Assembly (NCBI GenBank): GCA_001599295.1
Contig: BCGN01000002.1
Span: 1,426,001-1,490,000 of the forward strand
DNA from: Sporopachydermia quercuum
Taxonomy: Eukaryota
Length of the DNA: 64,000 nt
Direction of reading: 5' to 3'
Under the pieces are notes generated by a model, which worked only from the letters and a program-made list of their open reading frames with translations, was not told the origin of the DNA and did no database searches. The position numbers and the translations under genes were made by a program. Each line of letters opens with the position of its first letter. Position 1 is the first letter of the stretch. Of the stretch, positions 1 to 64,000 are shown in pieces.

Positions 1-1175
1 GGATGGGATAAGAGTTCTCTTTTAACGAATAGCTGATTGATTGATTTATTGGTTACTGTAATGATATGATAATAATAGTAATAATGAAAATATATTATAA
101 AAGAGTAGGAAGTAGACTGAGTAGTTAATTGGGTTGACTGAAGAGTACTTCAGTCATCAGAAAAGAATTGGAAATGATGATCAAACTTCGTGGTTCTATT
201 TGGTTCGTTTGATCGTTTGATAGCCTCCAGGACAAGGAGAGATATGTGGTGATTGATGCTTGCCGATCAATTGGATATTATGAAATAATGAATGCGGCTT
301 TTTCGGATATAACATTTAGAGTACGAATCCATGTTGATTATATTTGAGCTGTTACTATTAATGAAATAATTGACACATAGCAATTCTCTACTTGACTGGA
401 ATCGTTTCTAACAAACTGGCCATTAGTAGATAGCGCAAGTCGAATCCTCCTCTACTAAGGCAAGAGTGGTAAGAGTGGTTTTATTGCATGTCATAACTAT
501 CTAGTTCCTTGTTCGCCATGGCTAACTTCCTGCATTGAACAAACTATTTTGCGTCAAACTCCATTACAGACTCTTATTTATAATCATATCAAATAAATCT
601 TCCTCTCGGTTTGTATTATTCCTTTCAGCACACGNAGAACACGAAGACTCTTTTTTTTCCGTAGCTTACACTTCACCTTGACATACGTAGACATACATAC
701 ACTTCTAGCCCTTTTGATCTTACNGAGGAACTGTTGTATTATTTTACTCTTACACTTCTTGCTTATCTCCCAAGTTATAAAATACTATAATGCTATTTGG
801 TTGGCAGCTGTTTTGTATGCTATATAATTGAATGTCCGGCGCACCGCAAAAATTACAAATCCAGGTTTTATTGAACCTTTGACAATAGCTTACTATTTTA
901 TAAAAGTGAAAGGAGGGCCAGGCTTCCAATAGCAATACAAGCGGAATACTATTCAAGCTGATAGAACCAACGAAATATACACAGTTAAAGATACAGCGAA
1001 ATCGAGCATTTCTTTCCTTAGTTTTCTTATTTCTAATTGACCTGATTGGCAACTTATCTCTTCTCTCTGTATTAAATTGGAAACGATCCAGGGGCATCAA
1101 CCTTCAGTCAAATATTTAACAATAACAGAATAACTTTGATTAATTCTTTCTCCTAATATTTTCAGATCTTCATCC

Positions 1176-3530
1176 ATGTTTAAAGGTTCAGTCACCAAGA
1201 ACCTGAATCTGAACCTGATTTCCCCTATTAAATTCATCACTAGACATGCATCAACAGCTGTTCAAATCCACCCAGAGATCTCTCAAGCTGTTGCGGAGGA
1301 TAAACCAGTAGTAGCTCTGGAATCTACTATTATTACCCACGGTCTCCCTTTCCCTGAAAACTATGAGTTGGCAGTTTCTGTTGCAGACGTAATTCGCTCT
1401 CAAGGTGCAATTCCTTGTACTACTTCGTTTATCAACGGCGTACCGAAAGTAGGTCTTGATCAGAACGATCTACTCCTACTGACTGATAGAACCAGCAAGA
1501 ACTTTACACCGCCTTTGAAAGTATCAAGAAGAGACATTCCATATGTGATGAGTAGAAAGATAAACGGTGGAACAACCATAGCAGCTACAATGATTCTTGC
1601 CCATGAGGCTGGAATCAAAGTATTTGCTACTGGTGGTTTGGGAGGTGTCCATCGCGGAGCAGAAGTTTCTATGGATATTAGTGCAGATTTAGAAGAACTA
1701 GCTAAAACGCCAGTCGCTGTAGTATGTGCAGGTCCCAAAAGCGTTCTCGACATTGAGAAGACTATGGAATATTTAGAAACCAAAGGTGTTTATGTAGGGA
1801 CTATGGGTCCTGATGGAACAAATATTCCTGGGTTTTATTGTCGAGATTCCGGCGTGGCTTCACCTTTTAACTTTTCTTCATATAAGGATGCTGCTGAAGT
1901 TATTCATAATATAGACTTGATGAATCTGAAAACTGGATCATTATTTTGCGTCCCTCCGCCTCCTGATGTTGCCTTGAAATCAGATATGATTACTACTATT
2001 ATTAACCAAGCAAATATTGATGCTGAACAACTTGGTATCAAAGGCAAAGACTTGACACCTTTTCTACTAAATCAAATCTATAAATACACCCATGGAAAAA
2101 GTTCTAAATGCAATGTTGAATTTGTGAAAAATAATGCTAAGGTTGCATCAAAAATAAGCATTTCTCTCAGTCAATTGAGAGAACAAAAGGGACTTAAAAG
2201 GTCTATAACAATGATCGTGCCATCAAATGATACACAACTTAGGGATAAAAATATAGAAGAATGTCAGAGAAGTATAAATAGCACTATAAATTTTAGTGCC
2301 AAAGAGTCAGCGACTAGCAGTATTGATCCAATCAAAAATGACGAGATAAAGGTAAATACACACCCAGCGGTGGATGATCAATGCGACTCATTAGTTATTG
2401 GTTCCATTGCTGTGGATATTAATGGGTTAGCATCTTCTAAACTAATAGACAAATCCTCAAACCCTGGGATGATCACGGAAACTGTTGGGGGAGTNGGATA
2501 TAACATTGCTATAGCGGCTAAATTAGATGGATTGAATCCTCGCTTGGTTTCAACAATAGGCAATGATATATCAGGTCAATTGATACTCGACGAATTGAAA
2601 ATGGATGGTTTAGACTCTTCTGGTGTTCTGATTAGCTCTGGGGATAGGACTTCTAGATATATGGCTGTGCACGACAAGACAGGTAATTTGGTTACAGCTA
2701 TTGCTGATATGGCATCAATTGAAAATCTTAACGTGGAACATATAAACCGAGAGATTCTTAGAGCCAAACCAAAATGGATCTCTTTTGATGGTAATCTATC
2801 CACAAAGACAATGAACAATCTTATATCAATAGCAGGTTCTGAAGAGATACCGTTGTTTTATGAACCAACCTCAGATGCTAAAGCACCAAGAATAGCAGAC
2901 ACTGATTTAAGCGTATTTCCGAATAATCAAATTGCTATTGCCAGCCCGAGTATATCGGAACTGGAAGCAATGTTCTTTTCGTTCAAACGACAAGAGAAAT
3001 TTGATAATGATAACTGGTTTTCTGTAATTGATATTTTACAATTAGATAGTACTTTCAGAAACGAGATTACCCTCGTGGCTAGAAAGGTACCTCAATTGCA
3101 ACATATAGTTGACAAAGGAGTAGTTCAACAGGCATGTCAACTACTACCCTATATCCCAAATCTTATAATAAAAGACGGAGCTAATGGTTTGATTACCTTA
3201 CAAATAATGATTGATACTGATCATGTGGCAGTCACTTGCAAAGAAGTAAGTTCTGAAGTGCCCACAGTGATTTGTAAAGGAGTAACTCTTGAAAATGGTA
3301 CTAAAATTGGAGTGTTGTTCCAACACTTTCCTACAACACCTTTAGATAAAATAGTCAACGTAAATGGCGCAGGTGACACATTAGCAGGTGTTTTATTGAG
3401 TGAATGTATTTCTAATCCTCAATGGTTGGATAATGCAGGAAAAGTTAAGAAGAAAGTTATTGATAAAGCACAAACAGCAGCAGCTTTGGCCCTTTCGACG
3501 TTTGGATCGGCAAAGAAACATCATTTTTAG
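1176..3530 (+). CDS. Bifunctional pseudouridine-5'-phosphate glycosidase (PsuG/IndA) + PfkB-family pseudouridine kinase fusion
   Basis: 784-aa ORF. N-half has PsuG motifs VVALESTIITHGLP, GGTTIAATM, FATGGLGGVHRG, DISADLEEL and GKDLTPFLL. C-half has PfkB motifs GGxGYNIA and NVNGAGD. N-terminus lacks acidic residues (presequence-like). Confidence 0.93.
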   Translation: MFKGSVTKNLNLNLISPIKFITRHASTAVQIHPEISQAVAEDKPVVALESTIITHGLPFPENYELAVSVADVIRSQGAIPCTTSFINGVPKVGLDQNDLLLLTDRTSKNFTPPLKVSRRDIPYVMSRKINGGTTIAATMILAHEAGIKVFATGGLGGVHRGAEVSMDISADLEELAKTPVAVVCAGPKSVLDIEKTMEYLETKGVYVGTMGPDGTNIPGFYCRDSGVASPFNFSSYKDAAEVIHNIDLMNLKTGSLFCVPPPPDVALKSDMITTIINQANIDAEQLGIKGKDLTPFLLNQIYKYTHGKSSKCNVEFVKNNAKVASKISISLSQLREQKGLKRSITMIVPSNDTQLRDKNIEECQRSINSTINFSAKESATSSIDPIKNDEIKVNTHPAVDDQCDSLVIGSIAVDINGLASSKLIDKSSNPGMITETVGGXGYNIAIAAKLDGLNPRLVSTIGNDISGQLILDELKMDGLDSSGVLISSGDRTSRYMAVHDKTGNLVTAIADMASIENLNVEHINREILRAKPKWISFDGNLSTKTMNNLISIAGSEEIPLFYEPTSDAKAPRIADTDLSVFPNNQIAIASPSISELEAMFFSFKRQEKFDNDNWFSVIDILQLDSTFRNEITLVARKVPQLQHIVDKGVVQQACQLLPYIPNLIIKDGANGLITLQIMIDTDHVAVTCKEVSSEVPTVICKGVTLENGTKIGVLFQHFPTTPLDKIVNVNGAGDTLAGVLLSECISNPQWLDNAGKVKKKVIDKAQTAAALALSTFGSAKKHHF

Positions 3531-3868
3531 TCATTNGCTTATTCAAGCAGACAAGGCAACACATCAAGAATAAAGAGGTTTATATTACAACAAAACAAAG
3601 GTATACAAAATTTTGATTGTTAAATAGCTTAAACAATTTCAGCTTAATGCTCAGTGCGACTGTTACACATACGCTAACATTCAGATATTCGATTGAACTA
3701 GTAATTAACAACAAAAATAAGGCATATAGACAAGATATAGACAAGAATGTCATCAAATTATTTAGAATGTCTCTCAAACTCCATCCACTAACCATTGACT
3801 GGTTGACTATTATAGAGATATTCACATAATTTGACAAGTTGTGAAGTAAACAAGTATTGCAATACCGC

Positions 3869-4930
3869 TTAAACTTCCAGAGAAGAATCTTCAGCTATCT
3901 TTACTAATCCTTCAATAGCATTTGCTCTTCCGTCAGCAGAACTGGGATTGGGACCAGCTAGATAGTTCAAATAAATAATCTTCACAACCGTTGGATTTTT
4001 AATTGTTCCATTATATTGAGCTACTGAATTTTCTTCATACTTGGAATTATGGAAAAGGAAATCAATGCATCCGCCCTCACTTTCTGATTTTCTCTCAACC
4101 AACAATACTTTATGTTTTTCAAAACTTCCCCTTAATTCAAAAGCATCTTTCAACTCTTGTAAGCCATCTCTGAAATCAGGTTCTGTTGCATGTTCAGCAG
4201 TTAAAGGATTATTAAGAACTGAGTTGAAGAATCCATTTCTCAAGTGACCGAAATCAGTGTTTCTGGTAGGAACAATTCGCAACGTAAATCTAACGCCAGC
4301 ATCAATCAAGTTCGAGATGATTATTTGAGACTTGATATTATCTTTCAAAGCAGCGCGTAAAGCTTCAGAATGGGATTTGTATCTATCTAAATCCAAAAAG
4401 TTGGCAATAAAATTTGAGTCATGCAATACTTTATGTGCTTTCTTTCTGTCGTCTTTAGCAATATAAATTCCTAATCCATAAACCTTGATTCTAAAAAGTG
4501 ATACACTTCTTATACCAGTTGCTATTAATGTGAAATCCGTACCAAGAGTCTCTGATTGCGGTAAATCGACTGGAAAAGGAGGAAGATCTTTATGGACAAT
4601 CGTAACTTCTCCTTCTGGTGGATTTTCTTTCTTCTTACTCTTAGCGGGAGCATCATTGGCTACATTGCCATTACTGTTGCTATTGTTGATGGCATAGAAC
4701 ACAGCTCCCCCAGCAATCAATCCACCATAAATAGTCGCTCTTTGCGCCCATGGGTTGAAACCAGCATTAGAGGCAAGTTTGGGAGATGTGGAATAGAACT
4801 TTGCTTTGCTTGTAAGATTATGAGAAAAAATTGATCTATTTTTGAATCCTTTTCCAGCGAATCTGCTAGTATTTACACTTTCCTTGTAAGCTTTTGACAA
4901 AGCTTTAATAGTCCTCCTACTGGTACTCAT
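3869..4930 (-). CDS. Mitochondrial chalcone-isomerase-fold protein (Aim18/Aim46 family)
   Basis: 353-aa ORF with a basic presequence and TM segment. Family motifs GIRSVSLFRIKVYGLGIY and RIVPTRNTDFGHLRNG. Near NBL1-RPN10 as in S. cerevisiae. Cannot choose between AIM18 and AIM46. Confidence 0.85.
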   Translation of the reverse strand: MSTSRRTIKALSKAYKESVNTSRFAGKGFKNRSIFSHNLTSKAKFYSTSPKLASNAGFNPWAQRATIYGGLIAGGAVFYAINNSNSNGNVANDAPAKSKKKENPPEGEVTIVHKDLPPFPVDLPQSETLGTDFTLIATGIRSVSLFRIKVYGLGIYIAKDDRKKAHKVLHDSNFIANFLDLDRYKSHSEALRAALKDNIKSQIIISNLIDAGVRFTLRIVPTRNTDFGHLRNGFFNSVLNNPLTAEHATEPDFRDGLQELKDAFELRGSFEKHKVLLVERKSESEGGCIDFLFHNSKYEENSVAQYNGTIKNPTVVKIIYLNYLAGPNPSSADGRANAIEGLVKIAEDSSLEV

Positions 4931-6248
4931 CCTTTTGTTATTGTACTTTTTTTCTGACCAATCTTTATTTTACTTATCGATAAAGTATCAGACTATCTGA
5001 TAGTAATATCCCAGTATCAAAACTCTCAAAATATTAGTTACTGCAATCTAGCAAACGTGTAGTTTGATGGAATGGAAAAATGGAAAATAATTGATAGACT
5101 GATGTTGGTTCTTCCTTCCTTTCTTTTTAGAAAATCTGTCTGGTAATTTCTGTTCATTTGAAAAGCTTCTTAGTATGTGGAACGTGATGATGTTCACATG
5201 GAGTCTCCTCTCATGAGAAAAAGAGCCATAAAGAATGGGGAAATAAGACAGATGGATGAGATGTGATCTACTTGTTTGGAGAGAATTCAACACTGATTCT
5301 GCTGATTAAATTTGAAATATCTTGATCAAGTCAGTTGCAACGATTGTGATTCTTTTCTCTGGGCAAATAGAGTAGAAGAAGTGTGAGTTCATTGATCAAA
5401 GTTAGAGATGGACTCATACGCTAGTGCGAATTTGTAAGCTTACGAGAAGACAGTAAACTAAGCATAATGAGACTGTATAGTTGATTCGCTATTCAGCTGT
5501 GAAAATCACAACTGACTCGACTTTCCTCTTCCTTTTTATCACAACAACAGCAATCTGTTTTATAAAGCCTCAGAATTGAAGAAACGCATCTACAGATGAA
5601 CAAACCGTTCATTCCTCATATCTTGCTATGCACAATATCTAGACATTGCGTCTCATCTCCTTCGTACATTTTCAGCCACACGAAGTAAAGAAGCCTCTTC
5701 TGTCCAATATCAGCTATTAATTNTTATTAGCAAATACTACCCAATTACCAAAGAGAGATTTCATATTACACGAATATAAGCCACTCTTAAAATTACCCCA
5801 TTTTGAAGAAGGAAATAGAGGAAGCAGGTAATGAGGTTGAAAAAGGAAAAAGGATGAATGAAGTACGGGAGAAGAGAGTGATTTTCAACCTAGAAGCTAT
5901 TTCATGGGTATAAAAAAAGAGCCCTTAAATGATAGTGGATACTCCGGACCACTATATTGTAATTATAAAGATGATAATAGTATAAAATCAGTATACCATA
6001 TCAATTGGTGATTCAACGTAATACAGCTTATTCAGCAATCTATCGGGCCATATGGAATCAGCAACAAACGAGTCTCCGCAAATAACGTTACTTTTTTCCA
6101 AACATTCATTTCCTGTTTTCCATCTCCTCATTTAAGAATATTACTTGCATTATTATCAAGTATTGAACCATAATCAACCCATCGGAGTGAACATTTCAAT
6201 ATCCACTAAGGTCATACCCAAATCTAGTAACTGAGGGATGGTGGCTTG

Positions 6249-6255
6249 TCACGTG
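6249..6255 (+). promoter_or_regulatory. Cbf1 (CDEI) site TCACGTG upstream of MET5
   Basis: GTCACGTG about 425 bp upstream of the MET5 ATG; canonical sulfur-regulon element. Confidence 0.7.
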
Positions 6256-6413
6256 CTATTATGTCAGCTCCCAGTTAGGCGTGGCTNCCTACTCAACTAT
6301 AACTTTATACAGCAGTTTTATGGGTAAAAATTCCTATTATAGTATTATAAGGCGCCACATAAGTTCCTGTTTCAAAACAGGTTGAGGCTTAGGCGAGAAA
6401 ACCTTTTTCTCAA

Positions 6414-6423
6414 AAACTGTGGC
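6414..6423 (+). promoter_or_regulatory. Met31/Met32 site AAACTGTGGC upstream of MET5
   Basis: Exact AAACTGTGG consensus about 260 bp upstream of MET5, paired with the Cbf1 site. Confidence 0.78.
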
Positions 6424-6677
6424 AGTTCCCAGACTGATGAAATTTTATGAAAAAATGTATACTATGAGAAGAGAAGAAAAAATCTTGCTCTCAGAAAGTT
6501 ATTATCCACTAGAAGAATTAGAGGAAGTAGTAAAACAGTAGATAATTCTCAACTGTTAATAGCATTATTCTTATTTCAATTGTAGAATAAGCATTGAATC
6601 GTTGGTTATTTAGCTGTTGTTTGAAGCCTTAGTGCCTTAGTTGTTTGTGATTATCAATATACGATACTCATTTTATC

Positions 6678-9600
6678 ATGGCACCAGCTAAGACTGTTTT
6701 GAAAACACAAGCTGAGGCAGTTGCTTCTGTTGTAGAAGCAGTTAACACCAAACTTTTTTTAATTCAACCAGCTAAATCTGTTTCCACCACATTATCAAGC
6801 GTTCTTGCTAGAGACGGTGTTCAATACACTACTTTGACTGAGAACACTGACCCATTCTCTACAATCTCTTCCAGCATTAGTCGCTCGCCAAAAGAGATCA
6901 CTACTATCACCACATCTTCAGAAACATTGCTAAAGGCTATTCCTCATCTTTCCGAAATTGCAAGCTCATCAACTGTTATCCATGTTGAGCTCACCGCTTA
7001 TAAATCAGGTTTTGCTGATTACTCTTATATCTCTTCCTTGAGAAATCTTGGATTTGTATTTTTACAATCATTTGACGTCGCTGATGCCCAGAATGTTGCT
7101 TTATCTTCATATGCTATTTCCAAGAGCCTTAGAATACCAGTTGTTCATTTCTTTTATCCAAAACTNGATTTAGAAGTATTTGGTCCTCTCCCATCATCAG
7201 CCGTTTCTACTTTCTTATCTGGTTACTCAAATGATGAAGAAACTGAAGAAGAGGGAAAGAGCAAAACTAAAGTTAGTGAGATCCAGGGGGCTATCACTGA
7301 AGTTTTCAAGAATTTGCGGTCTTTGACCGGTGTTTNTTATACACCATTTGAATATTTTGGCCCCAGAAATGCCACTGAAGTCATCTTAGTCTTTGGTTCA
7401 GTTGTAGAAGAATTAAAGGCTGCTATTAAGAAAACCTCAGAATCCAGGGTTGGAATTGTCTCTATCAGAGTCTACAGACCTTTTTTTGTTGCAGAATTTG
7501 CGTCTGCTTTACCAAAATCTGTGAAATCACTAGCTGTATTAGAACAAGTTCGAACCCAAACAACAAGCTGGTCACCTTTGATTCTAGACTTGTTTGCTGA
7601 TTTCTCAAGCTTGAAAACCAGTTTACCTGAACTATCTCAAGTGGTTTCATTCCAAGCTGGTATTGTGAACTACGAGAACGTTTCCAATGCTGTTAAGACT
7701 ATATTGGCTAACTTGAGATCAGTATCACCTATTCAAAATGTTTATATTGGCGCTAAGCCTGCATCTCGAGATCTCTCCAGAGATGTTCTAGAAGCTATTG
7801 AAAGTGCTAAGAAACACGAAGAGGCTTATATAAAGATCTTGAAACAGGTCTGGGGAGACAAATTAAATATCATCAACGGTTTAAATGATAAGAAAGTTGG
7901 TATTGATGCTTCACCAGAATTCAGTTTCGGTAAGTTCCTAGCCAGAGAAGACGAAAGAGTTAAGCTTATCAAGAGTGCTGTTGGAGCTCTAGCTAGAAAT
8001 GACTTCCAATCTACTGATAAGGGAACTTTGCATGATTTACTTTCGGCTTGGGTTGTAGCTGCAAGAGANCAAAAGGAAGATAAGAATTTAGATGTTAATA
8101 AATTGACTGAATTACTTGAAAATGATGGCTCTGCCAGTGCTAAAGAAATACTTCAATACAAGGAACACTTACCATTCACATCATCTTGGATAATTGGTTC
8201 TGATGCTTGGGCCTATGATTTAGGTAACTCAGGTATTCACCATGTGATTTCTTCCGGTAAAAACGTCAATATGTTGATTGTTGACTCTGATCCATATACG
8301 GAAAAGAGTGTTGAACCTGGCCAACCTAGAAAGAAGGATATTGGTTTATATGCTATGAATTTTGGTGGTGTTTATGTTGCTTCTGTAGCTGTCTACTCTT
8401 CTTACACTCAAGTTCTCCATGCTCTTCTTGAAGCTGAAGCTTTCAATGGTCCTTCCGTTGTTTTAGCTTACTTACCTTATAAATCTGAAAATGACGACGC
8501 TATCACCATATTGCAAGAGACCAAAAAGGCCATCAGCACTGGTTATTGGCCTTTATATAGATGGAATCCCTCTCGTGAATTGAAGGATGAAGAGGCTTTC
8601 CAATTAGATTCTGCTGTTATTAAAAGAGATTTACAAAGCTTTTTGGACAGAGAAAACAAATTAACATTGTTATCAAAGCGTGACCCTGTTTTAAATCGAA
8701 CTTTGAACTCATCATACGGTACTGATGTTAGAGAACAACAAAAGAGAAGCGCCAAAGAGTCCTACCTTCAGTTACTTGATGGTCTTTCCGGTGCTCCTAT
8801 CACCATTCTTTTTGCCTCTGACGGTGGTAACGCTGAAAACGTAGCCAAGAGATTAGGTAGAAGAGCCAAGAGCAGAGGATTGAAACCTCTTGTTATGGCT
8901 ATGGACGACTACCCATTTGAAGATTTATCTAATGAAGAAAACATCATCCTGATAACATCTACTTCTGGTCAAGGTGAATTCCCTCAAAATGGTAAAAACT
9001 TCTGGGAAGCTCTCAAGGGATCCACTGATACTGATTTAGCGTCAGTCAAGTATTCCGTCTTTGGTTTAGGTGACAGTCATTACTGGCCAAGAAAACAAGA
9101 CAAAATTTACTACAACAAACCAAGTAAAGATTTAGATGCCAAGTTTGAACTATTCGGTGGTTCCAGACTAGCACCTTTAGGTTTGGGTGATGATCAAGAC
9201 GCTGACGGATGGTCAACTGGATATGATGCTTGGGAACCAATCATCTGGGAATCCCTTGATGTTTCTGGTGTTGGAAATGCTGATGAACCTCCACCAGTGA
9301 CCAATGAAGATATCAAAATTGCTTCCAACTTCTTGAAGGGAACTATCGTTGAAGGTCTTAAAGATGACTCCACTGGTGCCATTTCTGCCGCTGACCAACA
9401 ATTGACTAAGTTCCACGGTATCTATCTTCAAGATGACAGAGATATTCGTGATGAAAGAAAAGCCAATGGTCTTGAACCAGCATACGCATTCATGGTTCGT
9501 GTTCGTCTCCCTGGTTCAGTCTCTACTCCTGCTCAGTGGTTAAAGATTGATGAATTAGCTGATTCTAGAGGCAATGGTACCTTCAAATTGACCACTAGAG

Positions 9601-11060
9601 GTACCTATCAACTTCACGGTGTTGTGAAACATGATTTGAAACCTGCTATTAGAGGTATGAACATGGCTTTGATGGATACATTAGCTGCATGTGGTGATGT
9701 CAACAGAAATGTCATGTGTTCTGCTTTACCTCAAAACCAAAAAGTTCATACCCAAGTAGTTAGAGCCGCTGATGAAATCAGTGAATATTTATTACCATCT
9801 ACTTTGGCTTACCATGAAATCTGGTTAGAAGGTAAGGATCCTTCTGATGGTGATGTTGATGCTGAAGCCATTTTCAATAATAGAAAGGGAGGTCCAAGAA
9901 AAACTCTAGTCGCTGGTCAATCTCTTGTTGACCAAGAGCCTCTTTATGGGCCTACCTATCTACCAAGAAAATTCAAGGTCACAATCTGTGTTCCTCCCTA
10001 TAACGACACTGATGTTTATGCCCATGATGTTGGTTTGATTGCTATTGTTGATGATGACAGTAATCTGCTAGGCTTCAATGTTCTAGCTGGTGGTGGTATG
10101 GGTACTACTCATAACAACAAGAAGACCTATCCTAGAACTGGTAGTATGATGGGTTTCGTTCCAACTGAATTAACTAGATTTGCATGTGAAAACATCATGA
10201 AGGTCCAAAGAGATTTTGGCGATCGTAAGAACAGAAAACATGCTAGACTCAAGTACACTATTGACGATATGGGGGTTGATGAATTCAGAGCTAAGGTTGA
10301 GGAATACTGGGGTAAGAAGTTTGAAGAACCTAGACCATTTGAATTGAAATCAAATGTTGATCACTTTGGTTGGATTACCGACGAAGACGGACATCATCAT
10401 TTCACGTGTTTCATTGAAAACGGTAGAGTTGAAGATACCCCTGAATTACCTCATAGAACTGGTCTTAGAAAGATTGCCGAAGTATTGGATGGTGAATTCC
10501 GTCTTACTGGTAATCAGCACGTTATCATTAGTAAAGTTAAGGATGAACAACTACCGCTCATCAAAAGTTTATTGAAAGAATATAAACTGGATAACACTGA
10601 TTTCTCTGGGCTAAGATTGTCATCTGCTGCATGTGTTGCATTCCCCACTTGTGGTTTGGCAATGGCTGAATCTGAAAGATACTTACCTGTTTTAATCAGT
10701 AAACTTGAAGCTGCATTGGAAGAATATGGATTAAGACATGATAGTGTTGTCATGAGAATGACTGGTTGTCCAAATGGTTGTGCTAGACCTTGGTTAGCAG
10801 AAGTTGCTTGTGTTGGTAAGGCTTACGGTGCTTATAATTTGATGTTGGGTGGTGGTTATCATGGTCAAAGACTCAATAAGTTATACAGATCCTCTATTAA
10901 TGAAGAACAAATTTTAGCTATATTGAAACCTTTATTCAAGAGATGGGCCCTTGAAAGAAACGATGGCGAACATTTTGGTGATTTCTTGATCAGAGTTGGT
11001 GTTATTAAGCCAACTTTGGAAGGNAAATATTTCCATGATGATGTTGAAGAAGAAGAGTAA
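6678..11060 (+). CDS. MET5: Sulfite reductase beta subunit (siroheme/4Fe-4S, flavodoxin-like domain)
   Basis: 1460-aa ORF. Flavodoxin motifs FASDGGNAE and STSGQGEFP. Hemoprotein motifs ACGDVNRN, CVAFPTCGLA and MTGCPNGCARP. Confidence 0.97.
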   Translation: MAPAKTVLKTQAEAVASVVEAVNTKLFLIQPAKSVSTTLSSVLARDGVQYTTLTENTDPFSTISSSISRSPKEITTITTSSETLLKAIPHLSEIASSSTVIHVELTAYKSGFADYSYISSLRNLGFVFLQSFDVADAQNVALSSYAISKSLRIPVVHFFYPKXDLEVFGPLPSSAVSTFLSGYSNDEETEEEGKSKTKVSEIQGAITEVFKNLRSLTGVXYTPFEYFGPRNATEVILVFGSVVEELKAAIKKTSESRVGIVSIRVYRPFFVAEFASALPKSVKSLAVLEQVRTQTTSWSPLILDLFADFSSLKTSLPELSQVVSFQAGIVNYENVSNAVKTILANLRSVSPIQNVYIGAKPASRDLSRDVLEAIESAKKHEEAYIKILKQVWGDKLNIINGLNDKKVGIDASPEFSFGKFLAREDERVKLIKSAVGALARNDFQSTDKGTLHDLLSAWVVAARXQKEDKNLDVNKLTELLENDGSASAKEILQYKEHLPFTSSWIIGSDAWAYDLGNSGIHHVISSGKNVNMLIVDSDPYTEKSVEPGQPRKKDIGLYAMNFGGVYVASVAVYSSYTQVLHALLEAEAFNGPSVVLAYLPYKSENDDAITILQETKKAISTGYWPLYRWNPSRELKDEEAFQLDSAVIKRDLQSFLDRENKLTLLSKRDPVLNRTLNSSYGTDVREQQKRSAKESYLQLLDGLSGAPITILFASDGGNAENVAKRLGRRAKSRGLKPLVMAMDDYPFEDLSNEENIILITSTSGQGEFPQNGKNFWEALKGSTDTDLASVKYSVFGLGDSHYWPRKQDKIYYNKPSKDLDAKFELFGGSRLAPLGLGDDQDADGWSTGYDAWEPIIWESLDVSGVGNADEPPPVTNEDIKIASNFLKGTIVEGLKDDSTGAISAADQQLTKFHGIYLQDDRDIRDERKANGLEPAYAFMVRVRLPGSVSTPAQWLKIDELADSRGNGTFKLTTRGTYQLHGVVKHDLKPAIRGMNMALMDTLAACGDVNRNVMCSALPQNQKVHTQVVRAADEISEYLLPSTLAYHEIWLEGKDPSDGDVDAEAIFNNRKGGPRKTLVAGQSLVDQEPLYGPTYLPRKFKVTICVPPYNDTDVYAHDVGLIAIVDDDSNLLGFNVLAGGGMGTTHNNKKTYPRTGSMMGFVPTELTRFACENIMKVQRDFGDRKNRKHARLKYTIDDMGVDEFRAKVEEYWGKKFEEPRPFELKSNVDHFGWITDEDGHHHFTCFIENGRVEDTPELPHRTGLRKIAEVLDGEFRLTGNQHVIISKVKDEQLPLIKSLLKEYKLDNTDFSGLRLSSAACVAFPTCGLAMAESERYLPVLISKLEAALEEYGLRHDSVVMRMTGCPNGCARPWLAEVACVGKAYGAYNLMLGGGYHGQRLNKLYRSSINEEQILAILKPLFKRWALERNDGEHFGDFLIRVGVIKPTLEXKYFHDDVEEEE

Positions 11061-11281
11061 TTATTATGGTCAAGGAATTAAAGAAGAGAGAAACGGAAGA
11101 GAAATATCTGAGAAAGATTGAGTATAATAATATATGGGAGTTTGTCATTTAATAGTACATGAACTTTTTTTGTTTAATATATATAGTAAGAAAATTCATT
11201 GATTGTTTATAATTTATATGTTTTTAATGGAGATTCGTGTGATTGTTAATTTATTTCCTTTCTTCCCTCAAGCCGTTAATA

Positions 11282-11876
11282 TCATTTTTTCCTACTGGCA
11301 GTTTTCATTGATCTTGATGGACTATTATTTCTACTCGGTGTCGCTGTTGTATTCCCTACAATTCTTTTCTTTGCAGGTGAAGCTGAGACTGCCTTTCTTG
11401 TCTCTGATTCTGTTGTCGTGGTGATTCTCAAAGGTGGCTATCTAATGGTTAGTACCAGGTTCACCAGTATAAGTGCATTAATACTGTTATGCAAAGCTGT
11501 TTCCATAGCTGCCTATTCATACATAATTAATACTTACTCGAATTGGGGAGCAGATTCTGCTACCTGGTGGGATTCTTGTAGGTGATTTTTCTCCAGTTAG
11601 CTGATTAGCATATTTGATTGTTCGTACAGTTAATATTCTATCGTCTTCATTGATCAAAACATTTTCTAGATCTTTCATCTTCACATTAAGTAGTCCCTTG
11701 GGTATTCTATTCTTTCTTGCTTTCAACTTCTTCACCAACATCTCAGTCATCAACTTTGATTCTTTTGTCAAACAGGTTATCCTTGTGTCCACCTCATTTT
11801 TAAACTGTCTTAACGCTTGCTCTTTGAACGAATCCTTATGTAGCTGTAAGCTCTTGGAAGTATGTTGGACTTCCAT
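11282..11876 (-). CDS. NBL1: Borealin/Nbl1 chromosomal passenger complex subunit; exons 11876-11538 and 11437-11282 (164 aa)
   Basis: Borealin-N-like helix LRQFKNEVDTRI...RKNRIPKGLLNVKMKDL. GTAAGT donor at 11537, then TACTAAC...TAG acceptor. Exon 2 gives an SP/TP-rich basic tail. Divergent from RPN10 as in S. cerevisiae. Confidence 0.75.
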
Positions 11877-12846
11877 TGTATGAATGACTATCAATGGATG
11901 GTGTTGAGTAGGTAGTATGGTCGAGATCAAGGCATACAATATATACTAATCACTCACAATTGTATAGATCATAATAGAATTTTGGAAGCTTTATGGCTAT
12001 AAAATTCAATTAAAGTCAACCTATCCTTTCTCTCTAACGAACAATAACGTTGTTTCTTGATCATCATTTTCTCCTTTGATTGTCATGTCATGTCATTTGC
12101 GCTTAGTTGTTTTCATATTTCCTGAATGAGACGTGTGGGATGAGATGTGATGTAGTTTGAACATGTGAAAATGAATGTATGGGTTATTGGACTTTCCTGA
12201 AATGAGATGCGAAGTCAAAGAAGATAAGAGTAAGGGTAAGAGTCACTAGGCCAGTCGACGGAAGGTGAAAATGCATGGTTGAGATGCCGCATTCCTGGTT
12301 GAATCTATTGAGTACTTATACAAGCAATTTACCAAAAGTTTTACTCTGATTCTTTTCTTCTTAATCGAAAGTATTTTAGTTGAATTATTGTAAAACCTGA
12401 GTTGTAACACTAAGCAACCTTTGCGTGCTGTTCATCTATTCATTATTGATTACACTATCAACAAGCGTAAGTGTCTGTTAACAGGGTAATTTGGACTAAT
12501 GAAGAGGACTGAAAAGTGAAGGTATGGTACTGTATGCTGATGCGCCACTACAAGAGACAGTTATCAATGAGTACCATTTACTAGCAATTGTTAGCCCGGA
12601 AGAACAACAAAGAAAAACAATCAGCCGGAGANTTGTTGCAGTTGATTGTCAAAGTATCAAGAAGTCACATTAGTGGAGACATAGGCAGGTTGGATAGGTT
12701 TATATCGCAATTGATAACTGGTTTATTTCATACCCAGGAGTAAGATCAACATTACAGTATTGAACATACTATATGATTTATATGAATTAGATATATTTAC
12801 TATATTGAAGTTATTCAAGAAAATCGAATATTAGTGATTTATCAAG

Positions 12847-13913
12847 ATGGTTTTGGAAGCTACTATGATTGTGTATGTGAATAATTAAGGAGGGGTTAGC
12901 ATGATTGAGATGGCCAGTATAGATTGATGGACATGCTGGTAAATAGTGAAATACTGGCATCAACTGGGTTTTGAGGTGACTCATGAGTATTCTTATTTAC
13001 TAACTAACATGAAATAATAGACTTGACAACTCAGAGTACATGAGAAATGGGGACTATTTAAATACGCGGTATGAAGCACAATTAGATGCGGTAGAAGTTA
13101 TATTCAATGCAAAGACTCTATCAAATCCAGAGAATACTGTTGGTGTTATGTCAATGGCAGGTGCTGGACCACAGGTGTTATCAACACTCACTTCTGACCA
13201 TGGAAGAATTTTAAGTGGTTTACACGAAACATCAATTGAAGGTAAAATTCATTTAACTACTGGTATTCAAGTTGCTGGGGTATGTTTTGTTTGCTATTTT
13301 ATGAACATTGATGGGAGATGAATTCCTTGATAAAGGAGTAGTTATCTTATAATTGGACGTCTGGATTACTAACGCAGCTGTTTCTCATTAGTTGGCATTA
13401 AAACATAGACAGAATAAGGTGCAGAACCAGAGAATAATTGTATTTGTAGGAAGTCCAATTGAAGAGAATGATAAGGACTTAGANAGATTAGCTAAAAAGA
13501 TGAAGAAGAACAATGTGGCGATTGATTTTATTAGTTTTGGAGAAGTTGAAGAAAACGCCGACAAGTTATCAAAATTCATAAACGTTGTTAATAGTAGAGA
13601 TAATAGTCATCTAGTGACAGTACCAGTTGGTCCTCAGCTGTTATATGAAGCTGTGAGTCAATCACCAATTATTAGAGAAGAAGGTGCTGAAGGTATGAGT
13701 GGAATGGGTGGCGAAGGAGATTTATTCGAATTTGGTGCTGATCCTAATTTAGATCCCGAACTTGCACTTGCTTTAAGATTATCATTAGAAGAAGAGAAGG
13801 CAAGACAAGCAAAACTGAACGAACAGCAAAAAGGCGAAAATTTAGAGAAAATTGATGAGGAAGGAACATCTGGTGATAAGATTGAAGACTCAAAGCCAAG
13901 TGAGGAGAAATAA
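12847..13913 (+). CDS. RPN10: 26S proteasome regulatory subunit Rpn10; exons 12847-12872, 13021-13279, 13392-13913 (268 aa)
   Basis: Spliced product starts [21 protein letters not shown]. vWA domain plus [18 protein letters not shown]. Both introns are GTATGT...TACTAAC...TAG. Confidence 0.96.
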
Positions 13914-14284
13914 ACTTGTTACTGATATCAAATAATGCTTTTTCTTCCTTTGCACACAGCCTGCATGATTAATAAGATATTCATTTCAAATACTCTGATA
14001 ACTCTGATTGGAAATTAGGTGCTGGTAGTCCTGAGTAATAATCACATCCTAGTGAATTTCGTTTCTACGTCGCAAATCAGATGTATAAGAACCATTGGAA
14101 TTTATGTAAATCTAAAGCTTCCAGTTTTAAATATCAACTGATATTTTTAAGGCTCATCCTATCGTCATTTACTGTTTAATCATTCAATCATCATCAATAT
14201 CATACATCTCAATCCTTCCATTTTTATTCAAGTATCCGTAATAGAATCTTTTATGTCGTACCCAATCATTAATTCACTGTTTTG

Positions 14285-14996
14285 TCATATATTAGGGTTG
14301 TTGCTTTGCTTTGAATCATTACTTGATGAGTTTTGATTAGTTTCTTCTTCAACTTCAATCATGGGAACTACAAGCCCCGGTGGAACATCGATCCCATGGT
14401 CTTCCAGTGTTTTTACAATTGTTGAATTCTCATTCACAAGGTCGTTCAAATAACTTATTGCTGTTCACATTAGTTAGTATTTAGCTTCGTCCACCGGGGA
14501 ATTATATCTATCTGGAACTTTCACTAAAAAAAAATTCTGCAACATTATGCAAAGCGATAGATTTTCATCACCACATTTCCCTATAGCATCAGCCGAGCTG
14601 AAGATACTTACTCTTTCTTAAGACTGCAATCTCGCTTCTTCCTTCTTTCTCAGTCAATTTTGGAACAACATTCACTATTCTTTGAAATGCTTCTCTTATT
14701 GCTTGCCGTCTTTTCTGTTCTGACGCTATGTGATTTGCCTATGAATAAGCTCATCGTTAATACGGCATTCACTACTTTCATCAAAAAAAAAAAAAAAAAA
14801 AAAAAAATTCAACAACCTTCCGTAGTGAAACATAACAAGTAATACTCACTTTTTTCTCTTCCTCTGTTAGAAGATCAGTATTCGAATTTCTATTATTGGT
14901 TTTTTCCTTCCTTTTTGAAAGTTCTTCTTCGTTATTACTTTTATTCTCCATCTTCGGAGAGGTCCCATTCATATCTGCCTCATGTCCTTCGGTCAT
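14285..14996 (-). CDS. INO4: bHLH transcription factor, Ino4/Yas2-like; exons 14996-14850, 14738-14612, 14460-14285 (149 aa)
   Basis: Spliced product contains LLTEEEKKANHIASEQKRRQAIREAFQRIVNVVP...RSEIAVLRKTISYLNDL. Introns are GTGAGT..TATTAAC..TAG and GTAAGT..TACTAAC..CAG. Symbol is assigned from family resemblance only. Confidence 0.8.
14783..14807. repeat. Poly(A)25 tract (poly-U in intron 1 of the bHLH gene)
   Basis: 25 consecutive A on the + strand. Confidence 0.95.
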
Positions 14997-15699
14997 TCAT
15001 AAACTGACAATGCCTTACTTGCTTATAAATATCACTATCCTATATTTTTGGTCTTACTTTGTATGAACATTAATTACATTTCATTCCCATTCTGTGTTCT
15101 ACTCATCTCATAAAGTAAGCTGCTCAAAATTCCTGATTCGATCAATTCTTCTCACAACCAACCCCGTAAATTTAGTACATGAATGTTCTCAAGAATTGTT
15201 GAAATAGTTGCGCCTGTTCAATTGATGGGAAATAAGAGAAATAAAATGCACTGCTGCTAGCTAAGTTTGCTTATGCTTTGTCATATGAAAGTTGGGATTC
15301 TTAGACCGTACATTTTTAGTGTGATTAAAGAAGGGTCTGTTTAGAATGAAGTAATAGAAAACACCCTTAAAATATGCATGATATATGCAAAGAATATGCA
15401 ATGTTTGCAAACGTAAGATTCAGGTTATTAATTTTCTTCGAAATGCATATTATTGCAGGAGTGTACACAACTTTAGTAAATCAATCAGTACATGGTTATC
15501 ATGATACTTGAACAGAGAGATAGTAGCTTCAATTCACTAAAATCAGCGAAATTTACACACTACAGCTAATTACAATAATATACAATGCAAGAAATAATAT
15601 TTTACAGAAATGTCTTAATTATGTATATTATAGACAAATATTTGATGCAATAAAGATGATAATTCGGTGATTTAGTCAGATGATTAACGTATCAACGCA

Positions 15700-18600
15700 T
15701 TAACGTAAAGATTGAATGAAATTATCAAGATTATACTCATCGGTATACTGAGATTCGTCCCATAGATCATTTAATTCACCCATTGCACTGGCAGCTTTAC
15801 CACCTAGGGCCTTAGCAACAGAGTCACTAGCATCATCTTCATCCTTATTATTTGACTCATTATCTAACTCAGCAACTTGCTCATTTGCTTCTGATGAGAC
15901 ATTAAACAAATCTAACAGCTGATCAGTATCCATAGAAGCCAATCCAGCATTCTGTTGATTCACAATAGTAGAAGCAATATTGATCTTGAACTTTTGAAGG
16001 CCCATGATTTTTTCCTCTAACGTACCCTTTGTAATCAATCTATAAACATTCACCACTTTCTTTTGACCAATACGATGTGCTCTATCCATGGCTTGTAGAT
16101 CATTCATTGGATTCCAATCATGTTCTACAAATATAACTGTATCCGCGCCAGTAAGATTCAAGCCTAATCCACCGACTTTAGTTGTTAACAATAACACATC
16201 AATAGAAGGATCAGAGTTGAAATTAGTAACAATTCCTTGTCTATCACGTGGATCGGTGCTACCATCTAATCTCATGTAAGTGACAGAAGGCATTAGCTTC
16301 TTGAATAAGTCATTCTCAATCATATCGAGCATATCCTTCAATTGACAAAAAATTAATGCTCTGTGTTGACTTATAACTTCGTTTGAATTAATGATTTGAT
16401 TATCGCTTTCCTTACTTTCAGTGGTACCAATACCACATTCAAGTAGTAAGGTTCTCAATGCCTGAAGCTTGGGTGCATGACGTACATCTCGTAACTCTTG
16501 TTTAGAGCTTTTCATATAGTCCATAATCTCTTCATAGCGAGGATGCTTTGGTGTCACAACTAATGCCGGATGGTTGCACAGTTTCCTCATATATTGTAGA
16601 GCTTGGAATACATGTTGTTTACCTTCTTTTTTGCCTTCTATCAGTTCGTTCTCAACAGCCCCTTTCTGCTTCTGGGCGAAATCAGAGTAAAGTTTTTTCT
16701 GAAGATCACTGAGCTCGCAATAATAATCTTGTATAATCTTTGGCGGTAAATCGGACAACACATCTTCCTTTAGTCTTCTCAGCATGAAAGGTAAAACTTG
16801 TTTATGTAAAGCTTCTAAAGCAAGTGCACCAGCTTCTTGTTCCTTTGATGAAGTTTTAGAATTACGACTAGCAGCAATTGGTTTAGCAAACTTCTCTTGA
16901 AACAAGCTCTCACTTCCTAAAAATCCTGGCATTAGGAAATCAAACAGGGACCAAAGCTCGACAACATTATTTTGAATTGGTGTACCAGTAAGAATTAGTC
17001 GATGTTCAGCTGATATTCTTTTAACTGATTTTGTTAGTTTAGATGAAGCGTTCTTGATAATGTGACCCTCATCAAGAACACAGTAATTATAATCTTGTGC
17101 AGATATTATTTCAACATCATTCCGTGAAATATCATAGGATGTAACAACGATATCATAGTCATTGAAAGTGCCTCTTAATGCTGAACGGGCACTAGGATTA
17201 CCAACATAAGCCAATACTTTTAAGAATGGGGCATAATTATGTAATTCTTGTTCCCAATGCCCTGTTAAAGTGGAAGGACATATCACCAGTGATGGTAATC
17301 TTCTTGTTTCCAGTGATTTAGTTTCTTTGTGCTCTTTAGCCCTCAGATAATGATCACTTGATATTATACATATAGTTTGTAGAGTTTTACCCAATCCCAT
17401 ATCATCACATAAAATGCCGTGTAGATGATACTTATTAAGAAAAGCTAACCAGTTTACACCTTCTTGTTGATACTTTCTTAAATCTGCTTTGATAGCAACC
17501 GGTAAAGTAAAAGGTTTGACTTTCGACACGTCCATCATTTGAGAGATGAATTCTCGCTCTCTGTCTCTTCCCTCCAGTAAATTAGGTGGCATATCTTCAG
17601 GGTCAGGAATACCTGATTCAAGAGGTACCAGTTTGATCAAAGATGCAAAAGTTGTTGTAGCTAGTATTCTCACGTCATTATCAGAATCACTCATTCTACC
17701 TAATACTGGTACAATTAAAAACACCACATAAGGTAAGATATCTGAGCCCATTGTCGATGCCAAATGATAAACACATTCAATTGCACCCTGTCTGTGGGTA
17801 AGTGAAGAAGGATTGGATATGGAAGGTAGCACGTTTTCAACAACTAGAGCAATAGCTGGTGATCTAAGTACACTACACATAGTAGCAATACATTTAGCTG
17901 CTGAATATCGAAATACCGAATATTGAGAAAACAACGCCGATAGAATGGATGGGAATTGATCAGTCACATATTTATGTAAATTTGAATTCCAACGGGGTAA
18001 CAATGCTCTTATTATTCCCATAGCATCAATAATCTCTTGACCTTTCTTGACATTACTAGCCAGTTCCTTAGATAATTCCGGTGTAAGATCTTTCAACTGT
18101 TTCAGAGGTTCCATCACATGATCTCTGAATTTAGGCAGCTTATCAAATAGGTAATCACCAAATTCATCGGAAATCTTTTCTAGTGCAAGTTTCGAACCTC
18201 TGCGTTTGATCCTAGCAGCTGCCACTTGTTTTTCATGTTGAATGATATCCAATGGATCAGTTTTAGCCTCNTCTTTTCTCAAGGAAAGAATAATATTAGT
18301 ATACTCTTTATTTGGCTCAAACTCTGGGACTTCAGAAGTATCCACGCATACAAATGCTGCTAGATTCTTAACCATTTTTTCAGCGGCTCCTTGTTTGCCC
18401 ATTTCAACAAAGGTTTTAACCATGTAAGATACAGTAACAACCGATCGTTTCTGAAGAATCTCATACTCTTCCAATTTTATACTTTCCATCAAGCTTCTTA
18501 TAACGGGATTCAACTTAGCTGGTATACCGCTAACCATAACATAAGCACTTGCAGTGGCAGATAATATACCAATATTTCTAGCATTCTGAGAATCTTGGGC

Positions 18601-21600
18601 ATCTTCGATAGCTGTCAAAACTCTGTTTCTACTTTCTTCGAAGGCTTGGGCTCCCGACATACGATATATAGTAGGTATAGAGTTTTTCAGCTTTTCGAAC
18701 GTTTCATTGGCAACTCTTATCCCTTGATCGATAGAGAAGGCTCCAGGACCTGCTTCGACTTCTCCTTGAACCACGATTGCTAGTTGGGGCAATTTGTATT
18801 GAGAGATCTTGCCAACTTCAACAAAAGTGTTGAACAATGATTGGCATTGAGTTCGTAATGCACGTAAGAAGGGAACCAGCTCCTTATAGGGAGGAAGGTT
18901 CTTTTCGGGATTTGCTAGTAAATCAGCCATCTTTGGAAGAAATTTATCGACAACAGCTCTATTCGCAGGTTTATTGATTTGCTTCAGATTCTTTCCATAT
19001 TCCTCAATAATTATAGCCGCAACTAGCTTTCCAGTAGCAAATTGTCCACTATATTGCTTATACAGACGGTCAACCACTTGATTGAAAATAGGATCTGGTG
19101 AAACATTGCCGGAACCATCTACAGATTGGTCACGCCAAAGAGCCAGGATTTTCCCAATAACTTCACAAGCAGCCACTTTAGTTCTCAAGAATACTTCAAT
19201 GCCAACTAATGTTAAATCACCCATTATCATTGGGCCATCAATATTAACCCGTTCTTCTGGTACATGAATATCGGAGGTTTCTTTGGCTGATAAGCTCTTC
19301 TTTCGTTTCTTTCCTGTTTCACTATTACCATTGAAAACACCATTATCATTGAATTTATCACTATACAAATTACCAGAAGGACGTAATAACAAGCTTGGTT
19401 TCATACGGTAACAATGTCTTGCAACACCGATTGGTGTTAGAACAAGAGTCAGCACTGATATCAAATGTGAGGAGAATAGATCGTTTAGGTTCCATTTTTC
19501 AGGGTTTGATTCAATAGCTTTCACCATTTTGATTATCAACTCTTTTGACATATCAAGTACTTGTTCATTCTGCTCAACAAGCAAGTTTTGAAATACAAGC
19601 CTCATACTTTTCCCATCGATCCAGTCCTTAATTCCACTGGCTCTAGAGGCTGAATCATCAGCATCAAGGAATCCAATTAAAGCTCTCAAAACAGCTTTAC
19701 GAACATTTAGGATAGAATGGCGAAGGAAGGGATAAAGTTTGGGTACCAAATTAGCAAAACTATTTTCTGGATTTTCTATAGCATCAAGTTCCATTTGATG
19801 TAAGACCTGAGGATGGGCACATAATTTGGCCAGTAGATCCATGATATTCCCAATGCTAGCACTTAAATCATCACGTAAATCGGATAAACAAGCCCATAGA
19901 GTATTAACAATACGAGGAACTGTATGTGGTCTTAATTCAACTATCTCATTAGCAATAGGAATTAAAGTGGCTGCACCCATTGCTTGAACATCATCGTCAG
20001 CTTCTTGCAGCCCGTGTAAAACCATGGAAATAGTACCATCCAATATATCTGTGTTGGAAAATAAAACATCATTTCTCACACTAACTAAGTATCTGAGCCC
20101 TAGCATACCACCGTGACAAGCTTCCCAAACAGGGAAAGGTAGGTCTAGATTGTCTTGAACAACCAATTGCTGTAATACATGAAAGATTTTCACAATTGTA
20201 TCCTTTTCTAAGTGAATCAGTAAAGCACCTAGTGTTTGACCTGATGATTCACGTACAGGTGCAACCACTTGATCTGATACATAATCACCAAATCTATCTA
20301 ATGCAAATAAGGAGCAAATTCTGCATGCTAAATCTTCTAGTTGTAATTTATTTGCTTGATTATTCTCTTCTCTTNATTTACCTTTGATTCTACTTGCTCC
20401 AGCTCCTTGATATCGTATAATCTCTCTTAAACCAATAGCAGCACCATGTCTTACTTCCCATGCATTGTCGAATAAATCAACCAGTAGCAATTCATAGATA
20501 CCTTGGTAAGGCCAAATTACACCCATAATTTTATTGTTTAAAGAGATTAATTGGGAGATCTCTGACACTTTATGCTCCACCACTATTTTATTGGAGTCTG
20601 CTTGCTCAGTGACAGTCATTTCTGAATGGCTTCCACTGGAAGATGACGAAACATCTTTACCGCTAAGCTGACCTTGTTCTTCTAACCTCACAGAAACCGA
20701 AGATTGCGAAATGTCTACAGCTTTCAATTTGTGAGGTTGACTTTTTAAACCAGCTTTAGCTCTTCTTCTTGCCATTGCCCTTAATCTGGCACTCGACGCA
20801 GTAGATTTTTCTGAGGATGCTGACTTATCATTTCCTTCGAGTTTTTGATATTCTTCCTTTGAAATAGTTTGGTTGAAAGATGATGTACTAGGAACAGGGC
20901 TGTTGTGAGATGTGTTGTTACCGCTGTTACTGTTCGACACGTCGCCTTCATTAATTAGTTCATCACCAACAGGTAAAAACTCACTTGCTAATCCTAGCCG
21001 AGCATTCAGAGAATTTCTTTGTCTTTTTAATCGCTCTCTAGGATCAAGTGAATTCAAATCCAAGTCATACTCAGATCCTCCACTGGAAACTAGCTTTTTA
21101 CCATTCTTCATGATTTCTGCTATATCAAATGATTTGAATGCTAAAAGTATGTCTTCCTCCGGCTCTAACATAGCTAGCATACTTTTCCTATCAGCTTCTT
21201 CTTCTTTCACAAAGAACTGGTTAGGTTTTTCCTCATCTTTCATGGTACTGTTCAACCCATTATATGTTGGTTCTACTTTAACTAATTCTCCATTATTACC
21301 TTTACTTGGATACTCTTCTTCAATTTTCGGTTTGACATCGCCGTGATTGGCNTCCTCATCCTCCTCAGCATTGGGATCCCATTTCCTACCATGAGACACT
21401 ATCCCACCAACAGCACGAGCAGCTGCAATACGAGTTTCCCATTTCTTTGATCTCAGAAATGGATATATTCTACTTAATAAATTCAGATTCTCTTCCGGAT
21501 GAGCTTTTGCTAAATCTGCAAGTTGATCTGCTGCTGTGAAACGAATGAACTGAGTTGATCCTGTTTCCAGGAGAATCACCAACCGGTCCAACCGTGACAT
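15700..21600 (-). CDS. MOT1: TBP-associated Swi2/Snf2 ATPase Mot1
   Basis: 1966 aa. N-terminus MSRLDRLVILLETGST, HEAT-repeat region, and helicase motifs ILCDDMGLGKTLQ, LDEGH and QAMDRAHRIGQ. Confidence 0.98.
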   Translation of the reverse strand: MSRLDRLVILLETGSTQFIRFTAADQLADLAKAHPEENLNLLSRIYPFLRSKKWETRIAAARAVGGIVSHGRKWDPNAEEDEXANHGDVKPKIEEEYPSKGNNGELVKVEPTYNGLNSTMKDEEKPNQFFVKEEEADRKSMLAMLEPEEDILLAFKSFDIAEIMKNGKKLVSSGGSEYDLDLNSLDPRERLKRQRNSLNARLGLASEFLPVGDELINEGDVSNSNSGNNTSHNSPVPSTSSFNQTISKEEYQKLEGNDKSASSEKSTASSARLRAMARRRAKAGLKSQPHKLKAVDISQSSVSVRLEEQGQLSGKDVSSSSSGSHSEMTVTEQADSNKIVVEHKVSEISQLISLNNKIMGVIWPYQGIYELLLVDLFDNAWEVRHGAAIGLREIIRYQGAGASRIKGKXREENNQANKLQLEDLACRICSLFALDRFGDYVSDQVVAPVRESSGQTLGALLIHLEKDTIVKIFHVLQQLVVQDNLDLPFPVWEACHGGMLGLRYLVSVRNDVLFSNTDILDGTISMVLHGLQEADDDVQAMGAATLIPIANEIVELRPHTVPRIVNTLWACLSDLRDDLSASIGNIMDLLAKLCAHPQVLHQMELDAIENPENSFANLVPKLYPFLRHSILNVRKAVLRALIGFLDADDSASRASGIKDWIDGKSMRLVFQNLLVEQNEQVLDMSKELIIKMVKAIESNPEKWNLNDLFSSHLISVLTLVLTPIGVARHCYRMKPSLLLRPSGNLYSDKFNDNGVFNGNSETGKKRKKSLSAKETSDIHVPEERVNIDGPMIMGDLTLVGIEVFLRTKVAACEVIGKILALWRDQSVDGSGNVSPDPIFNQVVDRLYKQYSGQFATGKLVAAIIIEEYGKNLKQINKPANRAVVDKFLPKMADLLANPEKNLPPYKELVPFLRALRTQCQSLFNTFVEVGKISQYKLPQLAIVVQGEVEAGPGAFSIDQGIRVANETFEKLKNSIPTIYRMSGAQAFEESRNRVLTAIEDAQDSQNARNIGILSATASAYVMVSGIPAKLNPVIRSLMESIKLEEYEILQKRSVVTVSYMVKTFVEMGKQGAAEKMVKNLAAFVCVDTSEVPEFEPNKEYTNIILSLRKXEAKTDPLDIIQHEKQVAAARIKRRGSKLALEKISDEFGDYLFDKLPKFRDHVMEPLKQLKDLTPELSKELASNVKKGQEIIDAMGIIRALLPRWNSNLHKYVTDQFPSILSALFSQYSVFRYSAAKCIATMCSVLRSPAIALVVENVLPSISNPSSLTHRQGAIECVYHLASTMGSDILPYVVFLIVPVLGRMSDSDNDVRILATTTFASLIKLVPLESGIPDPEDMPPNLLEGRDREREFISQMMDVSKVKPFTLPVAIKADLRKYQQEGVNWLAFLNKYHLHGILCDDMGLGKTLQTICIISSDHYLRAKEHKETKSLETRRLPSLVICPSTLTGHWEQELHNYAPFLKVLAYVGNPSARSALRGTFNDYDIVVTSYDISRNDVEIISAQDYNYCVLDEGHIIKNASSKLTKSVKRISAEHRLILTGTPIQNNVVELWSLFDFLMPGFLGSESLFQEKFAKPIAASRNSKTSSKEQEAGALALEALHKQVLPFMLRRLKEDVLSDLPPKIIQDYYCELSDLQKKLYSDFAQKQKGAVENELIEGKKEGKQHVFQALQYMRKLCNHPALVVTPKHPRYEEIMDYMKSSKQELRDVRHAPKLQALRTLLLECGIGTTESKESDNQIINSNEVISQHRALIFCQLKDMLDMIENDLFKKLMPSVTYMRLDGSTDPRDRQGIVTNFNSDPSIDVLLLTTKVGGLGLNLTGADTVIFVEHDWNPMNDLQAMDRAHRIGQKKVVNVYRLITKGTLEEKIMGLQKFKINIASTIVNQQNAGLASMDTDQLLDLFNVSSEANEQVAELDNESNNKDEDDASDSVAKALGGKAASAMGELNDLWDESQYTDEYNLDNFIQSLR

Positions 21601-23499
21601 TCTCTATTGAAAGACCTTATGTAGCTTCAGGCTTAGTTTGAATTTTNTCATTTGCTGGTAAACCGTTCATATCAAGTCAAGCACGCAAAATTCACAGAAC
21701 TCTCAATCAACAAACAAATTGATAAGCAATCAACTCATTTAACACAGATTTCTGTCGAGACTCAATTGCAACTTGATGAAAATCGATAATCACAACAGGC
21801 GGAACTAAGGCAGGAGTCTACCTGTTCTTCCCGATATCTGTTGATAATCAGAAGTCTAGTCTTGGGAGAGGTGCCTGCTTCTTTGATTCACTATCAGCAA
21901 AAAGTTACAATAGCTTTTTAGTATCCGATTGCACGCGTTTGATTATTTGTTCACGTGATACGTTAAACCTTGAAACTATTTGTAAGACCCTTTTTGCCTA
22001 CACTNTGGATCTCTTTCTTATTAACAGAAATATGTGATGAGAGTTCAACTATCAACCAACAGTTCAAAGATTAATNGAGTGCTACCTGAGGTATTGAATG
22101 AAAAGAGGATTAGAAATTAGAATATTGTACAGTTTTTCAAGTGAGAATAATCGTTTTGATTTTCTCTTAAAGAAAAGTAGTTTTATTGATACAAATTAAC
22201 TACCAATAACTGCTAATCGATTACCAATATCTTTATCAAGTGAACTCCAGATCTCACTCCAGTTATTACAAATTCGATTGTTCTTGTTCTTCCACTAAAA
22301 AATGTGACTTAAAATTGAATTTTAGAAGAAATTCCCAGGACTTTTATATCTTTTGGTTATTCGTATTGATTAACCATAGTTAAAAACCTTGTTTCTCATC
22401 TTGTCAATGAGGATCAAAGTATTTAAGGAATAAAGTTCCCATTTTATTGTCAAGTGGAAAAAAATGTTGCGTACGGAGTTTGAAGGGTCTGTAAATGAGA
22501 ATCAGATGGTATGCTGACGTGCTCATGTAGTGAAGTGTATAGGACGTAGCTCTGAAACAGAAATGTTCAGGGAGTTAACTTGATTCTACATAAGAGAATT
22601 AGCTGTAAATCAAGATTTGAAATGTGTTGTTTTCGAAAGAAAGGATATGTAGATAAAGAATGTGATTGCGCAGCATTATGAGCAGCGAAAGTGCGGATAG
22701 TCAGAGAANCCAGTAAGGGTCTTAGGCAACCAAAGCGACCCTGGATAAGAAGTACTGAAATAGGTTGAGACGTAACATTCTTAAGGATTTGTTGACGACT
22801 AGAGGTGAGAGCAAGCTAGCAAAAAGAATAAAATGTGAATGAGATAATAAAAATGGAATTTTATCTATGGCAAGTTTTTATAGCAGAAATAGATACAAAA
22901 CATGGAGAACAAACAGTCCCATCTAGATGGATTGATCCTCCGAAGGAGGAATCTTTTATAGTTCCGTTCAGTTCAGACCTTTGGGATAGAACCGGAGAGT
23001 CGGAAAAATCAGATGAGATGATTTGACAGTCCGTTGTAGTTCGAATGTGTTAAGAACTATCAAAATACAAGAGAATGATGCTTCATTTCGAATTTACGTT
23101 TTGCGGCGAGCATTCCAATGACTTTTTTTTTGTGAGAATTTNTAGAAATTTTATTCTTTTCTTTCTCTTTTTTCTCTGCAGTATTGGCGTTTTAACGTCT
23201 CTTTTTATTGTCATTGTCGATAATTGAGACATCACAAAAGTTTGAAATGAAGTGTGTAAGTATAAAGCTGTTACTCCGTTACCTATAGACTTTGTAGAGT
23301 GCAAAGTTCATCGTAAATATAATAGAATTGCCTTTGCTATAATATATCGAGTTTCATATTCCTTGCTCCCGCAATGAATGATAGCCAGAATTAATAATGA
23401 AGAATATTAAGATTGCAATCAATATGAACCACATTAAAGCCAAGAACAAAGAGTGTCCCAATACCGGTTAAACATCATTAAACGTATAATGTGTGATAT

Positions 23500-23520
23500 T
23501 CACGTGCCTCTTAAAGGGTC
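23500..23520 (+). promoter_or_regulatory. Cbf1 site followed by AGGGT (Tbf1-like) upstream of RPS9
   Basis: TCACGTG-cctcttaa-AGGGTC at -338 from the RPS9 ATG; same layout occurs upstream of RPL21. Confidence 0.55.
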
Positions 23521-23837
23521 AAAAATATATTGTATTGTATATTTTTCAGGTAAATACTGCGTATTTATGAGCATACATTTATCATGATTGTTCAAGAAAT
23601 TTTTTGGTAGGTCAAAAAGCTTCGCTCAATCCGTACGACGCAAGAATGAGCTGGAACAGGACTCACACAAACTCTAGCCTGGTTCTCGGTAACACATAGA
23701 AATAATATCTCAACTGACCTTCTTAGAACCTTTCACTGTTACATCACGAATCATCCGTCTTATTGTTACAATTCTTGTTATTCTTGAATATTTGTTATCA
23801 CCAGTGACGGAAATCAACAGCAGAACATATATCCAAG

Positions 23838-24782
23838 ATGCCAAGTAAGTAGATTAAATGAAAAGACGACACTTAACCATACTTCAGCACTTTTCAACAC
23901 TATTGCAGACGTACCAACAGATAAAAAGATGAAACATCAATCAGACTATTAAACACTTTATTAGATCTATATTAGAAAATGAATTAAAAGGGAGCAACTG
24001 ATTATATATTTTGATATGTTTGTGAGTTTCAACAAGGAATTCAATTCTTAATTACCAGCGATTTATAGCCAAAACTTTACAGTATTAATGATCGATAACT
24101 AGCCAAACTTCAATGATGTATAGACAACAATGCGGGACAACAGAGTGCTTTATGATATTGTCGAATTCAGATAAAATACAGTAGAAGACATTACTTACTA
24201 ACAAATATTTTAGGAGCTCCTAGAAACTATTCCAAGACCTACGCCGTCCCCAAGCGTCCTTACGAGACTTCTCGTTTGAACGCCGAATTAAAGCTTGCCG
24301 GTGAATATGGTTTGAAGAACAAGAAGGAAATTTACAGAATTGGTCTTCAATTATCTAAGATCCGTGGTGCAGCTCGTGATTTGTTGACCCGTGATGAAAA
24401 GGATCCTAAGAGACTTTTTGAAGGTAATGCCTTGATCAGAAGATTAGTAAGAGTCGGTGTCTTGAGTGAAGACAAAATGAAGCTCGATTACGTCCTTGCT
24501 TTACGTATCGAAGATTTCTTGGAAAGAAGACTTCAAACTCAGGTTTTCAAATTGGGATTGGCCAGATCTATTCACCATGCCCGTGTTTTGATCAGACAAA
24601 GACATATCCGTGTTGGAAAGCAAGTCGTTGACATTCCTTCATTCATGGTTCGTCTTGATACTCAAAAGCACATTGACTTAGCTCTCAACTCTCCTTATGG
24701 TGGTGGCAGACCCGGTCGTGTTAAGAGAAGAAACGCCGGTAAGGGTTCCGAAGAAGGAGAAGCTGAAGAAGAAGAAGAGTAA
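23838..24782 (+). CDS. RPS9: 40S ribosomal protein S9 (uS4); exons 23838-23844 and 24214-24782
   Basis: ATG CCA A|GTAAGT...TACTAAC...TAG|GA GCT CCT gives [12 protein letters not shown]. uS4 motifs include [11 protein letters not shown] and [14 protein letters not shown]. Confidence 0.98.
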
Positions 24783-25191
24783 ATTATTTAGCATTGGAAC
24801 ACGATACATCGTTTTAATGATAATTGACACTGCAGATTTACACTGTAAATGTAGTTTAATTTCTTAATGTTGAATAGTTTATTTCATTTCAACTTGGTAT
24901 GAGTTGTGATGATTGAAAAATAATACAATCATATTTACATTATTAGTGATTGCGTTCATGTAGTTCTGATTACTGTATAGTATAATTAGTTTCCAGCTAT
25001 ATAAATGAATTTGAAATATTCAGTAGTGTTTGCTTATCACACTAGTATGAAGCCGCGATCAAACTTTCTGTTAATGTCAATGTTTCCATTCGCTACATAG
25101 ATTCTAATTGTTCCTGTCTTCATATTGAATGATCGGCACAGCTCACATGAAACTTTTCATTAGCTCTCTCTAAGTTTCCAAGTAGTATCAC

Positions 25192-25230
25192 ATTAGAGGT
25201 TAATATTAGAGGTTAATATTAGAGGTTAAT
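25192..25230 (+). repeat. Perfect 13-bp tandem repeat (ATTAGAGGTTAAT)x3
   Basis: Three exact copies just upstream of the RPL21 Cbf1 site. Confidence 0.9.
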
Positions 25231-25236
25231 ATTATA

Positions 25237-25258
25237 TCACGTGTTTACTATGAGGGTT
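25237..25258 (+). promoter_or_regulatory. Cbf1 site followed by AGGGT (Tbf1-like) upstream of RPL21
   Basis: TCACGTG-tttactatg-AGGGTT at -344 from the RPL21 ATG. Confidence 0.55.
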
Positions 25259-25580
25259 ATTATTCTATTTAAAAACAAATGTCCCATTAAGGAAATACTA
25301 GATTGGTTAATGATTTCCAATAATAAAGTGAAAGAGTTTTTCAACTCCAAATTGTTAGCCACAGAGAGAGGGACGCAGAGTTCACACCAAGCGAGTACTG
25401 CAGCTCACTCAGTCAATGTGTCTGTCAGTTGTTACCTTGAATCTACAACATCTTTATCTTCAAACAATAGTACGACTTCAATATATTGGCATCACTTGAA
25501 TCTTNATAACTACAGCCGATTAGAACAACTACTAAACTAGTGTCTATCAACAGTTAAGTGGATAATAAGAACTAATCAAA

Positions 25581-26372
25581 ATGGGTAAAAGGTAATTATT
25601 GATTGTAGTTTCGGGGTGAGATATGATTTATGATGGTGGATTGATTTCAATGATATATCAATAGAGTAAAACGTCAATTGTAGTATGAGTTCGGGGAAAT
25701 TGTTTCAGTCAACAGTGTTCAATAGTGTGAGGCAATCATCTACAACAAAGAACAGTTGAGTTCGTGAACTGATCCAAGAACAGAAGGTTTTTCAGGAGAA
25801 GTTTGTTCAATATAATAGTCACATCCACATCATATTTTATGAAACTAAACAGGGTACACCTTCAGTTCATCTTTTATTGAATATATGCTAACAAATTTCA
25901 TAGTCGTGGTTATAGATCTGGTACTCGTTACGCCTTCGCTCGTGACTTCAAGAAGCACGGAATTGTTCCTCTTTCCACCTACTTGAAGGTCTACAAGGTT
26001 GGTGACATTGTTGACATCAAGGCTAATGGTTCCATTCAAAAGGGTATGCCCCATAAGTACTACCACGGTAAGACTGGTATTGTTTACAACGTTACCAAGA
26101 GCTCCGTTGGTGTCATTGTCTATAAGATTGTTGGAAACAGATACCTCGAAAAGAGAGTGAACTTGAAGATTGAACACGTTAAGCACTCCAAGTGCCGACA
26201 AGAATTCTTGGACAGAGTTAAGGAAAACGCCCAAAAGAAAGCTGAAGCCAAGGCTAACGGTCAATCTGTCTCCCTAAAGAGACAACCTGCTAAGCCTAGA
26301 GAAGCACATGTTCTTGTTTCTTCTTTCGCTCCTGAAACCGTTGCTCCTATTCCTTACGAAACCTACATTTAA
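25581..26372 (+). CDS. RPL21: 60S ribosomal protein L21 (eL21); exons 25581-25591 and 25904-26372
   Basis: Spliced product [23 protein letters not shown]...[14 protein letters not shown]. Intron is GTAATT...TGCTAAC...TAG. Confidence 0.97.
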
Positions 26373-27486
26373 GCTATTTATATTCATTCTAGCTTATAAT
26401 GCAAATATAATATTCATCTAAGATAAAATACTTCTATGTAGACATGGTTCTCGTAAATGAATTGTAAATTCCTGGTCCGACATGCGATTTTTACTAAAAT
26501 CCTGTGTCACAACTTATTCCTCTCATTTGCTGTTCCCTCCCCCTCAGTAGTTCAACGAATCATTTTATTTCTNAACATCTTACAGTTTTTCGTTTGACAT
26601 TTTACTTCATCCTAATCGTCAGCGTAAACATTTTATTTCCTCCATACTTTCACTTACAAGTTTTACAGATTCGTGACATCAGCTATATCATCAAAATCAT
26701 CTTCGTCATCTTTAGCTACTAACCACCTCTACTCAACCAATATTATTTACTGTACAATCAAAGAACTACAACATATCCTTCAATTAATATATTGTAATCT
26801 AATAATTTCATAAAACATCATCATATCAGATTATCAATTTATATCTGTAATAGTCAATCTCACGATTTTATCATTCAATGATTGTCGGATAGAAACTCCG
26901 ATTTTCTATCCATGTACATGTAAACTCCGAAATTTTTCACCTGCAATACTTTTTATTTTTCTTTATAATAGCCATCATAATTTACCTGGTTTGAAATAGG
27001 TGATAATGGAAGACGTACTTAGATTTATCATACAAAACATCTTTTGAGTATAAATAATATACAGGACCTAAACCAGATGTATGGATAATAATGAAGAAGT
27101 AGNTGTACTGGAGGGTTAAAAGATTTGTTGATTTTATTTGGCAACAGGTATTCAAGATTATTAGCAAACATTGTTGGTGACGGTTGTTATACTATAGAAA
27201 TATATGATATCTATCAAGGTGATATCTATTAGGGTGATTGATATTTATCCGAGTTATTCCTAGATGTTGTAGAAATCATAGACATATTTAATGAAAGAAA
27301 AAAAGAGAGCACACCAATCAGATCTAAGCAAATAATTTTTTATTGAAGTGAGAGCATAGCATAACATACCATAATTGAGACTTTTGGTATGGAATATTGT
27401 TGAGAGTAACCAAGATTTTAAATTGCGTATTATACCATAAGAGATACAACTATCCTCAAGTTCAAACTGTTCACATATACTTCAAG

Positions 27487-28611
27487 ATGACTCAAGGTAC
27501 CGTCAACAAAGAAGGGTTCAAAAATAGAATGGAATTTCCTATTCCACCAGCAGCAGAAACATTAACTAGTGATGAATCAGCTTCTACTTTATCGGTAGTC
27601 CCAATGGTAGAAGCCGATGTTAAACCTAAGAGAATGCAGAAAACTATTGATGCTAAAGTCAACCCGTGGGTTCATTTCGTTGCAGGAGGAGTTGGTGGAA
27701 TGGCCGGTGCCTTATTCACNTGTCCTCTAGATGTTGTTAAAACTAGATTGCAAAGTGATTTTTATGTCTCAAAATTTAAAACCACTGCTCATTCTTCAGA
27801 TAATGTTATCAAAACAGCACTCAGACACTTCAAAGAAACCGGATTCATCCTGAAGGATGTTTATAAGCTTGAAGGACCAAAAGCTTTGTTCAAAGGATTA
27901 GGACCAAATCTTGTTGGGGTTATTCCAGCAAGATCGATTAATTTCTTCTCTTATGGACTAGGAAAAGAATTCTTAAGTAGTAGATTTTTCGAGGGAGAGG
28001 AGAATTCGGTTGTTCATTTATTGGCTGCTCTAAATGCGGGCTTCTGGACATCAACGGCGACAAATCCTATTTGGTTAGTTAAAACAAGACTACAGTTAGA
28101 TAAAGCTGGAGCAAGAAAATACAAGAGTTCTTGGGACTGTACAAAGAGTGTGGTAAAGAATGAAGGAATAAGAGGTCTATATAAAGGTTTGACTGCTTCG
28201 TATTTAGGTGCAGCTGAGAGTACTATTCAATGGGTACTTTATGAGCAAATGAAAACTGCTTTGAGAAAGAAAGAACTATCGAGAAAAGAGTTAGGTATTC
28301 CAGCGTCGAAATTAGATGCTTTCCTTGACTGGGGAGCAAGATCTGGAGCTGCTGGATTTGCAAAACTATTGGCTTCTTTGATAACTTATCCTCATGAAGT
28401 TGTTCGAACACGGCTGAGACAAGCTCCAATGGAGAATGGTAANCCAAAATATACAGGTTTACTTCAAACTTTCAAGTTGATCATTAAAGAAGAAGGATTG
28501 GCCTCGATGTATGGTGGCTTAACTCCTCATTTATTAAGAACTGTTCCTAATAGTATCATTATGTTTGGAACCTGGGAATTATTAGTGAAATTATATGCCG
28601 CATACGCATAG
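27487..28611 (+). CDS. RIM2: Mitochondrial pyrimidine nucleotide carrier Rim2
   Basis: Three carrier repeats (PLDVVKTRLQ, PIWLVKTRLQ, PHEVVRTRLR) plus GPNLVGVIPARSINFF. Start set at the first ATG, 27487. Follows RPL21 as in S. cerevisiae. Confidence 0.94.
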   Translation: MTQGTVNKEGFKNRMEFPIPPAAETLTSDESASTLSVVPMVEADVKPKRMQKTIDAKVNPWVHFVAGGVGGMAGALFXCPLDVVKTRLQSDFYVSKFKTTAHSSDNVIKTALRHFKETGFILKDVYKLEGPKALFKGLGPNLVGVIPARSINFFSYGLGKEFLSSRFFEGEENSVVHLLAALNAGFWTSTATNPIWLVKTRLQLDKAGARKYKSSWDCTKSVVKNEGIRGLYKGLTASYLGAAESTIQWVLYEQMKTALRKKELSRKELGIPASKLDAFLDWGARSGAAGFAKLLASLITYPHEVVRTRLRQAPMENGXPKYTGLLQTFKLIIKEEGLASMYGGLTPHLLRTVPNSIIMFGTWELLVKLYAAYA

Positions 28612-29852
28612 AAGTCACTGATATTTATTCTTAAGGTGTTTTGAACAACGAAAGAGCGTTACAGCGTTACAGCAAGCTTTGTAATTGAAAGCATGTTTCA
28701 AATTGTTTATCTGTTTGATCATTTATTTTGTTTATCTGATGAGAATGAAGTTTTTATCATTGTAATGCTTTCCCTCTTCCTTATGAATACCTTACCTACT
28801 CATTTCTCATTTACCTCACTTATTTAATATTTTGGTCTTTCTTCTGACTCCTTCTTGTACATACTAAATAGACACTATATGACAAATGCCTTCATTTATC
28901 TGCTTGGGAAGTAAACTTTTTTTCTTTCATTATGATCTGGCTTATTAAAGAGGTTTGGGATACTACGTACGTTTAATCATTGCATTTAATGAATTTTATC
29001 TTGTAATTTGTGTAGAGTTATTGATTTAGTACAACAGTCTGTCGTTTGAAATTGAATAACTGTAATGAATCCACGGATCAACCTCTAATTCTCATACTAA
29101 TCACATCACATTCAACATATGTTTTTGCAGAGCCCATACCAACTGCTACCCATTAACTAAACTTAGAAGATAATAAATGGCTAGCCAACTGTTAAGATAC
29201 TCATTTATCCATTCAATTCTATTGCCAATATATCAATGTAACAGCAAATTGAACCCTTTGGACAACACCTCAAATATGCAATCGCCTTCCCCTTTCCCAA
29301 CACTTTTCTCTCTTCCCCATTATATTGAAGATTTGCTTTCCAATTCTATTTCCGTTTCCATTTGCATATGAAAATGAAATTTGTATTAGTCAACAAAAAT
29401 CCTTTCACTTTCACTCTAATGGTCACACATATATTTCAGCCCCCATTATGGGACAAAAATATCATTAGCTTCATGTCATACAAAGAAAAAATATTTATCA
29501 TGGAGAACATATTCTAAAGAAGTATCAATGAAGGAAAGAGAATAGCCTACAAATTTGGTGGAACGTGGAAATCAGAATAAACAAGTATATGAAGCTATTG
29601 CCACGGTTGTTTTGAAGGAGCAACGAAGAGAAATTTGAAAGAATTAGGTATTCATAGTACTGTTGTTGACAGAAGGAAGGAGGGTAGTTAGCTATTTTCA
29701 GGTCAATTCAGTTCAGCTCAGTTTAGACCAAGTTTCAACTATCAACCTTTATTTCAGCTTAATAGAATTGGCGAAGTTAGTTGACGGAGATTTAGTTTTT
29801 TCTACATCAACGAAAAGAGTTGATCCATTTCGTTCGTGAGCATTTATACAAA

Positions 29853-30515
29853 ATGGCGCCAGCACTTGTGCGAAGTCCAGATCTAGACGACACTGACTTG
29901 GAGAAGCTGTTACAGCAAGCAAAGAAGAATCTACAATACGAGGAAGATGTGAAATCAAAGAAAACTGGTGAAAATAACGACGAAATTTCAAAAATAAAAA
30001 CCCAAGTGAAACATATACCAAAACTAAATGTTCCAGAATTATCAGAGAATAAACAGAAAACCAGGAGCAATAAGAAGAAGAGCGATAGCAGTCTACCTGA
30101 ACCAGCCAAAGTCGTGAACGAGAGTGCTGAGAGGAGGAAACGAAGAGAGGATGCGAAGTTAACAGCTGGTAAAGCATGGTTTGATATTCCTAAAGCTGAA
30201 ATGACTGACAGTTTAAAGAGAGATATTAAGCTCATAAAGATGAGAAATACTCTTGATCCTAAACATCATTATAAGAAAGCCGATGTATTAAATAGTGAAT
30301 ATTTACAAGTAGGAACTGTAATGGAAGGTAATACAGAATTTTTCTCAGCCAGGTTGACAAAGAAAGAAAGAAAGAAGACAATTGCTGATGAGATTTTGGA
30401 TGACATGAATTCGCAGAAATTTTTCAAAAGGAAGTATAAAGAGATTCAGGAGAAGAACGTCAGTGGGAGGAAAGCATTTTACAAGAAACTACAGGAACAA
30501 AGAAAGAAGTTTTGA
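29853..30515 (+). CDS. FCF2: rRNA-processing protein Fcf2
   Basis: Motifs TAGKAWFDIPK, MRNTLDPKHHYKK, QVGTVMEGNTEFFSARLTKKERKKTIADEIL. First ATG at 29853. Confidence 0.92.
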   Translation: MAPALVRSPDLDDTDLEKLLQQAKKNLQYEEDVKSKKTGENNDEISKIKTQVKHIPKLNVPELSENKQKTRSNKKKSDSSLPEPAKVVNESAERRKRREDAKLTAGKAWFDIPKAEMTDSLKRDIKLIKMRNTLDPKHHYKKADVLNSEYLQVGTVMEGNTEFFSARLTKKERKKTIADEILDDMNSQKFFKRKYKEIQEKNVSGRKAFYKKLQEQRKKF

Positions 30516-30948
30516 TAGAATTAATAATGGTTATGTAGCATATAAATCGACTCATTTTATTACTATTATGATGAAGTAAATATACCTTCAGTACTAGGAA
30601 TCTACCAGAACATTTGCTCGATGATTGACATTTGAATCTGACTTTCTTGTCATTGTCATAAGTGAATCTTAGTAGAAGACGTCGATCCAATTTCCAAAAG
30701 AGCTCACAATGTGGAAATTTAGACTATTACTAGATTCTGTCGATGAGACGTGAAACAACCAACAGAAATTGACATAATATCAATAACTGTAAACTTCATT
30801 TTGACGGCATGTTCATTGTTGATATACAATACTTTTATATTTCTTTCGAATTGATATCTTCAAGGAAGGAAAGACATTCTCATGGCTTAGCTTCCTAGCT
30901 CTTCTTTGGTAACTACTGCATAACCAATTTTTCGTTTCGTTCAATACC

Positions 30949-31940
30949 CTAATTGACAGCCCCTGGCTTCTTGTTTTGGTAAATGAACTGATTAATCTCA
31001 TCAATTGACATCAAATTCCCATCAGCTGAATGTGCTCCACCAATGTTTTCCATCCAATCAGCAGGAAACCAATCAAGCTTCAAATCAGAACCATCGACAC
31101 ATTTCCCTTCATCAAGTTCACTTCTTGTATAAAATCCAAGAAAGTTCCTTTTCCTGATCTCTTCGTCTATAATGTCATTTGCTTTTTTGTTCAGCTCTTC
31201 ATCAGATCTTAAAGTGATTCCTTTTGACATTTCCAAAGCCTGATCTATCCACTCTTCTATCTCCGGTAGATATTTCTTTCTCAATAGCGTAGACAGTAGT
31301 GTTTCTTCAGCTGATGTTGGGAAAGTTGGCATTGGAAACACAACAGATGAGGCAAATGTTTCTGAATGTTGAGATAAGGCTGTTGATAAAGATATTAATT
31401 GTGTACTTATGATGTTAAATTGTGATTGAATAGAGCTCCTGTTTTCATCGATTGTTAGTAAATAAATCAACGGGTAGCAAGCGAACCTGTAGAAACATAT
31501 CAGGAAAGTATGAATACTTGATTGGCAATATCATTTNGGATAATAGCAATAGACCTACTGTGAAGTATTCCCTTCAAACACCGCCTAGCAACATTTCTTT
31601 TTGTGCATCGTTCTCAGGGAATAATTACGACTACTCCAGAACGATCCGAGTCACAACTTACCAGGGAGGAAGCAATGGATATGAAATTGTATCTCTTAAT
31701 TTGTTCAATGAATTTGTCAACTGAAGTTCAATTGTTAGTCATATAGCTTAAAAGTTTTCATGATAGCTAGTTCCGTACTATGAGATACACTTGCCGCGTA
31801 TTACTTACTTGTCTTAACCGAGTTCTAATAACCTCCAGTGATTCTATAGGAACTTGTGAATACTGTGAAGGATCAATTGGTGTAGTAGTATTTTCATTTT
31901 TCATTGGCTGCTGGCCTATTGGTGTACTATTCTTACTCAT
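30949..31940 (-). CDS. MED8: Mediator subunit Med8; exons 31940-31809, 31720-31662, 31438-30949 (226 aa)
   Basis: Spliced product VPIESLEVIRTRLRQLTNSLNKLRD...LPPWSSIQSQFNII...VFPMPTFP...LLSTLLRKK. Both introns are GTAAGT..(G/T)ACTAAC..CAG. Confidence 0.92.
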
Positions 31941-32105
31941 TTTGATGATGTAGGCTTAGGTATATTCTTTCTAAAAGTTTCAATCGTTAATTCTTAGTTG
32001 ATTGCCAATTCACTTCTTCTCCAAATAGTTCTGTCAGTTCTTCTCTTCTTTTTTAATTTTTATTTTTATTTTGTTTTTATCCTCAAGTTCTATCTCAACC
32101 GTCAG

Positions 32106-32134
<29 letters not shown>
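32106..32134. repeat. (TA)n microsatellite, about 14 units
   Basis: Uninterrupted TA run upstream of MED8. Confidence 0.95.
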
Positions 32135-32137
<3 letters not shown>

Positions 32138-32846
32138 CTCTTATTCTATTATTGTAGTTGATCAATCTAATGTCTCCCTGATACTGATACGATGTAATTT
32201 ATTCAATTCTATGAGATGATAAGATACGCTATTCTATTCTGTCTGACGTTTCGGCCATCAGCTTGTTTCTTTTTACAATCAAAAAATACAACGAATCAGA
32301 GTTCCTCGTTCTATATCTATTCTCATCACTTTTCTCATTATCAATAGNAATTCCTTCTTACAATTGTATCATAAAATCTACAAATAATAATTAATGATAT
32401 GAAAAGAGAAATTCAATATGTTCACATGGGACATTGGATCACCACATTGTTTCTCATCTCGTTGTATCTGTCTCGTTTCTGCAGAATAGAGGACAAGCAA
32501 TGAGGAAAAGCTATAAGGAATGAGGAGTGTTTCTCCTTTCATTATCAATAGTCTTATAATATAATAAAATTTATTTTCTTGTATTTTCTTGTATTATTGT
32601 ATCTTATAATGATAATTTGGTATTGCCATTTGACTATATTGTGAACTGTGAGTTATAACGTATCATTGATATCTTTTGTGAAATAGAAACTGCAAATGAT
32701 TACAATTGATAAGCTCTGTAGCAGAGACCACTGAGGGAAAGACCTATTGAGAATTATTTCAAATAACACTCAGATTAAAGGAGACCAAAGGGGCTCAGAA
32801 AGGTTGTAAATATCTACCATCATTATAACTACTTAAATCAACAACA

Positions 32847-34359
32847 ATGGCAAAATTCAATGACCGGAATCCCGTAGAGGCAGAAAGTATGTATCGTTGT
32901 CATTTGAGCTTTCCATCGAATGTGCATACTAAATGAAAACCAACTATTTAAATAATCAACCCACTAACTGAATAATTATCAGGAAGAAAGAAGAAACAGC
33001 AGGAAATTAGGAAAATCAAAGAAGAGAAAATCCAGAAAAGAAATGAAAGATTAAAGTCCTTAGATCCTAGTCGTCTACTGAGACGAATAACGGGGCTACA
33101 ACAGTTGAAAGCAAGTAGGAAAGGTAAATTACCGATAAGCGAGGAGAACCAATTGAGCCGTTTACTGAAAGATTATGAGTCAATTACTAAAAAAGACAAG
33201 ACAAACGGTGATGAGGAAGGTAGTATTGCTGGACATACCAGTACTATTAGTAAAACGAGGAAGAATTCATTTGCTGGAGATCTGAATCAAGAGCTGACTG
33301 AATTCAGAAAAAAAATCAGCCGAAAGTCAACTGAGGAGATCAACAAGGGAAAGAAAGGATATTTCAGGGAGAGTTGCTTCTGGGATCCAGTATGGAAGTA
33401 AGTATAATGAAGATCATTTGATAAGAGCAAAGAGCAAAAAGCTTTGAGCTTAGGGCATTGATTCTAAGAGCTTTCAATACACTTAATACGATTCACAGGA
33501 AGTATACTAACAAATATTCAACAATAGTCCAAAAGGTATAACCCCTGATAAATATCAACATATCCCGTTTCCTTTCAAACCATCTAATAAGCAAATCAAA
33601 TCAAAACATTATGCGGCATCAAAAATTCACTTACCTCTTAATGATAAAACCATCGATATCAATATGATTCCAATACCGAGTGGAAAACCAACATTCCTTC
33701 TTGATTTATTACCTGAAAATATGAAATCAGCCGTAAAAAAGAAAGAAGAAGTGAAAGTTACTTATGAAGCCGCTCCTGTTGTTAATGATTTATATAAAGA
33801 TACAGTCACTAGTGGATTTATTCCTATGGCAGTTAGAAAGAAATTAGGAGATAACGATAGTAAGCCTAACAAGCACAATGGAAACAATAGTAATATTGAT
33901 AACGACGATAATGGTAATAATATTAGAAATAGAGGCAAGGATCAGCAGCATACAGATAATATAGCAAATAAACACTTAGCGCCAGAAAACGAACAAGAAG
34001 GGTCACCATTGAAGAGAGAAGTGTCTACTGAAGGAAATAAGAAAGCAGTGATGGAAGAAGTTTCTGACAGTGATATCGAAGCTGATTTGATTGACATAGT
34101 AAACAGTCCAGATAAATCATCAGATATAGAGGAAGAAAACTCATTCTCTAAAGAAACCAAAGAAACAAACTATATCAACATAGAGAGACCAATAGAGATG
34201 CCCATTAGTGAAGATAATACTGAAGATGTGAATGAAGAACCTAACTTGAAAAGAAGAAAGACTGATTCAACACAGAAGGAAATTAGAACAGTTAAAGCAT
34301 CGTCAGGTTTGCTTACTGGTTATGATTCAGGTTCAGACTCAGATTCCGACGGAGATTAG
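32847..34359 (+). CDS. WBP11/Saf1-like splicing factor at the AIM4 syntenic position; exons 32847-32886, 32983-33397, 33528-34359 (428 aa)
   Basis: Spliced N-terminus NPVEAERRKKKQQEIRKIKEEKIQKRNERLKSLDPSRLLRRI resembles the Wbp11 domain. Internal motifs SCFWDPVWNPKGITP and YEAAPVVNDL. Introns are GTATGT..CACTAAC..CAG and GTAAGT..TACTAAC..TAG, and the frame is continuous. Confidence 0.75.
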
Positions 34360-35034
34360 TTGTATAGAAAGAAAAGAGAGTTTCCCTTGAGATGCCTAAT
34401 GTATATAATAGATAAATTGATATTGGAAGCTCCTGAGAACTGGCTTTTAAGCAGTTCTGATCGTTGTTAAACCGATATTCTAGTTGGTGATAATAGATAT
34501 ATATTCTATCTAGACAGATTATGATCTGTCCTTATCTTGAGCAGATGCTTGAAGGTATATACAATTGCTGGTTTATTATGTTTGTTCGGTTGTTATTGCA
34601 GCACATATTATGTAAACAGATCACTGCGAACATATTCCTCCACTGGAAAAATATTAAACTCTCCTTCTCTCTCTATTACAAACGCTAACAACCAGCAAAC
34701 AATAATAGAAATACTACAATTAGTTATCGATATTTGATTTGAATGCTTATATCATTTCTATAGATAATTGCTATTTTCTTTCTTCTCATTATATCATTAA
34801 CCATGATCGAACCACTACAATTGAACAAGCATTCCAATTAGTCACAGGTCCACAATGAAACAATACAGAACTACGTTGAATATGCAACTATAATAAGTTT
34901 AACAATCCTTATACCTTTTCATTAAATAAACTAAAGTAGAAGACTGTTTACATAAATAATGAACAAAAACACATGATGAAATAGGAAATAAACCAATTTC
35001 ATTTCATTATTTCCTAATGCAAAGTGTCAAAGAC

Positions 35035-37078
35035 TTATTTGGCAAAGATCTTCTCAACATCAGCAATAGCTTGAGCCAAAACTTGTTGTTGGAATTTAGG
35101 GTTGGTGATTTCCTTTTGGACATTAGCAATAACAGTTTCTGCTAATTGCTTTTGTTCTCTTTGACGAACAGATGCTTCATATCTAACCCATGAGTCCAAA
35201 ACAGACTTAGCTTCAGTAGCCAACTCAACCTTTTGCTTTAATTCGAAAACTTCAGCTTCAGTCTTAACAGTTTCCTTGGAAACTTCAAATAAGATCTTGG
35301 TAGTGTCAACGACATCCTTTAATTGGGAAACAGAGTCAATTCTTTCTTGAACGGCTTCAACGTGCTTAGTTCTAGAGCTGTTCAAGATATCGCTGATGTT
35401 CTTAACAGCAGAGTCAGCGTAGTCCTTATATAAAGGAGCAACACCCTTAGAAACACCATAAGTGAAAGCTAAGAAACAAGCAAGTAAGATAGATTCTTCA
35501 TTGACAACGTACAATTGGTTGGAAATAACATAAATCAAACCAGCAGTTGAGGTAGCCAAAATACCAGTCTTAGACAAAGGACTGTTACCAGGAAGAGCAT
35601 CAATGATAGAAGCAGCCTTGGTTTTAGGATCTTCAGGGGCAGAAGAGTAGGATCTCATAGATAATGCACTAAATCAAATTCACCATCAATTGATTGGAAA
35701 ATTCATTAGACTACAATATAAGAATACTCATTTGTTGACCTTTTCCTTTGATAATATAAAGCCATATAATCATAAAATCAAACAGTCGATATCCATATAT
35801 TGTTATCATAATGATTCCATAATTGATGAAGAATGGTTAGTAATCGTTCTGAACAAAATATGTATAGATTTGAAGAAAAAAAATCCTGAATAGAGGTCTT
35901 GACGGTATGGAGATGATGAGACGTTGCTAAACCATTGATGACTATTGCTGATCGAATAGACGCGTAAGACATCAGAAATCAACTGTGCAATCATGTGGAA
36001 TAAATATCAAGAAAACACGCAGACTTTTGCATAGATATCGACATTTGGGAATGACTAACTCCAGGACAAATAACTCTAAAAAATCCAATATTTCTCTCTC
36101 GGTTGAAAGTAGTTGAATGTGGAGCAAACTTGTCGGTAATAGTTATTGAACCCTTTCCTTTCGTTATATAAGAACAATAATATGTGGTATGCTTTCATTT
36201 CACCAACCAGCAATCGAACCGAACTGCCTCAATTCTGTTTTTATTGATTTCTGTGTAATAGAGAACTGGTCATTTCCTCTCTAACTTCCTAACACGAAAT
36301 CTTACCCATCCCTATAATCAATGAACTAACAAATAAATCAATCACTTCATCAATCTCTAAAACAAGTTCAATATCCAATTCAATCACTTTTTCATTCAGA
36401 TGATCGTTTCCTCAATTAATTCTATCTTTATACTAATAATTCACATACGGAGCAACTCTGAGTCCACCCAAAGAAGGTCTAAGAGCTATAAACAATTTGT
36501 TAGAAACAAGCAATAATTATGAGTCTACACACCGTTTAGCTCAAACAATATTTATGATGAAAGATGATTTTTCAGATCGTCATTACTGTTGAACAGTTTG
36601 GATACTTCTTAATGTGACTTGTCAATGACCTTCTTCAGATCATCGATTATCTCTCCCTCATACCACTGATTCGACAATAGCTGCAACAACCGAATTNCAG
36701 TCAATTCTGAGATCAAAGCACTAGTTGATCCTCTTATGCACTGAAAGATTTCTCTTGCAATACATTTTCCATACATTTAACAATCTATCAAATTAACACC
36801 ATAAATTGTAATTGAACAACCATCCCCAAACCTCAAATCACCATACATCAACTCCCTGTACATATCACACTCATCAACATGAACCATGGACCTCATTTCC
36901 CCATCCAATACCAACCAAAATTTACATCAATTCAATCATATCCAAATCCAACATTCAGTAATATCGTCAAATCTTACAATTCATCCAAAATATCATAGAT
37001 ACCCGGCAACTAATCCAACTCCATTCCATTCATGCCCTTACCTCTCAAAGAGCTTGAAGCAGCTAATCTAAGACTCAT
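35035..37078 (-). CDS. ATP4: Mitochondrial ATP synthase subunit b (4); exons 37078-37042, 36485-36449, 35668-35035 (235 aa)
   Basis: DPKTKAASIIDALPGNS...EAKSVLDSWVRYEA. Two 37-nt exons encode the presequence MSLRLAASSSLRALRPSLGGLRVAP. Introns are 556 and 780 nt. Confidence 0.95.
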
Positions 37079-38053
37079 CTTGCTTAAGCTATTAAATACA
37101 ATTCAATTAATTTATATGTATATATTAATTGATCCTCAGTACTAAACAACTGGTGTTTTGACTGCTCATAAGTCTATCCAAGACGTTCTTTCTCTTCCTT
37201 ATTCAATTGTAATTTGTATAGTAATGTATACAATTCTAAAGGATTCACCATTCCTACTCGACGACGTTTGCCAATTCTGAGGGAGTTTTCACATTGGCCG
37301 AGAATGGAATATACGGAGAGGATAATAATTGTACGTAGTTCATCTGATAGATGCATTGTGTGGCATCTATAGGAAATGTATGGGATGGGAATGAGATGTG
37401 TACGGTAGGAGAATAGGGGCTACACCCAAACATCGCAGATTGAACATTGAGATGATAAAGAAAAAAGTTACCCGGAGTAGAATGAAGAGAGGGGTTTACG
37501 AGATATCTATATGAAAATTAGAAGGGAGTAAATGATGGATTGATAAGTGGAGATAGATAAGATGAGTATCCTAGATTCAATTGCGGTATCTATATTCATC
37601 ATTAATGAAAGAGCAGTTGAATAAAAGATCTTCTATTGATTTGGATAACATAACATGATTCTATTATTATATGTGATTTTAGTTCTTCTTATATGTAGTT
37701 TGATCAGTTTCTCTATGGCGAGCTGTGCTGAAAGCTCCCTCCTTATGTTCCATATTAAAACTTATCATGTATAGCACATTTGTTGTCTGGTATCTTCTTA
37801 CTCATGACTTCTCCGCGAGAAGATTGGATTATTCCTTCAGAAAATTGAAGAAATATCAATTCTATAAAATAATACAAGTTTAGGTTCTAACCTATGAAAT
37901 ATTCAGTATCAACCATTACGGTTGTGAATGTGTATGAAATGCCATATTATTCAGATCATTATCATGATCAGAGAATTACGTGAAGATTCTCACCTAAAGC
38001 AACTTCTTAAAGCCTATAACACATGCCAAAGGTGTTGCTGAGCATGGGGTATC

Positions 38054-39640
38054 TTATCCTCTTAATCGAGTTCTTTCCTCTAACGATGCATCACCAGACT
38101 GCCCAACAATCGAGTCAGCGGGCCTCCAGATTTGAACTTCATTATCAGCACCCACACTACACATAGTCCATGGTTCTCTAGGATTCCAGTCAATATCCAT
38201 AACACCTTGACTATGACCACCATGAATAAACAATAATTCAGGAGGACCTTCTGATAAAGCTGATTCATCTGATACAGGATCATTAATTCTTGAAACATCC
38301 CATAACATAACTCTTCTATCAGATATAGAAGCACTTGCGAGTATACAAGAATTATGAGGACTCCACTCTAATGATGAAACAGAATCCTGATGTCCAACCA
38401 TTGAATGAATCTTCTGATCGAATCTTCGCAAATCCCATAGAGTAATTGATTTATCTTCTGAACCCGTAGCAAACAAATACTCGTTGAATGGATTAAAGGA
38501 AACTGCATTAATGGGCTTTTTATGACCATCAAGATTGATCTGCGTGCTATCTGCTTGCAGACGAATATCATGAGACCTAATTGAACAGTCGTCTGCGACG
38601 CTAACAAACAAAGAATCATGACTTCGAAACCATTGAATATCGTTGACCTGTGCATTGTGTCCTTTAAACACTCTTGATGGGCCAATTATAGATGTGTTTT
38701 CTCTCCACTGTTTGATGTTCCATAAAGCAATTGTAGTATCTTCAGATCCCGTCAAAAGACTTCCTTCTTGCTGTAAATTCCACGAAATACCAAAGGTATC
38801 ACCGTGATGATGTTTCAATGTTAATTCTGGTTTCCCTTTAGGATTAGGAATACTAGGGTGTTTCGTTCTATCATATATATATGTCACACCATTGAGACCG
38901 CATGTTCCTATAATATCAGGCTTTTGGGGCATATACCTTGCTCTATTAACTTCTCCTTTATCATGTATAATCCTTTGAATGATTCTCAAATTACTTTTCT
39001 GTGTTGGATTTATACCAAACTCATTCTTATCATTATCAAATGATTTCAAATCTGGCATCTGAGACCCCAATTGTGGGAGATCTATATCACCAATCTGTAA
39101 GTACTCAGATGCTGCACCGGATGTATATGAACCTAATAACAATCTATATTTTGCATAATTGGTTGATGGATCCCTGTATTTATCATTCATACCGTTAGTC
39201 GGACATTAAGAAATGTAGATAACTTATCGATTCAGCATCCAGAAAAACACTTACACTTCGACATCTGGAAACCATTGGACTGTTAAAGAAGGCCATAGTA
39301 ATGTAGATACTATACACATATCATAAAGATATGNGGCATTTTTTTTCCAGATTCTATGCTCTATTAGGCCGTTTTAATATGTTAGTATTTAATCAATAAA
39401 TTCTGATAATAGAACTATAATCCATATCACTAATGTACAGATTCTGATAACTTCTTTAATGCTTACCTTTGCTAATCTCAGCTATATCAACTCGAAGGAC
39501 AGTTGTGTTAGTTTCAATTACCCATTTTGATATATAGTATTTTGAAATATAGTCCAGTTGCTATCAACCTTCAACTTCAGCCTATTCTCAACTACCTTAT
39601 GTCACCAAATTCACATACCATCATCAAAGTCGTCCCCCAT
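38054..39640 (-). CDS. MSI1: WD40 histone chaperone of the RbAp48 family (CAF-1 subunit Msi1); exons 39640-39619, 39481-39467, 39360-39255, 39173-38054 (420 aa)
   Basis: EHRIWKKNAxYLYD...LLWPSLTVQWFPD, GEVNRARYMPQ and GPPELLFIHGGH. MSI1 preferred over HAT2 on synteny. Confidence 0.85.
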
Positions 39641-39852
39641 GGTGAATTACGATGTAACCTTTGATATGTTCAAACCTTAGAAGCAGCTGATTCATTCAAC
39701 TATCTGCAAGTCAATAAAACCAAAAAAAAAACACCTTCAATGGCTTTGATGTGATGAACTATTCATAATCTATAAAGTTTGTCCATTGTTATTGTCTATA
39801 TGTAAACGTTCAAGCTACAAGAGTGAAAGATGTTCTCCCGTAGAAAGGCAAT

Positions 39853-39858
39853 ACGCGT
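39853..39858. promoter_or_regulatory. MCB element ACGCGT upstream of MSI1
   Basis: Exact ACGCGT about 215 bp upstream of the ATG, with an SCB-like TTTCGTG nearby; fits a G1/S chromatin-assembly gene. Confidence 0.45.
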
Positions 39859-40120
39859 GCATTATCTTTTTTTTTCGTGATTTGTGATTGAGTTACTTAC
39901 AGAGGAGAGATGATTTGTTGTTTACGTGATCAATGATTGGGTGACTATTCTATAGAGTTGACTATATGCATAAAGATACAGGAAAGTGCATGATATGGAA
40001 GAATAATGTGGGTCGTTGAATGGTTTCATTCGCGAGCTACGTATTGATACTAGTCTGATTTATAGGTTATTTCACGATTGAAACATTACCTGAGAGTAGG
40101 GATAGTTTGCATTTTGAATA

Positions 40121-40300
40121 TGTTAGAGTATAATAGGAAATGATGCGCACTNTATATGNAGGTGATATGAAGGTTCGAAAACATGTATGAAGGATATAGG
40201 TTTGTAAGCCAAAAGTATGCATAAGAAGGATAGTTGTACCAGATGGTACNATTATAAAGATAGGATGNCATTATTAACCAAATTCTTATAAATTTTAACA
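40121..40300. mobile_element. Possible degenerate solo LTR or small element (TGTTA...TAACA)
   Basis: 180 bp bounded by imperfect inverted ends TGTTAGAGT/ATTTTAACA, with 4 ambiguous bases. No target-site duplication. Confidence 0.3.
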
Positions 40301-40661
40301 CTACAAGGCCGCTTATGTATGTTTAGGAATTTCAGAGAAACCATTACGACTTTGAATGAGAAGAACCCTCGAAGAGTGCGAATTGGGGGAGTATCTTCAG
40401 TTGATTGTTGGCTAGATCTTAGAGATCATTGTAGGAATAGAGAAGACTATCCAACCAGCTATTTCCCTGTTGAAAGCAGAACTTGTTGTGGAAGCATTCT
40501 ATCTCTGCCCAAGTAAATGCATTTGGCGCATATGCATATTGAGGCTAATACTAACAATTGGAAGCAAATNAGAGGAACCATCTTTAATTGAAAAGTGTCC
40601 ATTATGCTAGCCTGATACCATATTCTGACTTTTCATATGATGGAGTATGTTTCAGTACAAT

Positions 40662-41852
40662 CTAACTGGCAGAGGCATCATCAAGCGCGGCATCAATCAA
40701 ACTGTCATCAGCGTCAAGTGTTGAAAGTTCTTTTGTTAGCTCGCTTACTTTCCGTAAACTTTCTTTTATTTGATCCAATCGTTCTTTTGCAAGCCTTACC
40801 CCATTGTCAATATTCTCAATATATTCCCTATTAAATAAATGCTTTTGCACGACATCCATATCAGTACTTTCCCATAGTTCTCTATATTCCGATTCATCAT
40901 TACCTTCCAAAGCTCTATTGTCACTTAGCTCGATAACTCTGGCCAAATCTATTTGAGATTTTCTAAACTCTTCCATTGCTTCTGCATGATGCTTTCCAAA
41001 CAAACTCCCTGCACTTCTAGCATCCTTTGCAACTTTTCTCACATCATCAAGCATGTCAATCTCTGACCATAGTTTATCTTGATTATCCACTAATGGCTTA
41101 TAACTTGGAATCTGATCTGNCGGCACTTTTGTTCTGGGAGCAGCACTTTCGATTGATTTTGATTTACCAAAATCTTTTTTGAAAAACGATCCGCCATAAT
41201 CTTCCGTCGTTCCTGTACTTTGCGTTGTTAATTCACGTCGGTTGTTTAATGATCGAGTAGTACTAAGGCCACTAGCTCCGCTTTTTAACTTTTTCAAATC
41301 GTCCAGCTCNTTGAGCCTACTAGCAACAGAATTGTCGGTCAAGACGTGTGTCAACTTATTAGAATCCAGCAAACTGCTGTTCCCTGAATTATTAGCTATA
41401 ACCCCGATTGTACCAGAATGAGTTCTTGTGATCCCATTGCTTCTTCGATTGAACAACAATGGTGATCCNAGGCCGCTAGAACTTTTGTTGATATTACTAG
41501 CAGCAGAAGGCTGAATATTTGATATCGTCCTAGTAGCATATAACGGGTTTATATTATCTCCTGTTTTCATTGAAGTTCTTGATTGGATTCTAGCTGGTCG
41601 ATTATATAGAGACCAGCTTGTGTCATCATCACCAGTACCAAGTTGGTTCTTCCCTCTAGCTTTATTAGAACCTGATATCTCAGCATGTTCTTTCATTATA
41701 CTGTTATTATCATTGCGGGAATACACTTGAACACTTTCTTCATCAGTGTTAATGTCACTTTCATATTCATCTCCTTCTGATATTATTGATCCCTTTCTAT
41801 CAGACCTTGGGAACAAGCCATGCTTGGTATGAACTGTGTCTTGAATCTCCAT
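40662..41852 (-). CDS. Uncharacterised protein, DUF5315-like (YBR197C/YPL077C position)
   Basis: 396 aa, disordered N-terminus, C-terminal motif DKLWSEIDMLDDVRKVA followed by a coiled coil. Lies between MSI1 and GPI2/TAF5. Confidence 0.7.
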   Translation of the reverse strand: MEIQDTVHTKHGLFPRSDRKGSIISEGDEYESDINTDEESVQVYSRNDNNSIMKEHAEISGSNKARGKNQLGTGDDDTSWSLYNRPARIQSRTSMKTGDNINPLYATRTISNIQPSAASNINKSSSGXGSPLLFNRRSNGITRTHSGTIGVIANNSGNSSLLDSNKLTHVLTDNSVASRLXELDDLKKLKSGASGLSTTRSLNNRRELTTQSTGTTEDYGGSFFKKDFGKSKSIESAAPRTKVPXDQIPSYKPLVDNQDKLWSEIDMLDDVRKVAKDARSAGSLFGKHHAEAMEEFRKSQIDLARVIELSDNRALEGNDESEYRELWESTDMDVVQKHLFNREYIENIDNGVRLAKERLDQIKESLRKVSELTKELSTLDADDSLIDAALDDASAS

Positions 41853-42954
41853 ATCTTCTGGGTTGAGTTAGCAACTCTAACTGCTGTATCAAATATTTTT
41901 ATCAATCAACTACTTAGAACCTCCCAGTACATGTTCCCTAATGGTGATTAATCGTATAAAACAGGAATAGGCTATTTACAATAAGAGCAAGCTGATAGCA
42001 GGCTGTTGTTCATGGTAAATGNAACTCAGATTAGGTTTGAAACGCCTGCAATAGAATGCAATGAACAAACACTAATGTGAACTTTATCTGAGTATGAAAG
42101 TTGAGCAAATGTGAGAAGATATACAGCGTTTTGACGACAAATGAAAATCATTTTAACACATTAGAATAGTCCCGATAAAGCTTTTGAGGATACTATAAAG
42201 CTAACAAAATCTCTTCAAACTAATAATTTGCAAGAAATGCATCAAGTAGTAGGATACGTATTATACCAGGAAAGTGTGTGTAGTTATGAAAGTATGCTGT
42301 ACGATATATGTTTAACCCCAAATATGCATTTCAAATGCCATTTATTTCACGGATAAAAGTTCTACTATCTCTGATATATCTACTTATTATCTTCGCTAAT
42401 CTCTGACGCAACAAAACTAATTTAAAACTTGCTCAAGAAACAGAGATCTTGCCTCAATTCTTCCCCTCCACATTTTAAATAAAGTTCCTCTATGCATTGA
42501 ACATGCATTACTTCAAACGGGAAATGAGAAAAAAGTTCCCCTCCTAATAATTGATGACATAATACAAAAAGAGCCATACCATCCAGCACAAAAGCCACAC
42601 GTCTTAAAGGACTTGAACAATTGTCAGATGAACACAAATAATGATCGGATCAATAGCTATTCAGATTTCATAGTATATAACTAATATCACTAGTAGCTGG
42701 TGACAATTAATTGCATGGTATTGGNTCTCAACAAAAGGTTTGCATTATACTCAATTTTTATTTGAAATCTGACCGAAATTCGGCACCTATATCCTCTGTA
42801 ATCATTGGGTAAATACCAAATAAGAAGATCAATATTACTTCCTCAACAGAATTCTCACCGTTCTCATCGTCATATTTTATGATTCTGCGTTTCCATACTT
42901 GAGTCCGTTGCTCTACCAATTACTCATCACAACTTGTAACAAGCATGCATTCCA

Positions 42955-44020
42955 ATGGACACCCTACAAATAGAAAATCTACATTTCCACCATAGATCTC
43001 CATCACCTATACCAATATATGCTGGAAGTATCTCGTCAAAGCAATCTGATCAGGTAAAGCCGTGGAGGAAACTATTATGGCTACAGCAACCCTACCCCGA
43101 TAATTACGTTGATTCCTCATTTTTGTCGCAATTGAAAAGAAACTCAACTGTTCAAAGGTACTCATATTGGTCTCTTGTGGCTGATTTCTCATTGGTGGTA
43201 GTTCATTTATGCACCGTTATAATATTCATTACTGTATTTGTTGGATTATTCTCTCAAGGATGGAATCCTCTCGGCTTAACATTGAGTTGCTTTATATCAA
43301 CGCTTCTTGGCTATATTGTATGGGAAAAGCTTGATAACTCCGAAAGAGATATCACCAATAGCTTTGTTAATTTGAAATCAGCTACATTGATTGTATTTAT
43401 AATTCTAGCATTATCTCCAGTATTGAAATCTCTCACATTATCAACATCTTCAGATTCTATTTGGGCATTGACAGTCTGGCTTCTGATTTTCAATGTTCTA
43501 TTTCATGATTATTCTCTACAGGATTCTCATCAGTTCAAGCCGATATTAGCCACCAACCTAGCATTTGCTTCTGCCATAGTATTAGCATCAAGATTAGCCA
43601 CTACAATATCTGTTTTCAGTTTCATTCTTTTCTCAATTGAGCTTTTTGGTTTAGTTCCATTTTTCTCGAAATGGCTAAGAAGCTACTCATTTAGGGCTCA
43701 TGCTGTTGCAATGATCCTTTTGAGTATCATTGTTGATATAATTGTATTTATAATGACTGGTCCTTGGGTTCTTATAATATGGTTCTGTCTACAGATATTT
43801 GCAGTAGTAGTAGCACCATTATGGTTGATAAGATTGCAACAGTATAAGAAGTATGTTTATATGCTATATGATGTTGATTATAAGGAAAAGAAAAGTTTAT
43901 TATTTAGAGATTTGGCATCAATTACTAACCATTTTTCTTTTTNTTTCTAGTGAGATTCAAGGTCCATGGGATCCTGCAAAACCTGTTATATCATCAGCAC
44001 ACGATTCCGGACCTGGCTAG
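42955..44020 (+). CDS. GPI2: GPI-GlcNAc transferase subunit Gpi2 (PIG-C); exons 42955-43850 and 43951-44020 (321 aa)
   Basis: WRKLLWLQQPYPDNYVD and LSPVLKSLTLSTSSDSIW. Splicing GTATGT..TACTAAC..TAG restores the conserved end YKNEIQGPWDPAKP. Confidence 0.95.
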
Positions 44021-44231
44021 TTGTAGAATATACGAAACAACAGAATAACATAACACACTACCATTACTTTCAGCAGGAACAGATTTCAACTGCAAATAAT
44101 ATTTAAAACACATGCATGGGTTTATATCTTTATATAAGCACACACAACATAATACACATGACAAAGAATCAGCCAATTGATCACCTCTTCCTTGAAAATC
44201 AAAGCCAAACCTATTTCACGTCCCTTCTCAT

Positions 44232-46700
44232 CTATCCCATAAATGCACCTGCTGCTAAACATAAGTTTTTCTTAGTGAAGCTTACTNTATACACTGGAGT
44301 CTTCTTCGTGAAATAAGCTACCATATGATCAGGTGTAGCTACAACTTCTCTTTTCTTTTTACCATCATCAATTAATGATTTCACACTACCAGAACCTGAT
44401 CCACCGACAGAATCTGACTCTTTACCTGCTGATTCTTTCTCGTCACCCATTGAAAATGGCTCAGGNTCAGAATATACGTCTGTAGTACCTTTTTTAACAT
44501 CCCAAACTCTTACTGAGTTATCAGAACCAGAAGAAACCAATGTAGAGCCCTCACGAGAAAATGCTAATGAATAAATTGAACAATTGCCGTGTCCTCTCAT
44601 TGTCTTCAGTCTACGACCTGTACCTATGTCCCAAACGTTTATAACATGATCTTCACCACCTGTTGCCAACCATCGGCCATCAGGAGATACGGCCATAGTA
44701 TTTATAGGTCCAGTATGACCAATGAATATTCTAACTGATTTCCCATTAGTGATATCCCACATACGACAAGTTTTATCACTTGAACCTGTGAAAACATAGG
44801 TAGAATTAGGATGGAATGTAACACAGTCAACATCACTTAAATGTCCAGCGAAAATCCTTAAAGGATATATATGGTCACATGACCAAAGACGAGCAGTTTG
44901 ATCATGTGAAGCAGTAGCAAAATAATGGCCGAACGGTGCAAATGAAACATCCCATATAGGGTGATTATGTCCTTTATATGATACTAGAGATGTATAAGTA
45001 TCTGTCGACCATAGTCTAACAGTTTTATCTTCTGAACAACTAAGCAGATACCTGCTATCAGGACTGAAAGATGTACCATATACTGCACCAGCATGACCAA
45101 CCAATCTTCTGCTTGCCATAACATTATTTGAATCATCATCAACGTGAAATAATCCTTTTTTCCCGTTTTTGTTCTCTTTCAAAACACTTTTTAAAGGGCT
45201 ACCATCTAGACTCCATAGTCTTACAAACGAATCAGAAAAACCACCAGCAACTAAAGTAGAATCCTCAGAGAATTCTAAACAGTTTAGATCATTGTGCGTA
45301 TTATGAAATGTATACATACAAACAGTTGGTAGAATAGACTGTACAGGGTCTAATTTGTACTGAGTTCTAGCATCAGTTACAGCTTGAATTTCACGTTCAA
45401 CATCAACGATAGTTGGCATTGGTAATGGTAGAGTATCACGCGATGGTGAGTCATGGTCTTCTTTCTTGATTCTTTTGAAAGTTTCTTCAAAGGTTTCTTG
45501 CTTCTCTTCTTCATTCTCATCATCAGTAGTCTTCTTTGCTTCTTTCCTATCATCGCTTGTTGTTTCAGAGTCTATATCCATTTTATGAGCTGCTTCTTGT
45601 TGTTGTAACAATTTCTCTTGTTGTAGTTTCTCTCTCTTGATTACTTCATCTTTATTTCTTAACTCAGCTTCAACTTCCCTCTCTAACTCAGGTTCTAAAG
45701 GCATTTTCCCTAATTTTACAGGCTGAGAATTAAATTTACCAATCTCAATATTCTCAGAATAACCAGGAATACCTTCATCTGCTGATAATTGAAACATATC
45801 ATCATCTTTAACAGGTGTAGTAGAAACTTTTAATTCAATGTACTGATTGATCAATCTAATGATCGTAGAACCACCGATTGCTTCATTTTCATGTAGAAAA
45901 TAGAATAATAGCTGTGTTGGTGTACTGCTTAGACGCACTTTATACTTATTCTTTCGATACCTTTTCGCTATTTCATTATCCTTTATATGATCCTTCAAAT
46001 AAACACCACTCAGAGAGTTAACCTCTGAAGCATGTAATAACATATGATCCTGTGAAAAGTCGTCAAAAAAATCCTTTGCTTCCTGCGGATGATTATAAGT
46101 TACTAGATCTAAGATAGAGTGAACAAAAATAGGGTAAAGGATTCTTTCTAGTTCAGGTCGATATAAATCAAGAGATGATTCAATCCAGTTCTTGAACAGA
46201 AGATAAGCTCGTTCATAAACAGTTGTATCATCTTTTATGGCAGCAGCAGCAGAAATGAACTTTTGATGTTGAGCTGGTGCTTGTGCTTGCTGTGAAGCTT
46301 GAGATGCCGCTGCACCTTTCTTACCTTTGACGACAGGTTCTACATAAGCAATAGTTGGAGCCACAGGAGTCAACGGAGTAGTGGAAGGATTCGCAACTGG
46401 AGTTTGAGGCGTTGATCCAGAGTTGATGGATTCCATTCTTAACATAGATTCTGTTTTATGATAACCCTTTTTCGCCAAATATTCCAATACAATTTTATTC
46501 AAGTCTGCTTGAGAGAAACCTGATTTACCAGTGGATTTACCACTTGCTGGTTTTCCCGACGAACCTGAGCCTGGTGTTGAAGAGCTTCCATTTGAACTGC
46601 CACTTGGTAGCTTTTGGCTTCCACTGCCAGCATTATTACTTGTTTCTGTCTTGACCTTGACATCAGGCCTACCAGGAGTGGAGTTTGGAGTTCCTGACAT
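44232..46700 (-). CDS. TAF5: TFIID/SAGA subunit Taf5
   Basis: LisH (DLNKIVLEYLAKKGY), NTD2 region and WD40 repeats (HYFATASHDQTARLWSCDHIYPLRIFAGH), ending FTKKTPV. Confidence 0.97.
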   Translation of the reverse strand: MSGTPNSTPGRPDVKVKTETSNNAGSGSQKLPSGSSNGSSSTPGSGSSGKPASGKSTGKSGFSQADLNKIVLEYLAKKGYHKTESMLRMESINSGSTPQTPVANPSTTPLTPVAPTIAYVEPVVKGKKGAAASQASQQAQAPAQHQKFISAAAAIKDDTTVYERAYLLFKNWIESSLDLYRPELERILYPIFVHSILDLVTYNHPQEAKDFFDDFSQDHMLLHASEVNSLSGVYLKDHIKDNEIAKRYRKNKYKVRLSSTPTQLLFYFLHENEAIGGSTIIRLINQYIELKVSTTPVKDDDMFQLSADEGIPGYSENIEIGKFNSQPVKLGKMPLEPELEREVEAELRNKDEVIKREKLQQEKLLQQQEAAHKMDIDSETTSDDRKEAKKTTDDENEEEKQETFEETFKRIKKEDHDSPSRDTLPLPMPTIVDVEREIQAVTDARTQYKLDPVQSILPTVCMYTFHNTHNDLNCLEFSEDSTLVAGGFSDSFVRLWSLDGSPLKSVLKENKNGKKGLFHVDDDSNNVMASRRLVGHAGAVYGTSFSPDSRYLLSCSEDKTVRLWSTDTYTSLVSYKGHNHPIWDVSFAPFGHYFATASHDQTARLWSCDHIYPLRIFAGHLSDVDCVTFHPNSTYVFTGSSDKTCRMWDITNGKSVRIFIGHTGPINTMAVSPDGRWLATGGEDHVINVWDIGTGRRLKTMRGHGNCSIYSLAFSREGSTLVSSGSDNSVRVWDVKKGTTDVYSXPEPFSMGDEKESAGKESDSVGGSGSGSVKSLIDDGKKKREVVATPDHMVAYFTKKTPVYXVSFTKKNLCLAAGAFMG

Positions 46701-47529
46701 TGTGCCGTCAATTTCTCAGCTTTATCTCAAACAGCGGTTAGGGTAAATCAGTTGAATTGCGTGAATTTTCTTCTCTTTGATGTAATTAAGAACAACCAGT
46801 TGATAGCAAATTCCGCAACTAATATAATACATATATCTGTGTTGTTCGCTATATTACCGCTGTCATTTAGTGCAAATTCGACAGATAGACTNGATTCAGT
46901 ATGAGATGGTTATAATACAGAAGAGTTTCACGCGTTCAATCAAACGCCTCAGACTCTAGAATTCTAATATATCAAATTATCAAAATAGGTTAATGTGATT
47001 CGATGGCCTGTAAAGGTTAATAGCTAATTTGGAGGATTTAACTTATTAATTGTATTGACATGAGTAAGTAAATAAGAAGAAGAAATGGAATGTCAAAAAA
47101 GTAGGTGAAGAATTGAGACAGGACAGCCGGATATGGGACAAGAACATGATACGGAACGTATATCTGATATTGGACAAATTTCCTGGGTGCCTAAAACTAT
47201 ATGATTATGTAATCATATAAAGCAGAATATACGAGAAACTGGCGAAATCATGTTCATGAATTTATATGATATAATATTATTTGAATTGAAGAAAAGTATA
47301 ATACTTCAGCATAAGCTTGGGATGGAAATGTACCATTCAACAATGGGCATCAGAGTAGCAAATTAAACATAGTATATGACAGAACATCTGGACATGCGTA
47401 CATGGAATAGATAGTTATTGTAGATATATGATTATATAGCCACAGCTGAAAATGAAACAAATCTGATATTCTTAACATTCAATAGAATTATCTGATATCA
47501 CTACAATTCAGTAGAAACACCTGGTAAAC

Positions 47530-49776
47530 CTAAGAATGCTTAGACCTCTTCTTCTTCTTCTTCTTTTTACTCTTCTTACTCACATTAGTATGTGAGTTAT
47601 TATTATTAGCTTGACCATTAGAAGGAGTTGCTTGAATTGTATCCTCATCGCTGACATCGTCATCATTAATTAACAACTTCCCCGTGGGTTCATCATCAAT
47701 TAATTCTCGATTCTTTGAAAGATAAGATACTAGCTCGTCATCACTCTTATCATGGTGTTCAGCATCATTATCACTTGGTGCATCTTCAATAATAGTCTTG
47801 GCTACACCATCAACAGTAACAACACTTTCGAAAAACCCACCAGGAACTGCTTTATAGCTATGCAATCTTGATGAATTTTGAGGCGACATTGCGGGGAATC
47901 TTATTGGTGATGCTCCTGATGATAGGTCNCGGCGGATAGTATTTCCATTACTCTGAAGTGGATGTAAACCAGCATTTCGCAACCGATTGTTATCAATACC
48001 TAAATTAACAGCAGAAGATTCCGTGCCGTGAACTTCAACTTCCATTGATCCATAATCTGTAGGAGGTGTAACATCCAACATTGGACTGTCAGCTCTAATA
48101 GCAGGAATATTGTCATGCTTCAAATCAACAACTCCGTTATGCAAATCGTTCGATTTATTATCATCAATCAGGTCGTGCGATTCAGTATCATCTACATGAG
48201 ATATCTCTGATGTGTTCCTGGCTGAGCCGATGCTATCAGGCTGTTTGATAGTAACAAATTTCTTAGTAGTCATGATTGGATTAGCAGCAGGATTAGATGG
48301 CATCACAATCTTTCCACTCGGCTGATGATGTTCATAATCAGCACCAATTGTACAATGCCCTTTACTTGTTCCTTGTGAAGCAGTGGTTGACTTCTCTTCA
48401 CCTGGTGAAGTAATGATTGATAGCAAGTTATTTGATGGACTTTGAGCACGCGGATGGTGGGTATCAAAATCTGACGATACTTTTGGTGAAGCATTCAAAC
48501 TATGCAGATAAGAACTTATATGTTTAGAAAACGATGAATTTGGTGCTCTTCTGATTTTATTATGAACATCCACATATACATCAGATTCATCAACAATTTC
48601 TTCCCCTATAAGTTCTTCAATAACATCTTCTAATGTTAGAACACCTAATGCTCCAGTTGGTGCACCAGGAGTTTTGGAAACAACAACCATATGAGCCTTA
48701 CCTTCTTGAAAATAATTTAAAATCTTCAAACAGGAAGTATCAGGACCAGTTTCTGGTAAAGTTGCTAAAGGAAATGACGATACAGATAAGCTATCTTCAG
48801 GATCATAAGAAATTAGCACCCTCACTAGAAGCATACCAATAAAATTATATGGCTCATTTGGAACGTGAATAGGGATTCTAGAGTAGCCGGATTTGAAGAT
48901 CTCATCGACTGTTTCTTCATTGAGAATACTATCGGCAGACATGGTATAAGTATCTTCAATTGGAGTCATGATATCTTGCACGTCTTTCTGTTTAAGATCC
49001 AAAACACTAGAAATAATAGTAACTTCGTCTTCATTCAAACGTTCTACACCCATAGTTCTATGAAGGGTAACCAATGTTTTCAAACCTGCTCTTTTATACA
49101 TAGTTCCATGGTCCTCTCCAAGGATATTATCCAATAGTATAGCAATAGGATAAGCAATAGGATACATCAAATACATGAGGGATAAGACAAAAGGCGAGAA
49201 AAAAGCCCCAACCTTCAAACCATATCTGACAGAAACAGACTGAGGAATGACTTCACCAAAAATAACAATTAAAACTGTAGATGATACAACTGCATACCAT
49301 CCACCACCTAAACAACGATCCAATACAATAGGCAGTGTCTCATTAGTTATCACGTTACCTAACAGCAAAGTAACCAGAACCCAATGTTTGCCTTTATTCA
49401 ATAATCTTAAAACACTATCAGCTGCTTTACGTTCAGAAGCATTATCACTTGATCTTTTAACAACTTGAAGATATACTTCATCTTGACCCATGAGACCCAA
49501 TGTCAATCCAGCAAACACACCACCTAACAATACAAGGATAACCGAAACACCTAAATTTATCAAAAAATCACCACCAACAGCATGTTGGCCTGGAGTTGGT
49601 TCNACTGGAGATTCACNCTTAGGTTCCAATAAAATAGTCCTAATAGGATAAGCTAATGTTTGATGAACAAACAAAGGCATAAGAGTGATCCACCAGCGCG
49701 TTGCGCTGGAGCCAACTTTAACCCCAGCACCGCTGATTTTTATATTGTTGTCGCTTCCACCATTTTTGATTGCCAT
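47530..49776 (-). CDS. MAM3: CNNM/DUF21-CBS membrane protein Mam3
   Basis: [45 protein letters not shown] pair ([25 protein letters not shown]), long disordered tail ending in a polybasic run. Confidence 0.94.
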
Positions 49777-50771
49777 GTCTATTTGTTTTATTCTTTGCCT
49801 ATTAGCAATGGAAACGAAACCTTCAGTTGGTAATTGAACTTATCAACCAACTGCTTTCAAAAAGTTAGACTGAGTCTCCGTAATCTACTAGCTAGTTTGT
49901 TCCAACTAGCACTTCCTCCACACTTAATACGCGCGAGAATGATGAGTTATCTGGCGAAGAGCTCAAAAAGCTAGGTAACTATACAACAGAATTGAATATT
50001 CACTTCAATACTGCCCAAAAAACAATTCTTAATAAGTATTACTTTAGTATCATCAAAGCTACATTGGAAACCAATGTCCAATAGATTTTATTTTGATTTT
50101 ATTTGGTATACAAGAAAAACAGTTCTGGTTGCTTAAGTGAACAGTAATTGCACTTTTGAGTTTGGAGTTGGTTAAGGGTTATGACGGAGTTTACAATGCA
50201 CTCATCTGCAAGGAAATGTATGTTAGAGGTACTTGGGGAAAACCAGTGCTGTGAGTGAGTGATAAGTAGCAAGATAAATCTTTGAAGAGAAATTGCTTGA
50301 GTTGAAGGTTTGACGCTATGTTCTCCCTTTAGCAAGTAGAAATATCAGAAATTCAAATGAACATTCAATTGAATTGTTATATTATTGTACAACTCTTACA
50401 AATCCTTCCTCAGGCCTATGACGAAGATTAAGCACTCTAAGTCATTTGACTCCAAATTGGGTAGCTTCCAAGGCGAACTCTGCATAGAACTCCAACTTTA
50501 AATTCTCTTTAGAACAAATTTGTTCCACTTTGAACTACGGAGGCAATAGAATATTATTATTTCCGAAATTTATGTTTATGTCTGAACCATCAAAATCCAA
50601 TCAAATATTCCTTTTCCCTTTGAAATTCTTTCAACACCCACTATCATTATCATGTATTCCTATCATGAAGAGCTCAATTTCTATCTTAGTTTTCCCTACT
50701 TTTCAACCTTTGATAGCACTATTCCTGTAACTTATACCCTGTGGCAAGCTCCATCGCTTTTTTCGTAAATA

Positions 50772-53700
50772 ATGGCTTGCCTCAAAGCAACTTCCTCTGT
50801 AAAATTTGGCAGATTTGTCGTTGGAAGATTAAACCCAGCCAAATGTGTCCAGAATCACCCCCGGGAGACCATTAGAGGGATTGTGTCGCAGGGGCGTTTC
50901 TTCTCCATGATAAGAATTGGCGGTTCATCAACAGACTTAAGGACGGTGATGAAAAGTAGTAGGAATGGAGAAAAACTAGGAATTAGAGGAAATCGTGTAG
51001 GAATACTATCGCAATTGAATCATTTAAAAGCTATTAGAATGTGCTCATCTTGCTCTGGATTGGGAGTTACAAAGTAAGTGCTATAAAGGACTAATTTGAT
51101 GCGTACATGGTAAGAGGTAGATTACTTACAATAGGTAATAAATGAATGAATGTCTAAATGAATGGAATTGCTCATTTGTTTCAACTTTAGTTCTGATGCA
51201 GTGATATAAATAGACTGCTTGAATAGATTGCTAGAATTGATAGAATAGCCTGAGCGTTATACTAAGTGGTTATTGCATTTTGATACAATGCTTGCAAGTC
51301 CAAAGCTCTTTTTTGGCGCTTTGGCCATTGCGATCACATCATTGGCAACATTCCCAATACAAAATATGTTGTATCCTTATAAAATACATAACAGCTTAAT
51401 AAGCGCAGGAAATGCTGCTTATTCATATCGAATCTCCTATGGAGCGTTTGATTACAACTCATTGTTTGTTATACCAACAGTAACTGAACCTATACTTACC
51501 TCAATCAAATTATGGATTCTTTGGTCGATTATACTTTTCTTCCTACATTATAAGGACCAGTTACTAACGTTCTTTGTTTAGCGTCCCTCAAAGGGAGATT
51601 TTACCTACCCATGTCAAACCAATTGACTATGATTTAACATTAGAACCAAACTTCAGTGATTTCACCTTCAAAGGTGACTTGACAATTGATTTAGAAGTAA
51701 AGGAATCTAAGGAAACCATCACTTTAAACTCTTTAGAAATTGATGTTCATACTGCTTCAGTTGTCAGTGACAGTGTCGAACAAAAGGCCACTGATATTTC
51801 ATACGATGAAGAACTACAAACTGTCACTTTCAAGTTTGATAAGCCATTGACAGTTGGGGCCAAGACCGCTTTATCTTTAACTTTCACTGGTCAATTAAAC
51901 GATAAAATGNCAGGTTTCTACAGAAGTACTTACACTGACGCCAATGGCGAAACTAAGTATTTGGCTACCACTCAAATGGAACCAACTGATTGTAGAAGAG
52001 CTTTCCCATCTTTTGATGAACCAGCAGTGAAAGCTCATTTCTCTATTACTCTTATCGCTGATAAGAATTTGACCTGCTTATCCAATATGGATGTTAAAGA
52101 GACCAAGGAGTTAGATAATGACAGAAAAGCTGTTGTATTTAATCAAACACCTTTGATGTCTACTTATTTGGTTGCTTTCATTATTGGTGATTTGAAATAT
52201 GTTGAAACAAATGAATTCCGAATCCCTATCAGAGTTTACGCTACTCCTGGTCTTGAAAAACAAGGTAAATTTTCTGTTGAATTGGCAGCTAAGACTCTAG
52301 ATTTCTTTGAAAAGACTTTTGATATTCCATTTCCTTTACCAAAGATGGATATGGTGGCCATTCATGACTTTTCGGCCGGCGCCATGGANAACTGGGGTTT
52401 GATTACTTACAGAGTTGTTGATTTACTTTTTGATGAAGAACATGCTTCTCTATCTACTAAGCAAAGAGTTGCTGAAGTTGTTCAACACGAATTAGCTCAT
52501 CAATGGTTNGGTAATTTGGTTACAATGGACTGGTGGGAAGGTCTTTGGCTCAATGAAGGTTTTGCTACTTGGATGTCGTGGTTCTCTTGTAACGAATTCT
52601 ATCCTGACTGGAAAGTTTGGGAACAATATGTTACTGATAATTTACAATCAGCATTGTCACTCGATGGTTTGAGATCTTCTCATCCTATTGAAGTTCCTGT
52701 TAAAAAAGCCGATGAAATCAATCAAATCTTCGATGCTATTTCATATTCCAAGGGTTCTGCTGTGTTAAAGATGATCTCTGAATATTTAGGTGAAGAAGTG
52801 TTTATTAAAGGTGTTTCCAACTACTTGAAGAAACATTCTTATGGAAATACTCAAACTGGCGATCTTTGGGCTGCTTTAGCTGAAGCCTCTGGTAAAGATA
52901 TTGTTAAAGTTATGGACATTTGGACCAAAAAGGTTGGCTATCCAGTTGTAAGTGTTACTGAAAATCCTGACTCCAATGAAATTGTTGTTAAGCAAAACAG
53001 ATATCTTACTACTGGTGATGTTAAGCCGGAAGAAGATGAAACCATCTATCCTGTTTTCCTAGGATTGAAAACAGCTGATGGTGTCGATGAATCTGTTGTT
53101 TTAGATAAGAGAGAATCCACATACAAACTGAAGGATTTAGATTTTTACAAGATCAATTCTGATCATGCTGGTATCTATCGTACTTCATACCCCAAAGAAA
53201 GATGGGAAAGATTATCTGAAGCTGGTGTTAAGGGCTTATTATCTGTTGAAGACAGAGCTGGTCTTGTTGCTGATATTGGTGCCCTTTCTGTTTCTGGATA
53301 TCAACCCACAGTCAATTTACTATCCCTTGTCTCTCAATGGAAGTCAGAATCACAATTTGTTGTTTGGGACGAAATCACCTCCAGAATTGGTGCTATTAAG
53401 ACTGCTTGGTTATTTGAAGAAGAATCGGTTAAAACTGGGTTAAAGAAGTTCACCCGCGATCTTGTCATCGATAAGGCGAAATCGGTTGGCTGGGATTTCA
53501 AACCAGATGATTCTTTCTTAGATCAACAGTTAAAATCTCTGTTATTTGGCGCTACCGTGGGCTCAGAAGATGAGGAGTTCGTTAAGATTGCTATTGACCA
53601 GTTTAATAAGTACATCGCTGGTGATAAGAAGGCTATTCATCCTAATGTAAGAGGAACTGTTTTTGCTACTGCTATTAAGTATGGAGGAGTCAAAGAATGG

Positions 53701-54183
53701 GATGCATTGTATGAGATTTATAAGAATCCTGTTTCTGTTGATGAAAAGAACACTGCCCTGAGAACTTTAGGTAGATCAAATAAACCTGAATTGATTGAAA
53801 AAACGTTGGGATTATTATTGGATGGCTCTGTTAGACCTCAAGATATTTACCTCCCAATGGTTGGATTACGCGCTCATAAAGAAGGTGTTGTTGCCTTATG
53901 GAAATGGCTCACTGAAAATTGGGATGCTATCTATAAATTATTACCGCCTGGTTTGTCTATGCTTTCTTCTGTTGTTTCAGTATGTACATCTAGTTATACT
54001 ACTAGAGAAGGTGTTGCTGCAATTAATGCTTTCTTCAAAGATAAAAACACCAAAGGTTTTGATCAAGGTCTCGCTCAAAGTCTAGATAGCATCCGCAGTA
54101 AGATTTCATGGGTTGAAAGAGATCGTGATGAGTTGAAATCATGGTTAGCAGATAAGGGATTTCTCAACACCGAGAAGATCTAA
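50772..54183 (+). CDS. APE2: M1 zinc aminopeptidase Ape2; exons 50772-51073 and 51582-54183 (alternative in-frame start at 51039)
   Basis: GAMxN and HELAH...E motifs with an ERAP1-like C-terminus. Intron GTAAGT..TACTAAC..TAG (508 nt) joins the exons in frame (...[12 protein letters not shown]). Confidence 0.9.
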
Positions 54184-54372
54184 TTAGTTGAATATATCGC
54201 ACATACGTAGAGAAGCTGTATAAAACGAAGCGCATGCAAATGCAAATGCAAATATGATGCTAAATGCAAAATATATCATTAGTATTCTTAGTATATTCTC
54301 AGCAAGTGTAACTTAAACAACGAATGACTGTCAAGTATGATATAAATAATAAATCCCCATTAGCAAATGAAA

Positions 54373-56244
54373 CTATTTCATAAAATAGTTACGTAAAACA
54401 ATTGCTTTTGAATATATGTCAGCAACAACCGCATCATTGATCATATCAGTATTCACACCAAATGCTGAAATTAAGTATCCACCACAGATTTTATCAACAT
54501 TGACGACATCGGTATTACTATCATTATCATTATAATTAACATTCTCAATGGTATTCTCAACAGATTTATCACTGTTACCACTGTTATCACTGTTATCATT
54601 CCTATCATTGTCATTATCAATATTGTTATTATCATCTTTCTTAGAGCTATTAGAACTCTTCTTTATAGCAAGTTCAATACGATCTCTATGAAAAGGCATA
54701 CAAGTTCCGGAGCGGAATTTGTTAGTCTTACTAGAATCATTGTATGTAATTCCCAAAGGAGAATTGAACGATTTATAATGAATTTTTGGTTCAAATTTCA
54801 AGCCATCAAGGGGAAATCCAGATGAACCTAATAATCTTGTTTTAATACTATCATCACATCTCTTCGTGAGCTCATTTTTGTATTCGAAGCTATCATAATC
54901 AATCTTACTCTGACCTGTGGAATTAGTTAAGTATTTATATGGTATAGAATACTTCTCAGTTACTCTGATTTCCATAATGTAAACAAAATCCAGCTCAAGA
55001 TTGGTAGCAACATAATCACATAAAGCATTAGCAGCATATCTTATATCATGTTTCTCCAGTAAGATGTGTTCTAATGCTGTAGCCCTGGAATAAAATGCTT
55101 CCGATTCTTCTTTGCCAAACACAAGGGTATCATTTTGGGTATATGAACTTCCTGGTCTGGTATTACCAAATGCAGGTACCTTCTTACCTGGTCTAACGCT
55201 GGTAGCTCTNCCGATAGTTTTGATAAGAGGAGTATTACCTTCATGTTTGGATGTAGCGGAGCCTATTCTATCGATGTTTGTTTCTTCTACAATATCCATA
55301 ATTTCTTGGGCATATTGCTGCATATCTTTAATCATCTCNTCACAATTCTTATTTCTCTCGTGCCTGTCAAAAAGAGCCAATACTCCAATACAACTTGAGC
55401 TCTAATTATGATAATTATGATAAGGAGAAATCGTTAGTTGATTAGGTTTAGATTATAAGATACTCTTTCAGATCTCAAACAATGCTGTGGATGATAAACA
55501 ACCATTTCAATCAAACATACCTTTGTTATCAAAGGAACCCCACAGTAAAAAGTAACAAACAATGAACCTGTAACCAATGGGTTCTTTTTGAATCTCCAGT
55601 CCTTTGCTGTATTTTTTATAAGCATGTAATCTTTTGATAGTATACAGTGAGCATCTAATGAAGCCATTCTAGTACATTTCGTAAAAACGGTTGTTGGTAA
55701 GACTTTGATATTCAATTGTTGAGTTTGAGTGATCAAAGAAATGTTTGCTCCAGCCACGCCATACTTCAAAATCAACTTTCTAACGATACTTGCAAAATGA
55801 TTATCATGATACCTCCATACTTCTTCTGTGAGATAATGTTGAACGTTCTANTAACAATAAGTTAATGACAAAGAGATCCTTGAAGGGAAGAAAAAAAGCG
55901 AAAAATAGCGAAGCTTCACATAAATTATACGCATCAACACTCTCATGTTATAACATCACATACCTTCAAACGAATATATTCATCACAGCTTGATGGTGCC
56001 ATCATCAATCCCTCACAATCACAATTCTTTGGCATAGGAACCTCTGACAAGTTTTTCTTTCTCTGTAAACATGAATTGTTAGAGTACATATATATTAGTG
56101 GGCCTATGCGCAAATGGTGCAACACTATACCGAAGAATACCCATCAGTAAAATGAGCCCAGTTAGGTTCAATATTCTTGAGCAATACTGAGGGATCATGT
56201 TTTCTAATCTTTAAGTCATTAGAACTATCCTTTGATCTGCTCAT
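54373..56244 (-). CDS. Fungal GAF-domain protein; exons 56244-56131, 56062-55964, 55847-55521, 55401-54373 (about 522 aa)
   Basis: GAF signature ASLDAHCILS...DWRFKKNPLVTG..FYCGVPLITK..CIGVLALFD. Three phase-0 introns (GTATAG..CTCTAAC..CAG; GTATGT..CATTAAC..TAG; GTATGT..AACTAAC..TAG) join separate ORF-track fragments in frame. Start codon is less certain. Confidence 0.8.
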
Positions 56245-57373
56245 ATGTAAGGAAAACAGTAATTCACCTTTGTCAGTAACTAATTATTATTGGAATGAGA
56301 TTTATCATTCCCAGCATAAAAGATTGAAGGTCATTCCACTACTTTACAGTGATTTCCAAATTACTTCTATCTCTCAAAGTTATCGCCTGATTCCTGGTGT
56401 CTTTAAGCTCATCATTTTTATTCTGGTGAGCAGAGAATATCTTTATTTGTCGTTTGAATGATTCCAGAAGCATTTTGTCAATAAATGGTCAATTAATCCT
56501 TTGCAGTTGAGTTCTATATTTAAAACTAATAATCTCGATCTCGATCTCAATGATCTATTCACAATACTAGTTTCCTTCTTGCTTTTCAACAAGTCGTTCT
56601 CTAGTGATGAGCAATAGCAATTGTTGTCTGCAGCTAGCCCAGCAAATTACAGCCGAGTTCTACTATGCTTCTATAGATTGCTTAACGTATGCCATGTTGC
56701 CAGAATTTCATCAACCACTTATATTCCCAATAAGAGAAACAGGCAGCACACCAAAAGGAACCTCATTAATAAACTGGACAGGTTAATGGAACAAAAGCAC
56801 ATGAGTTAACAGTTACAAAGATCACAAAACAAATTAAGGTTGACGGATCAAAATCCAAGCCACATCTGGTACTTAGCCACAAAATATATATCCTATTTAG
56901 GCACTATCGGAAAAGATAAAAAGCAATCANTATGTTCTCCGTTTTCTTCTTGGTTTATAATTTCCGATATTGCTTATGCTAACGATAACTCAGCATGCCT
57001 GTGTATCTATCTATCTATCAACAGAGAAGTAGTTGATTAACTAACTGTGTATATAGATGATACAGGAGAAAAATACAATTTGCCCTGTTGTTTATATTAT
57101 GATGTTAATAGGTTACACTCACCAAGAGATTACTGTATTTTTAAGAGTATTAATTGTTTATGAGTTGCTTTGTTGAAAACAACTGTTCAAAACGTTTGTA
57201 TGAACTCGGTAGCTTACCTGATTCATATCGTAGGGTATATCCTATCTATGTAATATATCTACAGATTTATCTATGAAAGTCCACTGTTCAATGATTCAAT
57301 TGAGAACTATTTGACGTATATTGGAGCTATCNAGCATTTAACGATCTGTTGCCTCAATTGCTTCAAAACTACA

Positions 57374-60300
57374 ATGGTCTTCGTCATCAATAGTAACAGT
57401 GAACAAGCATTGACAGAAATCGCTGTGAGTAAAACAGCAACAATCAAAGAACCAACTCAATTGCTAGTTTCTTTCCATGAAAATCGAATATGCAACAGTG
57501 ATGTACTTGTTTGTCCTAACGTGCTGCCAGAAGCAAAAGATGGTGATCTGGCAGAGTTGCAACCTTTAGAAGGCACTGGGAGAAAACTGCTGTTTATTGT
57601 TAAAACAGCCGAAGGAGATTTACTGAAAAAGCTCCCAAATTTCCAAGTAAGTATCCAGTAATGACATGGCATTTTACTTCTTCTTCTCTGATTTTCGCAC
57701 TGACTAACAAATCCCCTGTCTAGATATCTCTACTTGCTGGAAGTTTGCAGGCATTACTTGATCTGACACCTAGAAGCCCTGTTCTGGTGAGACTGAAATC
57801 TCGTGATCAAGAAGAAGCAGATCTAGTAGAAATATACATCCGTGATCTGTATTTAACAAGATACGACCAATGGAGATTGGCACAGCAACTAATAGGCAAT
57901 TGTGTCTACAGAACTCAGAAGATTGTTTTTATGGAATCTATCAGATGTTCTGTTAACGGTGTATTCCGCCGAGGTAAAAAGGTATTCTCTGCTTATATTG
58001 GGAATAAGACAAAAGTCGTTTTCCGCTCAGAATCTGCAAAACTGGTGTTCTTAGTTCAAATGTCTAAAGAAATGTGGGATTTTGAAGAGTCTGGTGATAT
58101 TATCTTTCAGAAGGTCGTCAACTCAATATTTCCTGAAATATTCAAACGCTGGAATGATATTGGTGCTCATCATGTAATCACGATTGTTCTCTTCACTACT
58201 GTTGATATATCTTCCAGCAAGAAGATTGCTGAACTGGGGAGAAGACCTGATCATACAAAGGAATATTTTCGAGTGGTAGTTGACCAGATCCATGTAAATA
58301 GTTGGAGCGATATTATGATATCATTACGGCGAGAGTTTGCTAGATTTGAACGCGATGTTAGAATCCAGAAATCTGGCGATATTTCTGCCATCGAAGGATC
58401 AATCGTTTCTGCTATTAAAGGAAACTTATTAGAAGCAATTAATCTAGCCACCTCATTAGTTGTTGATCATTTCAAGGATCCTGATTTGAGATTGACTAAC
58501 CATCATTTTGTCATCATAACACCAGGGACTGGTATTTTTGACGTTGACTATGATCTTCTTTACCTGACCAGTAAAAAAATGCTGGAGATAGAAGTCGGTG
58601 TTGATATCATTTGTTTAAGCAGACCCCCTTTGCATGTTATACCTTTATTCAGATATCGTGATAAAGATAACAGCTTATGCCATTGTATTCCCAATTGGAT
58701 TGACATATCATACTGGAATGCTGTAGAGAAATTCAGCAGCCAATGGATTCCNCGATGTAAAATATACGAATTGCAAATGATGGGTGTTATGGAAAATGAA
58801 ATGAGTGCTATATCTATAGATAATCTGGCTTTAAGTGACAAAGCACGTACATTGACTGCTGCAATGAATAGTTATGACGAGGATGTGTTTGGAATAGTGA
58901 AGAAGAAAGTGAAAAATGATGCAAGTGAGAAACTATATGAGAAATCTGCTCCAAGCACTGCATCTACAACATCTATTTTGAACTTCACCAATTCAACTGC
59001 TAGTCAAAAACAAAGCAATACCTCTGAAGTCGATTTGACTGATTATAAAGGCTTAAAGCCCACAAGACCTCAAAGCTTGTTAAGCATGGGATTATCTAGA
59101 ATTCCATCAGCTGCTTCAGTGTCAACTACAACCTCAAAGGCATCTTCTACTTTCAGTTCCAATGGCCCTGTTATACATAACAAAGGTATAATGCCAAGTG
59201 TGGTTTCTACCAATCTAGGCTCTCCTGCTTTAGCTGCTACATCAGACGTATTTGGCACTGCTTTTAAAGCCAAGTCCGAGTTATCAGCTAGATCCTTTTT
59301 GCTTCAGTTGCGGGAGAACAAGCATCAGTCTTCANGTTCATCAGAAGATGCTGATGTTCAGGAAGAAGGATTTTCAATCATCAGCTCAAGAACGAGATCG
59401 CCTATGATTTTAAGGAAATCAAGACCTCCCAGTAGAGCAAAAAGTAAACCAGACAGGAAGAGAGTGACAAGCTTTGGTCCTAGGAAACCCTTATCGATGA
59501 ATCACCTGACATCGACAAACACCATGACAATATCTACAGGTGCTGATATGAATATTGAAACGTCTATCAAAGACTCAGAGTATAGAGAACGTGATTCTAA
59601 TAGAAATAGTAAGGCAAACATTTCAGCAAATGGTAAGACCGGGAAGGACACTTATAACTTTGAAACCATGTGGACTATGATAGAAAACCCATCAAGAACT
59701 ATAGATGAACAATTGGTAAGCGTTTTCACCTATGGGAGATGGCAACATACGTTTCCTGATCACGTTAAACGAAGAATAGTCAAATGGAGATCGTTATCAT
59801 CGCCAGCAACCATTCCTATCACTACATCAATATTTCCTATGCCTGACGATTTCCAATTTAACTATACCTTTCAAATCTATGATGTGACTCTGAATCCTGA
59901 TTATATGGATAGAATGACAACCAGAGAGCTTATGCAAGAAATGATAGGCCTGAGACTTATTATGGGGTTCCAAATATGTGTTGGATCATTAGTAAAGAAA
60001 GTAGAAAGCAAGAGAAAACCAGGGGGAAATCCACAAGCCATCTTTACTACTATTCCAAAGGATTACTTTGGATCAAGAATCTATATGGCGCTTGACGATC
60101 AAATCCATAGAATATCTTGCGATTATTATGGCAATATCAATGTTCAGCTATATAAAAGAACTAACGGAACACCTACTAATAAAGTAGATTCGTATCATCC
60201 GTTAATTCGTACAAGGTATAATGAGAATTTCTGGAGAGCTAAGACAGATACTTTCAATAACTTGCCACCGTTAATCAATTGGAACCAGTTTGATCAAATA

Positions 60301-62457
60301 ATGGCTGGCTATCGAGAAGCAATGTCTTTTGGTGATCAAATATTTAGGATGAAAGTTGTTTTGCTTCCAGCAGATATAAATAAGAATTCTATGTTTGGAG
60401 GAGGAGTCAGTAATAGCGATATAGAACAAGAGAAACTAACAGTTGAAGAGTTACGTATTGAAGGACTAAAAAAATTGATATCGTTGATTTATAAAGGAAG
60501 ATACCTAACGAAGGAAGAAGCCAATCGGATGAGCGATAAGAAAGATTCGATACCAGTGATTAACTACTATACAGGTGATTTATTCCGGTATTTGAGACAA
60601 CAGGTTGAAATCAATAATACATCGATAGGACAAGGAGTCCCCAGGAAGAAAGACTCAATATTTATTAACAACCAAGAGCGGTTCAATATATCAATAAAAT
60701 TGAACCAATTAGCAGCAGAGATGCAAAATACTAAAGGTATAACCTTTGTCGATCGTCGATGGCACTGGAAACTGCATAAGAACTGTTTTCTAGGCCAGGA
60801 ATTTGTAACTTGGATANTAGAAAACTTTTCCGACGTTGAAACAAGAGATGAAGCTGTGAACTTTGGTAACAATTTAATGAATGAAGGCCTTTTCCATCAT
60901 GTTGAGAATCGCCATGGGTTTTTAGACGGTCATTATTTCTATCAATTGAATCCTGAGTATGATGTAAGTGATAGTAATAATAATATCAACAGCACCAATA
61001 ACAATAGAAACACTTCGTGGTTCTCTAAACCTAGCCAATTGAGAAACAACAGTGACGCCAGGTCTATGCTATCAAATGAAAGGTCGAGATCAAATTCTGT
61101 TGCTACTCAAGGATCTAAGCTGAGAGGCAATAAAATACAATCTCCTGATAGTTTAGAACCAGCTAATAGTAATGATTTCATGCTACGACGTGTACTTTCT
61201 TCTGAAGCCAAAGAAGTAGACAAGGGGCAGGAACGAGACCGGGAAAGGGACAAGGACAAGGAAAAGGAAAAGGAGAAGGAGAAGGAGAAGGAGAAGGAGA
61301 AGGATAAATCCAGAGACACTGACAGAGAGTTTGAAACGAATAAGCAAAACTACGTTTTGAAACAAACAGATAAAGATATAGATAAGGATTCTTTCACCGA
61401 TAAACTAATCAATAATCAAACGCCAGATTCAGTACCAGCATCAACTCGTGTAGCTAGTAATGATTCATCAGATCAGCAAACAGCAGACAATGCTAGTTCC
61501 AATCCTAATTCTAATCCTAGTTCATCTTCGACTGCCAATCAACCTAATAAAACAAATACAATACATAGAAATCCATCCAAAACTGAATCATCACCACAGC
61601 TTGAAAGCTTGCCAAAGAAAAGAAAAGAAAAAATCCAAGTAATGCTAAGCAGGACTATTGATTACGATATGGACACTTCAAGGAAATCCAATAGGCCAGA
61701 AATCGTTCAAGTTCACTATGATTCTGTTCATAATCCTGAACATTCTTTCAGATTGAGACTTGAGTGGTTAAACGTTACTCCTAAGCTGATTGATGAAACC
61801 ATTGGAATTTGGGGAAGAACCTGTGAAAGATATGGACTAAAACTAATTCAAGTACCCTGGAGAGAAATCGCATCTATTCCAAGTTCTAATCCTTTTCATA
61901 GTATGATATATATAGAGCTTGCTTTGAATCCATGGACAGATGAAGAGTTCAATAAGGTCTATAGTACCTCGAATAAGAATGACTCATCACCAGCGTCATT
62001 ATCAACATTGGGAACAACGTCAATTGAACCGTTGAACACCAATAAGAAATTTTATCATATTCAATTACTGGATTACTGTGGATTTATCCTTGATGGAGCG
62101 TCTCATAAGGATTATGAATCAGAAGAGTTTGACATAACATACTCTTGGGGAAAACCATCATTCAAATACTCACAGTTTATTCATAAAAGTGGAGGATACA
62201 TTGCTCAGATCCGTGATGATGGTAAGTTTGTTTTGGCACCTAATAATACCTATTTGACACGAGTGAATGTTCCAACAGAGATAACGCACTTACAGCAATC
62301 TCAGATCAATGCTGAAATGATTATCCGACAGTTTAAAGAAATATGCAGTGAAAAAGAAAAGCTGAGAACGATTTTCCGCAGTGCTAGAAATGCATGGATA
62401 AAAGTTCATGGATACGAAGAGGATGCCGGGTTTGACAGTTTAGATATTTCTGTATGA
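57374..62457 (+). CDS. IML1: SEACIT/GATOR1 subunit Iml1 (DEPDC5 homologue); exons 57374-57646 and 57724-62457
   Basis: Motifs VVFRSESAK, QMSKEMWDFEESG, KGNLLEAINLA, WRSLSSPA and a DEP domain DRRWHWKLHKNCFLG. Intron is GTAAGT..GACTAAC..TAG. Confidence 0.96.
61231..61308 (+). repeat. Coding hexamer repeat (GAGAAG/GACAAG/GAAAAG)n encoding an ERDRERDKDKEKEKEK tract in IML1
   Basis: Five exact GAGAAG copies at 61273-61302 with degenerate flanking copies. Confidence 0.85.
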
Positions 62458-62769
62458 TATAAGGAAACCGAGAGTGAGAACAGAAGCNGATACTGGGGAA
62501 TGTATATAAATAGAGAAGAGTCTGTATAGCTAGATACATAACTGTGTTGATGTATGTGTCAAAAATCGTATGATTGATAGATATCTCATGAGTATCGTAT
62601 GAATGTTAGATAGCCTATGAATTAGCATTATCGTAATGCTCTGTTGAATCCAACATAAAAAGAGATAGACATTTCAGACACTTCAGCACTTAGTACATAA
62701 ACTGCATTGTATTGTTTATCTTCTATTCAACAATCCAAAGATTACTGTTGAAATAACATAATTACCTAT

Positions 62770-63821
62770 TTAAACTAATCTTTGGGCAGCCTTAATAGTA
62801 TCAGCCAAAACACCAGCAGCAGTAACTTCAGCACCAGCTCCTGCACCTTGAACAATCAAAGGATTAGTGTAACGCTTAGTCTTGATAGAAATAACATTAT
62901 CAGAACCTTTTAATGAAGCAAAAGGATGAGATAAGTCATACTTGTTGATACTAACACTTAGCTTGTTGTTCACTAAATCAACGACACCTACAAGTCTCAG
63001 AACCTTCTTTTCAGCAAGTGCTTCTTCCTTCAAATTATCAATTTCACCATCGTACTCAGGAAGCTTTTGCAAGAACTCTTCAGCAGAAACAATTGATTCT
63101 AAAGGCTTTGGAATCAAAGAGTGAACAGGGAAAGATGTTGGTGATTCAACTTCCTTTCCTGCTAATCTAGCAAGAATAGTAACTTTTCTAGCGAAATCCA
63201 AACCGTTCAAATCTTCTCTGGGATCAGGTTCAGTATAACCGGCTTGTTTGGCTTCAGTAACAATATCAGAGAACTTCACACTAGTCTTTTCGGCAGTTGA
63301 GAAAGTATTGAAGATGAATGAAAGAGAACCAGAAAGAATACCCTCAATTTCAGTGATTTCGTCACCAGTTGCAACCAAATCATTGATAGTTCCAATAATA
63401 GGTAAACCAGCTCCAACAGTAGCTTCATGGTAAACTAATCCACCGTTGACAGAAGCTGAAGCATCAAAGATCTTCTTCCATAGGGAAATATCAGATGAGA
63501 ACCCTTTCTTGTTAGGAGTCGCAATTGAAATCCCGTTTTCTAAAAACTGAGGGTAACTTGAGGCTAAATCTCCATCAGAAGTGTTATCAACTAAAATAGC
63601 AGGAAATGGTGATTTAGAGAGGAACGAAACTATCTCAGAAACACTCAATGATGGCTCCTTGTCCTTTTCTTCTTCAGGAGACCAAGTGTTAAGATCCAAA
63701 GGAGTATAATTTCTAGAGATCCAGACGTTCTTTGACTTAGCAATGAGGACAACATGGTAAGCAATGTTTGATTTGATGGCTTTCAATTGGTTTAAATAGG
63801 CAGAGCCAACAAGTCCAGTAC
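62770..63821 (-). CDS. HOM6: Homoserine dehydrogenase, last exon (first exon probably beyond the window end)
   Basis: GTGLVG NAD motif right after a TATTAAC..CAG acceptor at 63822. Motifs ATPNKK, HEATVGAGLP and GYTEPDPREDLNG. Convergent with IML1 as in S. cerevisiae. Confidence 0.95.
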
Positions 63822-64000
63822 CTGTTACATGTATTATGTTAATAACTGTTCTCTAACTCAATGGTCGGCACCAAGTACAGCACATATTTGCTTACTTCTA
63901 AAGGTAAAACAACAAGATNAGTTCCTCAGCCTCAATTTATACCTTTGAAACAATACCAAATCCAATATTTTCAGGCATCGTTTCCATTTATAAGACAATC

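Follow-up and report, generated by a model that had tools for sequence, protein, structure and literature searches.

In the second intron of a yeast ATP4 gene the only consensus branch motif lies 168 nt from the acceptor, among neighbouring introns in which the same distance is short, and the interval is predicted to form a very stable RNA hairpin. Below, the gene model is set out first, as the acceptor follows from it, and is succeeded by the spacing, the predicted structure of the interval and the explanations that compete for it. Throughout, the window denotes the whole 64-kb stretch of DNA that was analysed.

Structure of the ATP4 gene

ATP4 lies on the minus strand at 37078-35035 and is a homologue of the mitochondrial ATP synthase subunit 4/b. 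Its long 3′ ORF (35673-35035, minus strand) matches 712 proteins at E ≤ 0.001, with PF05405 present in all 120 of the matches listed, and the best match among those listed is from Wickerhamomyces anomalus (73% identity). Taken alone, however, this ORF is missing the presequence. Joining 37078-37042, 36485-36449 and 35668-35035 yields a CDS of 708 nt, encoding 235 amino acids with one terminal stop, and the first ~35 residues of the spliced product align to the N-terminus of W. anomalus ATP4 (P0001) over both junctions. Without the short internal exon (36485-36449) the frame would be lost. The predicted acceptor of intron 2, AG 35670-35669, is supported on two counts, namely the open frame and the presequence alignment. 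The features of the gene are as follows:

37042..37078, minus strand: ATP4 exon 1, 37 nt, ATG at 37078-37076; open spliced frame, with the N-terminus aligned to P0001
36486..37041, minus strand: ATP4 intron 1, 556 nt, 5′ site GTAAGG; from sequence
36505-36499, minus strand: ATP4 intron 1 branch motif TTCTAAC, its branch A 14 nt from the final G of the intron
36449..36485, minus strand: ATP4 exon 2, a 37-nt internal exon, its peptide aligned to P0001 residues 10-22
35669..36448, minus strand: ATP4 intron 2, 780 nt, 5′ site GTATGT at 36448-36443 and acceptor TAG at 35671-35669
35035..35668, minus strand: ATP4 exon 3, encoding mature subunit b/4, stop codon at 35037-35035; from the ORF and PF05405

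Single N letters occur 59 times across the window, and one of these falls in intron 1, near 36697.

A distant branch motif in intron 2

The consensus branch motif of intron 2 is the following:

35836..35842, minus strand: consensus branch motif TACTAAC of ATP4 intron 2, with predicted branch A at 35837

The initial annotation had described this TACTAAC (35842-35836) as the sole canonical motif in the 780-nt intron, lying about 168 nt before the frame-restoring TAG. Its coordinates were confirmed, the distance from branch A 35837 to the G at 35669 being 168 nt. Within intron 2 this motif alone lies within one mismatch of the consensus, and motifs with up to two mismatches are all at least 134 nt from the AG. 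On both strands of the 64-kb window TACTAAC is found 14 times, against 7.0 expected from shuffles, and the number expected by chance in 780 nt of one strand, as calculated from the shuffle rate, is ~0.04.

The other introns of the window had also been said to have short branch-to-AG spacing, and this holds for 12 of the 13 other TACTAAC sites, at which the first non-GAG AG follows at 7-22 nt; at the remaining one it follows at 41 nt. The same 12 sites also have GTATGT or GTAAGT upstream. At six further CTAAC sites, each preceded at 72-182 nt by GTATGT, GTAAGT or GTAAGG, the first AG comes after 6-32 nt. These comparison introns were defined by motif alone, and the strictness of the branch consensus (CTAAC) among them is consequently partly circular. 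With anything above about 50-60 nt taken as distant, the 168 nt of ATP4 intron 2 is far above the local norm. By the same counts (14 TACTAAC motifs, with a strong 5′ site and a near AG at 12 of the 13 others) the window is intron-rich for a budding yeast.

A predicted hairpin between branch motif and acceptor

Most of the interval between the branch motif and the acceptor is predicted to fold into one hairpin, within which a second, weaker branch-like motif is found:

35678..35834, minus strand: hairpin of 157 nt, 62 bp in 12 helices (predicted fold), end loop GCUU at 35762-35759
35705..35711, minus strand: weak branch-like motif GTCTAAT, off the consensus at 3 positions and 37 nt short of the AG

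The predicted pairs comprise 42 AU, 13 GC and 7 GU, and every stem pairing listed in the initial annotation, including those with G-U on the transcribed strand, was recovered in the predicted fold. The hairpin starts 3 nt past the branch A and stops 8 nt short of the AG. The offsets given earlier need slight correction: 1 nt is unpaired after the motif, and 7 nt (not ~10) before the AG. The stem had further been said to enclose all intervening AGs, and all 4 are indeed inside the hairpin. Measured from the branch A, these lie at 91, 97, 110 and 126 nt; three of the four have at least one base paired, and the AG at 35747-35746 falls within an internal loop and is unpaired. Once the hairpin has formed, the predicted path from the branch A to the G is about 13 nt, which is within the local spacing range.

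The hairpin persisted when 886 nt of the pre-mRNA, starting in exon 2 and reaching into exon 3, were folded: 60 of its 62 pairs had a probability above 0.5 and the mean was 0.90. In the same fold ACUAA, within the branch motif, is predicted to pair with UUAGU at the acceptor, and five of the seven positions of the motif have an unpaired probability of 0.09-0.22. Such a pairing, if real, would hinder recognition, yet CUAA and UUAG are complementary in any intron of this kind. Upstream of the branch motif (35843-36448, minus strand), the first ~200 nt of intron 2 are predicted to pair with ~140 nt upstream of the motif, with probabilities of 0.6-1.0. [quoted passage not shown]

Stability of the hairpin relative to controls

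Folding of the 165-nt interval gave an MFE of -42.6 kcal/mol, compared with a mean of -29.1 (sd 3.2) for its shuffles (z -4.22), and none of 200 shuffles was as stable. In a second run, 1 of 1000 dinucleotide shuffles of the interval was equally stable. The 191-nt stretch that the initial annotation had put forward for folding gave an energy of -44.9 and a z of -3.22, with 0/200 shuffles as stable.

Moreover, the interval was compared with the rest of the window by folding 7329 stretches of 165 nt from both strands of the 64 kb, at a step of 15. On raw energy alone, 125 of the 7329 reach the stability of the hairpin, at 40-50% GC versus 25% for the hairpin itself. Once GC had been regressed out, no stretch among the 7329 showed a residual as low as that of the hairpin interval, and not one of 240 GC-matched stretches reaches -42.6 kcal/mol. 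The number of pairs (62) likewise exceeds the maximum in any scanned stretch (60). The second most extreme GC-adjusted fold is found at 49691-49855 (minus strand; -55.1 kcal/mol, residual -22.0), within a long minus-strand open frame.

Closure of the ends was not distinctive. An MFE path of at most 10 was found in 203 of 1000 shuffles and in 868 of 7329 genomic windows, and the ensemble mean path of the hairpin interval was reached by 20 of 300 shuffles. Since end closure is this common in controls, the case rests on the stability of the hairpin and its exact placement, not on bridging. The transcribed strand has an energy advantage of 9.2 kcal/mol. In 172 of 688 random windows the difference was at least as large, and the strand asymmetry does not indicate selection at the RNA level.

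Response to temperature

The initial annotation had gone on to suggest that splicing of this intron could respond to temperature or other conditions. The predictions lend this no support, both the fold and the shortened path being unchanged over 20-50 °C. In the APE2 RNA thermosensor, structure between the branch and the acceptor reportedly governs the choice of acceptor, and the placement of the ATP4 hairpin is the same; the APE2 element, however, is said to melt in the physiological range. A thermosensor of the APE2 type was rejected in silico, as the MFE structure was the same at 20, 25, 30, 37, 42 and 45 °C and the ensemble path was 10.0-11.4 over the whole range. On these predictions the hairpin seems to be a constitutive structure and not a switch, and a regulatory use of it is unsupported.

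A candidate downstream-stem intron

ATP4 intron 2 is probably a distant-branch-point intron with a downstream stem, of the class to which COF1 and UBC13 belong. As far as computation goes this structural reading is supported, a stable predicted hairpin filling the interval from branch to AG, enclosing the cryptic AGs and pairing GTCTAAT. The U2 snRNP would use TACTAAC, with branch A 35837, and the 157-nt hairpin would fold as soon as it is transcribed, collapsing the 168-nt spacing to a path of ~13 nt and hiding the four intervening AGs together with the weak GTCTAAT. Because these would be hidden, AG 35670-35669 would be the first exposed AG, and it is this AG that we propose to be used in the second step, where it would restore the ATP4 frame. 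Branching at 35837, use of this acceptor and a dependence of splicing on the stem are what we infer from the fold and the gene model.

Introns of this kind are known from baker's yeast. In COF1 and UBC13, breaking and compensatory mutants demonstrated that a stem shortens the branch-acceptor distance and masks cryptic acceptors (Gahura et al. 2011, PMC3239191). In the same paper, stems are predicted in almost all distant-branch introns and in other Saccharomycotina, and the maximal branch-acceptor spacing is given as 166 nt in Saccharomyces, 471 nt in C. glabrata and 185 nt in K. lactis (PMC3239191). Of 88 S. cerevisiae introns probed with DMS in vivo, 21 had downstream stems, some of which occlude cryptic 3′ sites (PMC12350175).

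ATP4 intron 2 resembles COF1 and UBC13, as described there, in that a long spacing is filled by a stem-loop, a predicted one in ATP4, which would likewise shorten the structural distance and mask cryptic AGs near the branch. The first AG past the stem is used in COF1 and UBC13, and the same is proposed here. In contrast to those two introns, this one belongs to ATP4 and to another yeast lineage (the best ATP4 match being the 73% of W. anomalus), and its spacing is longer, at 168 nt against the Saccharomyces maximum of 166 nt given in PMC3239191. Its hairpin is also single, nearly uninterrupted and 62 bp long, and the neighbouring introns of the window are short-spaced. A distant-branch intron in K. 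lactis actin, cited in PMC3239191, is comparable in having a long structured interval in a yeast outside Saccharomyces, one that is not conserved between genera, albeit in a different gene. The downstream-stem class of PMC12350175 comprises stems that are 6 bp or longer and backed by probing, whereas the ATP4 stem is predicted and far longer. On its predicted structure, ATP4 intron 2 fits this class in spacing, stability, placement and enclosed AGs.

An element of this type is already established and well documented in baker's yeast, and as such it opens no new question and would not surprise a specialist. What is notable is that the stem is so long and regular, and that it occurs where neighbouring introns are tightly spaced. 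ATP4 intron 2 would extend the stem mechanism proven in S. cerevisiae with a clean and extreme case (62 bp, 168 nt) from a respiratory-chain gene of another budding-yeast lineage, and could be a handy natural substrate for learning how far structure compensates for spacing.

Branching from a proximal site

The branch could instead be formed at a proximal, non-consensus site, either GTCTAAT (branch A 35706) or another weak site, in which case TACTAAC would be present by chance and the hairpin would be irrelevant, or even inhibitory, to splicing. The 37 nt from GTCTAAT to the AG would be ordinary in S. cerevisiae, for which PMC3239191 gives a median spacing near 31 nt, but it is longer than the 6-32 nt found at the 18 candidate introns of the window that have a nearby strong 5′ site. 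Intron 1 of ATP4 itself has a motif other than TACTAAC (TTCTAAC), and the chance expectation of ~0.04 TACTAAC in an intron of this size, whilst small, is not negligible. However, GTCTAAT is off consensus at 3 positions, the final C included, whereas all 19 motif-defined candidate sites in the window end in CTAAC, a comparison that is partly circular. It is also buried in the predicted hairpin, with an unpaired probability of ≤0.06 at each of its 7 positions in the 886-nt context fold. Moreover, a proximal branch leaves unexplained why the structure that is the most stable in the window, when adjusted for GC, starts 1 nt past TACTAAC. We consider such a branch unlikely.

Homologues and the origin of the hairpin

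Metagenomes were scanned with an 18-sequence ATP4 alignment, and the best 80 of 365 confirmed loci were kept. No comparable hairpin intron was found among these best 80 of 365 metagenomic ATP4 loci. The closest of the 80, L001 (71%) and L006 (66%), lack introns in the region upstream of the match, and therefore ATP4 introns are not universal. Two DNA runs of one organism, possibly the one from which this DNA comes (X1 and X2), were identical over all 2201 nt and so offered no variation for an analysis of covariation. Run X4 contained one 75-nt piece, located in the ATP4 coding exon, and run X5 gave no match.

Amongst the 120 homologues listed, the predicted N-termini of six (P0002, P0007, P0011, P0098, P0103, P0111) include the translated 3′ end of an intron placed like intron 2, and each of the six carries a TACTAAC-compatible tripeptide 2-6 residues ahead of the exon. 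These peptides, from which the spacing in relatives was deduced in place of DNA, hint at a short spacing there, in which case the hairpin may have been added in this lineage alone.

A lineage-specific insertion is also what would be expected if the hairpin were a palindrome at the DNA level, for instance one left behind by the insertion of an inverted repeat, tolerated and unselected, with no role beyond not blocking splicing. That the strand asymmetry is not significant agrees with this. A repeated element within the window was rejected, however, as the 64 kb contain no second copy of the hairpin (the best other match being 31 nt at 84%), and by eye no target-site duplication was seen at the hairpin ends. 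Moreover, the transcribed strand has 7 G-U pairs and no more than one C-A opposition, a weak hint of maintenance at the RNA level. Even if the sequence had been inserted, a branch 168 nt from its AG would still need the fold in order to splice, given that splicing of ACT1 was abolished when its spacing was stretched to about 120 nt (PMC3239191). A palindrome with no function in splicing is in our judgement distinctly improbable. As the 168-nt spacing would need the fold either way, an origin by insertion and a function in splicing are not mutually exclusive.

Alternatively, the intron might house, in the form of this hairpin, an independent functional RNA or a signal for RNA processing, namely a snoRNA, a target of RNase III (Rnt1), a precursor of small RNAs or a regulator that binds protein. 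The stability of the hairpin is exceptional, and yeast introns do host snoRNAs and regulatory structures, but this reading is very improbable indeed: the structure consists of one hairpin and lacks H/ACA and C/D boxes, its end loop is GCUU and not the AGNN loop that Rnt1 targets carry, and no Rfam family comes near its gathering score over 35000-37200. In that region Rfam 15 gave 12 matches at E up to 10, all far under gathering scores. The best of those overlapping the hairpin, SCARNA7, scored 10.2 bits (E 9.9) where 65 would be needed, and a snoRNA or other Rfam family was rejected on this basis.

Returning to a distant-branch intron with a downstream stem, its history can be sketched speculatively. 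An ancestral, short-spaced ATP4 intron would have gained a 157-nt palindromic insertion in this lineage, which would have left the splicing of this core ATP synthase subunit reliant on co-transcriptional folding and possibly on helicases or growth conditions. We regard this scenario as doubtful. If true, it would provide a natural example of structure-dependent introns arising in a yeast whose spacing is constrained (6-32 nt elsewhere in the window).

Gene neighbourhood and intron positions in other loci

Further observations were made on the metagenomic loci. Many fungal ATP4 loci (L018, L021, L039, L043-L045, L048 and others) have CTRAY ~75-90 nt before the tblastn match, just 5′ of the coding sequence equivalent to exon 2, the region with "RLRP". 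Intron 1 may therefore occupy a position that is ancient in Ascomycota, whereas the position of intron 2 is not common to those CTRAY-bearing loci.

Lastly, a WD40-repeat gene is found directly upstream of ATP4 both in the window (38054-39205, minus strand) and on the metagenomic yeast contig L006 (900-1490). Since this gene adjoins ATP4 upstream in both, the ATP4 neighbourhood is conserved between them. The WD40 gene of the window seems to have 5′ introns of its own, with GACTAAC at 39200 and TACTAAC at 39387.
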